This document shows, piece after piece, positions 1 through 64,000 of a stretch of 64,000 bases of DNA. Position 1 is the stretch's first letter; each line of letters starts with the position of its first letter. Both the position numbers and the translations under genes were made by a program. The notes beneath the pieces are model-generated. The model did no database searches. It was not told the origin of the DNA and saw only the letters and a program-made list of their open reading frames with translations. Origin of the DNA: Eledone cirrhosa (lineage: Eukaryota); assembly GCA_964016885.1 (NCBI GenBank), contig OZ024752.1, positions 34,162,001-34,226,000 on the forward strand, in the 5' to 3' direction.

Positions 1-3000
1 GTTTAACCCTTTCATTACTGTATGTCTAATGAAAGACACAGTCTATGTGTTTAATCCTTTCATTACTGTATGTCTAATGAAAGACACTGTCTATGTGTTT
101 AATCCTTTCATTGCTGTATGTCTAATGAAAGACACTGTCTATGTGTTTAATCCTTTCATTACTGTATGTCTATTGAAAGACACTGTCTATGTTGAATCCT
201 TTCATTACTGTATGTCTAATGAAAGACACTGTTTATGTGTTTAATCCTTTCATTACTGTATGTCTAATAAAAGGGACTGTCTATGTGTTTAACCCTTTCA
301 TTACTGTATGTCTAATGAAAGACACTGTCTATGTATTTAATCCTTTCATTACTGTATGAATAATGAAAGACACTGTCTATGTGTTTAACCCTTTCATTAC
401 TGTATGTCTAATGAAAGACACTGTCTATGTCTTTAACCCTTTCATTACTGTATGTCTAATGAAAGACACTGTCTGTGTTTAACCCTTTCATTACTGTATG
501 TCTAATGAAAGACACTGTCTATGTGTTTAATCCTTTCATTACTGTATGTCTAATGAAAGACACTGTCTATGTCTTTAACCCTTTCATTACTGTATGTCTA
601 ATGAAAGACACTGTCTATGTCTTTAACCCTTTCATTACTGTATGTCTAATGAAAGACACTGTCTATGTGTTTTACCATTTCATTACTGTATGTCTAATAA
701 AAGACACTGTCTATGTCTTTAACCCTTTATTTACTGTATTTGTAATGAAAGACACTGTCTATGTGTTTAATCCTTTCATTACTGTATGTCTAATGAAAGA
801 CACTGTCTATGTCTTTAACCCTTTCATTACTGTATGTCTATTGAAAAACACTGTCTGTGTTTAACCCTTTCATTACTGTATGTCTAATGAAAGACATTGT
901 CTGTGTGTTTAACCCTTTCATTACTGTATGTCTAATGAAAGACACTGTCTATGTGTTTAATCCTTTCATTACTGTATGTCTAATGATAGACATTGTTTAT
1001 GTGTTTAATCCTTTCATTACTGTATGTCTAATGAAAGACACTGTTTATGTGTTTAATCCTTTCATTACTGTATGTCTAATAAAAGGGACTGTCTATGTGT
1101 TTAACCCTTTCATTACTGTATGTCTAATGAAAGACACTGTCTATGTGTTTAACCCTTTCATTACTGTATGTCTAATGAAAGACACTGTCTATGTACTTAA
1201 TCCTTTCATTACTGTATGTCTAATGAAAGACACTGTCTATGTCTTTAACCCTTTCATTACTGTATGTGTAATGAAAGACACTGTCTGTGTTTAACTCTTT
1301 CATTACTGTATGTCTAATGAAAGACACAGTCTATGTGTTTAATCCTTTCATTACTGTATGTCTAATGAAAGACACTGTCTATGTGTTTAATCCTTTCATT
1401 ACTGTATGTCTAATGAAAGACACAGTTTGTGTTTAACCTTTTCATTACTGTATGTCTAATGAAAGACACTGTCTGTGTGTTTAACCCTTTCATTACTGTA
1501 TGTCTAATGAAAGACACAGTCTATGTGTTTAATCCTTTCATTACTGTATGTCTATTGAAAGACACTGTCTATGTTGAATCCATTCATTACTGTATGTCTA
1601 ATGAAAGACACTGTTTATGTGTTTAATCCTTTCATTACTGTATGTCTAATAAAAGGGACTGTCTATGTCTTTAACCCTTTCATTACTGTATGTCTAATGA
1701 AAGACACTGTCTGTGTTTAACCCTTCCATTACTGTATGTCTAATGAAAGACATTGTCTGTGTGTTTAACCCTTTCATTACTGTATGTCTAATGAAAGACA
1801 CTGTCTGTGTGTTTAACCCTTTCATTACTGTATGTCTAATGAAAGACACAGTCTATGTGTTTAATCCTTTCATTACTGTATGTCTAATGAAAGACACAGT
1901 CTATGTGTTTAACCCTTTTATTACTGTATGTCTAATGAAAGACACAGTCTATGTGTTTAACCCTTTCATTACTGTATGTCTAATGAAAGACACTGTCTAT
2001 GTGTTTAACCCTTTCATTACTGTATGTCTAATGAAAGACACTGTCTATCTGTTTAACCCTTTCATTACTGTATGTCTAATGAAAGACACAGTCTATCTGT
2101 TTAACCCTTTCATTACTGTATGTCTAATGAAAGACACAGCCTATGTGTTTAATCCTTTCATTACTGTATGTCTAATGAAAGACACAGTCTATGTGTTTAA
2201 TCCTTTCATTACTGTATGTCTAATGAAAGACACTGTCTATGTGTTTAACCCTTTCATTACTGTATGTCTAATGAAAGACACAGTCTATGTGTTTAACCCT
2301 TTCATTACTGTATGTCTAATGAAAGACACAGTCTATGTGTTTAACCCTTTCATTACTGTATGTCTAATGAAAGACACAGTCTATGTGTTTAATCCTTTCA
2401 TTACTGTATGTCTATTGAAAGACACTGTCTATGTTGAATCCTTTCATTACTGTATGTCTAATGAAAGACACTGTTTATGTGTTTAATCCTTTCATTACTG
2501 TATGTCTAATAAAAGGGACTGTCTATGTGTTTAACACTTTCATTACTGTATGTCTAATGAAAGACACTGTCTATGTGTTTAACCCTTTCATTACTGTATG
2601 TCTAATGAAAGACACTGTCTATGTATTTAATCCTTTCATTACTGTATGTCAAATGAAAGACACTGTCTATGTCTTTAACCCTTTCATTACTGTATGTCTA
2701 ATGAAAGACACTGTCTGTGTTTAACCCTTTCATTACTGTATGTCTAATGAAAGACACAGTCTATGTGTTTAATCCTTTCATTACTGTATGTCTAATGAAA
2801 GACACTGTCTATGTGTTTAATCCTTTCATTGCTGTATGTCTAATGAAAGACACTGTCTATGTGTTTAACCCTTTCATTACTGTATGTCTATTGAAAGACA
2901 CTGTCTATGTTGAATCCTTTCATTACTGTATGACTAATGAAAGACACTGTTTATGTGTTTAATCCTTTCATTACTGTATGTCTAATAAAAGGGACTGTCT

Positions 3001-5325
3001 ATGTGTTTAACCCTTTCATTACTGTATGTCTAATGAAAGACACTGTCTATGTATTTAATCCTTTCATTACTGTATGAATAATGAAAGACACTGTCTATGT
3101 GTTTAACCCTTTCATTACTGTATGTCTAATGAAAGACACTGTCTATGTCTTTAACCCTTTCATTACTGTATGTCTAATGAAAGACACTGTCTATGTCTTT
3201 AACCCTTTATTTACTGTATTTGTAATGAAAGACACTGTCTATGTGTTTAATCCTTTCATTACTGTATGTCTAATGAAAGACACTGTCTATGGGTTTAACC
3301 CTTTCATTACTGTATGTCTAATGAAAGAAACTGTCTATGTCTTTAACCCTTTCATTACTGTATGTCTAATGAAAGACACTGTCTATGTCTTTAACCCTTT
3401 CATTACTGTATGTCTAATGAAAGACACTGTCTATGTATTTAATCCTTTCATTACTGTATGTCTAATGAAAGACACTGTCTATGTCTTTAACCCTTTCATT
3501 ACTGTATGTCTATTGAAAAACACTGTCTGTGTTTAACCTTTTCATTACTGTATGTCTAATGAAAGACATTGTCTGTGTGTTTAACCCTTTCATTACTGTA
3601 TATCTAATGAAAGACACTGTCTATGTGTTTAATCCTTTCATTACTGTATGTCTAATGATAGACACTGTTTATGTGTTTAATCCTTTCATTACTGTATGTC
3701 TAATGAAAGACACTGTTTATGTGTTTAATCCTTTCATTACTGTATGTCTAATAAAAGGGACTGTCTATGTGTTTAACCCTTTCATTACTGTATGTCTAAT
3801 GAAAGACACTGTCTATGTGTTTAACCCTTTCATTACTGTATGTCTAATGAAAGACACTGTCTATGTATTTAATCCTTTCATGACTGTATGTCTAATGAAA
3901 GACACTGTCTGTGTTTAACTCTTTCATTACTGTATGTCTAATGAAAGACACAGTCTATGTGTTTAATCCTTTCATTACTGTATGTCTAATGAAAGACACT
4001 GTCTATGTGTTTAATCCTTTCATTACTGTATGTCTAATGAAAGACACAGTTTGTGTTTAACCCTTTCATTACTGTATGTCTAATGAAAGACACTGTCTGT
4101 GTGTTTAACCCTTTCATTACTGTATGTCTAATGAAAGACACAGTCTATGTGTTTAATCCTTTCATTACTGTATGTCTAATAAAAGACACAGTCTATGTGT
4201 TTAACCCTTTCATTACTGTATGTCTAATGAAAGACACTGTTTATGTGTTTAATCCTTTCATTACTGTATGTCTAATGAAAGACACTGTCTGTGTGTTTAA
4301 CCCTTTCATTACTGTATGTCTAATGAAAGACACTGTCTGTGTGTTTAACCCTTTCATTACTGTATGTCTAATGAAAGACACAGTCTATGTGTTTAATCCT
4401 TTCATTACTGTATGTCTAATAAAAGACACAGTCTATGTGTTTAACCCTTTCATTACTGTATGTCTAATGAAAGACACTGTTTATGTGTTTAATCCTTTCA
4501 TTACTGTATGTCTAATGAAAGACACTGTCTATGTCTTTAACCCTTTCATTACTGTATGTCTAATGAAAGACACTGTCTGTGTTTAACCCTTCCATTACTG
4601 TATGTCTAATGAAAGACATTGTCTGTCTGTTTAACCCTTTCATTACTGTATGTCTAATGAAAGACACTGTCTGTGTGTTTAACCCTTTCATTACTGTATG
4701 TCTAATGAAAGACACTGTCTATGTGTTTAACCCTTTCATTACTGTATGTCTAATGAAAGACACAGTCTATGTGTTTAACCCTTTCATTACTGTATGTCTA
4801 ATGAAAGACACAGTCTATGTGTTTAATCCTTTCATTACTGTATGTCTAATGAAAGCCCTTTCATTACTGTATTTCTAATGAAAGACACTGTCTATGTGTT
4901 TAATCCTTTCATTACTGTATGTCTAATGAAAGACACTGTCTATGTGTTTAATCCTTTCATTGCTGCATGTCTAACGAAAGACACTGTCTATGTGTTTAAC
5001 CCTTTCATTACTGTATGTCTATTGAAAGACACTGTCTACGTTGAATGCTTTCATTACTGTATGTCTAATGAAAGACACTGTTTATGTGTTTAATCCTTTC
5101 ATTACTGTATGTCTAATAAAAGGGACTGTCTATGTGTTTAACCCTTTCATTACTGTATGTCTAATGAAAGACAATGTCTATGTGTTTAACCCTTTCATTA
5201 CTGTATGTCTAATGAAAGACACTGTCTATGTATTTAATCCTTTCATTACTGTATGTCAAATGAAAGACACTGTCTATGTCTTTAACCCTTTCATTACTGT
5301 ATGTCTAATGAAAGACACTGTCTGT

Positions 5326-8300
5326 GTTTAACCCTTTCATTACTGTATGTCTAATGAAAGACACAGTCTATGTGTTTAATCCTTTCATTACTGTATGTCT
5401 AATGAAAGACACTGTCTATGTGTTTAATCCTTTCATTGCTGTATGTCTAATGAAAGACACTGTCTATGTGTTTAACCCTTTCATTACTGTATGTCTATTG
5501 AAAGACACTGTCTATGTTGAATCCTTTCATTACTGTATGTCTAATGAAAGACACTGTTTATGTGTTTAATCCTTTCATTATTGTATGTCTAATAAAAGGG
5601 ACTGTCTATGTGTTTAACCCTTTCATTACTGTATGTCTAATGAAAGACACTGTCTATGTATTTAATCCTTTCATTACTGTATGAATAATGAAAGACACTG
5701 TCTATGTGTTTAACCCTTTCATTACTGTATGTCTAATGAAAGACACTGTCTGTGTTTAACCCTTTCATTACTGTATGTCTAATGAAAGACACTGTCTATG
5801 TGTTTAATCCTTTCATTACTCTATGTCTAATGAAAGACACTGTCTATGTCTTTAACCCTTTCATTACTGTATGTCTAATGAAAGACACTGTCTATGTGTT
5901 TAACCCTTTCATTACTGTATTTCTAATGAAAGACACTGTCTATGTGTTTAATCCTTTCATTACTGTATGTCTAATGAAAGACACTGTCTATGTGTTTAAC
6001 CCTTTCATTACTGTATATCTAATGAAAGACACTGTCTATGTGTTTAACCCTTTCATTACTGTATGTCTAATGAAAGACACTGTCTATGTGTTTAACACTT
6101 TCATTACTGTATGTCTAATGAAAGACACTGTCTATGTGTTTTACCATTTCATTACTGTATGTCTAATGAAAGACACTGTCTATGTGTTTAACCCTTTCAT
6201 TACTGTATGTCTAATGAAAGAAACTGTCTATGTCTTTAACTCTTTCATTACTGTATGTCTAATGAAAGACACTGTCTATGTCTTTAACTCTTTCATTACT
6301 GTATGTCTAATGAAAGACACTGTCTATGTCTTTAACCCTTTATTTACTGTATTTGTAATGAAAGACACTGTCTATGTGTTTAATCCTTTCATTACTGTAT
6401 GTCTAATGAAAGACACTGTCTATGTGTTTAACCCTTTCATTACTGTATGTCTAATGAAAGACACTGTCTATGTCTTTAACCCTTTCATTACTGTATGTCT
6501 ATTGAGAAACACTGTCTGTGTTTAACCCTTTCATTACTGTATGTCTAATGAAAGACATTGTCTGTGTGTTTAACCCTTTCATTACTGTATGTCTAATGAA
6601 AGACACTGTCTATGTGTTTAATCCTTTCATTACTGTATGTCTAATGATAGACACTGTTTATGTGTTTAATCCTTTCATTACTGTATGTCTAATGAAAGAC
6701 ACTGTTTATGTGTTTAATCCTTTCATTACTGTATGTCTAATAAAAGGGACTGTCTATGTGTTTAACCCTTTCATTACTGTATGTCTAATGAAAGACACTG
6801 TCTATGTGTTTAACCCTTCCATTACTGTATGTCTAATGAAAGACATTGTCTATGTATTTAATCCTTTCATTACTGTATGTCTAATGAAAGACACTGTCTA
6901 TGTCTTTAAGCCTTTCATTACTTTATGTCTAATGAAAGACACTGTCTGTGTTTAACCCTTCCAATACTGTATGTCTAATGAAAGACATTGTCTGTGTGTT
7001 TAACCCTTTCATTACTGTATGTCTAATGAAAGACACTGTCTGTGTGTTTAACCCTTTCATTACTGTATGTCTAATGAAAGACACAGTCTATGTGTTTAAT
7101 CCTTTCATTACTGTATGTCTAATGAAAGACATAGTCTATGTGTTTAACCCTTTTATTACTGTATGTCTAATGAAAGACACAGTCTATGTGTTTAACCCTT
7201 TCATTACTGTATGTCTAATGAAAGACACAGTCTATGTGTTTAACCCTTTCATTACTGTATGTCTAATGAAAGACACTGTCTATGTGTTTAACCCTTTCAT
7301 TACTGTATGTCTAATGAAAGACACAGTCTATGTGTTTAATCCTTTCATTACTGTATGTCTAATGAAAGACACAGTCTATGTGTTTAATCCTTTCATTACT
7401 GTATGTCTAATGAAAGACACTGTCTATGTGTTTAACCCTTTCATTACTGTATGTCTAATGAAAGACACAGTCTATGTATTTAATCCTTTCATTACTGTAT
7501 GTCAAATGAAAGACACTGTCTATGTCTTTAACCCTTTCATTACTGTATGTCTAATGAAAGACACAGTCTATGTGTTTAATCCTTTCATTACTGTATGTCT
7601 AATGAAAGACACTGTCTATGTGTTTAATCCTTTCATTGCTGTATGTCTAATGAAAGACACTGTCTATGTGTTTAACCCTTTCATTACTGTATGTCTATTG
7701 AAAGACACTGTCTATGTTGAATCCTTTCATTACTGTATGTCTAATGAAAGACACTGTTTATGTGTTTAATCCTTTCATTATTGTATGTCTAATAAAAGGG
7801 ACTGTCTATGTGTTTAACCCTTTCATTACTGTATGTCTAATGAAAGACACTGTCTATGTATTTAATCCTTTCATTACTGTATGAATAATGAAAGACACTG
7901 TCTGTGTGTTTAACCCTTTCATTACTGTATGTCTAATGAAAGACACAGTCTATGTGTTTAATCCTTTCATTACTGTATGTCTAATGAAAGACACAGTCTA
8001 TGTGTTTAACCCTTTTATTACTGTATGTCTAATGAAAGACACAGTCTATGTTTTTAACCCTTTCATTACTGTATGTCTAATGAAAGACACAGTCTATGTG
8101 TTTAATCCTTTCATTACTGTATGTCTAATGAAAGACACTGTCTATGTGGTTAGCCCTTTCATTACTGTATGTCTAATGAAAGACACAGTCTATGTGTTTA
8201 ATCCTTTCATTACTGTATGTCTAATGAAAGACACAGTCTATGTGTTTAATCCTTTCATTACTGTATGTCTAATGAAAGACACTGTTTATGTGTTTAATCC

Positions 8301-11300
8301 TTTCATTACTGTATGTCTAATAAAAGGGACTGTCTATGTGTTTAACCCTTTCATTACTGTATGTCTAATGAAAGACACTGTCTATGTGTTTAACCCTTTC
8401 ATTACTGTATGTCTAATGAAAGACATTGTCTATGTATTTAATCCTTTCATTACTGTATGTCTAATGAAAGACACTGTCTATGTCTTTAACCCTTTCATTA
8501 CTTTATGTCTAATGAAAGACACTGTCTGTGTTTAACCCTTCCATTACTGTATGTCTAATGAAAGACATTGTCTGTGTGTTTAACCCTTTCATTACTGTAT
8601 GTCTAATGAAAGACACTGTCTGTGTGTTTAACCCTTTCATTACTGTATGTCTAATGAAAGACACAGTCTATGTGTTTAATCCTTTCATTACTGTATGTCT
8701 AATGAAAGACATAGTCTATGTGTTTAACCCTTTTATTACTGTATGTCTAATGAAAGACACAGTCTATGTGTTTAACCCTTTCATTACTGTATGTCTAATG
8801 AAAGACACAGTCTATGTGTTTAACCCTTTCATTACTGTATGTCTAATGAAAGACACTGTCTATGTGTTTAACCCTTTCATTACTGTATGTCTAATGAAAG
8901 ACACAGTCTATGTGTTTAATCCTTTCATTACTGTATGTCTAATGAAAGACACAGTCTATGTGTTTAATCCTTTCATTACTGTATGTCTAATGAAAGACAC
9001 TGTCTATGTGTTTAACCCTTTCATTACTGTATGTCTAATGAAAGACACAGTCTATGTATTTAATCCTTTCATTACTGTATGTCAAATGAAAGACACTGTC
9101 TATGTCTTTAACCCTTTCATTACTGTATGTCTAATGAAAGACACTGTCTGTGTTTAACCCTTTCATTACTGTATGTCTAATGAAAGACACAGTCTATGTG
9201 TTTAATCCTTTCATTACTGTATGTCTAATGAAAGACACTGTCTATGTGTTTAATCCTTTCATTGCTGTATGTCTAATGAAAGACACTGTCTATGTGTTTA
9301 ACCCTTTCATTACTGTATGTCTATTGAAAGACACTGTCTATGTTGAATCCTTTCATTACTGTATGATTATGAAAGACACTGTTTATGTGTTTAATCCTTT
9401 CATTATTGTATGTCTAATAAAAGGGACTGTCTATGTGTTTAACCCTTTCATTACTGTATGTCTAATGAAAGACACTGTCTATGTATTTAATCCTTTCATT
9501 ACTGTATGAATAATGAAAGACACTGTCTGTGTGTTTAACCCTTTCATTACTGTATATCTAATGAAAGACACAGTCTATGTGTTTAATCCTTTCATTACTG
9601 TATGTCTAATGAAAGACACAGTCTATGTGTTTAACCCTTTTATTACTGTATGTCTAATGAAAGACACAGTCTATGTTTTTAACCCTTTCATTACTGTATG
9701 TCTAATGAAAGACACAGTCTATGTGTTTAATCCTTTCATTACTGTATGTCTAATGAAAGACACTGTCTATGTGGTTAGCCCTTTCATTACTGTATGTCTA
9801 ATGAAAGACACAGTCTATGTGTTTAATCCTTTCATTACTGTATGTCTAATGAAAGACACAGTCTATGTGTTTAATCCTTTCATTACTGTATGTCTAATGA
9901 AAGACACTGTCTGTGTGTTTAACCCTTTCATTACTGTATGTCTAATGAAAGACTCAGTCTATGTGTTTAATCCTTTCATTACTGTATGTCTAATGAAAGA
10001 CACAGTCTATGTGTTTAACCCTTTTATTACTGTATGTCTAATGAAAGACACAGTCTATGTTTTTAACCCTTTCATTACTGTATGTCAAATGAAAGACACA
10101 GTCTATGTGTTTAATCCTTTCATTACTGTATGTCTAATGAAAGACACTGTCTATGTGGTTAACCCTTTCATTACTGTATGTCTAATGAAAGACACAGTCT
10201 ATGTGTTTAACCCTTTCATTACTGTATGTCTATTGAAAGACACTGTCTATGTTGAATGCTTTCATTACTGTATGTCTAATGAAAGACACTGTTTATGTGT
10301 TTAATCCTTTCATTACTGTATGTCTAATAAAAGGGACTGTCTATGTGTTTAACCCTTTCATTACTGTATGTCTAATGAAAGACACTGTCTATGTGTTTAA
10401 CCCTTTCATTACTGTATGTCTAATGAAAGACACTGTCTATGTATTTAATCCTTTCATTACTGTATGTCAAATGAAAGACACTGTCTATGTCTTTAACCCT
10501 TTCGTTACTGTATGTCTAATGAAAGACACTGTCTGTGTGTTTAATCCTTTCATTGCTGTATGTCTAATGAAAGACACTGTCTATGTGTTTAACCCTTTCA
10601 TTACTGTATGTCTATTGAAAGACACTGTCTATGTTGAATCCTTTCATTACTGTATGTCTAATGAAAGACACAGTCTATGTATTTAATCCTTTCATTACTG
10701 TATGTCAAATGAAAGACACTGTCTATGTCTTTAACCCTTTCATTACTGTATTTCTAATGAAAGACACTGTCTGTGTTTAACCCTTTCATTACTGTATGTC
10801 TAATGAAAGACACAGTCTATGTGTTTAATCCTTTCATTACTGTATGTCTAATGAAAGACACTGTCTATGTGTTTAATCCTTTCATTGCTGTATGTCTAAT
10901 GAAAGACACTGTCTATGTGTTTAACCCTTTCATTACTGTATGTCTATTGAAAGACACTGTCTATGTTGAATCCTTTCATTACTGTATGTCTAATGAAAGA
11001 CACTGTTTATGTGTTTAATCCTTTCATTATTGTATGTCTAATAAAAGGGACTGTCTATGTGTTTAACCCTTTCATTACTGTATGTCTAATGAAAGACACT
11101 GTCTATGTATTTAATCCTTTCATTACTGTATGAATAATGAAAGACACTGTCTGTGTGTTTAACCCTTTCATTACTGTATGTCTAATGAAAGACACAGTCT
11201 ATGTGTTTAATCCTTTCATTACTGTATGTCTAATGAAAGACACAGTCTATGTGTTTAACCCTTTTATTACTGTATGTCTAATGAAAGACACAGTCTATGT

Positions 11301-14300
11301 TTTTAACCCTTTCATTACTGTATGTCTAATGAAAGACACAGTCTATGTGTTTAATCCTTTCATTACTGTATGTCTAATGAAAGACACTGTCTATGTGGTT
11401 AGCCCTTTCATTACTGTATGTCTAATGAAAGACACAGTCTATGTGTTTAATCCTTTCATTACTGTATGTCTAATGAAAGACACAGTCTATGTGTTTAATC
11501 CTTTCATTACTGTATGCCTAATGAAAGACACTGTCTGTGTGTTTAACCCTTTCATTACTGTATGTCTAATGAAAGACACAGTCTATGTGTTTAATCCTTT
11601 CATTACTGTATGTCTAATGAAAGACACTGTCTATGTGTTTAATCCTTTCATTGCTGTATGTCTAATGAAAGACACTGTCTATGTGTTTAACCCTTTCATT
11701 ACTGTATGTCTATTGAAAGACACTGTCTATGTTGAATCCTTTCATTACTGTATGTCTAATGAAAGACACTGTTTATGTGTTTAATCCTTTCATTATTGTA
11801 TGTCTAATAAAAGGGACTGTCTATGTGTTTAACCCTTTCATTACTGTATGTCTAATGAAAGACACTGTCTATGTATTTAATCCTTTCATTACTGTATGAA
11901 TAATGAAAGACACTGTCTATGTGTTTAACCCTTTCATTACTGTATGTCTAATGAAAGACACTGTCTGTGTTTAACCCTTTCATTACTGTATGTCTAATGA
12001 AAGACACTGTCTATGTGTTTAATCCTTTCATTACTCTATGTCTAATGAAAGACACTGTCTATGTCTTTAACCCTTTCATTACTGTATGTCTAATGAAAGA
12101 CACTGTCTATGTGTTTAACCCTTTCATTACTGTATTTCTAATGAAAGACACTGTCTATGTGTTTAATCCTTTCATTACTGTATGTCTAATGAAAGACACT
12201 GTCTATGTGTTTAACCCTTTCATTACTGTATATCTAATGAAAGACACTGTCTATGTGTTTAACCCTTTCATTACTGTATGTCTAATGAAAGACACTGTCT
12301 ATGTGTTTAACACTTTCATTACTGTATGTCTAATGAAAGACACTGTCTATGTGTTTTACCATTTCATTACTGTATGTCTAATGAAAGACACTGTCTATGT
12401 GTTTAACCCTTTCATTACTGTATGTCTAATGAAAGAAACTGTCTATGTCTTTAACTCTTTCATTACTGTATGTCTAATGAAAGACACTGTCTATGTCTTT
12501 AACTCTTTCATTACTGTATGTCTAATGAAAGACACTGTCTATGTCTTTAACCCTTTATTTACTGTATTTGTAATGAAAGACACTGTCTATGTGTTTAATC
12601 CTTTCATTACTGTATGTCTAATGAAAGACACTGTCTATGTGTTTAACCCTTTCATTACTGTATGTCTAATGAAAGACACTGTCTATGTCTTTAACCCTTT
12701 CATTACTGTATGTCTATTGAGAAACACTGTCTGTGTTTAACCCTTTCATTACTGTATGTCTAATGAAAGACATTGTCTGTGTGTTTAACCCTTTCATTAC
12801 TGTATGTCTAATGAAAGACACTGTCTATGTGTTTAATCCTTTCATTACTGTATGTCTAATGATAGACACTGTTTATGTGTTTAATCCTTTCATTACTGTA
12901 TGTCTAATGAAAGACACTGTTTATGTGTTTAATCCTTTCATTACTGTATGTCTAATAAAAGGGACTGTCTATGTGTTTAACCCTTTCATTACTGTATGTC
13001 TAATGAAAGACACTGTCTATGTGTTTAACCCTTTCATTACTGTATGTCTAATGAAAGACATTGTCTATGTATTTAATCCTTTCATTACTGTATGTCTAAT
13101 GAAAGACACTGTCTATGTCTTTAAGCCTTTCATTACTTTATGTCTAATGAAAGACACTGTCTGTGTTTAACCCTTCCAATACTGTATGTCTAATGAAAGA
13201 CATTGTCTGTGTGTTTAACCCTTTCATTACTGTATGTCTAATGAAAGACACTGTCTGTGTGTTTAACCCTTTCATTACTGTATGTCTAATGAAAGACACA
13301 GTCTATGTGTTTAATCCTTTCATTACTGTATGTCTAATGAAAGACATAGTCTATGTGTTTAACCCTTTTATTACTGTATGTCTAATGAAAGACACAGTCT
13401 ATGTGTTTAACCCTTTCATTACTGTATGTCTAATGAAAGACACAGTCTATGTGTTTAACCCTTTCATTACTGTATGTCTAATGAAAGACACTGTCTATGT
13501 GTTTAACCCTTTCATTACTGTATGTCTAATGAAAGACACAGTCTATGTGTTTAATCCTTTCATTACTGTATGTCTAATGAAAGACACAGTCTATGTGTTT
13601 AATCCTTTCATTACTGTATGTCTAATGAAAGACACTGTCTATGTGTTTAACCCTTTCATTACTGTATGTCTAATGAAAGACACAGTCTATGTATTTAATC
13701 CTTTCATTACTGTATGTCAAATGAAAGACACTGTCTATGTCTTTAACCCTTTCATTACTGTATGTCTAATGAAAGACACAGTCTATGTGTTTAATCCTTT
13801 CATTACTGTATGTCTAATGAAAGACACTGTCTATGTGTTTAATCCTTTCATTGCTGTATGTCTAATGAAAGACACTGTCTATGTGTTTAACCCTTTCATT
13901 ACTGTATGTCTATTGAAAGACACTGTCTATGTTGAATCCTTTCATTACTGTATGTCTAATGAAAGACACTGTTTATGTGTTTAATCCTTTCATTATTGTA
14001 TGTCTAATAAAAGGGACTGTCTATGTGTTTAACCCTTTCATTACTGTATGTCTAATGAAAGACACTGTCTATGTATTTAATCCTTTCATTACTGTATGAA
14101 TAATGAAAGACACTGTCTGTGTGTTTAACCCTTTCATTACTGTATGTCTAATGAAAGACACAGTCTATGTGTTTAATCCTTTCATTACTGTATGTCTAAT
14201 GAAAGACACAGTCTATGTGTTTAACCCTTTTATTACTGTATGTCTAATGAAAGACACAGTCTATGTTTTTAACCCTTTCATTACTGTATGTCTAATGAAA

Positions 14301-17300
14301 GACACAGTCTATGTGTTTAATCCTTTCATTACTGTATGTCTAATGAAAGACACTGTCTATGTGGTTAGCCCTTTCATTACTGTATGTCTAATGAAAGACA
14401 CAGTCTATGTGTTTAATCCTTTCATTACTGTATGTCTAATGAAAGACACAGTCTATGTGTTTAATCCTTTCATTACTGTATGTCTAATGAAAGACACTGT
14501 TTATGTGTTTAATCCTTTCATTACTGTATGTCTAATAAAAGGGACTGTCTATGTGTTTAACCCTTTCATTACTGTATGTCTAATGAAAGACACTGTCTAT
14601 GTGTTTAACCCTTTCATTACTGTATGTCTAATGAAAGACATTGTCTATGTATTTAATCCTTTCATTACTGTATGTCTAATGAAAGACACTGTCTATGTCT
14701 TTAACCCTTTCATTACTTTATGTCTAATGAAAGACACTGTCTGTGTTTAACCCTTCCATTACTGTATGTCTAATGAAAGACATTGTCTGTGTGTTTAACC
14801 CTTTCATTACTGTATGTCTAATGAAAGACACTGTCTGTGTGTTTAACCCTTTCATTACTGTATGTCTAATGAAAGACACAGTCTATGTGTTTAATCCTTT
14901 CATTACTGTATGTCTAATGAAAGACATAGTCTATGTGTTTAACCCTTTTATTACTGTATGTCTAATGAAAGACACAGTCTATGTGTTTAACCCTTTCATT
15001 ACTGTATGTCTAATGAAAGACACAGTCTATGTGTTTAACCCTTTCATTACTGTATGTCTAATGAAAGACACTGTCTATGTGTTTAACCCTTTCATTACTG
15101 TATGTCTAATGAAAGACACAGTCTATGTGTTTAATCCTTTCATTACTGTATGTCTAATGAAAGACACAGTCTATGTGTTTAATCCTTTCATTACTGTATG
15201 TCTAATGAAAGACACTGTCTATGTGTTTAACCCTTTCATTACTGTATGTCTAATGAAAGACACAGTCTATGTATTTAATCCTTTCATTACTGTATGTCAA
15301 ATGAAAGACACTGTCTATGTCTTTAACCCTTTCATTACTGTATGTCTAATGAAAGACACTGTCTGTGTTTAACCCTTTCATTACTGTATGTCTAATGAAA
15401 GACACAGTCTATGTGTTTAATCCTTTCATTACTGTATGTCTAATGAAAGACACTGTCTATGTGTTTAATCCTTTCATTGCTGTATGTCTAATGAAAGACA
15501 CTGTCTATGTGTTTAACCCTTTCATTACTGTATGTCTATTGAAAGACACTGTCTATGTTGAATCCTTTCATTACTGTATGATTATGAAAGACACTGTTTA
15601 TGTGTTTAATCCTTTCATTATTGTATGTCTAATAAAAGGGACTGTCTATGTGTTTAACCCTTTCATTACTGTATGTCTAATGAAAGACACTGTCTATGTA
15701 TTTAATCCTTTCATTACTGTATGAATAATGAAAGACACTGTCTGTGTGTTTAACCCTTTCATTACTGTATATCTAATGAAAGACACAGTCTATGTGTTTA
15801 ATCCTTTCATTACTGTATGTCTAATGAAAGACACAGTGTATGTGTTTAACCCTTTTATTACTGTATGTCTAATGAAAGACACAGTCTATGTTTTTAACCC
15901 TTTCATTACTGTATGTCTAATGAAAGACACAGTCTATGTGTTTAATCCTTTCATTACTGTATGTCTAATGAAAGACACTGTCTATGTGGTTAGCCCTTTC
16001 ATTACTGTATGTCTAATGAAAGACACAGTCTATGTGTTTAATCCTTTCATTACTGTATGTCTAATGAAAGACACAGTCTATGTGTTTAATCCTTTCATTA
16101 CTGTATGTCTAATGAAAGACACTGTCTGTGTGTTTAACCCTTTCATTACTGTATGTCTAATGAAAGACTCAGTCTATGTGTTTAATCCTTTCATTACTGT
16201 ATGTCTAATGAAAGACACAGTCTATGTGTTTAACCCTTTTATTACTGTATGTCTAATGAAAGACACAGTCTATGTTTTTAACCCTTTCATTACTGTATGT
16301 CAAATGAAAGACACAGTCTATGTGTTTAATCCTTTCATTACTGTATGTCTAATGAAAGACACTGTCTATGTGGTTAACCCTTTCATTACTGTATGTCTAA
16401 TGAAAGACACAGTCTATGTGTTTAACCCTTTCATTACTGTATGTCTATTGAAAGACACTGTCTATGTTGAATGCTTTCATTACTGTATGTCTAATGAAAG
16501 ACACTGTTTATGTGTTTAATCCTTTCATTACTGTATGTCTAATAAAAGGGACTGTCTATGTGTTTAACCCTTTCATTACTGTATGTCTAATGAAAGACAC
16601 TGTCTATGTGTTTAACCCTTTCATTACTGTATGTCTAATGAAAGACACTGTCTATGTATTTAATCCTTTCATTACTGTATGTCAAATGAAAGACACTGTC
16701 TATGTCTTTAACCCTTTCGTTACTGTATGTCTAATGAAAGACACTGTCTGTGTGTTTAATCCTTTCATTGCTGTATGTCTAATGAAAGACACTGTCTATG
16801 TGTTTAACCCTTTCATTACTGTATGTCTATTGAAAGACACTGTCTATGTTGAATCCTTTCATTACTGTATGTCTAATGAAAGACACAGTCTATGTATTTA
16901 ATCCTTTCATTACTGTATGTCAAATGAAAGACACTGTCTATGTCTTTAACCCTTTCATTACTGTATTTCTAATGAAAGACACTGTCTGTGTTTAACCCTT
17001 TCATTACTGTATGTCTAATGAAAGACACAGTCTATGTGTTTAATCCTTTCATTACTGTATGTCTAATGAAAGACACTGTCTATGTGTTTAATCCTTTCAT
17101 TGCTGTATGTCTAATGAAAGACACTGTCTATGTGTTTAACCCTTTCATTACTGTATGTCTATTGAAAGACACTGTCTATGTTGAATCCTTTCATTACTGT
17201 ATGTCTAATGAAAGACACTGTTTATGTGTTTAATCCTTTCATTATTGTATGTCTAATAAAAGGGACTGTCTATGTGTTTAACCCTTTCATTACTGTATGT

Positions 17301-17800
17301 CTAATGAAAGACACTGTCTATGTATTTAATCCTTTCATTACTGTATGAATAATGAAAGACACTGTCTGTGTGTTTAACCCTTTCATTACTGTATGTCTAA
17401 TGAAAGACACAGTCTATGTGTTTAATCCTTTCATTACTGTATGTCTAATGAAAGACACAGTCTATGTGTTTAACCCTTTTATTACTGTATGTCTAATGAA
17501 AGACACAGTCTATGTTTTTAACCCTTTCATTACTGTATGTCTAATGAAAGACACAGTCTATGTGTTTAATCCTTTCATTACTGTATGTCTAATGAAAGAC
17601 ACTGTCTATGTGGTTAGCCCTTTCATTACTGTATGTCTAATGAAAGACACAGTCTATGTGTTTAATCCTTTCATTACTGTATGTCTAATGAAAGACACAG
17701 TCTATGTGTTTAATCCTTTCATTACTGTATGTCTAATGAAAGACACTGTCTGTGTGTTTAACCCTTTCATTACTGTATGTCTAATGAAAGACACAGTCTA
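5326..17800. repeat. Higher-order tandem duplication, period 6215 bp, inside the satellite
   Basis: Ten successive variant-defined ORFs recur at exactly +6215 (5752/11967, 6518/12733, 6948/13163 ... 11137/17352). Rare variants are shared (TTGAGAAAC, TTTAAGCC, CCAATACT, ATGATTATG). Confidence 0.93.
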
Positions 17801-20800
17801 TGTGTTTAATCCTTTCATTACTGTATGTCTAATGAAAGACACAGTCTATGTGTTTAACCCTTTTATTACTGTAAGTCTAATGAAAGACACAGTCTATGTT
17901 TTTAACCCTTTCATTACTGTATGTCTAATGAAAGACACAGTCTATGTGTTTAATCCTTTCATCACTGTATGTCTAATGAAAGACACTGTCTATGTGGTTA
18001 ACCCTTTCATTACTGTATGTCTAATGAAAGACACAGTCTATGTGTTTAATCCTTTCATTACTGTATGTCTAATGAAAGACACAGTCTATGTGTTTAATCC
18101 TTTCATTACTGTATGTCTAATGAAAGCCCTTTCATTACTGTATTTCTAATGAAAGACACTGTCTATGTGTTTAATCCTTTCATTACTGTATGTCAAATGA
18201 AAGACACTGTCTATGTCTTTAACCCTTTCATTACTGTATGTCTAATGAACGACACTGTCTGTGTTTAACCCTTTCATTACTGTATGTCTAATGAAAGACA
18301 CAGTCTATGTGTTTAATCCTTTCATTACTGTATGTCTAATGAAAGACACTGTCTATGTGTTTAATCCTTTCATTGCTGTATGTCTAATGAAAGACACTGT
18401 CTATGTGTTTAACCCTTTCATTACTGTATGTCTATTGAAAGACACTGTCTATGTTGAATCCTTTCATTACTGTATGATTATGAAAGACACTGTTTATGTG
18501 TTTAATCCTTTCATTATTGTATGTCTAATAAAAGGGACTGTCTATGTGTTTAACCCTTTCATTACTGTATGTCTAATGAAAGACACTGTCTATGTATTTA
18601 ATCCTTTCATTACTGTATGAATAATGAAAGACACTGTCTGTGTGTTTAACCCTTTCATTACTGTATATCTAATGAAAGACACAGTCTATGTGTTTAATCC
18701 TTTCATTACTGTATGTCTAATGAAAGACACAGTCTATGTGTTTAACCCTTTTATTACTGTATGTCTAATGAAAGACACAGTCTATGTTTTTAACCCTTTC
18801 ATTACTGTATGTCTAATGAAAGACACAGTCTATGTGTTTAATCCTTTCATTACTGTATGTCTAATGAAAGACACTGTCTATGTGGTTAGCCCTTTCATTA
18901 CTGTATGTCTAATGAAAGACACAGTCTATGTGTTTAATCCTTTCATTACTGTATGTCTAATGAAAGACACAGTCTATGTGTTTAATCCTTTCATTACTGT
19001 ATGTCTAATGAAAGACACTGTCTGTGTGTTTAACCCTTTCATTACTGTATGTCTAATGAAAGACTCAGTCTATGTGTTTAATCCTTTCATTACTGTATGT
19101 CTAATGAAAGACACAGTCTATGTGTTTAACCCTTTTATTACTGTATGTCTAATGAAAGACAGTCTATGTTTTTAACCCTTTCATTACTGTATGTCAAATG
19201 AAAGACACAGTCTATGTGTTTAATCCTTTCATTACTGTATGTCTAATGAAAGACACTGTCTATGTGGTTAACCCTTTCATTACTGTATGTCTAATGAAAG
19301 ACACAGTCTATGTGTTTAACCCTTTCATTACTGTATGTCTATTGAAAGACACTGTCTATGTTGAATGCTTTCATTACTGTATGTCTAATGAAAGACACTG
19401 TTTATGTGTTTAATCCTTTCATTACTGTATGTCTAATAAAAGGGACTGTCTATGTGTTTAACCCTTTCATTACTGTATGTCTAATGAAAGACACTGTCTA
19501 TGTGTTTAACCCTTTCATTACTGTATGTCTAATGAAAGACACTGTCTATGTATTTAATCCTTTCATTACTGTATGTCAAATGAAAGACACTGTCTATGTC
19601 TTTAACCCTTTCATTACTGTATGTCTAATGAAAGACACTGTCTGTGTGTTTAATCCTTTCATTGCTGTATGTCTAATGAAAGACACTGTCTATGTGTTTA
19701 ACCCTTTCATTACTGTATGTCTATTGAAAGACACTGTCTATGTTGAATCCTTTCATTACTGTATGTCTAATGAAAGACACAGTCTATGTATTTAATCCTT
19801 TCATTACTGTATGTCAAATGAAAGACACTGTCTATGTCTTTAACCCTTTCATTACTGTATTTCTAATGAAAGACACTGTCTGTGTTTAACCCTTTCATTA
19901 CTGTATGTCTAATGAAAGACACAGTCTATGTGTTTAATCCTTTCATTACTGTATGTCTAATGAAAGACACTGTCTATGTGTTTAATCCTTTCATTGCTGT
20001 ATGTCTAATGAAAGACACTGTCCATGTGTTTAACCCTTTCATTACTGTATGTCTATTGAAAGACACTGTCTATGTTGAATCCTTTCATTACTGTATGTCT
20101 AATGAAAGACACTGTTTATGTGTTTAATCCTTTCATTATTGTATGTCTAATAAAAGGGACTGTCTATGTGTTTAACCCTTTCATTACTGTATGTCTAATG
20201 AAAGACACTGTCTATGTATTTAATCCTTTCATTACTGTATGAATAATGAAAGACACTGTCTGTGTGTTTAACCCTTTCATTACTGTATGTCTAATGAAAG
20301 ACACAGTCTATGTGTTTAATCCTTTCATTACTGTATGTCTAATGAAAGACACAGTCTATGTGTTTAACCCTTTTATTACTGTATGTCTAATGAAAGACAC
20401 AGTCTATGTTTTTAACCCTTTCATTACTGTATGTCTAATGAAAGACACAGTCTATGTGTTTAATCCTTTCATTACTGTATGTCTAATGAAAGACACTGTC
20501 TATGTGGTTAGCCCTTTCATTACTGTATGTCTAATGAAAGACACAGTCTATGTGTTTAATCCTTTCATTACTGTATGTCTAATGAAAGACACAGTCTATG
20601 TGTTTAATCCTTTCATTACTGTATGTCTAATGAAAGACACTGTCTGTGTGTTTAACCCTTTCATTACTGTATGTCTAATGAAAGACACAGTCTATGTGTT
20701 TAATCCTTTCATTACTGTATGTCTAATGAAAGACACAGTCTATGTGTTTAACCCTTTTATTACTGTAAGTCTAATGAAAGACACAGTCTATGTTTTTAAC

Positions 20801-21080
20801 CCTTTCATTACTGTATGTCTAATGAAAGACACAGTCTATGTGTTTAATCCTTTCATCACTGTATGTCTAATGAAAGACACTGTCTATGTGGTTAACCCTT
20901 TCATTACTGTATGTCTAATGAAAGACACAGTCTATGTGTTTAATCCTTTCATTACTGTATGTCTAATGAAAGACACAGTCTATGTGTTTAATCCTTTCAT
21001 TACTGTATGTCTAATGAAAGCCCTTTCATTACTGTATTTCTAATGAAAGACACTGTCTATGTGTTTAATCCTTTCATTAC
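15290..21080. repeat. Higher-order tandem duplication, period 2894-2896 bp
   Basis: Markers recur at +2896 (15365/18261, 15728/18624), then at +2894 after a 2-bp loss near 19160 (16464/19358, 16988/19882, 17352/20246). Shared GTAAGTC and ATCACT variants. Confidence 0.9.
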
Positions 21081-21589
21081 TGTATGTCTAATGAAAGACA
21101 CTGTCTATGTGTTTAATCCTTTCATTGCTGTATGTCTAACGAAAGACACTGTCTATGTGTTTAACCCTTTCATTACTGTATGTCTATTGAAAGACACTGT
21201 CTATGTTGAATGCTTTCATTACTGTATGTCTAATGAAAGACACTGTTTATGTGTTTAATCCTTTCATTACTGTATGTCTAATAAAAGGGACTATCTATGT
21301 GTTTAACCCTGTCATTACTGTATGTCTAATGAAAGACATTGTCTATGTGTTTAACCCTTTCATTACTGTATGTCAAATGAAAGACACTGTCTATGTCTTT
21401 AACCCTTTCATTACTGTATGTCTAATGAAAGACACTGTCTGTGTTTAACCCTTTCATTACTGTATGTCTAATGAAAGACACAGTCTATGTGTTTAATCCT
21501 TTCATTACTGTATGTCTAATGAAAGACACTGTCTATGTGTTTAATCCTTTCATTGCTGTATGTCTAATGAAAGACACTGTCTATGTGTT

Positions 21590-24500
21590 TAACCCTTTCA
21601 TTACTGTATGTCTATTGAAAGACACTGTCTATGTTGAATCCTTTCATTACTGTATGTCTAATGAAAGACACTGTTTATGTGTTTAATCCTTTCATTACTG
21701 TATGTCTAATAAAAGGGACTGTCTATGTGTTTAACCCTTTCATTACTGTATGTCTAATGAAAGACACTGTCTATGTATTTAATCCTTTCATTACTGTATG
21801 AATAATGAAAGACACTGTCTATGTGTTTAACCCTTTCATTACTGTATGTCTAATGAAAGACACTGTCTATGTGTTTAACCCTTTCATTACTGTATGTCTA
21901 ATGAAAGACACTGTCTATGTATTTAATCCTTTCATTACTGTATGTCAAATGAAAGACACTGTCTATGTGTTTAACCCTTTCATTACTGTATGTCTATTGA
22001 AAGACACTGTCTATGTTGAATGCTTTCATTACTGTATGTCTAATGAAAGACACTGTTTATGTGTTTAATCCTTTCATTACTGTATGTCTAATAAAAGGGA
22101 CTGTCTATGTGTTTAACCCTTTCATTACTGTATGTCTAATGAAAGACACTGTCTGTGTTTAACCCTTTCATTACTGTATGTCTAATGAAAGACACAGTCT
22201 ATGTGTTTAATCCTTTCATTACTGTATGTCTAATGAAAGACATAGTCTATGTGTTTAACCCTTTTATTACTGTATGTCTAATGAAAGACACAGTCTATGT
22301 GTTTAACCCTTTCATTACTGTATGTCTAATGAAAGACACAGTCTATGTGTTTAATCCTTTCATTACTGTATGTCTAATGAAAGACACTGTCTATGTGTTT
22401 AACCCTTTCATTACTGTATGTCTAATGAAAGACACAGTCTATGTGTTTAATCCTTTCATTACTGTATGTCTAATGAAAGACACAGTCTATGTGTTTAATC
22501 CTTTCATTACTGTATGTCTAATGAAAGACACTGTCTATGTGTTTAACCCTTTCATTACTGTATGTCTAATGAAAGACACAGTCTATGTATTTAATCCTTT
22601 CATTACTGTATGTCAAATGAAAGACACTGTCTATGTCTTTAACCCTTTCATTACTGTATGTCTAATGAAAGACACTGTCTGTGTTTAACCCTTTCATTAC
22701 TGTATGTCTAATGAAAGACACAGTCTATGTGTTTAATCCTTTCATTACTGTATGTCTAATGAAAGACACTGTCTATGTGTTTAATCCTTTCATTGCTGTA
22801 TGTCTAATGAAAGACACTGTCTATGTGTTTAACCCTTTCATTACTGTATGTCTATTGAAAGACACTGTCTATGTTGAATCCTTTCATTACTGTATGTCTA
22901 ATGAAAGACACTGTTTATGTGTTTAATCCTTTCATTATTGTATGTCTAATAAAAGGGACTGTCTATGTGTTTAACCCTTTCATTACTGTATGTCTAATGA
23001 AAGACACTGTCTATGTATTTAATCCTTTCATTACTGTATGAATAATGAAAGACACTGTCTGTGTGTTTAACCCTTTCATTACTGTATGTCTAATGAAAGA
23101 CACAGTCTATGTGTTTAATCCTTTCATTACTGTATGTCTAATGAAAGACACAGTCTATGTGTTTAACCCTTTCATTACTGTATGTCTAATGAAAGACACA
23201 GTCTATGTGTTTAATCCTTTCATTACTGTATGTCTAATGAAAGACACTGTCTATGTATTTAATCCTTTCATTACTGTATGAATAATGAAAGACACTGTCT
23301 GTGTGTTTAACCCTTTCATTACTGTATGTCTAATGAAAGACACAGTCTATGTGTTTAATCCTTTCATTACTGTACGTCTAATGAAAGACACAGTCTATGT
23401 GTTTAACCCTTTTATTACTGTATGTCTAATGAAAGACACAGTCTATGTTTTTAACCCTTTCATTACTGTATGTCTAATGAAAGACACAGTCTATGTGTTT
23501 AATCCTTTCATTACTGTATGTCTAATGAAAGACACTGTCTATGTGGTTAGCCCTTTCATTACTGTATGTCTAATGAAAGACACAGTCTATGTGTTTAATC
23601 CTTTCATTACTGTATGTCTAATGAAAGACACAGTCTATGTGTTTAATCCTTTCATTACTGTATGTCTAATGAAAGACACTGTCTGTGTGTTTAACCCTTT
23701 CATTACTGTATGTCTAATGAAAGACACAGTCTATGTGTTTAATCCTTTCATTACAGTATGTCTAATGAAAGACACAGTCTATGTGTTTAACCCTTTTATT
23801 ACTGTATGTCTAATGAAAGACACAGTCTATGTTTTTAACCCTTTCATTACTGTATGTCTAATGAAAGACACAGTCTATGTGTTTAATCCTTTCATCACTG
23901 TATGTCTAATGAAAGACACTGTCTATGTGGTTAACCCTTTCATTACTGTATGTCTAATGAAAGACACAGTCTATGTATTTAATCCTTTCATTACTGTATG
24001 TCTAATGAAAGACACTGTCTATGTCTTTAACCCTTTCATTACTGTATGTCTAATGAAAGACACTGTCTGTGTTTAACCCTTTCATTACTGTATGTCTAAT
24101 GAAAGACACAGTCTATGTGTTTAATCCTTTCATTACTGTATGTCTAATGAAAGACACTGTCTATGTGTTTAATCCTTTCATTGCTGTATGTCTAATGAAA
24201 GACACTGTCTATGTGTTTAACCCTTTCATTACTGTATGTCTATTGAAAGACACTGTCTATGTTGAATCCTTTCATTACTGTATGTCTAATGAAAGACACT
24301 GTTTATGTGTTTAATCCTTTCATTATTGTATGTCTAATAAAAGGGACTGTCTATGTGTTTAACCCTTTCATTACTGTATGTCTAATGAAAGACACTGTCT
24401 ATGTATTTAATCCTTTCATTACTGTATGAATAATGAAAGACACTGTCTGTGTGTTTAACCCTTTCATTACTGTATGTCTAATGAAAGACACAGTCTATGT

Positions 24501-27500
24501 GTTTAATCCTTTCATTACTGTATGTCTAATGAAAGACACTGTCTATGTGGTTAGCCCTTTCATTACTGTATGTCTAATGAAAGACACAGTCTATGTGTTT
24601 AATCCTTTCATTACTGTATGTCTAATGAAAGACACAGTCTATGTGTTTAATCCTTTCATTACTGTATGTCTAATGAAAGACACTGTCTGTGTGTTTAACC
24701 CTTTCATTACTGTATGTCTAATGAAAGACACAGTCTATGTGTTTAATCCTTTCATTACTGTATGTCTAATGAAAGACACAGTCTATGTGTTTAACCCTTT
24801 TATTACTGTATGTCTAATGAAAGACACAGTCTATGTGTTTAATCCTTTCATTACTGTATGTCTAATGAAAGACACTGTCTATGTGGTTAACCCTTTCATT
24901 ACTGTATGTCTAATGAAAGACACAGTCTATGTATTTAATCCTTTCATTACTGTATGTCAAATGAAAGACACTGTCTATGTCTTTAACCCTTTCATTACTG
25001 TATGTCTAATGAAAGACACTGTCTGTGTTTAACCCTTTCATTACTGTATGTCTAATGAAAGACACAGTCTATGTGTTTAATCCTTTCATTACTGTATGTC
25101 TAATGAAAGACACTGTCTATGTGTTTAATCCTTTCATTGCTGTATGTCTAATGAAAGACACTGTCTATGTGTTTAACCCTTTCATTACTGTATGTCTATT
25201 GAAAGACACTGTCTATGTTGAATCCTTTCATTACTGTATGTCTAATGAAAGACACTGTTTATGTGTTTAATCCTTTCATTATTGTATGTCTAATAAAAGG
25301 GACTGTCTATGTGTTTAACCCTTTCATTACTGTATGTCTAATGAAAGACACTGTCTATGTATTTAATCCTTTCATTACTGTATGAATAATGAAAGACACT
25401 GTCTGTGTGTTTAACCCTTTCATTACTGTATGTCTAATGAAAGACACAGTCTATGTGTTTAATCCTTTCATTACTGTATGTCTAATGAAAGACACTGTCT
25501 ATGTGGTTAGCCCTTTCATTACTGTATGTCTAATGAAAGACACAGTCTATGTGTTTAACCCTTTCATTACTGTATGTCTATTGAAAGACACTGTCTATGT
25601 TGAATCCTTTCATTACTGTATGTCTAATGAAAGACACTGTTTATGTGTTTAATCCTTTCATTACTGTATGTCTAATAAAAGGGACTGTCTATGTGTTTAA
25701 CCCTTTCATTACTGTATGTCTAATGAAAGACACTGTCTATGTATTTAATCCTTTCATTACTGTATGAATAATGAAAGACACTGTCTATGTGTTTAACCCT
25801 TTCATTACTGTATGTCTAATGAAAGACACTGTCTATGTGTTTAACCCTTTCATTACTGTATGTCTAATGAAAGACACTGTCTATGTATTTAATCCTTTCA
25901 TTACTGTATGTCAAATGAAAGACACTGTCTATGTGTTTAACCCTTTCATTACTGTATGTCTATTGAAAGACACTGTCTATGTTGAATGCTTTCATTACTG
26001 TATGTCTAATGAAAGACACTGTTTATGTGTTTAATCCTTTCATTACTGTATGTCTAATAAAAGGGACTGTCTATGTGTTTAACCCTTTCATTACTGTATG
26101 TCTAATGAAAGACACTGTCTGTGTTTAACCCTTTCATTACTGTATGTCTAATGAAAGACACAGTCTATGTGTTTAATCCTTTCATTACTGTATGTCTAAT
26201 GAAAGACATAGTCTATGTGTTTAACCCTTTTATTACTGTATGTCTAATGAAAGACACAGTCTATGTGTTTAACCCTTTCATTACTGTATGTCTAATGAAA
26301 GACACAGTCTATGTGTTTAATCCTTTCATTACTGTATGTCTAATGAAAGACACTGTCTATGTGTTTAACCCTTTCATTACTGTATGTCTAATGAAAGACA
26401 CAGTCTATGTGTTTAATCCTTTCATTACTGTATGTCTAATGAAAGACACAGTCTATGTGTTTAATCCTTTCATTACTGTATGTCTAATGAAAGACACTGT
26501 CTATGTGTTTAACCCTTTCATTACTGTATGTCTAATGAAAGACACAGTCTATGTATTTAATCCTTTCATTACTGTATGTCAAATGAAAGACACTGTCTAT
26601 GTCTTTAACCCTTTCATTACTGTATGTCTAATGAAAGACACTGTCTGTGTTTAACCCTTTCATTACTGTATGTCTAATGAAAGACACAGTCTATGTGTTT
26701 AATCCTTTCATTACTGTATGTCTAATGAAAGACACTGTCTATGTGTTTAATCCTTTCATTGCTGTATGTCTAATGAAAGACACTGTCTATGTGTTTAACC
26801 CTTTCATTACTGTATGTCTATTGAAAGACACTGTCTATGTTGAATCCTTTCATTACTGTATGTCTAATGAAAGACACTGTTTATGTGTTTAATCCTTTCA
26901 TTATTGTATGTCTAATAAAAGGGACTGTCTATGTGTTTAACCCTTTCATTACTGTATGTCTAATGAAAGACACTGTCTATGTATTTAATCCTTTCATTAC
27001 TGTATGAATAATGAAAGACACTGTCTGTGTGTTTAACCCTTTCATTACTGTATGTCTAATGAAAGACACAGTCTATGTGTTTAATCCTTTCATTACTGTA
27101 TGTCTAATGAAAGACACAGTCTATGTGTTTAACCCTTTCATTACTGTATGTCTAATGAAAGACACAGTCTATGTGTTTAATCCTTTCATTACTGTATGTC
27201 TAATGAAAGACACTGTCTATGTATTTAATCCTTTCATTACTGTATGAATAATGAAAGACACTGTCTGTGTGTTTAACCCTTTCATTACTGTATGTCTAAT
27301 GAAAGACACAGTCTATGTGTTTAATCCTTTCATTACTGTATGTCTAATGAAAGACACAGTCTATGTGTTTAACCCTTTTATTACTGTATGTCTAATGAAA
27401 GACACAGTCTATGTTTTTAACCCTTTCATTACTGTATGTCTAATGAAAGACACAGTCTATGTGTTTAATCCTTTCATTACTGTATGTCTAATGAAAGACA

Positions 27501-27960
27501 CTGTCTATGTGGTTAGCCCTTTCATTACTGTATGTCTAATGAAAGACACAGTCTATGTGTTTAATCCTTTCATTACTGTATGTCTAATGAAAGACACAGT
27601 CTATGTGTTTAATCCTTTCATTACTGTATGTCTAATGAAAGACACTGTCTGTGTGTTTAACCCTTTCATTACTGTATGTCTAATGAAAGACACAGTCTAT
27701 GTGTTTAATCCTTTCATTACAGTATGTCTAATGAAAGACACAGTCTATGTGTTTAACCCTTTTATTACTGTATGTCTAATGAAAGACACAGTCTATGTTT
27801 TTAACCCTTTCATTACTGTATGTCTAATGAAAGACACAGTCTATGTGTTTAATCCTTTCATCACTGTATGTCTAATGAAAGACACTGTCTATGTGGTTAA
27901 CCCTTTCATTACTGTATGTCTAATGAAAGACACAGTCTATGTATTTAATCCTTTCATTAC
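21590..27960. repeat. Higher-order duplication: ~2.4 kb block repeated at offset 3966 bp
   Basis: 21805/25771, 22155/26121, 22681/26647, 23045/27011 and 23285/27251 all differ by 3966. Shared TTACAGTATG variant. Confidence 0.88.
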
Positions 27961-30900
27961 TGTATGTCTAATGAAAGACACAGTCTATGTGTTTAATCCT
28001 TTCATTACTGTATGTCTAATGAAAGCCCTTTCATTACTGTATTTCTAATGAAAGACACAGTCTATGTGTTTAATCCTTTCATTACTGTATGTCTAATGAA
28101 AGACACAGTCTATGTGTTTAATCCTTTCATTACTGTATGTCTAATGAAAGACACTGTCTATGTGTTTAACCCTTTCATTACTGTATGTCTAATGAAAGAC
28201 ACAGTCTATGTATTTAATCCTTTCATTACTGTATGTCAAATGAAAGACACTGTCTATGTCTTTAACCCTTTCATTACTGAATGTCTAATGAAAGACACTG
28301 TCTGTGTTTAACCCTTTCATTACTGTATGTCTAATGAAAGACACAGTCTATGTGTTTAATCCTTTCATTACTGTATGTCTAATGAAAGACACTGTCTATG
28401 TGTTTAATCCTTTCATTGCTGTATGTCTAATGAAAGACACTGTCTATGTGTTTAACCCTTTCATTACTGTATGTCTATTGAAAGACACTGTCTATGTTGA
28501 ATCCTTTCATTACTGTATGTCTAATGAAAGACACTGTTTATGTGTTTAATCCTTTCATTATTGTATGTCTAATAAAAGGGACTGTCTATGTGTTTAACCC
28601 TTTCATTACTGTATGTCTAATGAAAGACACTGTCTATGTATTTAATCCTTTCATTACTGTATGAATAATGAAAGACACTGTCTGTGTGTTTAACCCTTTC
28701 ATTACTGTATGTCTAATGAAAGACACAGTCTATGTGTTTAATCCTTTCATTACTGTATGTCTAATGAAAGACACTGTCTATGTGGTTAGCCCTTTCATTA
28801 CTGTATGTCTAATGAAAGACACAGTCTATGTGTTTAATCCTTTCATTACTGTATGTCTAATGAAAGACAGTCTATGTGTTTAATCCTTTCATTACTGTAT
28901 GTCTAATGAAAGACACTGTCTGTGTGTTTAACCCTTTCATTACTGTATGTCTAATGAAAGACACAGTCTATGTGTTTAATCCTTTCATTACTGTATGTCT
29001 AATGAAAGACACAGTCTATGTGTTTAACCCTTTTATTACTGTATGTCTAATGAAAGACACAGTCTATGTTTTTAACCCTTTCATTACTGTATGTCTAATG
29101 AAAGACACAGTCTATGTGTTTAATCCTTTCATTACTGTATGTCTAATGAAAGACACTGTCTATGTGGTTAACCCTTTCATTACTGTATGTCTAATGAAAG
29201 ACACAGTCTATGTATTTAATCCTTTCATTACTGTATGTCAAATGAAAGACACTGTCTATGTCTTTAACCCTTTCATTACTGTATGTCTAATGAAAGACTC
29301 TGTCTGTGTTTAACCCTTTCATTACTGTATGTCTAATGAAAGACACAGTCTATGTGTTTAATCCTTTCATTACTGTATGTCTAATGAAAGACACTGTCTA
29401 TGTGTTTAATCCTTTCATTGCTGTATGTCTAATGAAAGACACTGTCTATGTGTTTAACCCTTTCATTACTGTATGTCTATTGAAAGACACTGTCTATGTT
29501 GAATCCTTTCATTACTGTATGTCTAATGAAAGACACTGTTTATGTGTTTAATCCTTTCATTATTGTATGTCTAATAAAAGGGACTGTCTATGTGTTTAAC
29601 CCTTTCATTACTGTATGTCTAATGAAAGACACTGTCTATGTATTTAATCCTTTCATTACTGTATGAATAATGAAAGACACTGTCTGTGTGTTTAACCCTT
29701 TCATTACTGTATGTCTAATGAAAGACACAGTCTATGTGTTTAATCCTTTCATTACTGTATGTCTAATGAAAGACACTGTCTATGTGGTTAGCCCTTTCAT
29801 TACTGTATGTCTAATGAAAGACACAGTCTATGTGTTTAATCCTTTCATTACTGTATGTCTAATGAAAGACACAGTCTATGTGTTTAATCCTTTCATTACT
29901 GTATGTCTAATGAAAGACACTGTCTGTGTGTTTATCCCTTTCATTACTGTATGTCTAATGAAAGACACAGTCTATGTGTTTAATCCTTTCATTACTGTAT
30001 GTCTAATGAAAGACACAGTCTATGTGTTTAACCCTTTTATTACTGTATGTCTAATGAAAGACACAGTCTATGTTTTTAACCCTTTCATTACTGTATGTCT
30101 AATGAAAGACACAGTCTATGTGTTTAATCCTTTCATTACTGTATGTCTAATGAAAGACACTGTCTCTGTGGTTAACCCTTTCATTACTGTATGTCTAATG
30201 AAAGACCCAGTCTATGTGTTTAATCCTTTCATTACTGTATGTCTAATGAAAGACACAGTCTATGTGTTTAATCCTTTCATTACTGTATGTCTAATGAAAG
30301 ACACTGTCTATGTGTTTAACCCTTTCATTACTGTATGTCTAATGAAAGACACAGTCTATGTGTTTAACCCTTTCATTACTGTATGTCTAATGAAAGACAC
30401 AGTCTATGTGTTTAATCCTTTCATTACTGTATGTCTAATGAAAGACACTGTCTATGTGTTTAACCCTTTCATTACTGTATGTCTAATGAAAGACACAGTC
30501 TATGTGTTTAATCCTTTCATTACTGTATGTCTAATGAAAGACACAGTCTATGTGTTTAATCCTTTCATTACTGTATGTCTAATGAAAGACACTGTCTATG
30601 TGTTTAACCCTTTCATTACTGTATGTCTAATGAAAGACACAGTCTATGTATTTAATCCTTTCATTACTGTATGTCTAATGAAAGACACTGTCTATGTCTT
30701 TAACCCTTTCATTACTGTATGTCTAATGAAAGACACTGTCTGTGTTTAACCCTTTCATTACTGTATGTCGAATGAAAGACACTGTCTATGTGTTTAACCC
30801 TTTCATTACTGTATGTCTAATGAAAGACACTGTCTATGTGTTTAATCCTTTCATTTCTGTATGTCTAATGAAAGACACTGTCTATGTGTTTAACCCTTTC

Positions 30901-33900
30901 ATTACTGTATGTCTATTGAAAGACACTGTCTATGTATTTAATCCTTTCATTACTGTATGTCAAATGAAAGACACTGTCTATGTCTTTAACCCTTTCATTA
31001 CTGTATGTCTAATGAAAGACACTGTCTGTGTTTAACCCTTTCATTACTGTATGTCTAATGAAAGACACAGTCTATGTGTTTAATCCTTTCATTACTGTAT
31101 GTCTAATGAAAGACATAGTCTATGTGTTTAACCCTTTTATTACTGTATGTCTAATGAAAGACACAGTCTATGTGTGTAACCCTTTCATTACTGTATGTCT
31201 AATGAAAGACACAGTCTATGTGTTTAATCCTTTCATTACTGTATGTCTAATGAAAGACACTGTCTATGTGTTTAACCCTTTCATTACTGTATGTCTAATG
31301 AAAGACACAGTCTATGTGTTTAATCCTTTCATTACTGTATGTCTAATGAAAGACACAGTCTATGTGTTTAATCCTTTCATTACTGTATGTCTAATGAAAG
31401 ACACTGTCTATGTGTTTAACCCTTTCATTACTGTATGTCTAATGAAAGACACAGTCTATGTATTTAATCCTTTCATTACTGTATGTCTAATGAAAGACAC
31501 TGTCTATGTCTTTAACCCTTTCATTACTGTATGTCTAATGAAAGACACTGTCTGTGTTTAACCCTTTCATTACTGTATGTCTAATGAAAGACACAGTCTA
31601 TGTGTTTAATCCTTTCATTACTGTATGTCTAATGAAAGACACTGTCTATGTGTTTAATCCTTTCATTGCTGTATGTCTAATGAAAGACACTGTCTATGTG
31701 TTTAACCCTTTCATTACTGTATGTCTATTGAAAGACACTGTCTATGTTGAATCCTTTCATTACTGTATGTCTAATGAAAGACACTGTTTATGTGTTTAAT
31801 CCTTTCATTATTGTATGTCTAATAAAAGGGACTGTCTATGTGTTTAACCCTTTCATTACTGTATGTCTAATGAAAGACACTGTCTATGTATTTAATCCTT
31901 TCATTACTGTATGAATAATGAAAGACACTGTCTGTGTGTTTAACCCTTTCATTACTGTATGTCTAATGAAAGACACAGTCTATGTGTTTAATCCTTTCAT
32001 TACTGTATGTCTAATGAAAGACACTGTCTATGTGGTTAGCCCTTTCATTACTGTATGTCTAATGAAAGACACAGTCTATGTGTTTAATCCTTTCATTACT
32101 GTATGTCTAATGAAAGACACAGTCTATGTGTTTAATCCTTTCATTACTGTATGTCTAATGAAAGACACTGTCTGTGTGTTTAACCCTTTCATTACTGTAT
32201 GTCTAATGAAAGACACAGTCTATGTGTTTAATCCTTTCATTACTGTATGTCTAATGAAAGACACAGTCTATGTGTTTAACCCTTTTATTACTGTATGTCT
32301 AATGAAAGACACAGTCTATGTTTTTAACCCTTTCATTACTGTATGTCTAATGAAAGACACAGTCTATGTGTTTAATCCTTTCATTACTGTATGTCTAATG
32401 AAAGACACTGTCTATGTGGTTAACCCTTTCATTACTGTATGTCTAATGAAAGACACAGTCTATGTGTTTAATCCTTTCATTACTGTATGTCTAATGAAAG
32501 ACACAGTCTATGTGTTTAATCCTTTCATTACTGTATGTCTAATGAAAGACACTGTCTATGTGTTTAACCCTTTCATTACTGTATGTCTAATGAAAGACAC
32601 AGTCTATGTGTTTAACCCTTTCATTACTGTATGTCTAATGAAAGACACAGTCTATGTGTTTAATCCTTTCATTACTGTATGTCTAATGAAAGACACTGTC
32701 TATGTGTTTAATCCTTTCATTGCTGTATGTCTAACGAAAGACACTGTCTATGTGTTTAACCCTTTCATTACTGTATGTCTATTGAAAGACACTGTCTATG
32801 TTGAATGCTTTCATTACTGTATGTCTAATGAAAGACACTGTTTATGTGTTTAATCCTTTCATTACTGTATGTCTAATAAAAGGGACTGTCTATGTGTTTA
32901 ACCCTTTCATTACTGTATGTCTAATGAAAGACACTGTCTATGTGTTTAACCCTTTCATTACTGTATGTCTAATGAAAGACACTGTCTATGTATTTAATCC
33001 TTTCATTACTGTATGTCAAATGAAAGACACTGTCTATGTCTTTAACCCTTTCATTACTGTATGTCTAATGAAAGACACTGTCTGTGTTTAACCCTTTCAT
33101 TACTGTATGTCTAATGAAAGACACAGTCTATGTGTTTAATCCTTTCATTACTGTATGTCTAATGAAAGACACTGTCTATGTGTTTAATCCTTTCATTGCT
33201 GTATGTCTAATGAAAGACACTGTCTATGTGTTTAACCCTTTCATTACTGTATGTCTATTGAAAGACACTGTCTATGTTGAATCCTTTCATTACTGTATGT
33301 CTAATGAAAGACACTGTTTATGTGTTTAATCCTTTCATTACTGTATGTCTAATAAAAGGGACTGTCTATGTGTTTAACCCTTTCATTACTGTATGTCTAA
33401 TGAAAGACACTGTCTATGTATTTAATCCTTTCATTACTGTATGAATAATGAAAGACACTGTCTATGTGTTTAACCCTTTCATTACTGTATGTCTAATGAA
33501 AGACACTGTCTATGTCTTTAACCCTTTCATTACTGTATGTCTAATGAAAGACACTGTCTGTGTTTAACCCTTTCATTACTGTATGTCTAATGAAAGACAC
33601 TGTCTATGTGTTTAACCCTTTCATTACTGTATGTCTAATGAAAGACACAGTCTATGTGTTTAACCCTTTCATTACTGTATGTCTAATGAAAGACACAGTC
33701 TATGTGTTTAATCCTTTCATTACTGTATGTCTAATGAAATCCCTTTCATTACTGTATTTCTAATGAAAGACACTGTCTATGTGTTTAATCCTTTCATTAC
33801 TGTATGTCTAATGAAAGACACTGTCTATGTGTTTAATCCTTTCATTTCTGTATGTCTAATGAAAGCCACTGTCTATGTGTTTAACCCTTTCATTACTGTA

Positions 33901-36900
33901 TGTCTATTGAAAGACACTGTCTATGTTGAATGCTTTCATTACTGTATGTCTAATGAAAGACACTGTTTATGTGTTTAATCCTTTCATTACTGTATGTCTA
34001 ATAAAAGGGACTGTCTATGTGTTTAACCCTTTCATTACTGTATGTCTAATGAAAGACACTGTCTATGTGTTTAACCCTTTCATTACTGTATGTTTAATGA
34101 AAGACACTGTCTATGTATTTAATCCTTTCATTACTGTATGTCAAATGAAAGACACTGTCTATGTCTTTAACCCTTTCATTACTGTATGTCTAATGAAAGA
34201 CACTGTCTGTGTTTAACCCTTTCATTACTGTATGTCTAATGAAAGACACAGTCTATGTGTTTAATCCTTTCATTACTGTATGTCTAATGAAAGCCCTTTC
34301 ATTACTGTATTTCTAATGAAAGACACTGTCTATGTGTTTAATCCTTTCATTACTGTATGTCTAATGAAAGACACTGTCTATGTGTTTAATCCTTTCATTG
34401 CTGTATGTCTAACGAAAGACACTGTCTATGTGTTTAACCCTTTCATTACTGTATGTCTATTGAAAGACACTGTCTATGTTGAATGCTTTCATTACTGTAT
34501 GTCTAATGAAAGACACTGTTTATGTGTTTAATCCTTTCATTACTGTATGTCTAATAAAAGGGACTGTCTATGTGTTTAACCCTGTCATTACTGTATGTCT
34601 AATGAAAGACATTGTCTATGTGTTTAACCCTTTCATTACTGTATGTCTAATGAAAGACACTGTCTATGTATTTAATCCTTTCATTACTGTATGTCTAATG
34701 AAAGACACTGTCTATGTCTTTAACCCTTTCATTACTGTATGTCTAATGAAAGACACTGTCTGTGTTTAACCCTTTCATTACTGTATGTCTAATGAAAGAC
34801 ACTGTCTATGTGTTTAACCCTTTCATTACTGTATGTCTAATGAAAGACACTGTCTATGTGTTTAATCCTTTCATTTCTGTATGTCTAATGAAAGACACTG
34901 TCTATGTGTTTAACCCTTTCATTACTGTATGTCTATTGAAAGACACTGTCTATGTTGAATGCTTTCATTACTGTATGTCTAATGAAAGACACTGTTTATG
35001 TGTTTAATCCTTTCATTACTGTATGTCTAATAAAAGGGACTGTCTATGTGTTTAACCCTTTCATTACTGTATGTCTAATGAAAGACACTGTCTATGTGTT
35101 TAACCCTTTCATTACTGTATGTTTAATGAAAGACACTGTCTATGTATTTAATCCTTTCATTACTGTATGTCAAATGAAAGACACTGTCTATGTCTTTAAC
35201 CCTTTCATTACTGTATGTCTAATGAAAGACACTGTCTGTGTTTAACCCTTTCATTACTGTATGTCTAATGAAAGACACAGTCTATGTGTTTAATCCTTTC
35301 ATTACTGTATGTCTAATGAAAGACATAGTCTGTGTGTTTAACCCTTTTATTACTGTATGTCTAATGAAAGACACAGTCTATGTGTGTAACCCTTTCATTA
35401 CTGTATGTCTAATGAAAGACACAGTCTATGTGTTTAATCCTTTCATTACTGTATGTCTAATGAAAGACACTGTCTATGTGTTTAACCCTTTCATTACTGT
35501 ATGTCTAATGAAAGACACAGTGTATGTGTTTAATCCTTTCATTACTGTATGTCTAATGAAAGACACAGTCTATGTGTTTAATCCTTTCATTACTGTATGT
35601 CTAATGAAAGACACTGTCTATGTGTTTAACCCTTTCATTACTGTATGTCTAATGAAAGACACAGTCTATGTATTTAATCCTTTCATTACTGTATGTCAAA
35701 TGAAAGACACTGTCTATGTCTTTAACCCTTTCATTACTGTATGTCTAATGAAAGACACAGTCTATGTGTTTAATCCTTTCATTACTGTATGTCTAATGAA
35801 AGACACTGTCTATGTGTTTAATCCTTTCATTGCTGTATGTCTAATGAAAGACACTGTCTATGTGTTTAACCCTTTCATTACTGTATGTCTATTGAAAGAC
35901 ACTGTCTATGTTGAATCCTTTCATTACTGTATGTCTAATGAAAGACACTGTTTATGTGTTTAATCCTTTCATTATTGTATGTCTAATAAAAGGGACTGTC
36001 TATGTGTTTAACCCTTTCATTACTGTATGTCTAATGAAAGACACTGTCTATGTCTTTAATCCTTTCATTACTGTATGTCTAATGAAAGACACAGTCTATG
36101 TGTTTAATCCTTTCATTACTGTATGTCTAATGAAAGACACTGTCTATGTGTTTAACCCTTTCATTACTGTATGTCTAATGAAAGACACAGTCTATGTGTT
36201 TAATCCTTTCATTACTGTATGTCTAATGAAAGACACAGTCTATGTGTTTAATCCTTTCATTACTGTATGTCTAATGAAAGACACAGTCTATGTGTTTAAC
36301 CCTTTCATTACTGTATGTCTAATGAAAGACACTGTCTATGTGTTTAACCCTTTCATTACTGTATGTCTAATGAAAGACACAGTCTATGTGTTTAATCCTT
36401 TCATTACTGTATGTCTAATGAAAGACACTCTCTATGTGTTTAACCCTTTCATTACTGTATGTCTAATGAAAGACACAGTCTATGTGTTTAATCCTTTCAT
36501 TACTGTATGTCTAATGAAAGACACAGTCTATGTGTTTAACCCTTTCATTACTGTATGTCTAATGAAAGACACTGTCTGTGTTTAACCCTTTCATTACTGT
36601 ATGTCTAATGAAAGACATTGTCTGTGTGTTTTACCCTTTCATTACTGTATGTCTAATGAAAGACACTGTCTATGTATCTAATCCTTTCATTACTGTATGT
36701 CTAATGAAAGACACTGTCTATGTGTTTAACCCTTTCATTACTGTATGTCTAATGAAAGACACTGTCTATGTATTTAATCCTTTCATTACTGTATGTCTAA
36801 TGAAAGACACTGTCTATGTGTTTAACCCTTTCATTACTGTATGTCTAATGAAAGACACTGTCTATGTGTTTAACCCTTTCATTACTGTATGTCTAATGAA

Positions 36901-39900
36901 AGACACTGTCTGTGTTTAACCCTTTCATTACTGTATGTCTAATGAAAGACAGTGTCTATATGTTTAATCCTTTCATTACTGTATGTCTAATGAAAGACAC
37001 TGTCTGTGTTTAACCCTTTCATTACTGTATGTCTAATGAAAGACACTGTCTATGTGTTTAACCCTTTCATTACTGTATGTCTAATGAAAGACACTGTCTG
37101 TGTTTAACCCTTTCATTACTGTATGTCTAATGAAAGACACTGTCTATGTGTTTAATCCTTTCATTACTGTATGTCTAATGAAAGACACTGTCTATGTGTT
37201 TAATCCTTTCATTACTGTATGTCTAATGAAAGACACTGTCTATGTGTTTAACCCTTTCATTACTGTATGTCTAATGAAAGACACTGTCTATGTGTTTAAC
37301 CCTTTCATTACTGTATGTCTAATGAAAGACATTGTCTGTGTGTTTAACCCTTTCATTACTGTATTTCTAATGAAAGACACTGTCTATGTGTTTAACCCTT
37401 TCATTACTGTATGTCTAATGAAAGACACAGTCTATGTGTTTAACCCTTTCATTACTGTATTTCTAATGAAAGACACAATCTATGTGTTTAATCCTTTCAT
37501 TACTGTATTTCTAATGAAAGACACTGTCTATGTCTTTAATCCTTTCATTACTGTATGTCTAATGAAAGACACTGTCTATGTGTTTAACCCTTTCATTACT
37601 GTATGTCTAATGAAAGACACCGTCTATGTGTTTAACCCTTTCATTACTGTATGTCTAATAAAAGACACTGTCTATGTCTTTAACCCTTTATTTACTGTAT
37701 TTGTAATGAAAGACACTGTCTATGTGTTTAATCCTTTCATTACTGTATGTTTAATGAAAGACACTGTCTATGTCTGTAACCCTTTCATTACTGTATGTCT
37801 AATGAAAGACACTGTCTATGTCTTTAACCCTTTCATTACTGTATTTCTAATGAAAGACACTGTCTATGTGTTTAATCCTTTCATTACTGTATGTCTAATG
37901 AAAGACACTGTCTATGTGTTTAATCCTTTCATTACTGTATGTCTAATGAAAGACACTGTCTATGTGTTTAACCCTTTCATTACTGTATGTCTAATGAAAG
38001 ACATTGTCTGTGTGTTTAACCCTTTCATTAATGTATGTCTAGTGAAAGACACTGTCTATGTATTTAATCCTTTCATTACTGTATGTCTAATGAAAGACAC
38101 TGTCTATGTCTTTAACCCTTTCATTACTGTATGTCTAATGAAAAACACTGTCTGTGTTTAACCCTTTCATTACTGTATGTCTAATGAAAGACATTGTCTA
38201 TGTGTTTAACCCTTTCATTATTGTATGTCTATTGAAAGACACTGTCTATGTTTAATCGTTTCATTACTGTATGTCTAATGAAAGACACTGTCTATGTGTT
38301 TAACCCTTTCATTACTGTATGTCTATTGAAAGACACTGTCTATGTTTAATCGTTTCATTACTGTATGTCTAATGAAAGACACTGTCTATGTCTTTAACCC
38401 TTTCATTACTGTATGTCTAATGAAAGACATTGTCTGTGTGTTTAACCCTTTCATTACTGTATATCTAATGAAAGTCACTGTCTATGTCTTTAACCCTTTC
38501 ATTACTGTATGTCTAATGAAAGACACTGTCTATGTCTTTAACCCTTTCATTACTGTATGTCTAATGAAAGACACTGTCTATGTGTTTAATCCTTTCATTA
38601 CTGTATGTCTAATGAAAGACACTGTCTATGTGTTTAACCCTTTCATTACTGTATGTCTAATGAAAGACACTGTCTATGTGTTTAATCCTTTCATTACTGT
38701 ATGTCTAATGAAAGACACTGTCTATGTGTTTAACCCTTTCATTACTGTATGTCTAATTGAAGATACTGTCTATGTGTTTAATCCTTTCATTACTGTATGT
38801 CTAATGAAAGACACTGTCTATGTGTTTAATCCTTTCATTACTGTATGTCTAATGAAAGACACTGTCTATGTCTTTAACCCTTTCATTACTGTATGATTAA
38901 TGAAAGACACTGTCTATGTTTAATCGTTTCATTACTGTATGTCTAATGAAAGACACTGTCTATGTGTTTAACCCTTTCATTACTGTATGTCTATTGAAAG
39001 ACACTGTCTATGTGTTTAACCCTTTCATTACTGTATGTCTAATGAAAGACACTATCTATGTTTAATCCTTTCATTACTGTATGTCTAATAAAAGGGACTG
39101 TCTATGTGTTTAACCCTTTCATTACTGTATGTCTAATGAAAGACACTGTCTGTGTTTAACCCTTTCATTACTGTATGTCTAATGAAAGACACTGTCTATG
39201 TATTTAATCCTTTCATTACTGTATGTCTAATGAAAGACACTGTCTGTGTTTAACCCTTTCATTACTGTATGTCTAATGAAAGACACTGTCTGTGTTTAAC
39301 CCTTTCATTACTGTATGTCTATTGAAAGACACTGTCTATGTTTAATCCTTTCATTACTGTATGTCTAATAAAAGGGACTGTCTATGTGTTTAACCCTTTC
39401 ATTACTGTATGTCTAATGAAAGACACTGTCTATGTATTTAATCCTTTCATTACTGTATGTCTAATGAAAGACATTGTCTATGTGTTTAACCCTTTCATTA
39501 CTGTATGTCTAATGAAAGACACTGTCTGTGTTTAACCCTTTCATTACTGTATGTCTAATGAAAGACACTGTCTGTGTTTAACCCTTTCATTACTGTATGT
39601 CTAATGAAAGACATTGTCTGTGTGTTTAACCCTTTCATTACTGTATGTCTAATGAAAGACACTGTCTATGTGTTTAACCCTTTCATTACTGTATGTCTAA
39701 TGAAGGACACTGTCTGTGTTTAACCCTTTCATTACTGTATGTCTAATGAAAGACACTGTCTATGTATTTAATCCTTTCATTACTGTATGTCTAATGAAAG
39801 ACACTGTCTATGTATTTAATCCTTTCATTACTGTATGTCTAATGAAAGACACTGTCTGTGTTTAACCCTTTCATTACTGTATGTCTAATGAAAGACACTG

Positions 39901-42900
39901 TCTATGTGTTTAACCCTTTCATTACTGTATGTCTAATGAAAGACACTGTCTATGTGTTTAACCCTTTCATTACTGTATGTCTAATGAAAGACACTGTCTG
40001 TGTTTAACCCTTTCATTACTGTATGTCTAATGAAAGACACTGTCTATGTGTTTAACCCTTTCATTACTGTATGTCTAATGAAAGACACTGTCTGTGTGTT
40101 TAACCCTTTCATTTCTGTATGTCTAATGAAAGACACTGTCTATGTGTTTAACCCTTTCAGTACTGTATGTCTAATGAAAGACACTGTCTGTGTTTAACCC
40201 TTTCATTACTGTATGTCTAATGAAAGACACTGTTTATGTATTTAATCCTTTCATTACTGTATGTCTAATGAAAGACACTGTCTGTGTTTAACCCTTTCAT
40301 TACTGTATGTCTAATGAAAGACACTGTCTATGTGTTTAACCCTTTCATTACTGTATGTCTAATGAAAGACACAGTCTATGTGTTTAACCCTTTCATTACT
40401 GTATGTCTAATGAAAGACATTGTCTGTGTGTTTAACCCTTTCATTACTGTATGTCTAATGAAAGACACTGTCTATGTATTTAATCCTTTCATTACTGTAT
40501 GTCTAATGAAAGACACTGTCTATGTATTTAATCCTTTCATTACTGTATGTCTAATGAAAGACACTGTCTATGTATTTAATCGTTTCATTACTGTATGTCT
40601 AATGAAAGACACAGTCTATGTGTTTAACCCTTTCATTACTGTATGTCTAATGAAAGACATTGTCTGTGTGTTTAACCCTTTCATTACTGTATGTCTAATG
40701 AAAGACACTGTCTATGTGTTTAATCCTTTCATTACTGTATGTCTAATGAAAGACATTGTCTGTGTGTTTAACCCTTTCATTACTGTATGTCTAATGAAAG
40801 ACACTGTCTATGTGTTTAACCCTTTCATTACTGTATGTCTAATGAAAGACACTGTCTATGTGTTTAACCCTTTCATTACTGTATGTCTAATGAAAGACAC
40901 TGTCTATGTATTTAATCCTTTCATTACTGTATGTCTAATGAAAGACACTGTCTATGTGTTTAACCCTTTCATTACTGTATGTCTAATGAAAGACACTGTC
41001 TATGTATTTAACCCTTTCATTACTGTATGTCTAATGAAAGACACTGTCTATGTGTTTAACCCTTTCATTACTGTATGTCTAATGAAAGACACTGTCTGTG
41101 TTTAACCCTTTCATTACTGTATGTCTAATGAAAGACACTGTCTATGTGTTTAACCCTTTCATTACTGTATGTCTAATGAAAGACACTGTCTATGTATTTA
41201 ATCCTTTCATTACTGTATGTCTAATGAAAGACACTGTCTATGTGTTTAACCCTTTCATTACTGTATGTCTAATGAAAGACACTGTCTATGTATTTAACCC
41301 TTTCATTACTGTATGTCTAATGAAAGACACTGTCTATGTGTTTAACCCTTTCATTACTGTATGTCTAATGAAAGACACAGTCTATGTATTTAATCCTTTC
41401 ATTACTGTATGTCTAATGAAAGACACTGTCTATGTGTTTAACCCTTTCATTACTGTATGTCTAATGAAAGACACTGTCTATGTATTTAACCCTTTCATTA
41501 CTGTATGTCTAATGAAAGACACTGTCTGTGTTTAACCCTTTCATTACTGTATGTCTAATGAAAGACACAGTCTATGTATTTAATCCTTTCATTACTGTAT
41601 GTCTAATGAAAGACATTGTCTGTGTGTTTAACCCTTTCATTACTGTATGTCTAATGAAAGACACTGTCTATGTGTTTAACCCTTTCATTACTGTATGTCT
41701 AATGAAAGACACTGTCTATGTATTTAATCCTTTCATTACTGTCTGTCTAATGAAAGACACTGTCTATGTGTTTAACCCTTTCATTACTGTATGTCTAATG
41801 AAAGACACTGTTTGTGTTTAACCCTTTCATTACTGTATGTCTAATGAAAGACACTGTCTATGTGTTTAACCCTTTCATTACTGTATGTCTAATGAAAGAC
41901 ACTGTCTGTGTTTAACCCTTTCATTACTGTATGTCTAATGAAAGACACTGTCTATGTGTTTAACCCTTTCATTACTGTATGTCTAATGAAAGACACTGTC
42001 TGTGTTTAACCCTTTCATTACTGTATGTCTAATGAAAGACACTGTCTATGTGTTTAACCCTTTCATTACTGTATGTCTAATGAAAGACACTGTCTATGTG
42101 TTTAACCCTTTCATTACTGTATGTCTAATGAAAGACACTGTCTATGTCTTTAACCCTTTCATTACTGTATGTCTAATGAAAGACACTGTCTATGTATTTA
42201 ATCCTTTCATTACTGTATGTCTAATGAAAGACATTGTGTGTGTGTTTAACCCTTTCATTACTGTATGTCTAATGAAAGACACTGTCTGTGTGTTTAACCC
42301 TTTCATTACTGTATGTCTAATGAAAGACACTGTCTATGTGTTTAACCCTTTCATTACTGTATGTCTGATGAAAGACACTGTCTATGTGTTTAACCCTTTC
42401 ATTACTGTATGTCTAATGAAAGACACTGTCTATGTGTTTAATCCTTTCATTACTGTATGTCTAATGAAAGACACTGTCTATGTGTTTAACCCTTTCATTA
42501 CTGTATGTCTAATGAAAGACACTGTCTATGTGTTTAATCCTTTCATTACTGTATGTCTAATGAAAGACACTGTCTATGTGTTTAACCCTTTCATTACTGT
42601 ATGTCTAATGAAAGACACTGTCCGTGTTTAACCCTTTCATTACTGTATGTCTAATGAAAGACACTGTCTATGTGTTTAATCCTTTCATTACTGTATGTCT
42701 AATGAAAGACACTGTCTATGTGTTTAACCCTTTCATTACTGTATGTCTAATGAAAGACACTGTCTGTGTTTAACCCTTTCATTACTGTATGTCTAATGAA
42801 AGACACTGTCTATGTGTTTAACCCTTTCATTACTGTATTTCTAATGAAAGACACTGTCTATGTCTTTAACCCTTTCATTACTGTATTTCTAATGAAAGAC

Positions 42901-43631
42901 ACTGTCTATGTCTTCAACCCTTTCATTACTGTATGTCTAATGAAAGACACTGTCTATGTGTTTAACCCTTTCATTACTGTATTTCTAATGAAAGACACTG
43001 TCTATGTGTTTAACCCTTTCATTACTGTATGTCTAATGAAAGACACTGTCTATGTGTTTAACCCTTTCATTACTGTATTTCTAATGAAAGACACTGTCTA
43101 TGTGTTTAATCCTTTCATTACTGTATTTCTAATGAAAGACACTGTCTATGTCTTTAACCCTTTCATTACTGTATGTCTAATGAAAGACAGTCTATGTGTT
43201 TAACCCTTTCATTACTGTATCTCTAATGAAAGACACTGTCTATGTGTTTAACCCTTTCATTACTGTATGTCTAATGAAAGACACTGTCTAAGTGTTTAAT
43301 CCTTTAATTACTGTATGTCTATTGAAAGACACTGTCTAAGTGTTTAATCCTTTCATTACTGTATGTCTAATTGAAGATACTGTCTATGTGTTTAATCCTT
43401 TCATTACTGTATGTCTAATGAAAGACACTGTCTATGTCTTTAACCCTTTCATTACTGTATGTCTAATGAAAGACACTGTCTATGTGTTTAATCCTTTCAT
43501 TACTGTATGTCTAATGAAAGACACTGTCTATGTGTTTAACCCTTTCATTACTGTATGTCTAATGAAAGACACTGTCTATGTGTTTAACCCTTTCATTACT
43601 GTATGTCTAATGAAAGACACTGTCTATGTGT

Positions 43632-43875
43632 TTAACCCTTTCATTACTGTATTTCTAATGACAAACACTGACTATACATTTCAATAAATGCTGGAAATAA
43701 CCAAACATTTGGAGGAAATTAATAAACTAAGTTTTTCATTAGTAAGTTGATATTTAGAATATTATTTAAGAAAGATTTCTAAAATAAAATTATAGGTTGA
43801 AATAAATATTTTAAAACGGGCAGTTTTGTATGATAAATCGAAAGTGGTTTCAGGTGGTTTGCTATTTAAAATGGA
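43632..43875 (+). mobile_element. Degenerate TTAACCC-type MITE whose left end is the terminal satellite monomer
   Basis: Begins TTAACCCTTT like the neighbouring MITEs. Continues into ~200 bp of AT-rich body ending ...GTGGTTTCAGGTGGTTTGCTATTTAAAATGG, which resembles (from memory) the right end of a common octopus MITE. The right TIR is not intact. Confidence 0.45.
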
Positions 43876-44020
43876 ACACCATTTCAGTGGAAATGAAAAT
43901 ACATTAAAGAAATGTTTCCCTTTATCTGTGAGAAAAGTGTAAATAAGAAACTGCTGAGACTTCTATCACTACACCCAGTAATGATGAGAACATTTTTGGG
44001 GGAGGGGAAAAGTCAATTAA

Positions 44021-44251
44021 ATAATTGTTTCTACTATAGGCACAAGGCCAGCAATTATCCAGTGCATTACTGGTACTTTATTTCATCGACCTCGTAAGGA
44101 TGAAAGACAAAGCTAATCTTGGCAGGGTTTGAATTTAGAATGAAAATGGATGTAACTATATGTGGGGTTTGAATTCAAAACGTAAAGGGATGCAACCATA
44201 TGCAGCAAAGCATGTCTGAAGCTCTACTGTTTCTACCATCAATCCACTGCC
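44021..44251 (-). mobile_element. tRNA-derived SINE, family A (Nin/Deu-like core), with a short internal duplication
   Basis: Reverse complement of 55339-55530. Core CAGTGCATTACTGGTACTTTATTTCATCGACCTCGTAAGGATGAAAG. The GGGTTTGAATT..ATATG segment occurs twice. Confidence 0.85.
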
Positions 44252-44318
44252 GTCAAAATTGTTTTAAAAATATGCCTTTATATATTACTTTGGTAGTCTC
44301 AATAAAAGAAATACTCAT

Positions 44319-44703
44319 TTAACCCTTTAACATTTAGACTGGCTGTATCCGACCAGAATTCTCTCACCTATTTCTGTTCAAACCAGCTGTAACTGGCTAT
44401 TCATACTGATGTTAAGGTATTGTTCTCAAAATAAATAATATCAAAATCTCATAGATTTGATATTATGTGCGATAAGGCCTTTCATGTGAAAATATAATTG
44501 CATATATAGAGTAATTGTTTCCACTTTTGGCACAAGGCAAGCAATACCCCAGTGCATTACTGGTACTTTATTTTATCGACCCCGTAAGGATGAAAGACAA
44601 ACTTAACCTCGATGGGATTTGAACTCAGACTGTAACGGCACGTAACTATGCTGGAAAGCATGGCGTCCGACCCTCTACCGTAATGTAAATGTTAAAGGGT
44701 TAA
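44319..44703. mobile_element. piggyBac-like non-autonomous element (MITE) with TTAA target sites, carrying a nested SINE
   Basis: TTAA at 44319-44322 and 44700-44703. Perfect 14-bp TIR CCCTTTAACATTTA (44323-44336) / TAAATGTTAAAGGG (44686-44699). TTAA plus CCC...GGG termini are the piggyBac signature. Confidence 0.85.
44511..44684 (-). mobile_element. 5'-truncated family A SINE inserted in the MITE
   Basis: Matches family A. Flanked by GTAAT at 44511-44515 and 44680-44684. The uninterrupted MITE copy at 45255-45278 reads ATAGAGTAATGTAAATG. Confidence 0.85.
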
Positions 44704-44821
44704 GGACTCTATATATGTTCTTGGGGGAGGTTTATTTATTTTCCTCAAGTCTCACAATGAATAAAATAATGAAATCTTGTCTTACATCTTTGATTTTAGT
44801 GGATATATAACAATTCAGAGC

Positions 44822-44865
44822 TTAACCCTTTAGAATTTAAACCGGCTGTTTCTGGCCAGAATTCT
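44822..44865 (+). mobile_element. Left-end fragment of the same MITE family
   Basis: TTAACCCTTTAGAATTTAAACCGGCTGTTTCTGGCCAGAATTCT aligns with the starts at 44319 and 44940. Confidence 0.75.
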
Positions 44866-44939
44866 GTCCCCAAGTACTCCTTCAGCTGAACTCATGGATG
44901 TTATCCAGTTATCTTGCTCTACAACTCATTTTTATTTCT

Positions 44940-45282
44940 TTAACCATTTAGTATTTAAACCGGCTATATCCGGCCAGAATTCTCTCACCTATTTCTAATC
45001 AAACCAGCTGTAACTGGCCATTCTTACTGATGTTAAGGTATTGTTCTTAAAATAAATAATATCAAAATCTCATAGATTCCATATTATGTGAAATAAAGCC
45101 TTTACCACAAAAATACAATAGAGTAATGTAAATGCTATGTGAGATAAAGACTTTACCACAAAAATACAATAGTAAATATAGAGTAATGTAAATGCTATGT
45201 GAGATATTATGTGAGATAATTATGTGAGATCAAGACTTTACCACAAAAATACAATAGAGTAATGTAAATGCTAAAGGGTTCA
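44940..45282. mobile_element. Second MITE copy, with subterminal tandem duplications
   Basis: Collinear with 44319-44510. Termini TTAACCATTTAGTATTTA ... TAAATGCTAAAGGGTTCA. A ~51-bp subterminal unit occurs three times at 45085-45272. Confidence 0.8.
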
Positions 45283-45439
45283 AAATAAATATATGTAATC
45301 ACAAGTAGGAAGAAAAAATACAAACAAACAGCAACTATATACATTTCTGTATTGAGACATATAGAAAGGAAGTGAGACAAAGATAATCAAGGAAAGTAAG
45401 ACACTCACTGTAAAACAATATATATATACATATATATAT

Positions 45440-45623
45440 GAAACACAAATTTAAATAATTTTGAAAACCATACAATGTATTAGAAAGAAAATCAAGAATG
45501 CTAAGATAACAAAGAATCTTAACTTAGCAAATTTGCTAAGGTAAGATTCTTTGTTATCTTAGCAATCTTTATTTTCTTTCTAATACATTGTATGGTTTTC
45601 GAAATTATTTAAATTTGTGTTTC
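45440..45623. repeat. Spacerless palindrome, 92-bp arms, ~4 mismatches
   Basis: Centre CTTAGCAAA|TTTGCTAAG at 45531/45532. Arms run GAAACACAAATTT... / ...AAATTTGTGTTTC. Confidence 0.95.
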
Positions 45624-46119
45624 CTATTCAACAATGCTTCAAGCAAACTACAACATATATACAATATATATAAAATAGTAAAATGTTGAGTATATATATA
45701 AAATAATAACAGGCTGAATAAATATGTGTTTGTGTGTATATATATATAATAGTAAAATGTTGAATATATATAAAATAATAACAGACTGAATATATATATA
45801 TATATATGTATGAGTGTGTGTGATTATATATTTTTTTTTTTCAGCTTTTTTTACTGGTTCATTATTTTTTTTTTTTTCATTTTTGTTTAGTTTTAGTTTT
45901 AGTTTTGTTTTTCAATCGAAGAAGAAAAATGAATGTGTGAATGAAAGGTGAGAAAGAAAAATAATATATATAAACAAACATACTTTGATTTGGTGTGAAG
46001 AAGTAGAGGTGGCTTCTCTAAGAAGATATGAAGAACAATCTTAGAGGGAACAATAGTAGTAATGGAAGAAGAAGGAAGAAGCAGCAGTAGCATTAATGAA
46101 TAAATAAATAGATAGATAA

Positions 46120-46179
46120 ATATATATGTGTATGTGTGTGTATATATTTATATGTGTATGTGTGTATGTGCATATATTC

Positions 46180-46210
<31 letters not shown>

Positions 46211-46440
46211 GTGTGGAAGATGGATATTAAACGATGATGATTGTAATTTGTGTGTGTGTATATATATATATGTGTGTGTGTGTATATATATATGTGTGTG
46301 TGTGTATATATATATGTATATATGTATATATATGTATATATGTATATATATATATGTATATATGTGTGTGTGTGTGTAAATGTGTCTGTATGTGTATATA
46401 TATGTGTGTGTATATATATGTATATATGTGTATATATATC

Positions 46441-46472
<32 letters not shown>

Positions 46473-46780
46473 TGTGTGTATGTATATATATATGTGTGTG
46501 TATGTATATATATATGTGTGTGTATGTATATATGTGTGTGTGCGTGTGTGTGTGTATATGTGTCTGTATGTGTATATGTGTGTGTATATATATATGTATA
46601 TATATATATATGTATATATGTGTGTGTGTGTGTGTGTGTATATATCTGTGTGTGTGTGTGTATATATATGTGTGTGTGTGTGTATATATATGTGTATGTG
46701 TGTATATATATGCGTGTGTATATATATGTATATGTGTGTGTGTGTGTGTGTATATATATCTGTGTGTGTGTATGTATATA

Positions 46781-46817
<37 letters not shown>
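46120..46817. repeat. Compound (TA)n/(TG)n microsatellite with a short SINE tail (46212-46241)
   Basis: Seen directly; GGAAGATGGATATTAAACGATGATGAT tail fragment. Confidence 0.95.
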
Positions 46818-46820
<3 letters not shown>

Positions 46821-47354
46821 TAAATAAATAAATATAGATATCTAGATATATAAATAACTAAATGGATCAGGAGATAATAAAAATAATGAAGCAGAGCTGT
46901 GAGTTAAGTCTAGAGATATGTCCAACTTTCAATACTTTCGGTACCTCAACAACCACACCAACCAACCAACCAACCAACAACTTAGCTTGTGGGTTGGTTT
47001 AATTAGTAGCTTCTAAGTAATAAGAAAGTAATAGTCTTCTAATGGACTATTGGCTTGGTTGGTTTGGTTGGCTTGGATTGGTTGGTTGGTCAGTGAGAAA
47101 GTGAGAGGAATGGCTGGTAGGGTGAGGAGGAGAGAGAGAGAGGGGAATGGGTGGTAGGATGAGGAGAGAAAGGAAAGAAGGAGAGTAGAGGAAGGAGAGA
47201 GAGGGGGTAGAGAAAGGAGATAAGGAGAGTAGAGGAAGGAGAGAGAGAAGCAGAAGAGAGTATAAATATATAATGTAATACAAAATAGGAAGTCATTTTA
47301 ATAACAAACAGCTTAGAGGAGGAATACAGGAATATATGAAAAGATTTATGAAGG

Positions 47355-47590
47355 AGAAGAAGAAAAAAAAGACGAAAAAGAAAAAAGAGAGAAAGAAAAA
47401 GAAAAAAAGAAAAAAAGAAAAAAAGAAAAAGAAAAAGAAAAAGAAAAAGAAGAAAAAGAAGAAAAAGAAGAAAAAGAAGAAAAAGAAGAAAAAGAAGAAA
47501 AAGAAGAAAAAGAAGAAAAAGAAGAAAAAGAAGAAAAAGAAGAAAAAGAAGAAAAAGAAGAAAAAGAAGAAGAAAAATAAGAAGAAAAAA
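47355..47590. repeat. Polypurine tract: (GAAAAA)n then 9-bp (AAGAAAAAG)n
   Basis: Seen directly. Confidence 0.95.
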
Positions 47591-47798
47591 ATTATTATTA
47601 TTATTAAAAAAATATAATATATACCAATTTTTTGGGTGTGGAAAAGTGAGAGAGAAAAATAGAGAAAACTGAAAGTGGTGTGGTGGTGGAGGTGTGTGAG
47701 GGGGAAATAGAAAAATAAAGAAAAGAAATGAGTAAATACCTGGAAGATAAGATATATATATATATATATATATTGGCAACATGACCCTCCCAAAGTAT

Positions 47799-47828
<30 letters not shown>

Positions 47829-47838
<10 letters not shown>

Positions 47839-47930
47839 CGTAAAATAAGAAAATTATAAAATTAACTTACTTACTAAATTTTTAGTAAGTAAGTTAATTT
47901 TATAATTTTCTTATTTTACGTCTCTCATAT
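47829..47930. repeat. Perfect palindrome, 50-bp arms, 2-nt centre
   Basis: ATATGAGAGACGTAAAATAAG...TTACTAAA TT TTTAGTAA...CTTATTTTACGTCTCTCATAT, directly after a (TA)n tract. Confidence 0.95.
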
Positions 47931-48189
47931 TATTGTTCTGCAACCCCATGCATTGAACCACAAAGTTACTAAGACAAAACCTATGTATTTGCTAGCATTG
48001 GTATGCATCTGTGTGTAAATATATGTTACTAGATATATTAATTCTTTATATATATATATATATTGTGGTAAGGAACCAGATGGACCATAAAGCACCAGAG
48101 TACTCAATACTTAGGGTAGTAGAGTGGGTAATAGGAAAAAGTATGGCCCCAATGGCAGAGCGCAAGCCGTTTCGACGGCTATTTCTGGA

Positions 48190-48350
48190 CGTATTTTGAC
48201 TAAAGAAATAATTTAGCCTGATAGTGGGGTTAAGAACCCTCGGAGAAATGGAAAAAGATGAGTATTGTACGTCAATACTCATCTTTTTCCATTTCTCCGA
48301 GGGTTCTTAACCCCACTATCAGGCTAAATTATTTCTCTAGTCAAAATACG
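48190..48350. repeat. Palindrome, 78-bp arms, 5-nt loop, 1 mismatch
   Basis: CGTATTTTGACTA...GAGTATTG TACGT CAATACTC...TAGTCAAAATACG. Confidence 0.95.
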
Positions 48351-48403
48351 GCGATAGCTTATATTTCTAATATATATATATATATATACACACACACATA
48401 CAA

Positions 48404-48568
48404 GTGTGGTTGGCGTTAGGAAGGACATCCAGCAGTAGAAAACCTTCCAGAAACAGTTCTATATGAGGGAAATAGGGTCACCTGACCAATCTTGCCTCAG
48501 TGGGACAAACCCGTCCAACCCATGCTAGTATGGAAGATGGACGTTAAACGATCATGATGATGATGATA
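48404..48568 (+). mobile_element. 3' part of SINE family B (GTTAGGAAGGGCATCCAGC motif, GGACGTTAAACG(ATG)n tail)
   Basis: Similar to 48965-49120; (GAT)n tail. Confidence 0.8.
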
Positions 48569-48589
48569 TATATATGTATGTATATATAA

Positions 48590-48739
48590 GCAAAGGGATA
48601 TTTATTGGTAATTCAACACATATATATTTATAACTGATTCGAAGCACTCAACAGTTTTCTGGAGTATAATATCAATGATATTAATAAATGGAAACTAGAA
48701 TAAATATGGTTTTATAAATATAGTTTCCATTTATTAATA
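48590..48739 (-). mobile_element. Remnant related to the hammerhead-bearing element at 56387-56677 (putative Penelope-like pLTR), with a 19-bp inverted repeat
   Basis: 48699-48739 matches 56542-56582 almost exactly. 48590-48697 is the diverged reverse complement of 56564-56670. IR arms at 48679-48697 and 48721-48739. Confidence 0.65.
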
Positions 48740-48740
48740 C

Positions 48741-49120
48741 CTACAGTCAGTAGGCACCTCTTAACAAAAATACACCCCCGTCCCACTACCCCCACCCCAT
48801 CCACACCACCCCTTTCGATGTAAAGTTATGTTGGTACCACAACATCCAGTCCGAAATAAATGAGGTCGTGTAGGTGTCACGACAAAAAAACACACAGTCC
48901 ACGCTGTAATGTGGCCGTGTAGGTAACACGGTAAAAAACTCCCAGTCCACACTGTAAACGTGGCTGTGTTAGGAAGGGCATCCAGCTGTAGAAAACCCGC
49001 CAGACAGTCCTATGCGAGCAAGACAACCAATCTTGCCTCAAGTGGGACAATTCCCGTCCAAACCCATGCAAGCATGGAAGATGGACGTTAAACGATGATG
49101 GTGATGATGATGATGATCAT
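48741..49120 (+). mobile_element. ~380-bp SINE-like element, family B long form
   Basis: Full-length inverted copy at 51363-51741 with the same 5' end CTACAGTCAGTAGGCA; (GAT)n tail. Confidence 0.85.
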
Positions 49121-49280
49121 TGATATATATATATATATATATATATATTTAGAAATGATCGACAAGTTCCCAGACCTCATTCCCTCATCAAATTGGACCA
49201 AGGAAACAATGTTTCCATTGGTCTTTCCATTGCTGATACTATCTACTGGTCACAACTCCTGGCAGATATTTATATATATA

Positions 49281-49386
49281 CAGCCAGAAACAGTCCTATA
49301 TGAGCGAGACACTGTCACCCAACCCAACTTGCCTCTAATGGGACAAACCCATCTAACCCATGCTAGCGTCAAATGATGATGATGAT
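49281..49386 (+). mobile_element. Family B SINE 3' fragment
   Basis: GCCAGAAACAGTCCTATATGAGCGAGAC...ACCCATGCTAGC...ATGATGATGAT. Confidence 0.7.
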
Positions 49387-49640
49387 AGTGTTATCTAATG
49401 TTCCTCTGAAAATAGGGTGAAGTGATTTGAGTCCCAAGTTCATCCGGCTCCAGCTGACAGTACCTGAAGTAGACCCTACTTATCCAAGGTTGTGGAACTT
49501 CCTACCCACAGGTTTTTTAGCCTGTGCTGAGAAGGGGAAGGGAGAAACATGAGGCTAGCAACCATACTACCATTAATCAAAATGGCTAAAAAAATGATGA
49601 ACATCACCCAATACTTGATAGGGAGGGTGAGAAAGGAACT

Positions 49641-49808
49641 CATTCTCATCCTCATAATTTTACGTCCGCTTTTCCCTGCTTGCAAGGGTGGGACGGGAAC
49701 TGATTCTGGCTTGATTTCTACAGCTGGATGCCCTTCCTAACACCAACCTCATTTACAGTGAGTGCTGGGTGCTTTTTTGCCAATGCTCTAACCACTAAGC
49801 CATGTGCC
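49641..49808 (-). mobile_element. Internally deleted copy of the CORE-like SINE at 55582-55950
   Basis: Both termini match 55582-55706 and 55924-55950; the middle is missing. Confidence 0.8.
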
Positions 49809-49814
49809 TCCTAA

Positions 49815-50005
49815 ATAATGTTTTCTGATTTAGGCACAAGGTTAGCAAATACCCCAGTGCATTACTGGTGCTTTATTTTATCGACCCCATTAAGATGAAA
49901 GGCAAAGTTAACCTCGGCGTGATTTGAACTCAGGGCGTAAAGGGCCATAACTCTATGCTGCAAAGCATGGTATCCGACACTCTACTGATACTGCCAGTCT
50001 CCCGC
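49815..50005 (-). mobile_element. Family A SINE
   Basis: Reverse complement of 55339-55530, including the B-box (GATTTGAACTC on +). Confidence 0.85.
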
Positions 50006-50023
50006 AAATAAAAGGAACTAAAT

Positions 50024-50200
50024 AGCGGAAACCGATTATATCAACCCAGCACATTACTGGTACTTATTTTATCAATGCCAGAAGGATGAAAGGTAAAGTT
50101 AATCGTGGCTAGATTTGAACTCAGAATGTAAATGGCTGGAAAAAAACACCACAAATCATTTTGTCCGGCGTTCTAATGTTTCTGCCAATCCACGGCCCTT
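50024..50200 (-). mobile_element. Diverged family A-related SINE with 11-bp TSD
   Basis: Same core. AGGAACTAAAT flanks at 50013-50023 and 50201-50211. Confidence 0.8.
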
Positions 50201-50229
50201 AGGAACTAAATGATATAAACACAACACAT

Positions 50230-50512
50230 GCTCTGTTGGATGTGAAATGTTAGTGTGCTTGAATGAAAGAGCAGGAAGGAATTAAGAGGCAGGCTGAGTA
50301 TATGAGGAAGAGAATTCAGTGTGTAAGAGAGAAGTTTGTGCTGATGTTGACATGTGATACATAAGGAGAGTGAATGCTGTTTAAAGAAGGGGTAAACATT
50401 TTAAGTAGATGGAACCTGTGGAAGAAGGGGACTAAGGAAGATGTGGGATGAGGTTGTGAAAAGTAGCCCCAAGAAACTGTATTTCACGAAGGGGCTGACA
50501 CAACACCAAGTG
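50230..50512 (+). mobile_element. Highly decayed RTE-like LINE 3' fragment
   Basis: Degenerate match to the region encoded at 51790-52060 (...GATGGAACCTGTGGAAGAAGGGGACTAAGGAAGATGTGGGATGAGGTTGTGAA, about DGTCGRxxxRKMWDEVV), with stops and frameshifts. Confidence 0.55.
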
Positions 50513-50630
50513 GAACTAACTCATTATTTTCTTTTAGGCATGTTAATAGGGGGTTCTTTTGTGATTATGGTTGTTAAATTCATGCATTATTAAGCTTTTG
50601 TTCATAGAGGAACTGTAACACAAAGTATTG

Positions 50631-50677
<47 letters not shown>

Positions 50678-50757
50678 TGTGTGTATATACATATATACAT
50701 GTTTGTGTGTGTGTGTATGCACATATATATATATATATATATATAAAACGTGTCCAA

Positions 50758-50861
50758 GTGCCTGATGACAAGGTCACAAATTTGACCATTCTTCCACACT
50801 GCACCACTGTGCACAATCTGGGGAGATGGTCATAATTGGACCTCGAAACCTTAGGTAGCAC
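50758..50861 (+). ncRNA. Type I hammerhead ribozyme motif with long stem II (putative Penelope-like pLTR)
   Basis: Stem I GTGC(50758-61)/GCAC(50858-61). Core CTGATGA 50762-68. Stem II AGGTC..TGACCAT..TGCAC-CACT-GTGCA..ATGGTCA..GACCT. GAAA 50845-48. Stem III ACC-TTA-GGT. Predicted cleavage after GUA at 50857. The base of stem II is imperfect. Confidence 0.72.
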
Positions 50862-51362
50862 ATTTTGTTCCATGTATGAGCATAAATAAATAATATAACA
50901 TGTATGTGATGTATGTATAATCAAGGTAAATCCAGTGTGATCCAAGATGGTAGTCCAATTGTATAATCCAAGGTGTAAGAAACTCCAAGAATTTGGGTAC
51001 TCCAAGAATAGTGTAAAATTGGTAGAATTGTTGATGGGTGTCTGTATAAGCATGCAATAAATAATGAACAAAGGAACTGATGGGTAATACAACAATGCAA
51101 CACAAAGAATGAATAAGTAAAAATCAAAGTTATTAGTTTGGTACCAAAGAGAAGTAAAAGAAAAAGATCCTTCTTCAGAAAACAGATGGAGGAAAAAGAG
51201 AGAAATGATAGAAAGAGAAGAAAAAGAGAAAAGGAAAAAGAGGGCTTACCAACGACCATCTACATATATAATATAGGAATATATAATACAATGATATCAA
51301 TGCAAAATACACTATCTTCAAGAGAGTGTTTTATACTAATATATGTATGTGTGTATATATAT

Positions 51363-51741
51363 ATCATCATCATCATCATCATCATCATCGTTTAACGTCC
51401 ATGTTCTACGCTTGCATGGGTTTGGACGGGAGTTTTCCCACTTGAGGCAAGAGTGGTTGTCTTGCTCGCATAGGACTGTCTGGCGGGTTTTCTACGGCTG
51501 GATACCCTTCCTAACACCAACCACATTTACAGTGTGGGGCTGGGAGGTTTTTACCGTGTTGCCTACACGGCCACATTACAGCGTGGACTGTGTGTTTTTT
51601 TGTCGTGACACCTACACGATCTCATTTGTTTCGGCCTGGATGTTGTGGCACCAACGTAACTTCACATTGAAAGGGGCGGTGTGGATGGGGTGGGGGTGGT
51701 GTGACAGGGGCGTATTTTGTTAGAGATGCCTACTGACTGTA
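51363..51741 (-). mobile_element. Family B long-form SINE-like element (inverted copy of 48741-49120)
   Basis: End-to-end reverse-complement similarity; (ATC)n tail. Confidence 0.85.
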
Positions 51742-51749
51742 GTAGGTTT

Positions 51750-52061
51750 ACTTTGTATTTAGGCAAGGCGGGTCTTCTCTATTACTGAGTGCCGCCAAAG
51801 ATCTCGGTCCAGTGACATTGTCTTGGAGAGGTGTAAGTGTGTGAGGTCGGAATTTATCAGCTCGTCCCAGGTTTTTCTTTCTGGGTCTGCCTATTCCGTG
51901 GCTACCGTCTATCTTTATTGCCCTGCACTTTGTTATACAGCTGTCGTCTTTCATGCGCATCACGTGACCATACCAGTGTAGTCTTCTCTCGAGTAAACAA
52001 CATCTGATCCCTCTTATTTCTAATTTTTCCCTTAGTTCGTTTATGCTTTGCCGTTCACGTA
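51750..52061 (-). mobile_element. RTE-clade LINE ORF C-terminal fragment
   Basis: Translates RQSINELREKLEIRGIRCCLLERRLHWYGHVMRMKDDSCITKC...GRPRK. The RRLxWxGHVxR...GRPR motif is typical of RTE ORF C-termini; a frameshift follows. Confidence 0.85.
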
Positions 52062-52084
52062 TATTATATATATATATATATATA

Positions 52085-52133
<49 letters not shown>

Positions 52134-52161
52134 CATACATACATACATACACACACATCAT

Positions 52162-52334
52162 TGGATTGGCAGTATCGGTAGAGGGTCGACACCATGCTTT
52201 GACGCATAGAGTCACGGCCCTTGCCATTCTGAGTTCAAATCCTGCCAAGGTTAACTTTGCCTTTCATCCTTACGGGGTCAATAAAATAAAGTACCAGTAA
52301 TACACTGGGTAAGTGCCAGAAGTAGAAACAATTA
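52162..52334 (+). mobile_element. Family A SINE
   Basis: A-box TGGCAGTATCGG, B-box GAGTTCAAATCC, core CTTTGCCTTTCATCCTTACGGGGTCAATAAAATAAAGTACCAG. Confidence 0.88.
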
Positions 52335-52496
52335 TATATATATATATATGAGAAAAAAATGAAGTTTCGTTTATATGTATATATGTTGTGTATCAAACGT
52401 GTTATGCACGTTTCACAGATGATTGGCTCAAGGTCACATATGAATCCAACTACAGCATTGATCTGCTTATCAACAAAAAATAAACTGAATCACAGA

Positions 52497-52543
<47 letters not shown>

Positions 52544-52571
52544 AAAAGAGAGGAGAAATGCACATATATGA

Positions 52572-53225
52572 AATTCATAAAACCATAACCCCCAAAACAC
52601 TCCATAATACAATAGACACCTAAACAATTCATAATACCATAGACCCCCAAAACAATTCATAATACCATAGACACCTAAACAATCCATAATACCATAGACC
52701 CCTAAACAATCCATAAAACCATAACCCCTAAACAATCCATAAAACCATAACCCCTAAACAATCCATAATACCATAGACCCCTAAACAATCCATAATACCA
52801 TAACCCCTAAACAATCCATAATACCATAGACCCCTAAACAATCCATAATACCATAACCCCTAAACAATCCATATTACCATAGACCCCTAAACAACCCATA
52901 ATACCATAGACCCCCTAAACAATCCATAATACCATAGACCCCTAAACAATCCATAATACCATAGACCCCTAAACAACCCATAATACCATAGACCCCTAAA
53001 CAATCCATAATACCATAGACCCCTAAACAATCCATAATACCATAACCCCTAAACAACCCATAATACCATAGACCCCTAAACAATCCATAATACCATAGAC
53101 CCCTAAACAATCCATAATACCATAACCCCTAAACAACCCATAATACCATAGACCCCTAAACAATCCATAATACCATAGACCCCTAAACAACCCATAATAC
53201 CATAGACCCCTAAACAATTCATAAT
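52572..53225. repeat. 26/27-bp minisatellite (AAACAATCCATAATACCATAGACCCCT), ~24 copies
   Basis: Seen directly. Confidence 0.95.
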
Positions 53226-53268
53226 TTATATGAATTGTTGGTGAATAATTTAGTTAAAGATACCTTGA

Positions 53269-53440
53269 CAAGGCCAGCAATTACCCCCAGTGCATTACTG
53301 GTACTTTATTTTATCGACCCCGTAAGGATGAAAGGCAAAGTTAACCTCGGCGGGATTTGAACTCAGATCGTAAAGGGACGTAACTCTTTGCGTCAAAACA
53401 TGGCGTCCGTCCCTCTACTGATACTGCCAATCCACCGCCC
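53269..53440 (-). mobile_element. Family A SINE with 14-bp TSD
   Basis: TAAAGATACCTTGA at 53255-53268 and 53441-53454. Confidence 0.92.
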
Positions 53441-53505
53441 TAAAGATACCTTGATAATGTAAGTTATTATGTACTTTGTGAAATACATATGTCTTCTTAC
53501 CGAGT

Positions 53506-54085
53506 ATGTGTGTGTGTCAGTTTGTGTGTGTGTGTGTCAGTCTGTGTGTGTGTGTGTGTCAGTCTGTGTGTGTGTGTCAGTCTGTGTGTGTGTGTGTGTG
53601 AGTCAGTCTGTGTGTGTGTGAGTGTGTGTGTGTGTGTGTGAGTCTGTGTGTGTGTCAGTCTGTGTGTGTGTGTGTGTGTGGTGTGTGTCAGTCTGTGTGT
53701 GTGTGTGTGTGTGTCAGTGTGTGTGTGTGTGTGTGAGTCAGTCTGTGTGTGTGTGTGTGTGTGTGTGTGAGTCAGTTTGTGTGTGTGTGAGTCAGTTTGT
53801 GTGTGTGTCAGTCTGTGTGTGTGTGTGTGTGTGAGTCTGTGTGTGCGTGTGTGTGTGTGTGTGTGTCAGTCTGTGTGTGTGTGTGAGTCTGTGTGTGTGT
53901 GTGTGAGTCTGTGTGTGTGTGTGAGTCTGTGTGTGTGTGTGAGTCTGTGTGTGTGTGTCAGTCTGTGTGTGTGTCAGTCTGTGTGTGTGTGTATCAGTCT
54001 GTGTGTGTGTGTGTCAGTCTGTGTGTGTGTGTGTGTGTGTGTCAGTCTGTCTGTGTCTGTGTGTGTGTCAGTCTGTCCGTCTGTC
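53506..54085. repeat. (TG)n microsatellite punctuated by CAGTC/AGTC
   Basis: Seen directly. Confidence 0.95.
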
Positions 54086-54099
54086 CATGTCTGTGTTTA

Positions 54100-54380
54100 T
54101 GTCAACCTGGGAAAACCAAACTAGTGTCTCAAATTGTGTCTTTCTATGCCAAAAATATAAACCAGCCTGCAGCAGACCCAAAGGTAGACCCCCCCACCCC
54201 ACCCCAGCAAGATCATTGGATAATATCCATAAGCTTGGCTGGTCTCACTTGGGGATCCAGCCGGATCAATTGGAGATGGTTGCTTCTGACAGGATCAACT
54301 GGAAGGAATGTTTAAGGATTCTTCCCCCCCCCCCCCATCTCAGGAATAAGTGGGTGAAGACAAAGAAGGAGAAGAAGATA
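54100..54380 (+). mobile_element. RTE/Expander-like LINE 3' end fragment
   Basis: Translates SRPKGRP...[37 protein letters not shown], resembling RTE/Expander C-termini (RPxGRP...WxxLGIxPxxL..VA.DR..W...L.LLPP), followed by an (AAG)n-like tail. Confidence 0.7.
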
Positions 54381-54445
54381 TGATAACTAAAAACTAATGA
54401 AATAAATGCTGGACTAGAATAAACAACTGGATGAAGATATGATCG

Positions 54446-55127
54446 ATGGAAATGTTTGAAGGTGGTGCCCCAGCATGGCCACAGTCTAATGACAAACACA
54501 TAAGAGAATATGTGTAGATATATATATTATAAATAATATATTACCATAAACTAGAACCATATACTATAATGACAGATCTTACAATGGAAATATTTGAAGG
54601 TGGTGCCCCAGCATGGCCACAGTCTAATGACAAACACATAAGAGAATATGTGTAGATATATATTAGAAATAATATATTCCCATAAACTAGAACCATATAC
54701 TATAATGACAGATCTTACAATGGAAATGTTTGAAGGTGGTGCCCCAGCATGGCCACAGTCTAATGACAAACACATAAGAGAATATGTGTAGATATATATT
54801 ATAAATAATATATTCCCATAAACTAGAACCATATACTATAATGACAGATCTTACAATGGAAATGTTTGAAGGTGGTACCCCAGCATGGCCACTGTCTAAT
54901 GACAAACACATAAGAGAATATGTGTAGATATATATTATAAATAATATATTCCCATAAACTAGAACCATATACTATAATGACAGATCTTACAATGGAAATG
55001 TTTGAAGGTGGTACCCCAGCATGGCCACTGTCTAATGACAAACACATAAGAGAATATGTGTAGATATATATTATAAATAATATATTACCATAGACTAGAA
55101 CCATATACTATAATGACAGATCTTACA
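54446..55127. repeat. 136-bp tandem repeat, 5 copies, each containing a SINE-tail-like segment
   Basis: Units start at 54446, 54584, 54720, 54856 and 54992. Each contains GAAGGTGGTGCCCCAGCATGGCCACAGTCTAATGAC. Confidence 0.95.
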
Positions 55128-55338
55128 ACAAGAATAATCTACTAAACATCCTCTAAGTATGAAGAACAGATGATTTCCCAGGAGTAGATGGACATTAAAA
55201 CATAGACAACAACAACAACAACAACAACAACAGCAGCATCAAACAGTAAAAATACTATCAGAATATAAATAGTAGTTGGCAGTTAAAATATATGATATAT
55301 ACAACATCTATATGATACATATTATTTATGACATATAT

Positions 55339-55530
55339 GGCGGTGGATTGGCAGTATCGGTAGAGGGTCGGATGCCATGCTTTGACGCATAGAGTTACAG
55401 CCCTTGTCATTCTGAGTTCAAATCCCGCCGAGGTTGACTTTGCCTTTCATCCTTACGGGGTCGATAAAATAAAGTACCAGTAATGCACTGGGTAATTGCT
55501 GGCCTTGTGCCAAAAAGTAGAAACAATTAT
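55339..55530 (+). mobile_element. Full-length family A tRNA-derived SINE (Nin/Deu-like core) with 18-bp TSD
   Basis: Pol III A-box TGGCAGTATCGG and B-box GAGTTCAAATCC. ATTATTTATGACATATAT at 55321-55338 and 55526-55543. Confidence 0.93.
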
Positions 55531-55581
55531 TTATGACATATATACATTATGCTCAATAAACATGTCACATATATGCAAGAG

Positions 55582-55950
55582 CATCATTTTACGTCCGCTT
55601 TTCCCTGCTTGCAAGGGTGGGACGGGAATCGATTCTGGCTTGATTTCTACAGCTGGATGCCCTTCCTAACACCAACCTCATTTACAGTGAGTGCTGGGTG
55701 CTTTTTTCCGTGGCGCCTACATGTCCAATTTACAGTGTGGGATGGGTGCTTTTTTGCTGTGGCACCTCCACGACCACTTTGCAGTGGAATGATAGGGACC
55801 CCAGTCCCTATCATCTCATTTCTACAGCTGAGTAAACTGTAGCAATGTGAAATAAAGTGTCTTGCTCAAAGAAACAACACATCACCCGGTCTGAGAATTG
55901 AACTCACACCCTTTCGATTAAAAGGCCAATGCTCTAACCGCTAAGCCATG
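55582..55950 (-). mobile_element. tRNA-derived SINE with CORE-like domain and family B 3' end
   Basis: Minus strand: A-box TGGCTTAGCGG, B-box GAGTTCAATTC, CORE-like GTTTCTTTGAGCAAGACACTTTATTTCAC, then GTTAGGAAGGGCATCCAGC and the GGACGTAAAATGATG tail. Confidence 0.85.
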
Positions 55951-55982
<32 letters not shown>

Positions 55983-56110
55983 CACACATACAAATATAAA
56001 GGCATATAATATGTATATAAATATATATATGTGTGTGTGTGTGTGTGTACAAATATATATGTGTGTATAAATATATAAGTGTGTGTATATATATATCTAT
56101 ATATATATAT

Positions 56111-56197
56111 ATAATACCATAAAGAGAGACAAACACAAATATATACATATATGTGTTCAAATCACAAGAGAGTGTTTGTCTCTCTTTGTGGTATTAT
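56111..56197. repeat. Inverted repeat, 26-bp arms, 35-nt spacer
   Basis: ATAATACCATAAAGAGAGACAAACAC (56111-56136) / GTGTTTGTCTCTCTTTGTGGTATTAT (56172-56197), 1 mismatch, directly after (TA)n. Confidence 0.9.
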
Positions 56198-56386
56198 TAG
56201 GATCGGAAATTTTTTTCCTTGAGCTATTTTGATTATAAGGGACTAATTTGAGTTTTTAACTCAATATATACTTTTGATATATATATATATATATATATAT
56301 ATCATCATCATCATCATCTTTGTTTAAAGTCCATTTTCCACGCTAGCATGGGTTAGACGGGAGAATATATATATATATATATATAT

Positions 56387-56673
56387 ATACAATATTAACA
56401 AATGGAAACTATATTCTAACAGTAATGGTTGCATTTTTTAAGGGTATGTCAATATTTATTTATAAAACTGATCTATATTATATTTTGTCTGATGAAAGCA
56501 CACCATAATTTAACTTGGTGTCCTTGAAATATGTATAATGAAATAAATATGGTTTTATAAATATAGTTTCCATTTGTTAATATTGTATGTTTACTCCAAA
56601 TACTTGTTGAGTGCTTTATATCAGTTATAAAAAATATTTGCTTGTTGTATCCCAACAATTTAAATAGAACTTT

Positions 56674-56677
<4 letters not shown>
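56387..56677 (+). mobile_element. Putative Penelope-like pseudo-LTR remnant between (TA)n tracts, with a 29-bp inverted segment
   Basis: Perfect IR at 56387-56415 / 56560-56588 encloses a hammerhead motif followed by AATAAA. A related copy lies at 48590-48739. No RT or GIY-YIG ORF is visible, so the PLE assignment is inferred. Confidence 0.6.
56481..56545 (+). ncRNA. Type I hammerhead ribozyme motif
   Basis: Stem I TATTTTGT(56481-88)/ATGAAATA(56538-45), 8 bp with 2 G-U. CTGATGA 56489-95. Stem II AAGCACACCA/TGGTGTCCTT (9/10). GAAA 56526-29. Minimal near-palindromic stem III ATATGTAT. Predicted cleavage after AUA at 56537. Confidence 0.82.
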
Positions 56678-56707
<30 letters not shown>

Positions 56708-56713
<6 letters not shown>

Positions 56714-56890
56714 CACCCAGCCCACACTATAAAGTCGACGTGTAGTCGCCACGGAAAAAAGCGCCCAGCATTCACTGTAAATGAGGTTGGTGTTAGGAAG
56801 GGCATCCAGCTGTAGAAATCAAGCCAGAATCGGTTCCCGTCCCACCCTTACAAGCAGGGAAAAGCGGACGTAAAATGATGATGATGATGA

Positions 56891-56894
<4 letters not shown>
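56708..56894 (+). mobile_element. 3' part of the CORE-like/family B SINE
   Basis: Reverse complement of 55582-55755; (GAT)n tail. Confidence 0.85.
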
Positions 56895-56939
<45 letters not shown>

Positions 56940-57043
56940 TATATCATATTTAAAATGCTGGAGAGAACAACAAAGATTTATATTTATATATATATATATA
57001 CACACATATAAGTGCGCGCAAACACACACACACAAAACTACTA

Positions 57044-57320
57044 TTTACTATTAGTGAAAGTTTCTCTGGGGAAGAACGCACCTGTCAACATAGGTTAGTG
57101 ATTAGTAACTCTAGAGAAGAAACTAGACACACACAGAAACCTAAGACGGGCCTAGAGAAGCTTAAAGAGCTTTCAAACACTTGACAAGGAGAATGAGGAG
57201 TTAGAAATACATAACATGGTGGACCACTGGGAACTCCAAGAAAACCTAACAAAGACCACAGATGAGGTCTATGGTTGGGAAAAAGGTACCAGCCAGACAG
57301 ATGGTGATGTGGTGGTGGTG
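57044..57320 (+). mobile_element. Decayed RTE-like LINE ORF fragment (end of the AP endonuclease domain to the WWW linker motif)
   Basis: 57062 onward reads FSGEERTCQHRLVISNSR. 57222 onward reads DHWELQENLTKTTDEVYGWEK, then after a 1-nt shift VPARQMVMWWW. The order GEE..QHRLV ... W...L...DEVxG....WW is typical of RTE-type ORFs. Confidence 0.7.
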
Positions 57321-60300
57321 GTGGTGGTTGGGGAAAGGTACCAGGCAGACAGAAGGTGATGTGGTGGTGGTGGTGGTGGTTGGGAAAAAGGTACCAGCCA
57401 GACAGAAGGTGATGTGGTGGTGGTGGTGGTGGTTGGGGAAAAGGTACCAGGCAGACAGAAGGTGATGTGGTGGTGGTGGTGGTGGTGGTGGTTGGGGAAA
57501 AGGTACCAGCCAGACAGAAGGTGATGTGGTGGTGGTGGTTGGGGAAAAGGTACCAGCCAGACAGAAGGTGATGTGGTGGTGGTGGTGGTTGGGGAAAAGG
57601 TACCAGCCAGACAGAAGGTGATGTGGTGGTGGTGTGGTGGTTGGGGAAAGGTACCAGCCAGACAGAAGGTGATGTGGTGGTGGTGGTGGTGGTTGGGGAA
57701 AGGTACCAGCCAGACAGAAGGTGATGTGGTGGTGGTGGTGGTGGTGGTTGGGGAAAAGGTACCAGCAAGACAGAAGGTGATATGTGGTGGTGGTTGGGGA
57801 AAAGGTACCAGGCAGACAGAAGGTGATGTGGTGGTGGTTGTGGAAAAGGTACCAGGCAGACAGAAGGTGATGTGGTGGTGGGGTGGTGGTTGGGGAAAAG
57901 GTACCGGGCAGACAGAAGGTGATGTGGTGGTGGGGTGGTGGTTGGGGAAAAGGTACCAGCCAGACAGAAGGTGATGTGGTGGTGGGGTGGTGGTTGGGGA
58001 AAAGGTACCAGGCAGACAGAAGGTGATGTGGTGGTGGGGTGGTGGTTGGGGAAAAGGTACCAGGCAGACAGAAGGTGATGTGGTGGTGGTGGTTGGGGAA
58101 AAGGTACCAGGCAGACAGAAGGTGATGTGGTGGTGGGGTGGTGGTTGGGGAAAAGGTACCGGGCAGACAGAAGGTGATGTGGTGGTGGGGTGGTGGTTGG
58201 GGAAAAGGTACCAGACAGAAGGTGATGTGGTGGTGGTGGTGGTGGTGGTTGGGGAAAAGGTACCAGCCAGACAGAAGGTGATGTGGTGGTGGTGGTTGGG
58301 GAAAAGATACCAGGCAGACAGAAGGTGATGTGGTGGTGGTGGTGGTGGTGGTTGGGGAAAAGGTACCAGTCAGACAGAAGGTGATGTGGTGGTGGTGGTG
58401 GTGGTTGGGGAAAGGTACCAGCCAGACAGAAGGTGATGTGGTGGTGGTGGTGGTGGTTGGGGAGAAGGTACCAGGCAGACAGAAGGTGATGTGGTGGTGG
58501 TGTGGTGGTTGGGGAAAAGGTACCAGTCAGACAGAAGGTGATGTGGTGGTGGTGTGGTGGTTGGGGAAAAGGTACCAGTCAGACAGAAGGTGATGTGGTG
58601 GTGGTTGGGGAAAAGGTACCAGCCAGACAGAAGGTGATGTGGTGGTGGTGGTGGTGGTTGGGGAGAAGGTACCAGGCAGACAGAAGGTGATGTGGTGGTG
58701 GTGGTGGTGGTGGTTGGGGAAAAGGTACCAGCCAGACAGAAGGTGATGTGGTGGTGGTGGTGGTGGTTGGGGAAAAGGTACCAGCCAGACAGAAGGTGAT
58801 GTGGTGGTGGTGGTGGTGGTGGTGGTTGGGGAAAAGGTACCAGCCAGACAGAAGGTGATGTGGTGGTGGTGGTGGTGGTTGGGGAGAAGGTACCAGGCAG
58901 ACAGAAGGTGATGTGGTGGTGGTGGTGGTGGTGGTTGGGGAAAAGGTACCAGCCAGACAGAAGGTGATGTGGTGGTGGTGGTGGTGGTTGGGGAAAAGGC
59001 ACCAGCCAGACAGAAGGTGATGTGGTGGTGGTGGTTGGGGAAAAGGTACCAGCCAGACAGAAGGTGATGTGGTGGTGGTGGTGGTGGTGGTGGTTGGGGA
59101 AAAGGTACCAGCCAGACAGAAGGTGATGTGGTGGTGGTGGTGGTGGTGGTTGGGGAAAAGGTACCAGGCAGACAGAAGGTGATGTGGTGGTGGTGGTGGT
59201 GGTGGTTGGGGAAAAGGTACCAGCCAGACAGAAGGTGATGTGGTGGTGGTGGTGGTGGTGGTTGGGGAAAAGGTACCAGCCAGACAGAAGGTGATGTGGT
59301 GGTGGTGGTTGGGGAAAAGGTACCAGCCAGACAGAAGGTGATGTGGTGGTGGTGGTGGTGGTTGGGGAAAAGGTACCAGCCAGACAGAAGGTGATGTGGT
59401 GGTGGTGGTGGTTGGGGAAAAGGTACCAGGCAGACAGAAGGTGATGTGGTGGTGGTGGTGGTGGTTGGGGAAAAGGTACCAGGCAGACAGAAGGTGATGT
59501 GGTGGTGGTGGTGGTTGGGGAAAAGGTACCAGGCAGATAGAAGGTGATGTGGTGGTGGTGGTGGTGGTTGGGGAAAAGGTACCAGGCAGACAGAAGGTGA
59601 TGTGGTGGTGGTGGTGGTGGTTGGGGAAAAGGTACCAGGCAGACAGAAGGTGATGTGGTGGTGGTGGTGGTGGTTGGGGAAAAGGTACCAGCCAGACAGA
59701 AGGTGATGTGGTGGTGGTGGTGGTGGTGGTTGGGGAAAAGGTACCAGGCAGACAGAAGGTGATGTGGTGGTGGTGGTGGTCGGGGGAAAAGGTACCAGGC
59801 AGACAGAAGGTGATGTGGTGGTGGTGGTGGTGGTTGGGGAAAAGGTACCAGCCAGACAGAAGGTGATGTGGTGGTGGTGGTGGTGGTTGGGGAAAAGGTA
59901 CCAGCCAGACAGAAGGTGATGAGGTGGTGGTGGTGGTGGTGGTTGGGGAAAAGGTACCAGGCAGACAGAAGGTGATGTGGTGGTGGTTGGGGAAAAGGTA
60001 CCAGGCAGACAGAAGGTGATGTGGTGGTGGTGGTGGTCGGGGGAAAAGGTACCAGGCAGACAGAAGGTGATGTGGTGGTGGTGGTGGTGGTTGGGGAAAA
60101 GGTACCAGCCAGACAGAAGGTGATGTGGTGGTGGTGGTGGTGGTGGTTGGGGAAAAGGTACCAGGCAGACAGAAGGTGATGTGGTGGTGGTTGGGGAAAA
60201 GGTACCAGGCAGACAGAAGGTGATGTGGTGGTGGTGGTGGTTGGGGAAAAGGTACCAGGCAGACAGAAGGTGATGTGGTGGTGGTTGGGGAAAAGGTACC

Positions 60301-63300
60301 AGCCAGACAGAAGGTGATGTGGTGGTGGGGTGGTGGTTGGGGAAAAGGTACCAGCCAGACAGAAGGTGATGTGGTGGTGGTGGTGGTGGTGGTTGGGGAA
60401 AAGGTACCAGCCAGACAGAAGGTGATGTGGTGGTGGTCGGGGGAAAAGGTACCAGCCAGACAGAAGGTGATGTGGTGGTGGTGGTGGTGGTGGTGGTTGG
60501 GGAAAAGGTACCAGGCAGACAGAAGGTGATGTGGTGGTGGTCGGGGGAAAAGGTACCAGGCAGACAGAAAGTGATGTGGTGGTGGTGGTGGTGGTGGTTG
60601 GGGAAAAGGTACCAGGCAGACAGAAGGTGATGTGGTGGTGGTCGGGGGAAAAGGTACCAGCCAGACAGAAGGTGATGTGGTGGTGGTGGTGGTGGTTGGG
60701 GAAAGGTACCAGCCAGACAGAAGGTGATGTGGTGGTGGTGGTGGTTGGGGAAAAGGTACCAGCCAGACAGAAGGTGATGTGGTGGTGGTGGTGGTGGTGG
60801 TTCGGGAAAAGGTACCAGCCAGACAGAAGGTGATGTGGTGGTGGTGGTGGTTGGGGAAAAGGTACCAGGCAGACAGAAGGTGATGTGGTGGTGGTCGGGG
60901 GAAAAGGTACCAGCCAGACAGAAGGTGATGTGGTGGTGGTGGTGGTGGTGGTTGGGGAAAAGGTACCAGGCAGACAGAAGGTGATGTGGTGGTGGTGGTG
61001 GTAGTTGGGGAAAAGGTACCAGGCAGACAGAAGGTGATGTGGTGGTGGTGGTGGTTGGGGAAAAGATACCAGGCAGACAGAAGGTGATGTGGTGTGGTGG
61101 TGGTGGTTGGGGAAAAGGTACCAGCCAGACAGAAGGTGATGTGGTGGTGTGGTGGTGGTTGGGGAAAAGGTACCAGCCAGACAGAAGGTGATGTGGTGGT
61201 GGTGGTGGTGGTTGGGGAAAAGGTACCAGCCAGACAGAAGGTGATGTGGTGGTGTGGTGGTGGTTGGGGAAAAGGTACCAGCCAGACAGAAGGTGATGTG
61301 GTGGTGTGGTGGTGGTTGGGGAAAAGGTACCAGCCAGACAGAAGGTGATGTGGTGGTGGTGGTGGTGGTGGTGGTTGGGAAAAAGGTACCAGGCAGACAG
61401 AAGGTGATGTGGTGGTGGTGGTGGTTGGGGAAAAGGTACCAGGCAGACAGAAGGTGATGTGGTGGTGTGGTGGTGGTTGGGGAAAAGGTACCAGCCAGAC
61501 AGAAGGTGATGTGGTGGTGTGGTGGTGGTTGGGGAAAAGGTACCAGCCAGACAGAAGGTGATGTGGTGGTGTGGTGGTGGTTGGGGAAAAGGTACCAGCC
61601 AGACAGAAGGTGATGTGGTGGTGGTGGTGGTGGTGGTGGTTGGGAAAAAGGTACCAGGCAGACAGAAGGTGATGTGGTGGTGGTGGTGGTTGGGGAAAAG
61701 GTACCAGCCAGACAGAAGGTGATGTGGTGGTGGTGGTGGTTGGGAAAAAGGTACCAGGCAGACAGAAGGTGATGTGGTGGTGGTGGTGGTTGGGGAAAAG
61801 GTACCAGTCAGACTGAAGGTGATGTGGTGGTGGTGGTGGTTGGGGAAAAGGTACCAGTCAGACAGAAGGTGATGTGGTGGTGGTGGTGGTTGGGGAAAAG
61901 GTACCAGCCAGACAGAAGGTGATGTGGTGGTGGTGGTGGTGGTGGTGGTTGGGAAAAAGGTACCAGGCAGACAGAAGGTGATGTGGTGGTGGTGGTGGTT
62001 GGGGAAAAGGTACCAGCCAGACAGAAGGTGATGTGGTGGTGGTGGTGGTTGGGGAAAAGGTACCAGGCAGACAGAAGGTGATGTGGTGGTGGTTGGGGAA
62101 AAGGTACCAGCCAGACAGAAGGTGATGTGGTGGTGGGGTGGTGGTTGGGGAAAAGCTACCGGGCAGACAGAAGGTGATGTGGTGGTGGGGTGGTGGTTGG
62201 GGAAAAGGTACCGGGCAGACAGAAGGTGATGTGGTGGTGGGGTGGTGGTTGGGGAAAAGGTACCGGGCAGACAGAAGGTGATGTGGTGGTGGGGTGGTGG
62301 TTTATGGAAAAGGTACCGGGCAGACAGAAGGTGATGTGGTGGTGGGGTGGTGGTTGGGGAAAAGGTACCAGCCAGACAGGTGATGTGGTGGTGGTGGTGG
62401 TTGGGGAAAAGGTACCAGGTAGACAGAAGGTGATGTGGTGGTGGTTGGGGAAAAGGTACCAGGCAGACAGAAGGTGATGTGGTGGTGGTGGTGGTGGTTG
62501 GGGAAAAGGTACCAGCCAGACAGAAGGTGATGTGGTGGTGGTGGTGGTGGTTGGGGAAAAGGTACCAGCCAGACAGAAGGTGATGAGGTGGTGGTGGTGG
62601 TGGTGGTTGGGGAAAAGGTACCAGGCAGACAGAAGGTGATGTGGTGGTGGTTGGGGAAAAGGTACCAGGCAGACAGAAGGTGATGTGGTGGTGGTGGTGG
62701 TCGGGGGAAAAGGTACCAGGCAGACAGAAGGTGATGTGGTGGTGGTGGTGGTGGTTGGGGAAAAGGTACCAGCCAGACAGAAGGTGATGTGGTGGTGGTG
62801 GTGGTGGTGGTTGGGGAAAAGGTACCAGGCAGACAGAAGGTGATGTGGTGGTGGTTGGGGAAAAGGTACCAGGCAGACAGAAGGTGATGTGGTGGTGGTG
62901 GTGGTTGGGGAAAAGGTACCAGGCAGACAGAAGGTGATGTGGTGGTGGTTGGGGAAAAGGTACCAGCCAGACAGAAGGTGATGTGGTGGTGGGGTGGTGG
63001 TTGGGGAAAAGGTACCAGCCAGACAGAAGGTGATGTGGTGGTGGTGGTGGTGGTGGTTGGGGAAAAGGTACCAGCCAGACAGAAGGTGATGTGGTGGTGG
63101 TCGGGGGAAAAGGTACCAGCCAGACAGAAGGTGATGTGGTGGTGGTGGTGGTGGTGGTTGGGGAAAAGGTACCAGGCAGACAGAAGGTGATGTGGTGGTG
63201 GTCGGGGGAAAAGGTACCAGGCAGACAGAAAGTGATGTGGTGGTGGTGGTGGTGGTGGTTGGGGAAAAGGTACCAGGCAGACAGAAGGTGATGTGGTGGT

Positions 63301-64000
63301 GGTCGGGGGAAAAGGTACCAGCCAGACAGAAGGTGATGTGGTGGTGGTGGTGGTGGTTGGGGAAAGGTACCAGCCAGACAGAAGGTGATGTGGTGGTGGT
63401 GGTGGTTGGGGAAAAGGTACCAGCCAGACAGAAGGTGATGTGGTGGTGGTGGTGGTGGTGGTTCGGGAAAAGGTACCAGCCAGACAGAAGGTGATGTGGT
63501 GGTGGTGGTGGTTGGGGAAAAGGTACCAGGCAGACAGAAGGTGATGTGGTGGTGGTCGGGGGAAAAGGTACCAGCCAGACAGAAGGTGATGTGGTGGTGG
63601 TGGTGGTGGTGGTTGGGGAAAAGGTACCAGGCAGACAGAAGGTGATGTGGTGGTGGTGGTGGTAGTTGGGGAAAAGGTACCAGGCAGACAGAAGGTGATG
63701 TGGTGGTGGTGGTGGTTGGGGAAAAGATACCAGGCAGACAGAAGGTGATGTGGTGTGGTGGTGGTGGTTGGGGAAAAGGTACCAGCCAGACAGAAGGTGA
63801 TGTGGTGGTGTGGTGGTGGTTGGGGAAAAGGTACCAGCCAGACAGAAGGTGATGTGGTGGTGGTGGTGGTGGTTGGGGAAAAGGTACCAGCCAGACAGAA
63901 GGTGATGTGGTGGTGTGGTGGTGGTTGGGGAAAAGGTACCAGCCAGACAGAAGGTGATGTGGTGGTGTGGTGGTGGTTGGGGAAAAGGTACCAGCCAGAC
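57273..64000. repeat. G-rich satellite: TGGGGAAAAGGTACCAG(C/G)CAGACAGAAGGTGATGT(GGT)n, n about 3-8; runs off the right edge
   Basis: Seen directly. Constant ~35-bp core containing a KpnI site plus a variable trinucleotide tract. Confidence 0.99.
59780..64000. repeat. Higher-order duplication in the G-rich satellite, offset 2661-2664 bp
   Basis: Rare variants recur: GAGGTGG 59921/62585, TTCGGG 60801/63462, GTAGTT 61001/63662, AAAAGATACC 61061/63722. Confidence 0.88.

What the first reader, a model, noticed from the sequence alone, without database searches (positions are those of the whole stretch)
57044..64000. G-rich satellite born from the WWW coding motif of an RTE-like LINE
Seen: the unique DNA just before the array translates as ...FSGEERTCQHRLVISNSR...DHWELQENLTKTTDEVYGWEK/VPARQMVMWWW. 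The satellite monomer itself is the last segment, GW(G)KVPARQKVMWWW. Established: RTE-type LINE ORFs carry QHRLV at the end of the endonuclease domain and a WW motif in the linker. Inference: the TGG TGG TGG codons expanded into a (GGT)n tract, and microhomology with the upstream TGGTTGG seeded tandem amplification. A >6.7 kb array thus grew from ~45 bp of LINE coding sequence, with the parent still attached.
Basis: partly seen in the sequence, partly recalled or inferred. Interest (0 to 1): 0.72.

Follow-up and report, generated by a model that had tools for sequence, protein, structure and literature searches.

The report
Minisatellite grown inside a dead LINE
An 8,700-base run of about 169 short G-rich repeats sits inside a broken jumping-gene copy whose sequence resumes right after it, so it likely grew in place from a 44-base piece of that gene; it is a clean but ordinary example of a known way that tandem repeats arise.

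Summary
The array runs 8.7 kb (169 units of 44-59 bp), from window 57272 to about 2 kb past the window end. Both flanks align in order with 24 dispersed, decayed copies of an endonuclease + reverse-transcriptase LINE (RTE-like; clade not tested by phylogeny). The monomer is that family's G-W...WWW segment, and the LINE resumes directly after the array.

This monomer forms an array only here (120 of 120 junction matches). The host copy is 16-25% diverged from its family, while monomer cores differ by 3.4%, so growth came long after insertion. The likely route is a microhomology-mediated tandem duplication at TGG(T), then unequal exchange, including a near-perfect 2.66-kb block duplication. TGG units were gained and lost inside monomers.

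One younger LINE copy carries an independent 39-bp doublet of the same segment. That is 1 doublet against 9,079 intact sites, which does not make a hotspot. The idea that TGG expanded first is not supported.

Transposon-derived minisatellites are well described, and this scan has noted several LINE-born arrays elsewhere in this genome. No function is evident.

The parts
57050..57271 (+). Left piece of a decayed RTE-like LINE ORF (end of endonuclease domain and linker), with 12-bp and about 32-bp deletions, frameshifts and stops
   Evidence: 43 of 268 aligned sites (57050-57318) differ from the majority of 24 copies
57086..57100 (+). QHRLV codons
   Evidence: Q in 117 and H in 120 of 120 homologues
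57272..57282 (+). Left arm (TGGT microhomology within the G-W codons). Its last 9 bases recur exactly at the right end of the array (L031:2979-2987)
57310..57327 (+). TGG tract of the first unit (WWW codons extended to six TGG)
57272..64000 (+). G-rich minisatellite: 169 units of 44-59 bp, pure tracts of 3-8 TGG. It runs past the window to G000:C12:34227988; the LINE then resumes at L031:2988-3300 and again at L031:7835-8078
59783..64000 (+). Internal block duplication of 51 units (2,664 / 2,661 bp); the second copy starts at 62447 and ends beyond the window
   Evidence: 2,660 of 2,661 aligned bases identical, plus one 3-bp gap

Best explanation
The array is a single-locus minisatellite lying in register inside a dead RTE-like LINE fragment, and it likely arose there by a microhomology-mediated tandem duplication of the 44-bp G-W...WWW segment followed by neutral growth. 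Shown: the flanks and monomer are collinear with the family, this monomer is tandem only here, monomers are far more alike than the host copy is to its family, TGG tracts vary in steps of three, and a 2.66-kb block is duplicated. Inferred steps: (1) the LINE inserted and decayed. (2) Slippage or end-joining paired TGG(T) in the G-W codons with TGG(T) in the WWW codons, making a doublet. (3) Unequal exchange or gene conversion amplified and homogenised the units, latterly in multi-unit blocks. (4) The TGG run at each junction gained and lost units by slippage or out-of-register exchange. No coding or other function is indicated.
For: The left flank, the right flank and a third piece 4.5 kb further on follow the LINE protein in order (residues about 190-282, 281-362 and 409-490). 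The monomer core differs from the family majority at only 2 of 24 sites. 120 of 120 junction matches and 133 of 133 dimer matches in the genome lie in this array. Host-copy pieces are 16%, 25% and 24.5% from the family majority, against 3.4% mean pairwise difference among 162 cores. Pure TGG tracts: 3 (10 units), 4 (8), 5 (34), 6 (27), 7 (21), 8 (10); 58 are interrupted. L064 holds an independent in-frame 39-bp doublet of the same segment, joined at TGGA, in a younger copy. Public contigs of one sample (possibly the assembly's own source) show the head-to-tail joint and summed depth about 120-170 times the flank (crude, and the tool warns it is no copy number). The MTD model matches PMC13167724 (abstract and section 10).
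Against: The exact crossover point cannot be fixed: TGG, TGGT and a zero-overlap join all fit. The right end carries 9 bases that the family lacks, so the ends were reworked, or a longer arm existed before the duplication. No unexpanded allele was seen: the three RAD runs of other individuals gave 0, 1 and 0 reads on the left flank, and the one RAD run laid on the right flank gave 0. The 2.66-kb duplication could be an assembly artefact; depth cannot separate 118 from 169 units.
Confidence: 0.85

Rival explanations
1. One reading: the WWW codons first expanded into a longer (TGG)n microsatellite, and that tract then seeded the tandem duplication.
For: WWW does slip in dispersed copies: all 7 sites with a 4th TGG are in LINE copies, one with two extra units. 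Most array units have 5 or more TGG.
Against: This is rare (7 against 9,079 intact). 10 pure three-TGG units remain in the array. The L064 doublet formed with an unexpanded WWW. A junction without overlap adds a fourth TGG by itself.
Confidence: 0.2
2. The array, or a seed of several units, was copied into this LINE copy from another array-bearing copy by ectopic gene conversion, as other notes of this scan propose for other motifs.
For: Internal units are closer to the family majority (4 G, GAA) than the left end unit is. Earlier notes e1-10320923 and e1-8810457 propose copying between sites for other motifs (unchecked).
Against: No other locus holds this junction or dimer. None of the 100 listed non-local matches of a looser pattern (C1 to C4:303 Mb) resembles the monomer. 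None of 24 old copies has a tandem at this site. Divergent end units are expected at array edges. Limit: that pattern matches only 8 of 24 old copies, and 220 non-local matches were not listed.
Confidence: 0.07
3. The array is largely an assembly expansion of a short G-rich repeat.
For: A near-perfect 2.66-kb duplication; no long reads were available.
Against: About 50 distinct unit types in an ordered pattern. Contigs from public runs hold both flanks, the joint and high monomer depth, though they come from one sample that may be the assembly's source.
Confidence: 0.04

Closest known systems
Transposable-element-derived minisatellites of the human genome (Ahmed and Liang 2012, PMC3389668; passages read, which also cite Jurka and Gentles on Alu-derived arrays flanked by short direct repeats)
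   Same: Tandem array of a 10-100 bp piece of a TE, formed after insertion, single locus, with short direct repeats at the ends. That paper finds 23% of human minisatellites TE-derived.
   Different: Here the source is LINE coding sequence, the array reaches 8.7 kb, and each unit carries a variable TGG microsatellite.
Microhomology-mediated tandem duplication (Wei et al. 2026, PMC13167724; abstract, start of the introduction and section 10 read; the Haber and Louis model as cited there)
   Same: A single-copy segment between short arms goes from one to two copies and then expands, mostly neutrally. L064 shows the doublet stage.
   Different: That section reports mostly 2-3 copies; here 169 with block duplication. 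The arm here is only 3-4 bp, and its exact position is ambiguous.
LINE-ORF-derived satellites: PROsat and Pvc20 (L1 ORF2), HinfI (CR1 ORF2) (review PMC9659126; passages and table read)
   Same: Tandem repeat made from LINE coding sequence.
   Different: The review lists those as satellite DNAs; this is one locus with both parental flanks in place. The term RTE had 0 whole-word hits in that review.
SINE-derived satellites of squamates (PMC10702118; abstract and discussion read)
   Same: Arrays with parental retroposon sequence left at one or both ends, homogenised units.
   Different: SINE source and many loci per variant, against one LINE-derived locus here.

Membership tests
TE-derived minisatellite | Head-to-tail units of 10-100 bp | tested here: met
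   169 units of 44-59 bp
TE-derived minisatellite | Unit homologous to a segment present once in dispersed TE copies | tested here: met
   no tandem at this site in 24 old copies
TE-derived minisatellite | TE sequence continues in register on the flanks | tested here: met
TE-derived minisatellite | Copy-number polymorphism between alleles | tested here: inconclusive
   RAD runs of other individuals do not cover the locus
Dispersed (multi-locus) satellite DNA family | Same monomer in arrays at several loci | tested here: not met
   120 of 120 and 133 of 133 matches are local; diverged independent arrays only partly screened
Microhomology-mediated tandem duplication | Short direct arms at both ends of the duplicated segment | tested here: met
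   TGG(T) in the G-W and WWW codons; a 9-bp exact repeat bounds the array; the right-hand 9 bases are absent from the family
Microhomology-mediated tandem duplication | Single-copy ancestral allele observed at the same locus | not testable with these tools
   no relatives held; paralogues used as a proxy
RTE-clade LINE (parent element) | Endonuclease and reverse transcriptase in one ORF | tested here: met
   Younger relative L052, 967 aa: PF14529 (27.2 bits, just under its 27.4 cut-off), RVT_1, PHD; homologue P0001 passes PF03372
RTE-clade LINE (parent element) | No separate ORF1 (single ORF, PMC13295347 passage) | tested here: inconclusive
   only one ORF of 300 aa or more in L052, with 1.4 kb upstream examined; 5' end not defined
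RTE-clade LINE (parent element) | Short 3' UTR ending in a microsatellite-like repeat | tested here: met
   about 290 bp ending in GAT repeats in L052; this is the relative, not the window copy
RTE-clade LINE (parent element) | RT phylogeny groups with reference RTE elements | not tested
   no clade-labelled references among the 120 listed homologues; no tree built

The most novel reading that the evidence does not exclude
Protein-level selection builds a tandem-repeat seed into the element. Tryptophan has one codon, so the near-invariant WWW motif (120, 115 and 119 of 120 homologues) and an upstream G-W keep TGG arms about 39-44 bp apart in active copies. Dead copies then repeatedly duplicate this segment and grow compound mini/microsatellites; the doublet (L064), the +TGG copies and this 169-unit array would be stages of one recurrent hotspot.
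Probability: 0.15. Interest if true: 0.5.

Novelty: new member of a known kind. Interest (0 to 1): 0.22.

Why it matters
It is a tidy natural record of minisatellite birth: both parental flanks, thousands of paralogues as a stand-in ancestor, and an independent doublet of the same segment. It could serve as one data point in a genome-wide study of why this genome turns TE pieces into long arrays. On its own it adds no new mechanism and shows no function.

Tried and rejected
Coding role: unit lengths are mostly not multiples of three and the host ORF is broken. Rejected.

Host gene nearby: 0 Pfam hits in 94 of 98 stop-free stretches of 55 aa or more in the flanks; 4 low-complexity ones were left out. 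Short exons would be missed, so an intronic position is not excluded.

Hotspot: 1 LINE-derived doublet among 56 matches. The other loci examined (L065-L067, L073, L084) showed no LINE protein match. The L052 ORF holds 350 arms of 4 bp or more at 30-60 bp spacing, and the upstream W is present in only 44 of 120 homologues. No control site was searched, so no enrichment is claimed.

G-quadruplex as driver: no three-tetrad motif; G4Hunter-type mean 0.88, with 9% of windows at 1.5 or above. Not needed and not tested.

Length polarity along the array: none (rho -0.12, p 0.11).

One search was too loose (4,030 matches; none of the 100 listed was this monomer).

Unexpanded allele: RAD runs gave no test.

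Look-ups of earlier findings near this place, by sequence and by words returned nothing.

Literature: seven searches were answered. None listed a paper on this array or on a WWW-derived repeat; the library lacks most subscription papers, and no supplements were read.

Full report
Observation. The window is G000:C12:34162001-34226000 of a 3.0-Gb genome. TRF places a tandem array at 57272-64000 with period about 52. The neighbouring stretch L031 shows the array ending at C12:34227988: 8,717 bp and 169 units of 44-59 bp. Each unit has a fixed core and a TGG tract. Pure tracts hold 3 to 8 TGG, and 58 of 168 are interrupted.

What it sits in. The left flank matches dispersed copies at 64-84% identity. 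Aligned as separate rows, the left and right flanks follow 11 such copies in order, and the family passes once through the monomer segment and on into the right flank. A third piece lies 4.5 kb further on, at protein residues 409-490, beyond other inserted repeats. Younger relatives, about 50% identical at protein level to a stop-free piece of an old copy, have long ORFs. L052 (967 aa) carries an endonuclease-RT domain just under its cut-off, RVT_1 and a PHD finger. Its best solved relative is L1 ORF2p, and it ends in a short 3' UTR with GAT repeats. Among the 120 listed homologues (of 463 found), WWW is present in 120, 115 and 119, and QH in 117 and 120. This layout fits RTE-clade LINEs (single ORF and microsatellite tail, PMC13295347 passages; RTE elements are reported from octopus, PMC9115989 and PMC13282606 passages). 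I built no phylogeny, so 'RTE-like' is the supported label.

Single locus, young growth. All 120 genome-wide matches to the junction and all 133 to the dimer pattern lie in this array. These exact patterns speak only for this monomer: the 20-base part matches 0 of 24 old copies. A looser pattern that matches 8 of 24 old copies gave 475 matches. Of these, 155 are local, 100 non-local ones were listed (none like the monomer), and 220 were not seen. The host pieces differ from the majority of 24 old copies by 16%, 25% and 24.5%; one further locus gave no alignment and was dropped. Monomer cores differ from each other by 3.4% (162 cores of 24 bp). A 51-unit block of 2.66 kb is duplicated with one mismatch and one 3-bp gap. 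Contigs of one public sample, possibly the assembly's source, hold both flanks and the head-to-tail joint, with summed monomer depth about 120-170 times the right flank (crude). RAD runs of other individuals gave no test.

Mechanism. The shortest unit (44 bp) is the segment from the TGG(T) in the G-W codons to the end of WWW, with one added A. This is what microhomology-mediated tandem duplication predicts (PMC13167724, abstract and section 10). The crossover point is ambiguous. The array is bounded by a 9-bp exact repeat whose right copy is absent from the family, so the end was reworked or the arm was longer than the family suggests. The left end unit is not ancestral: it has private changes where internal units keep the family state. 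Inferred: later growth by unequal exchange or conversion, with slippage or out-of-register exchange changing the TGG count; I cannot separate these two. On order, younger subfamilies show 9,079 intact WWW sites, 7 with an extra TGG and 1 in-frame 39-bp doublet joined at TGGA with an unexpanded WWW. Duplication therefore does not need prior expansion, and I favour duplication first. One doublet is not evidence of a hotspot: 350 comparable arms exist in the ORF, and no control site was searched.

Context and comparison. Arrays crowd this region. The 82-bp array inside the same broken LINE matches a different dispersed repeat, which has a second array at C12:37.61 Mb. Earlier unchecked notes of this scan describe several other LINE-born arrays in this genome; none matched this sequence. 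TE-derived minisatellites make up 23% of human minisatellites (PMC3389668 passages), and LINE-ORF-derived satellites are listed in PMC9659126 (passages). PMC10702118 (abstract, discussion) describes SINE-derived arrays with parental ends. No supplements were read; TE or tandem-repeat tables in the octopus papers could bear on whether this locus is already annotated.

Verdict. A real and well-preserved example of a known process: new member of a known kind, no sign of function, interest 0.22. The boldest reading left open is a recurrent seed maintained by tryptophan codons (probability 0.15).

Noticed in passing
window 1-43675 and L086 (10 kb upstream): A 48-bp AT-rich satellite of at least 53 kb with long-range repeats. 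One single dispersed match of 56 bp at 80% was seen in L050; origin not established.
   Followed up: partly
L031:4868-7372 (C12:34229868-34232372): An 82-bp x 31 array inside the same broken LINE. The unit and its right flank match an abundant dispersed repeat, and a second array of the same unit lies at C12:37609646-37610464, which suggests recurrence.
   Followed up: partly
L031:3330-4750: A 60/73-bp array inside a repeat ending AAGGGTTAA, inserted in the LINE fragment; the unit matches dispersed copies in L006, L007 and L034. The MITE-like reading is recalled, not tested.
   Followed up: partly
L064 (C1:59162288-59162338, minus strand): An independent in-frame 39-bp tandem doublet of the W...WWW segment in a younger LINE copy.
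   Followed up: yes
L052:1396-4299: A 967-aa LINE ORF with a PHD finger after the RT domain; many of the 120 listed homologues carry PF00628 too. One paper search on this listed nothing specific.
   Followed up: partly
window 52572-53225 and 54446-55128; L085:244-1365 and 3533-4712: Further minisatellites with 27-, 136-, 135- and 58-bp units. Part of the 136-bp unit matches a dispersed short repeat.
   Followed up: partly
window 51770-52060 (minus) and 50230-50500 (plus): 3' ORF remnants of the same LINE family (tblastn).
   Followed up: no
L084 (C7:51235858-51238471) and C4:303397008 onward: Unrelated GGT-rich minisatellites (47-bp and 39/45-bp units) with no match to the LINE protein.
   Followed up: partly
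G000:C20:3927264-5198133: Eight identical-scoring LINE matches about 100-350 kb apart, suggesting a large segmental tandem repeat.
   Followed up: no
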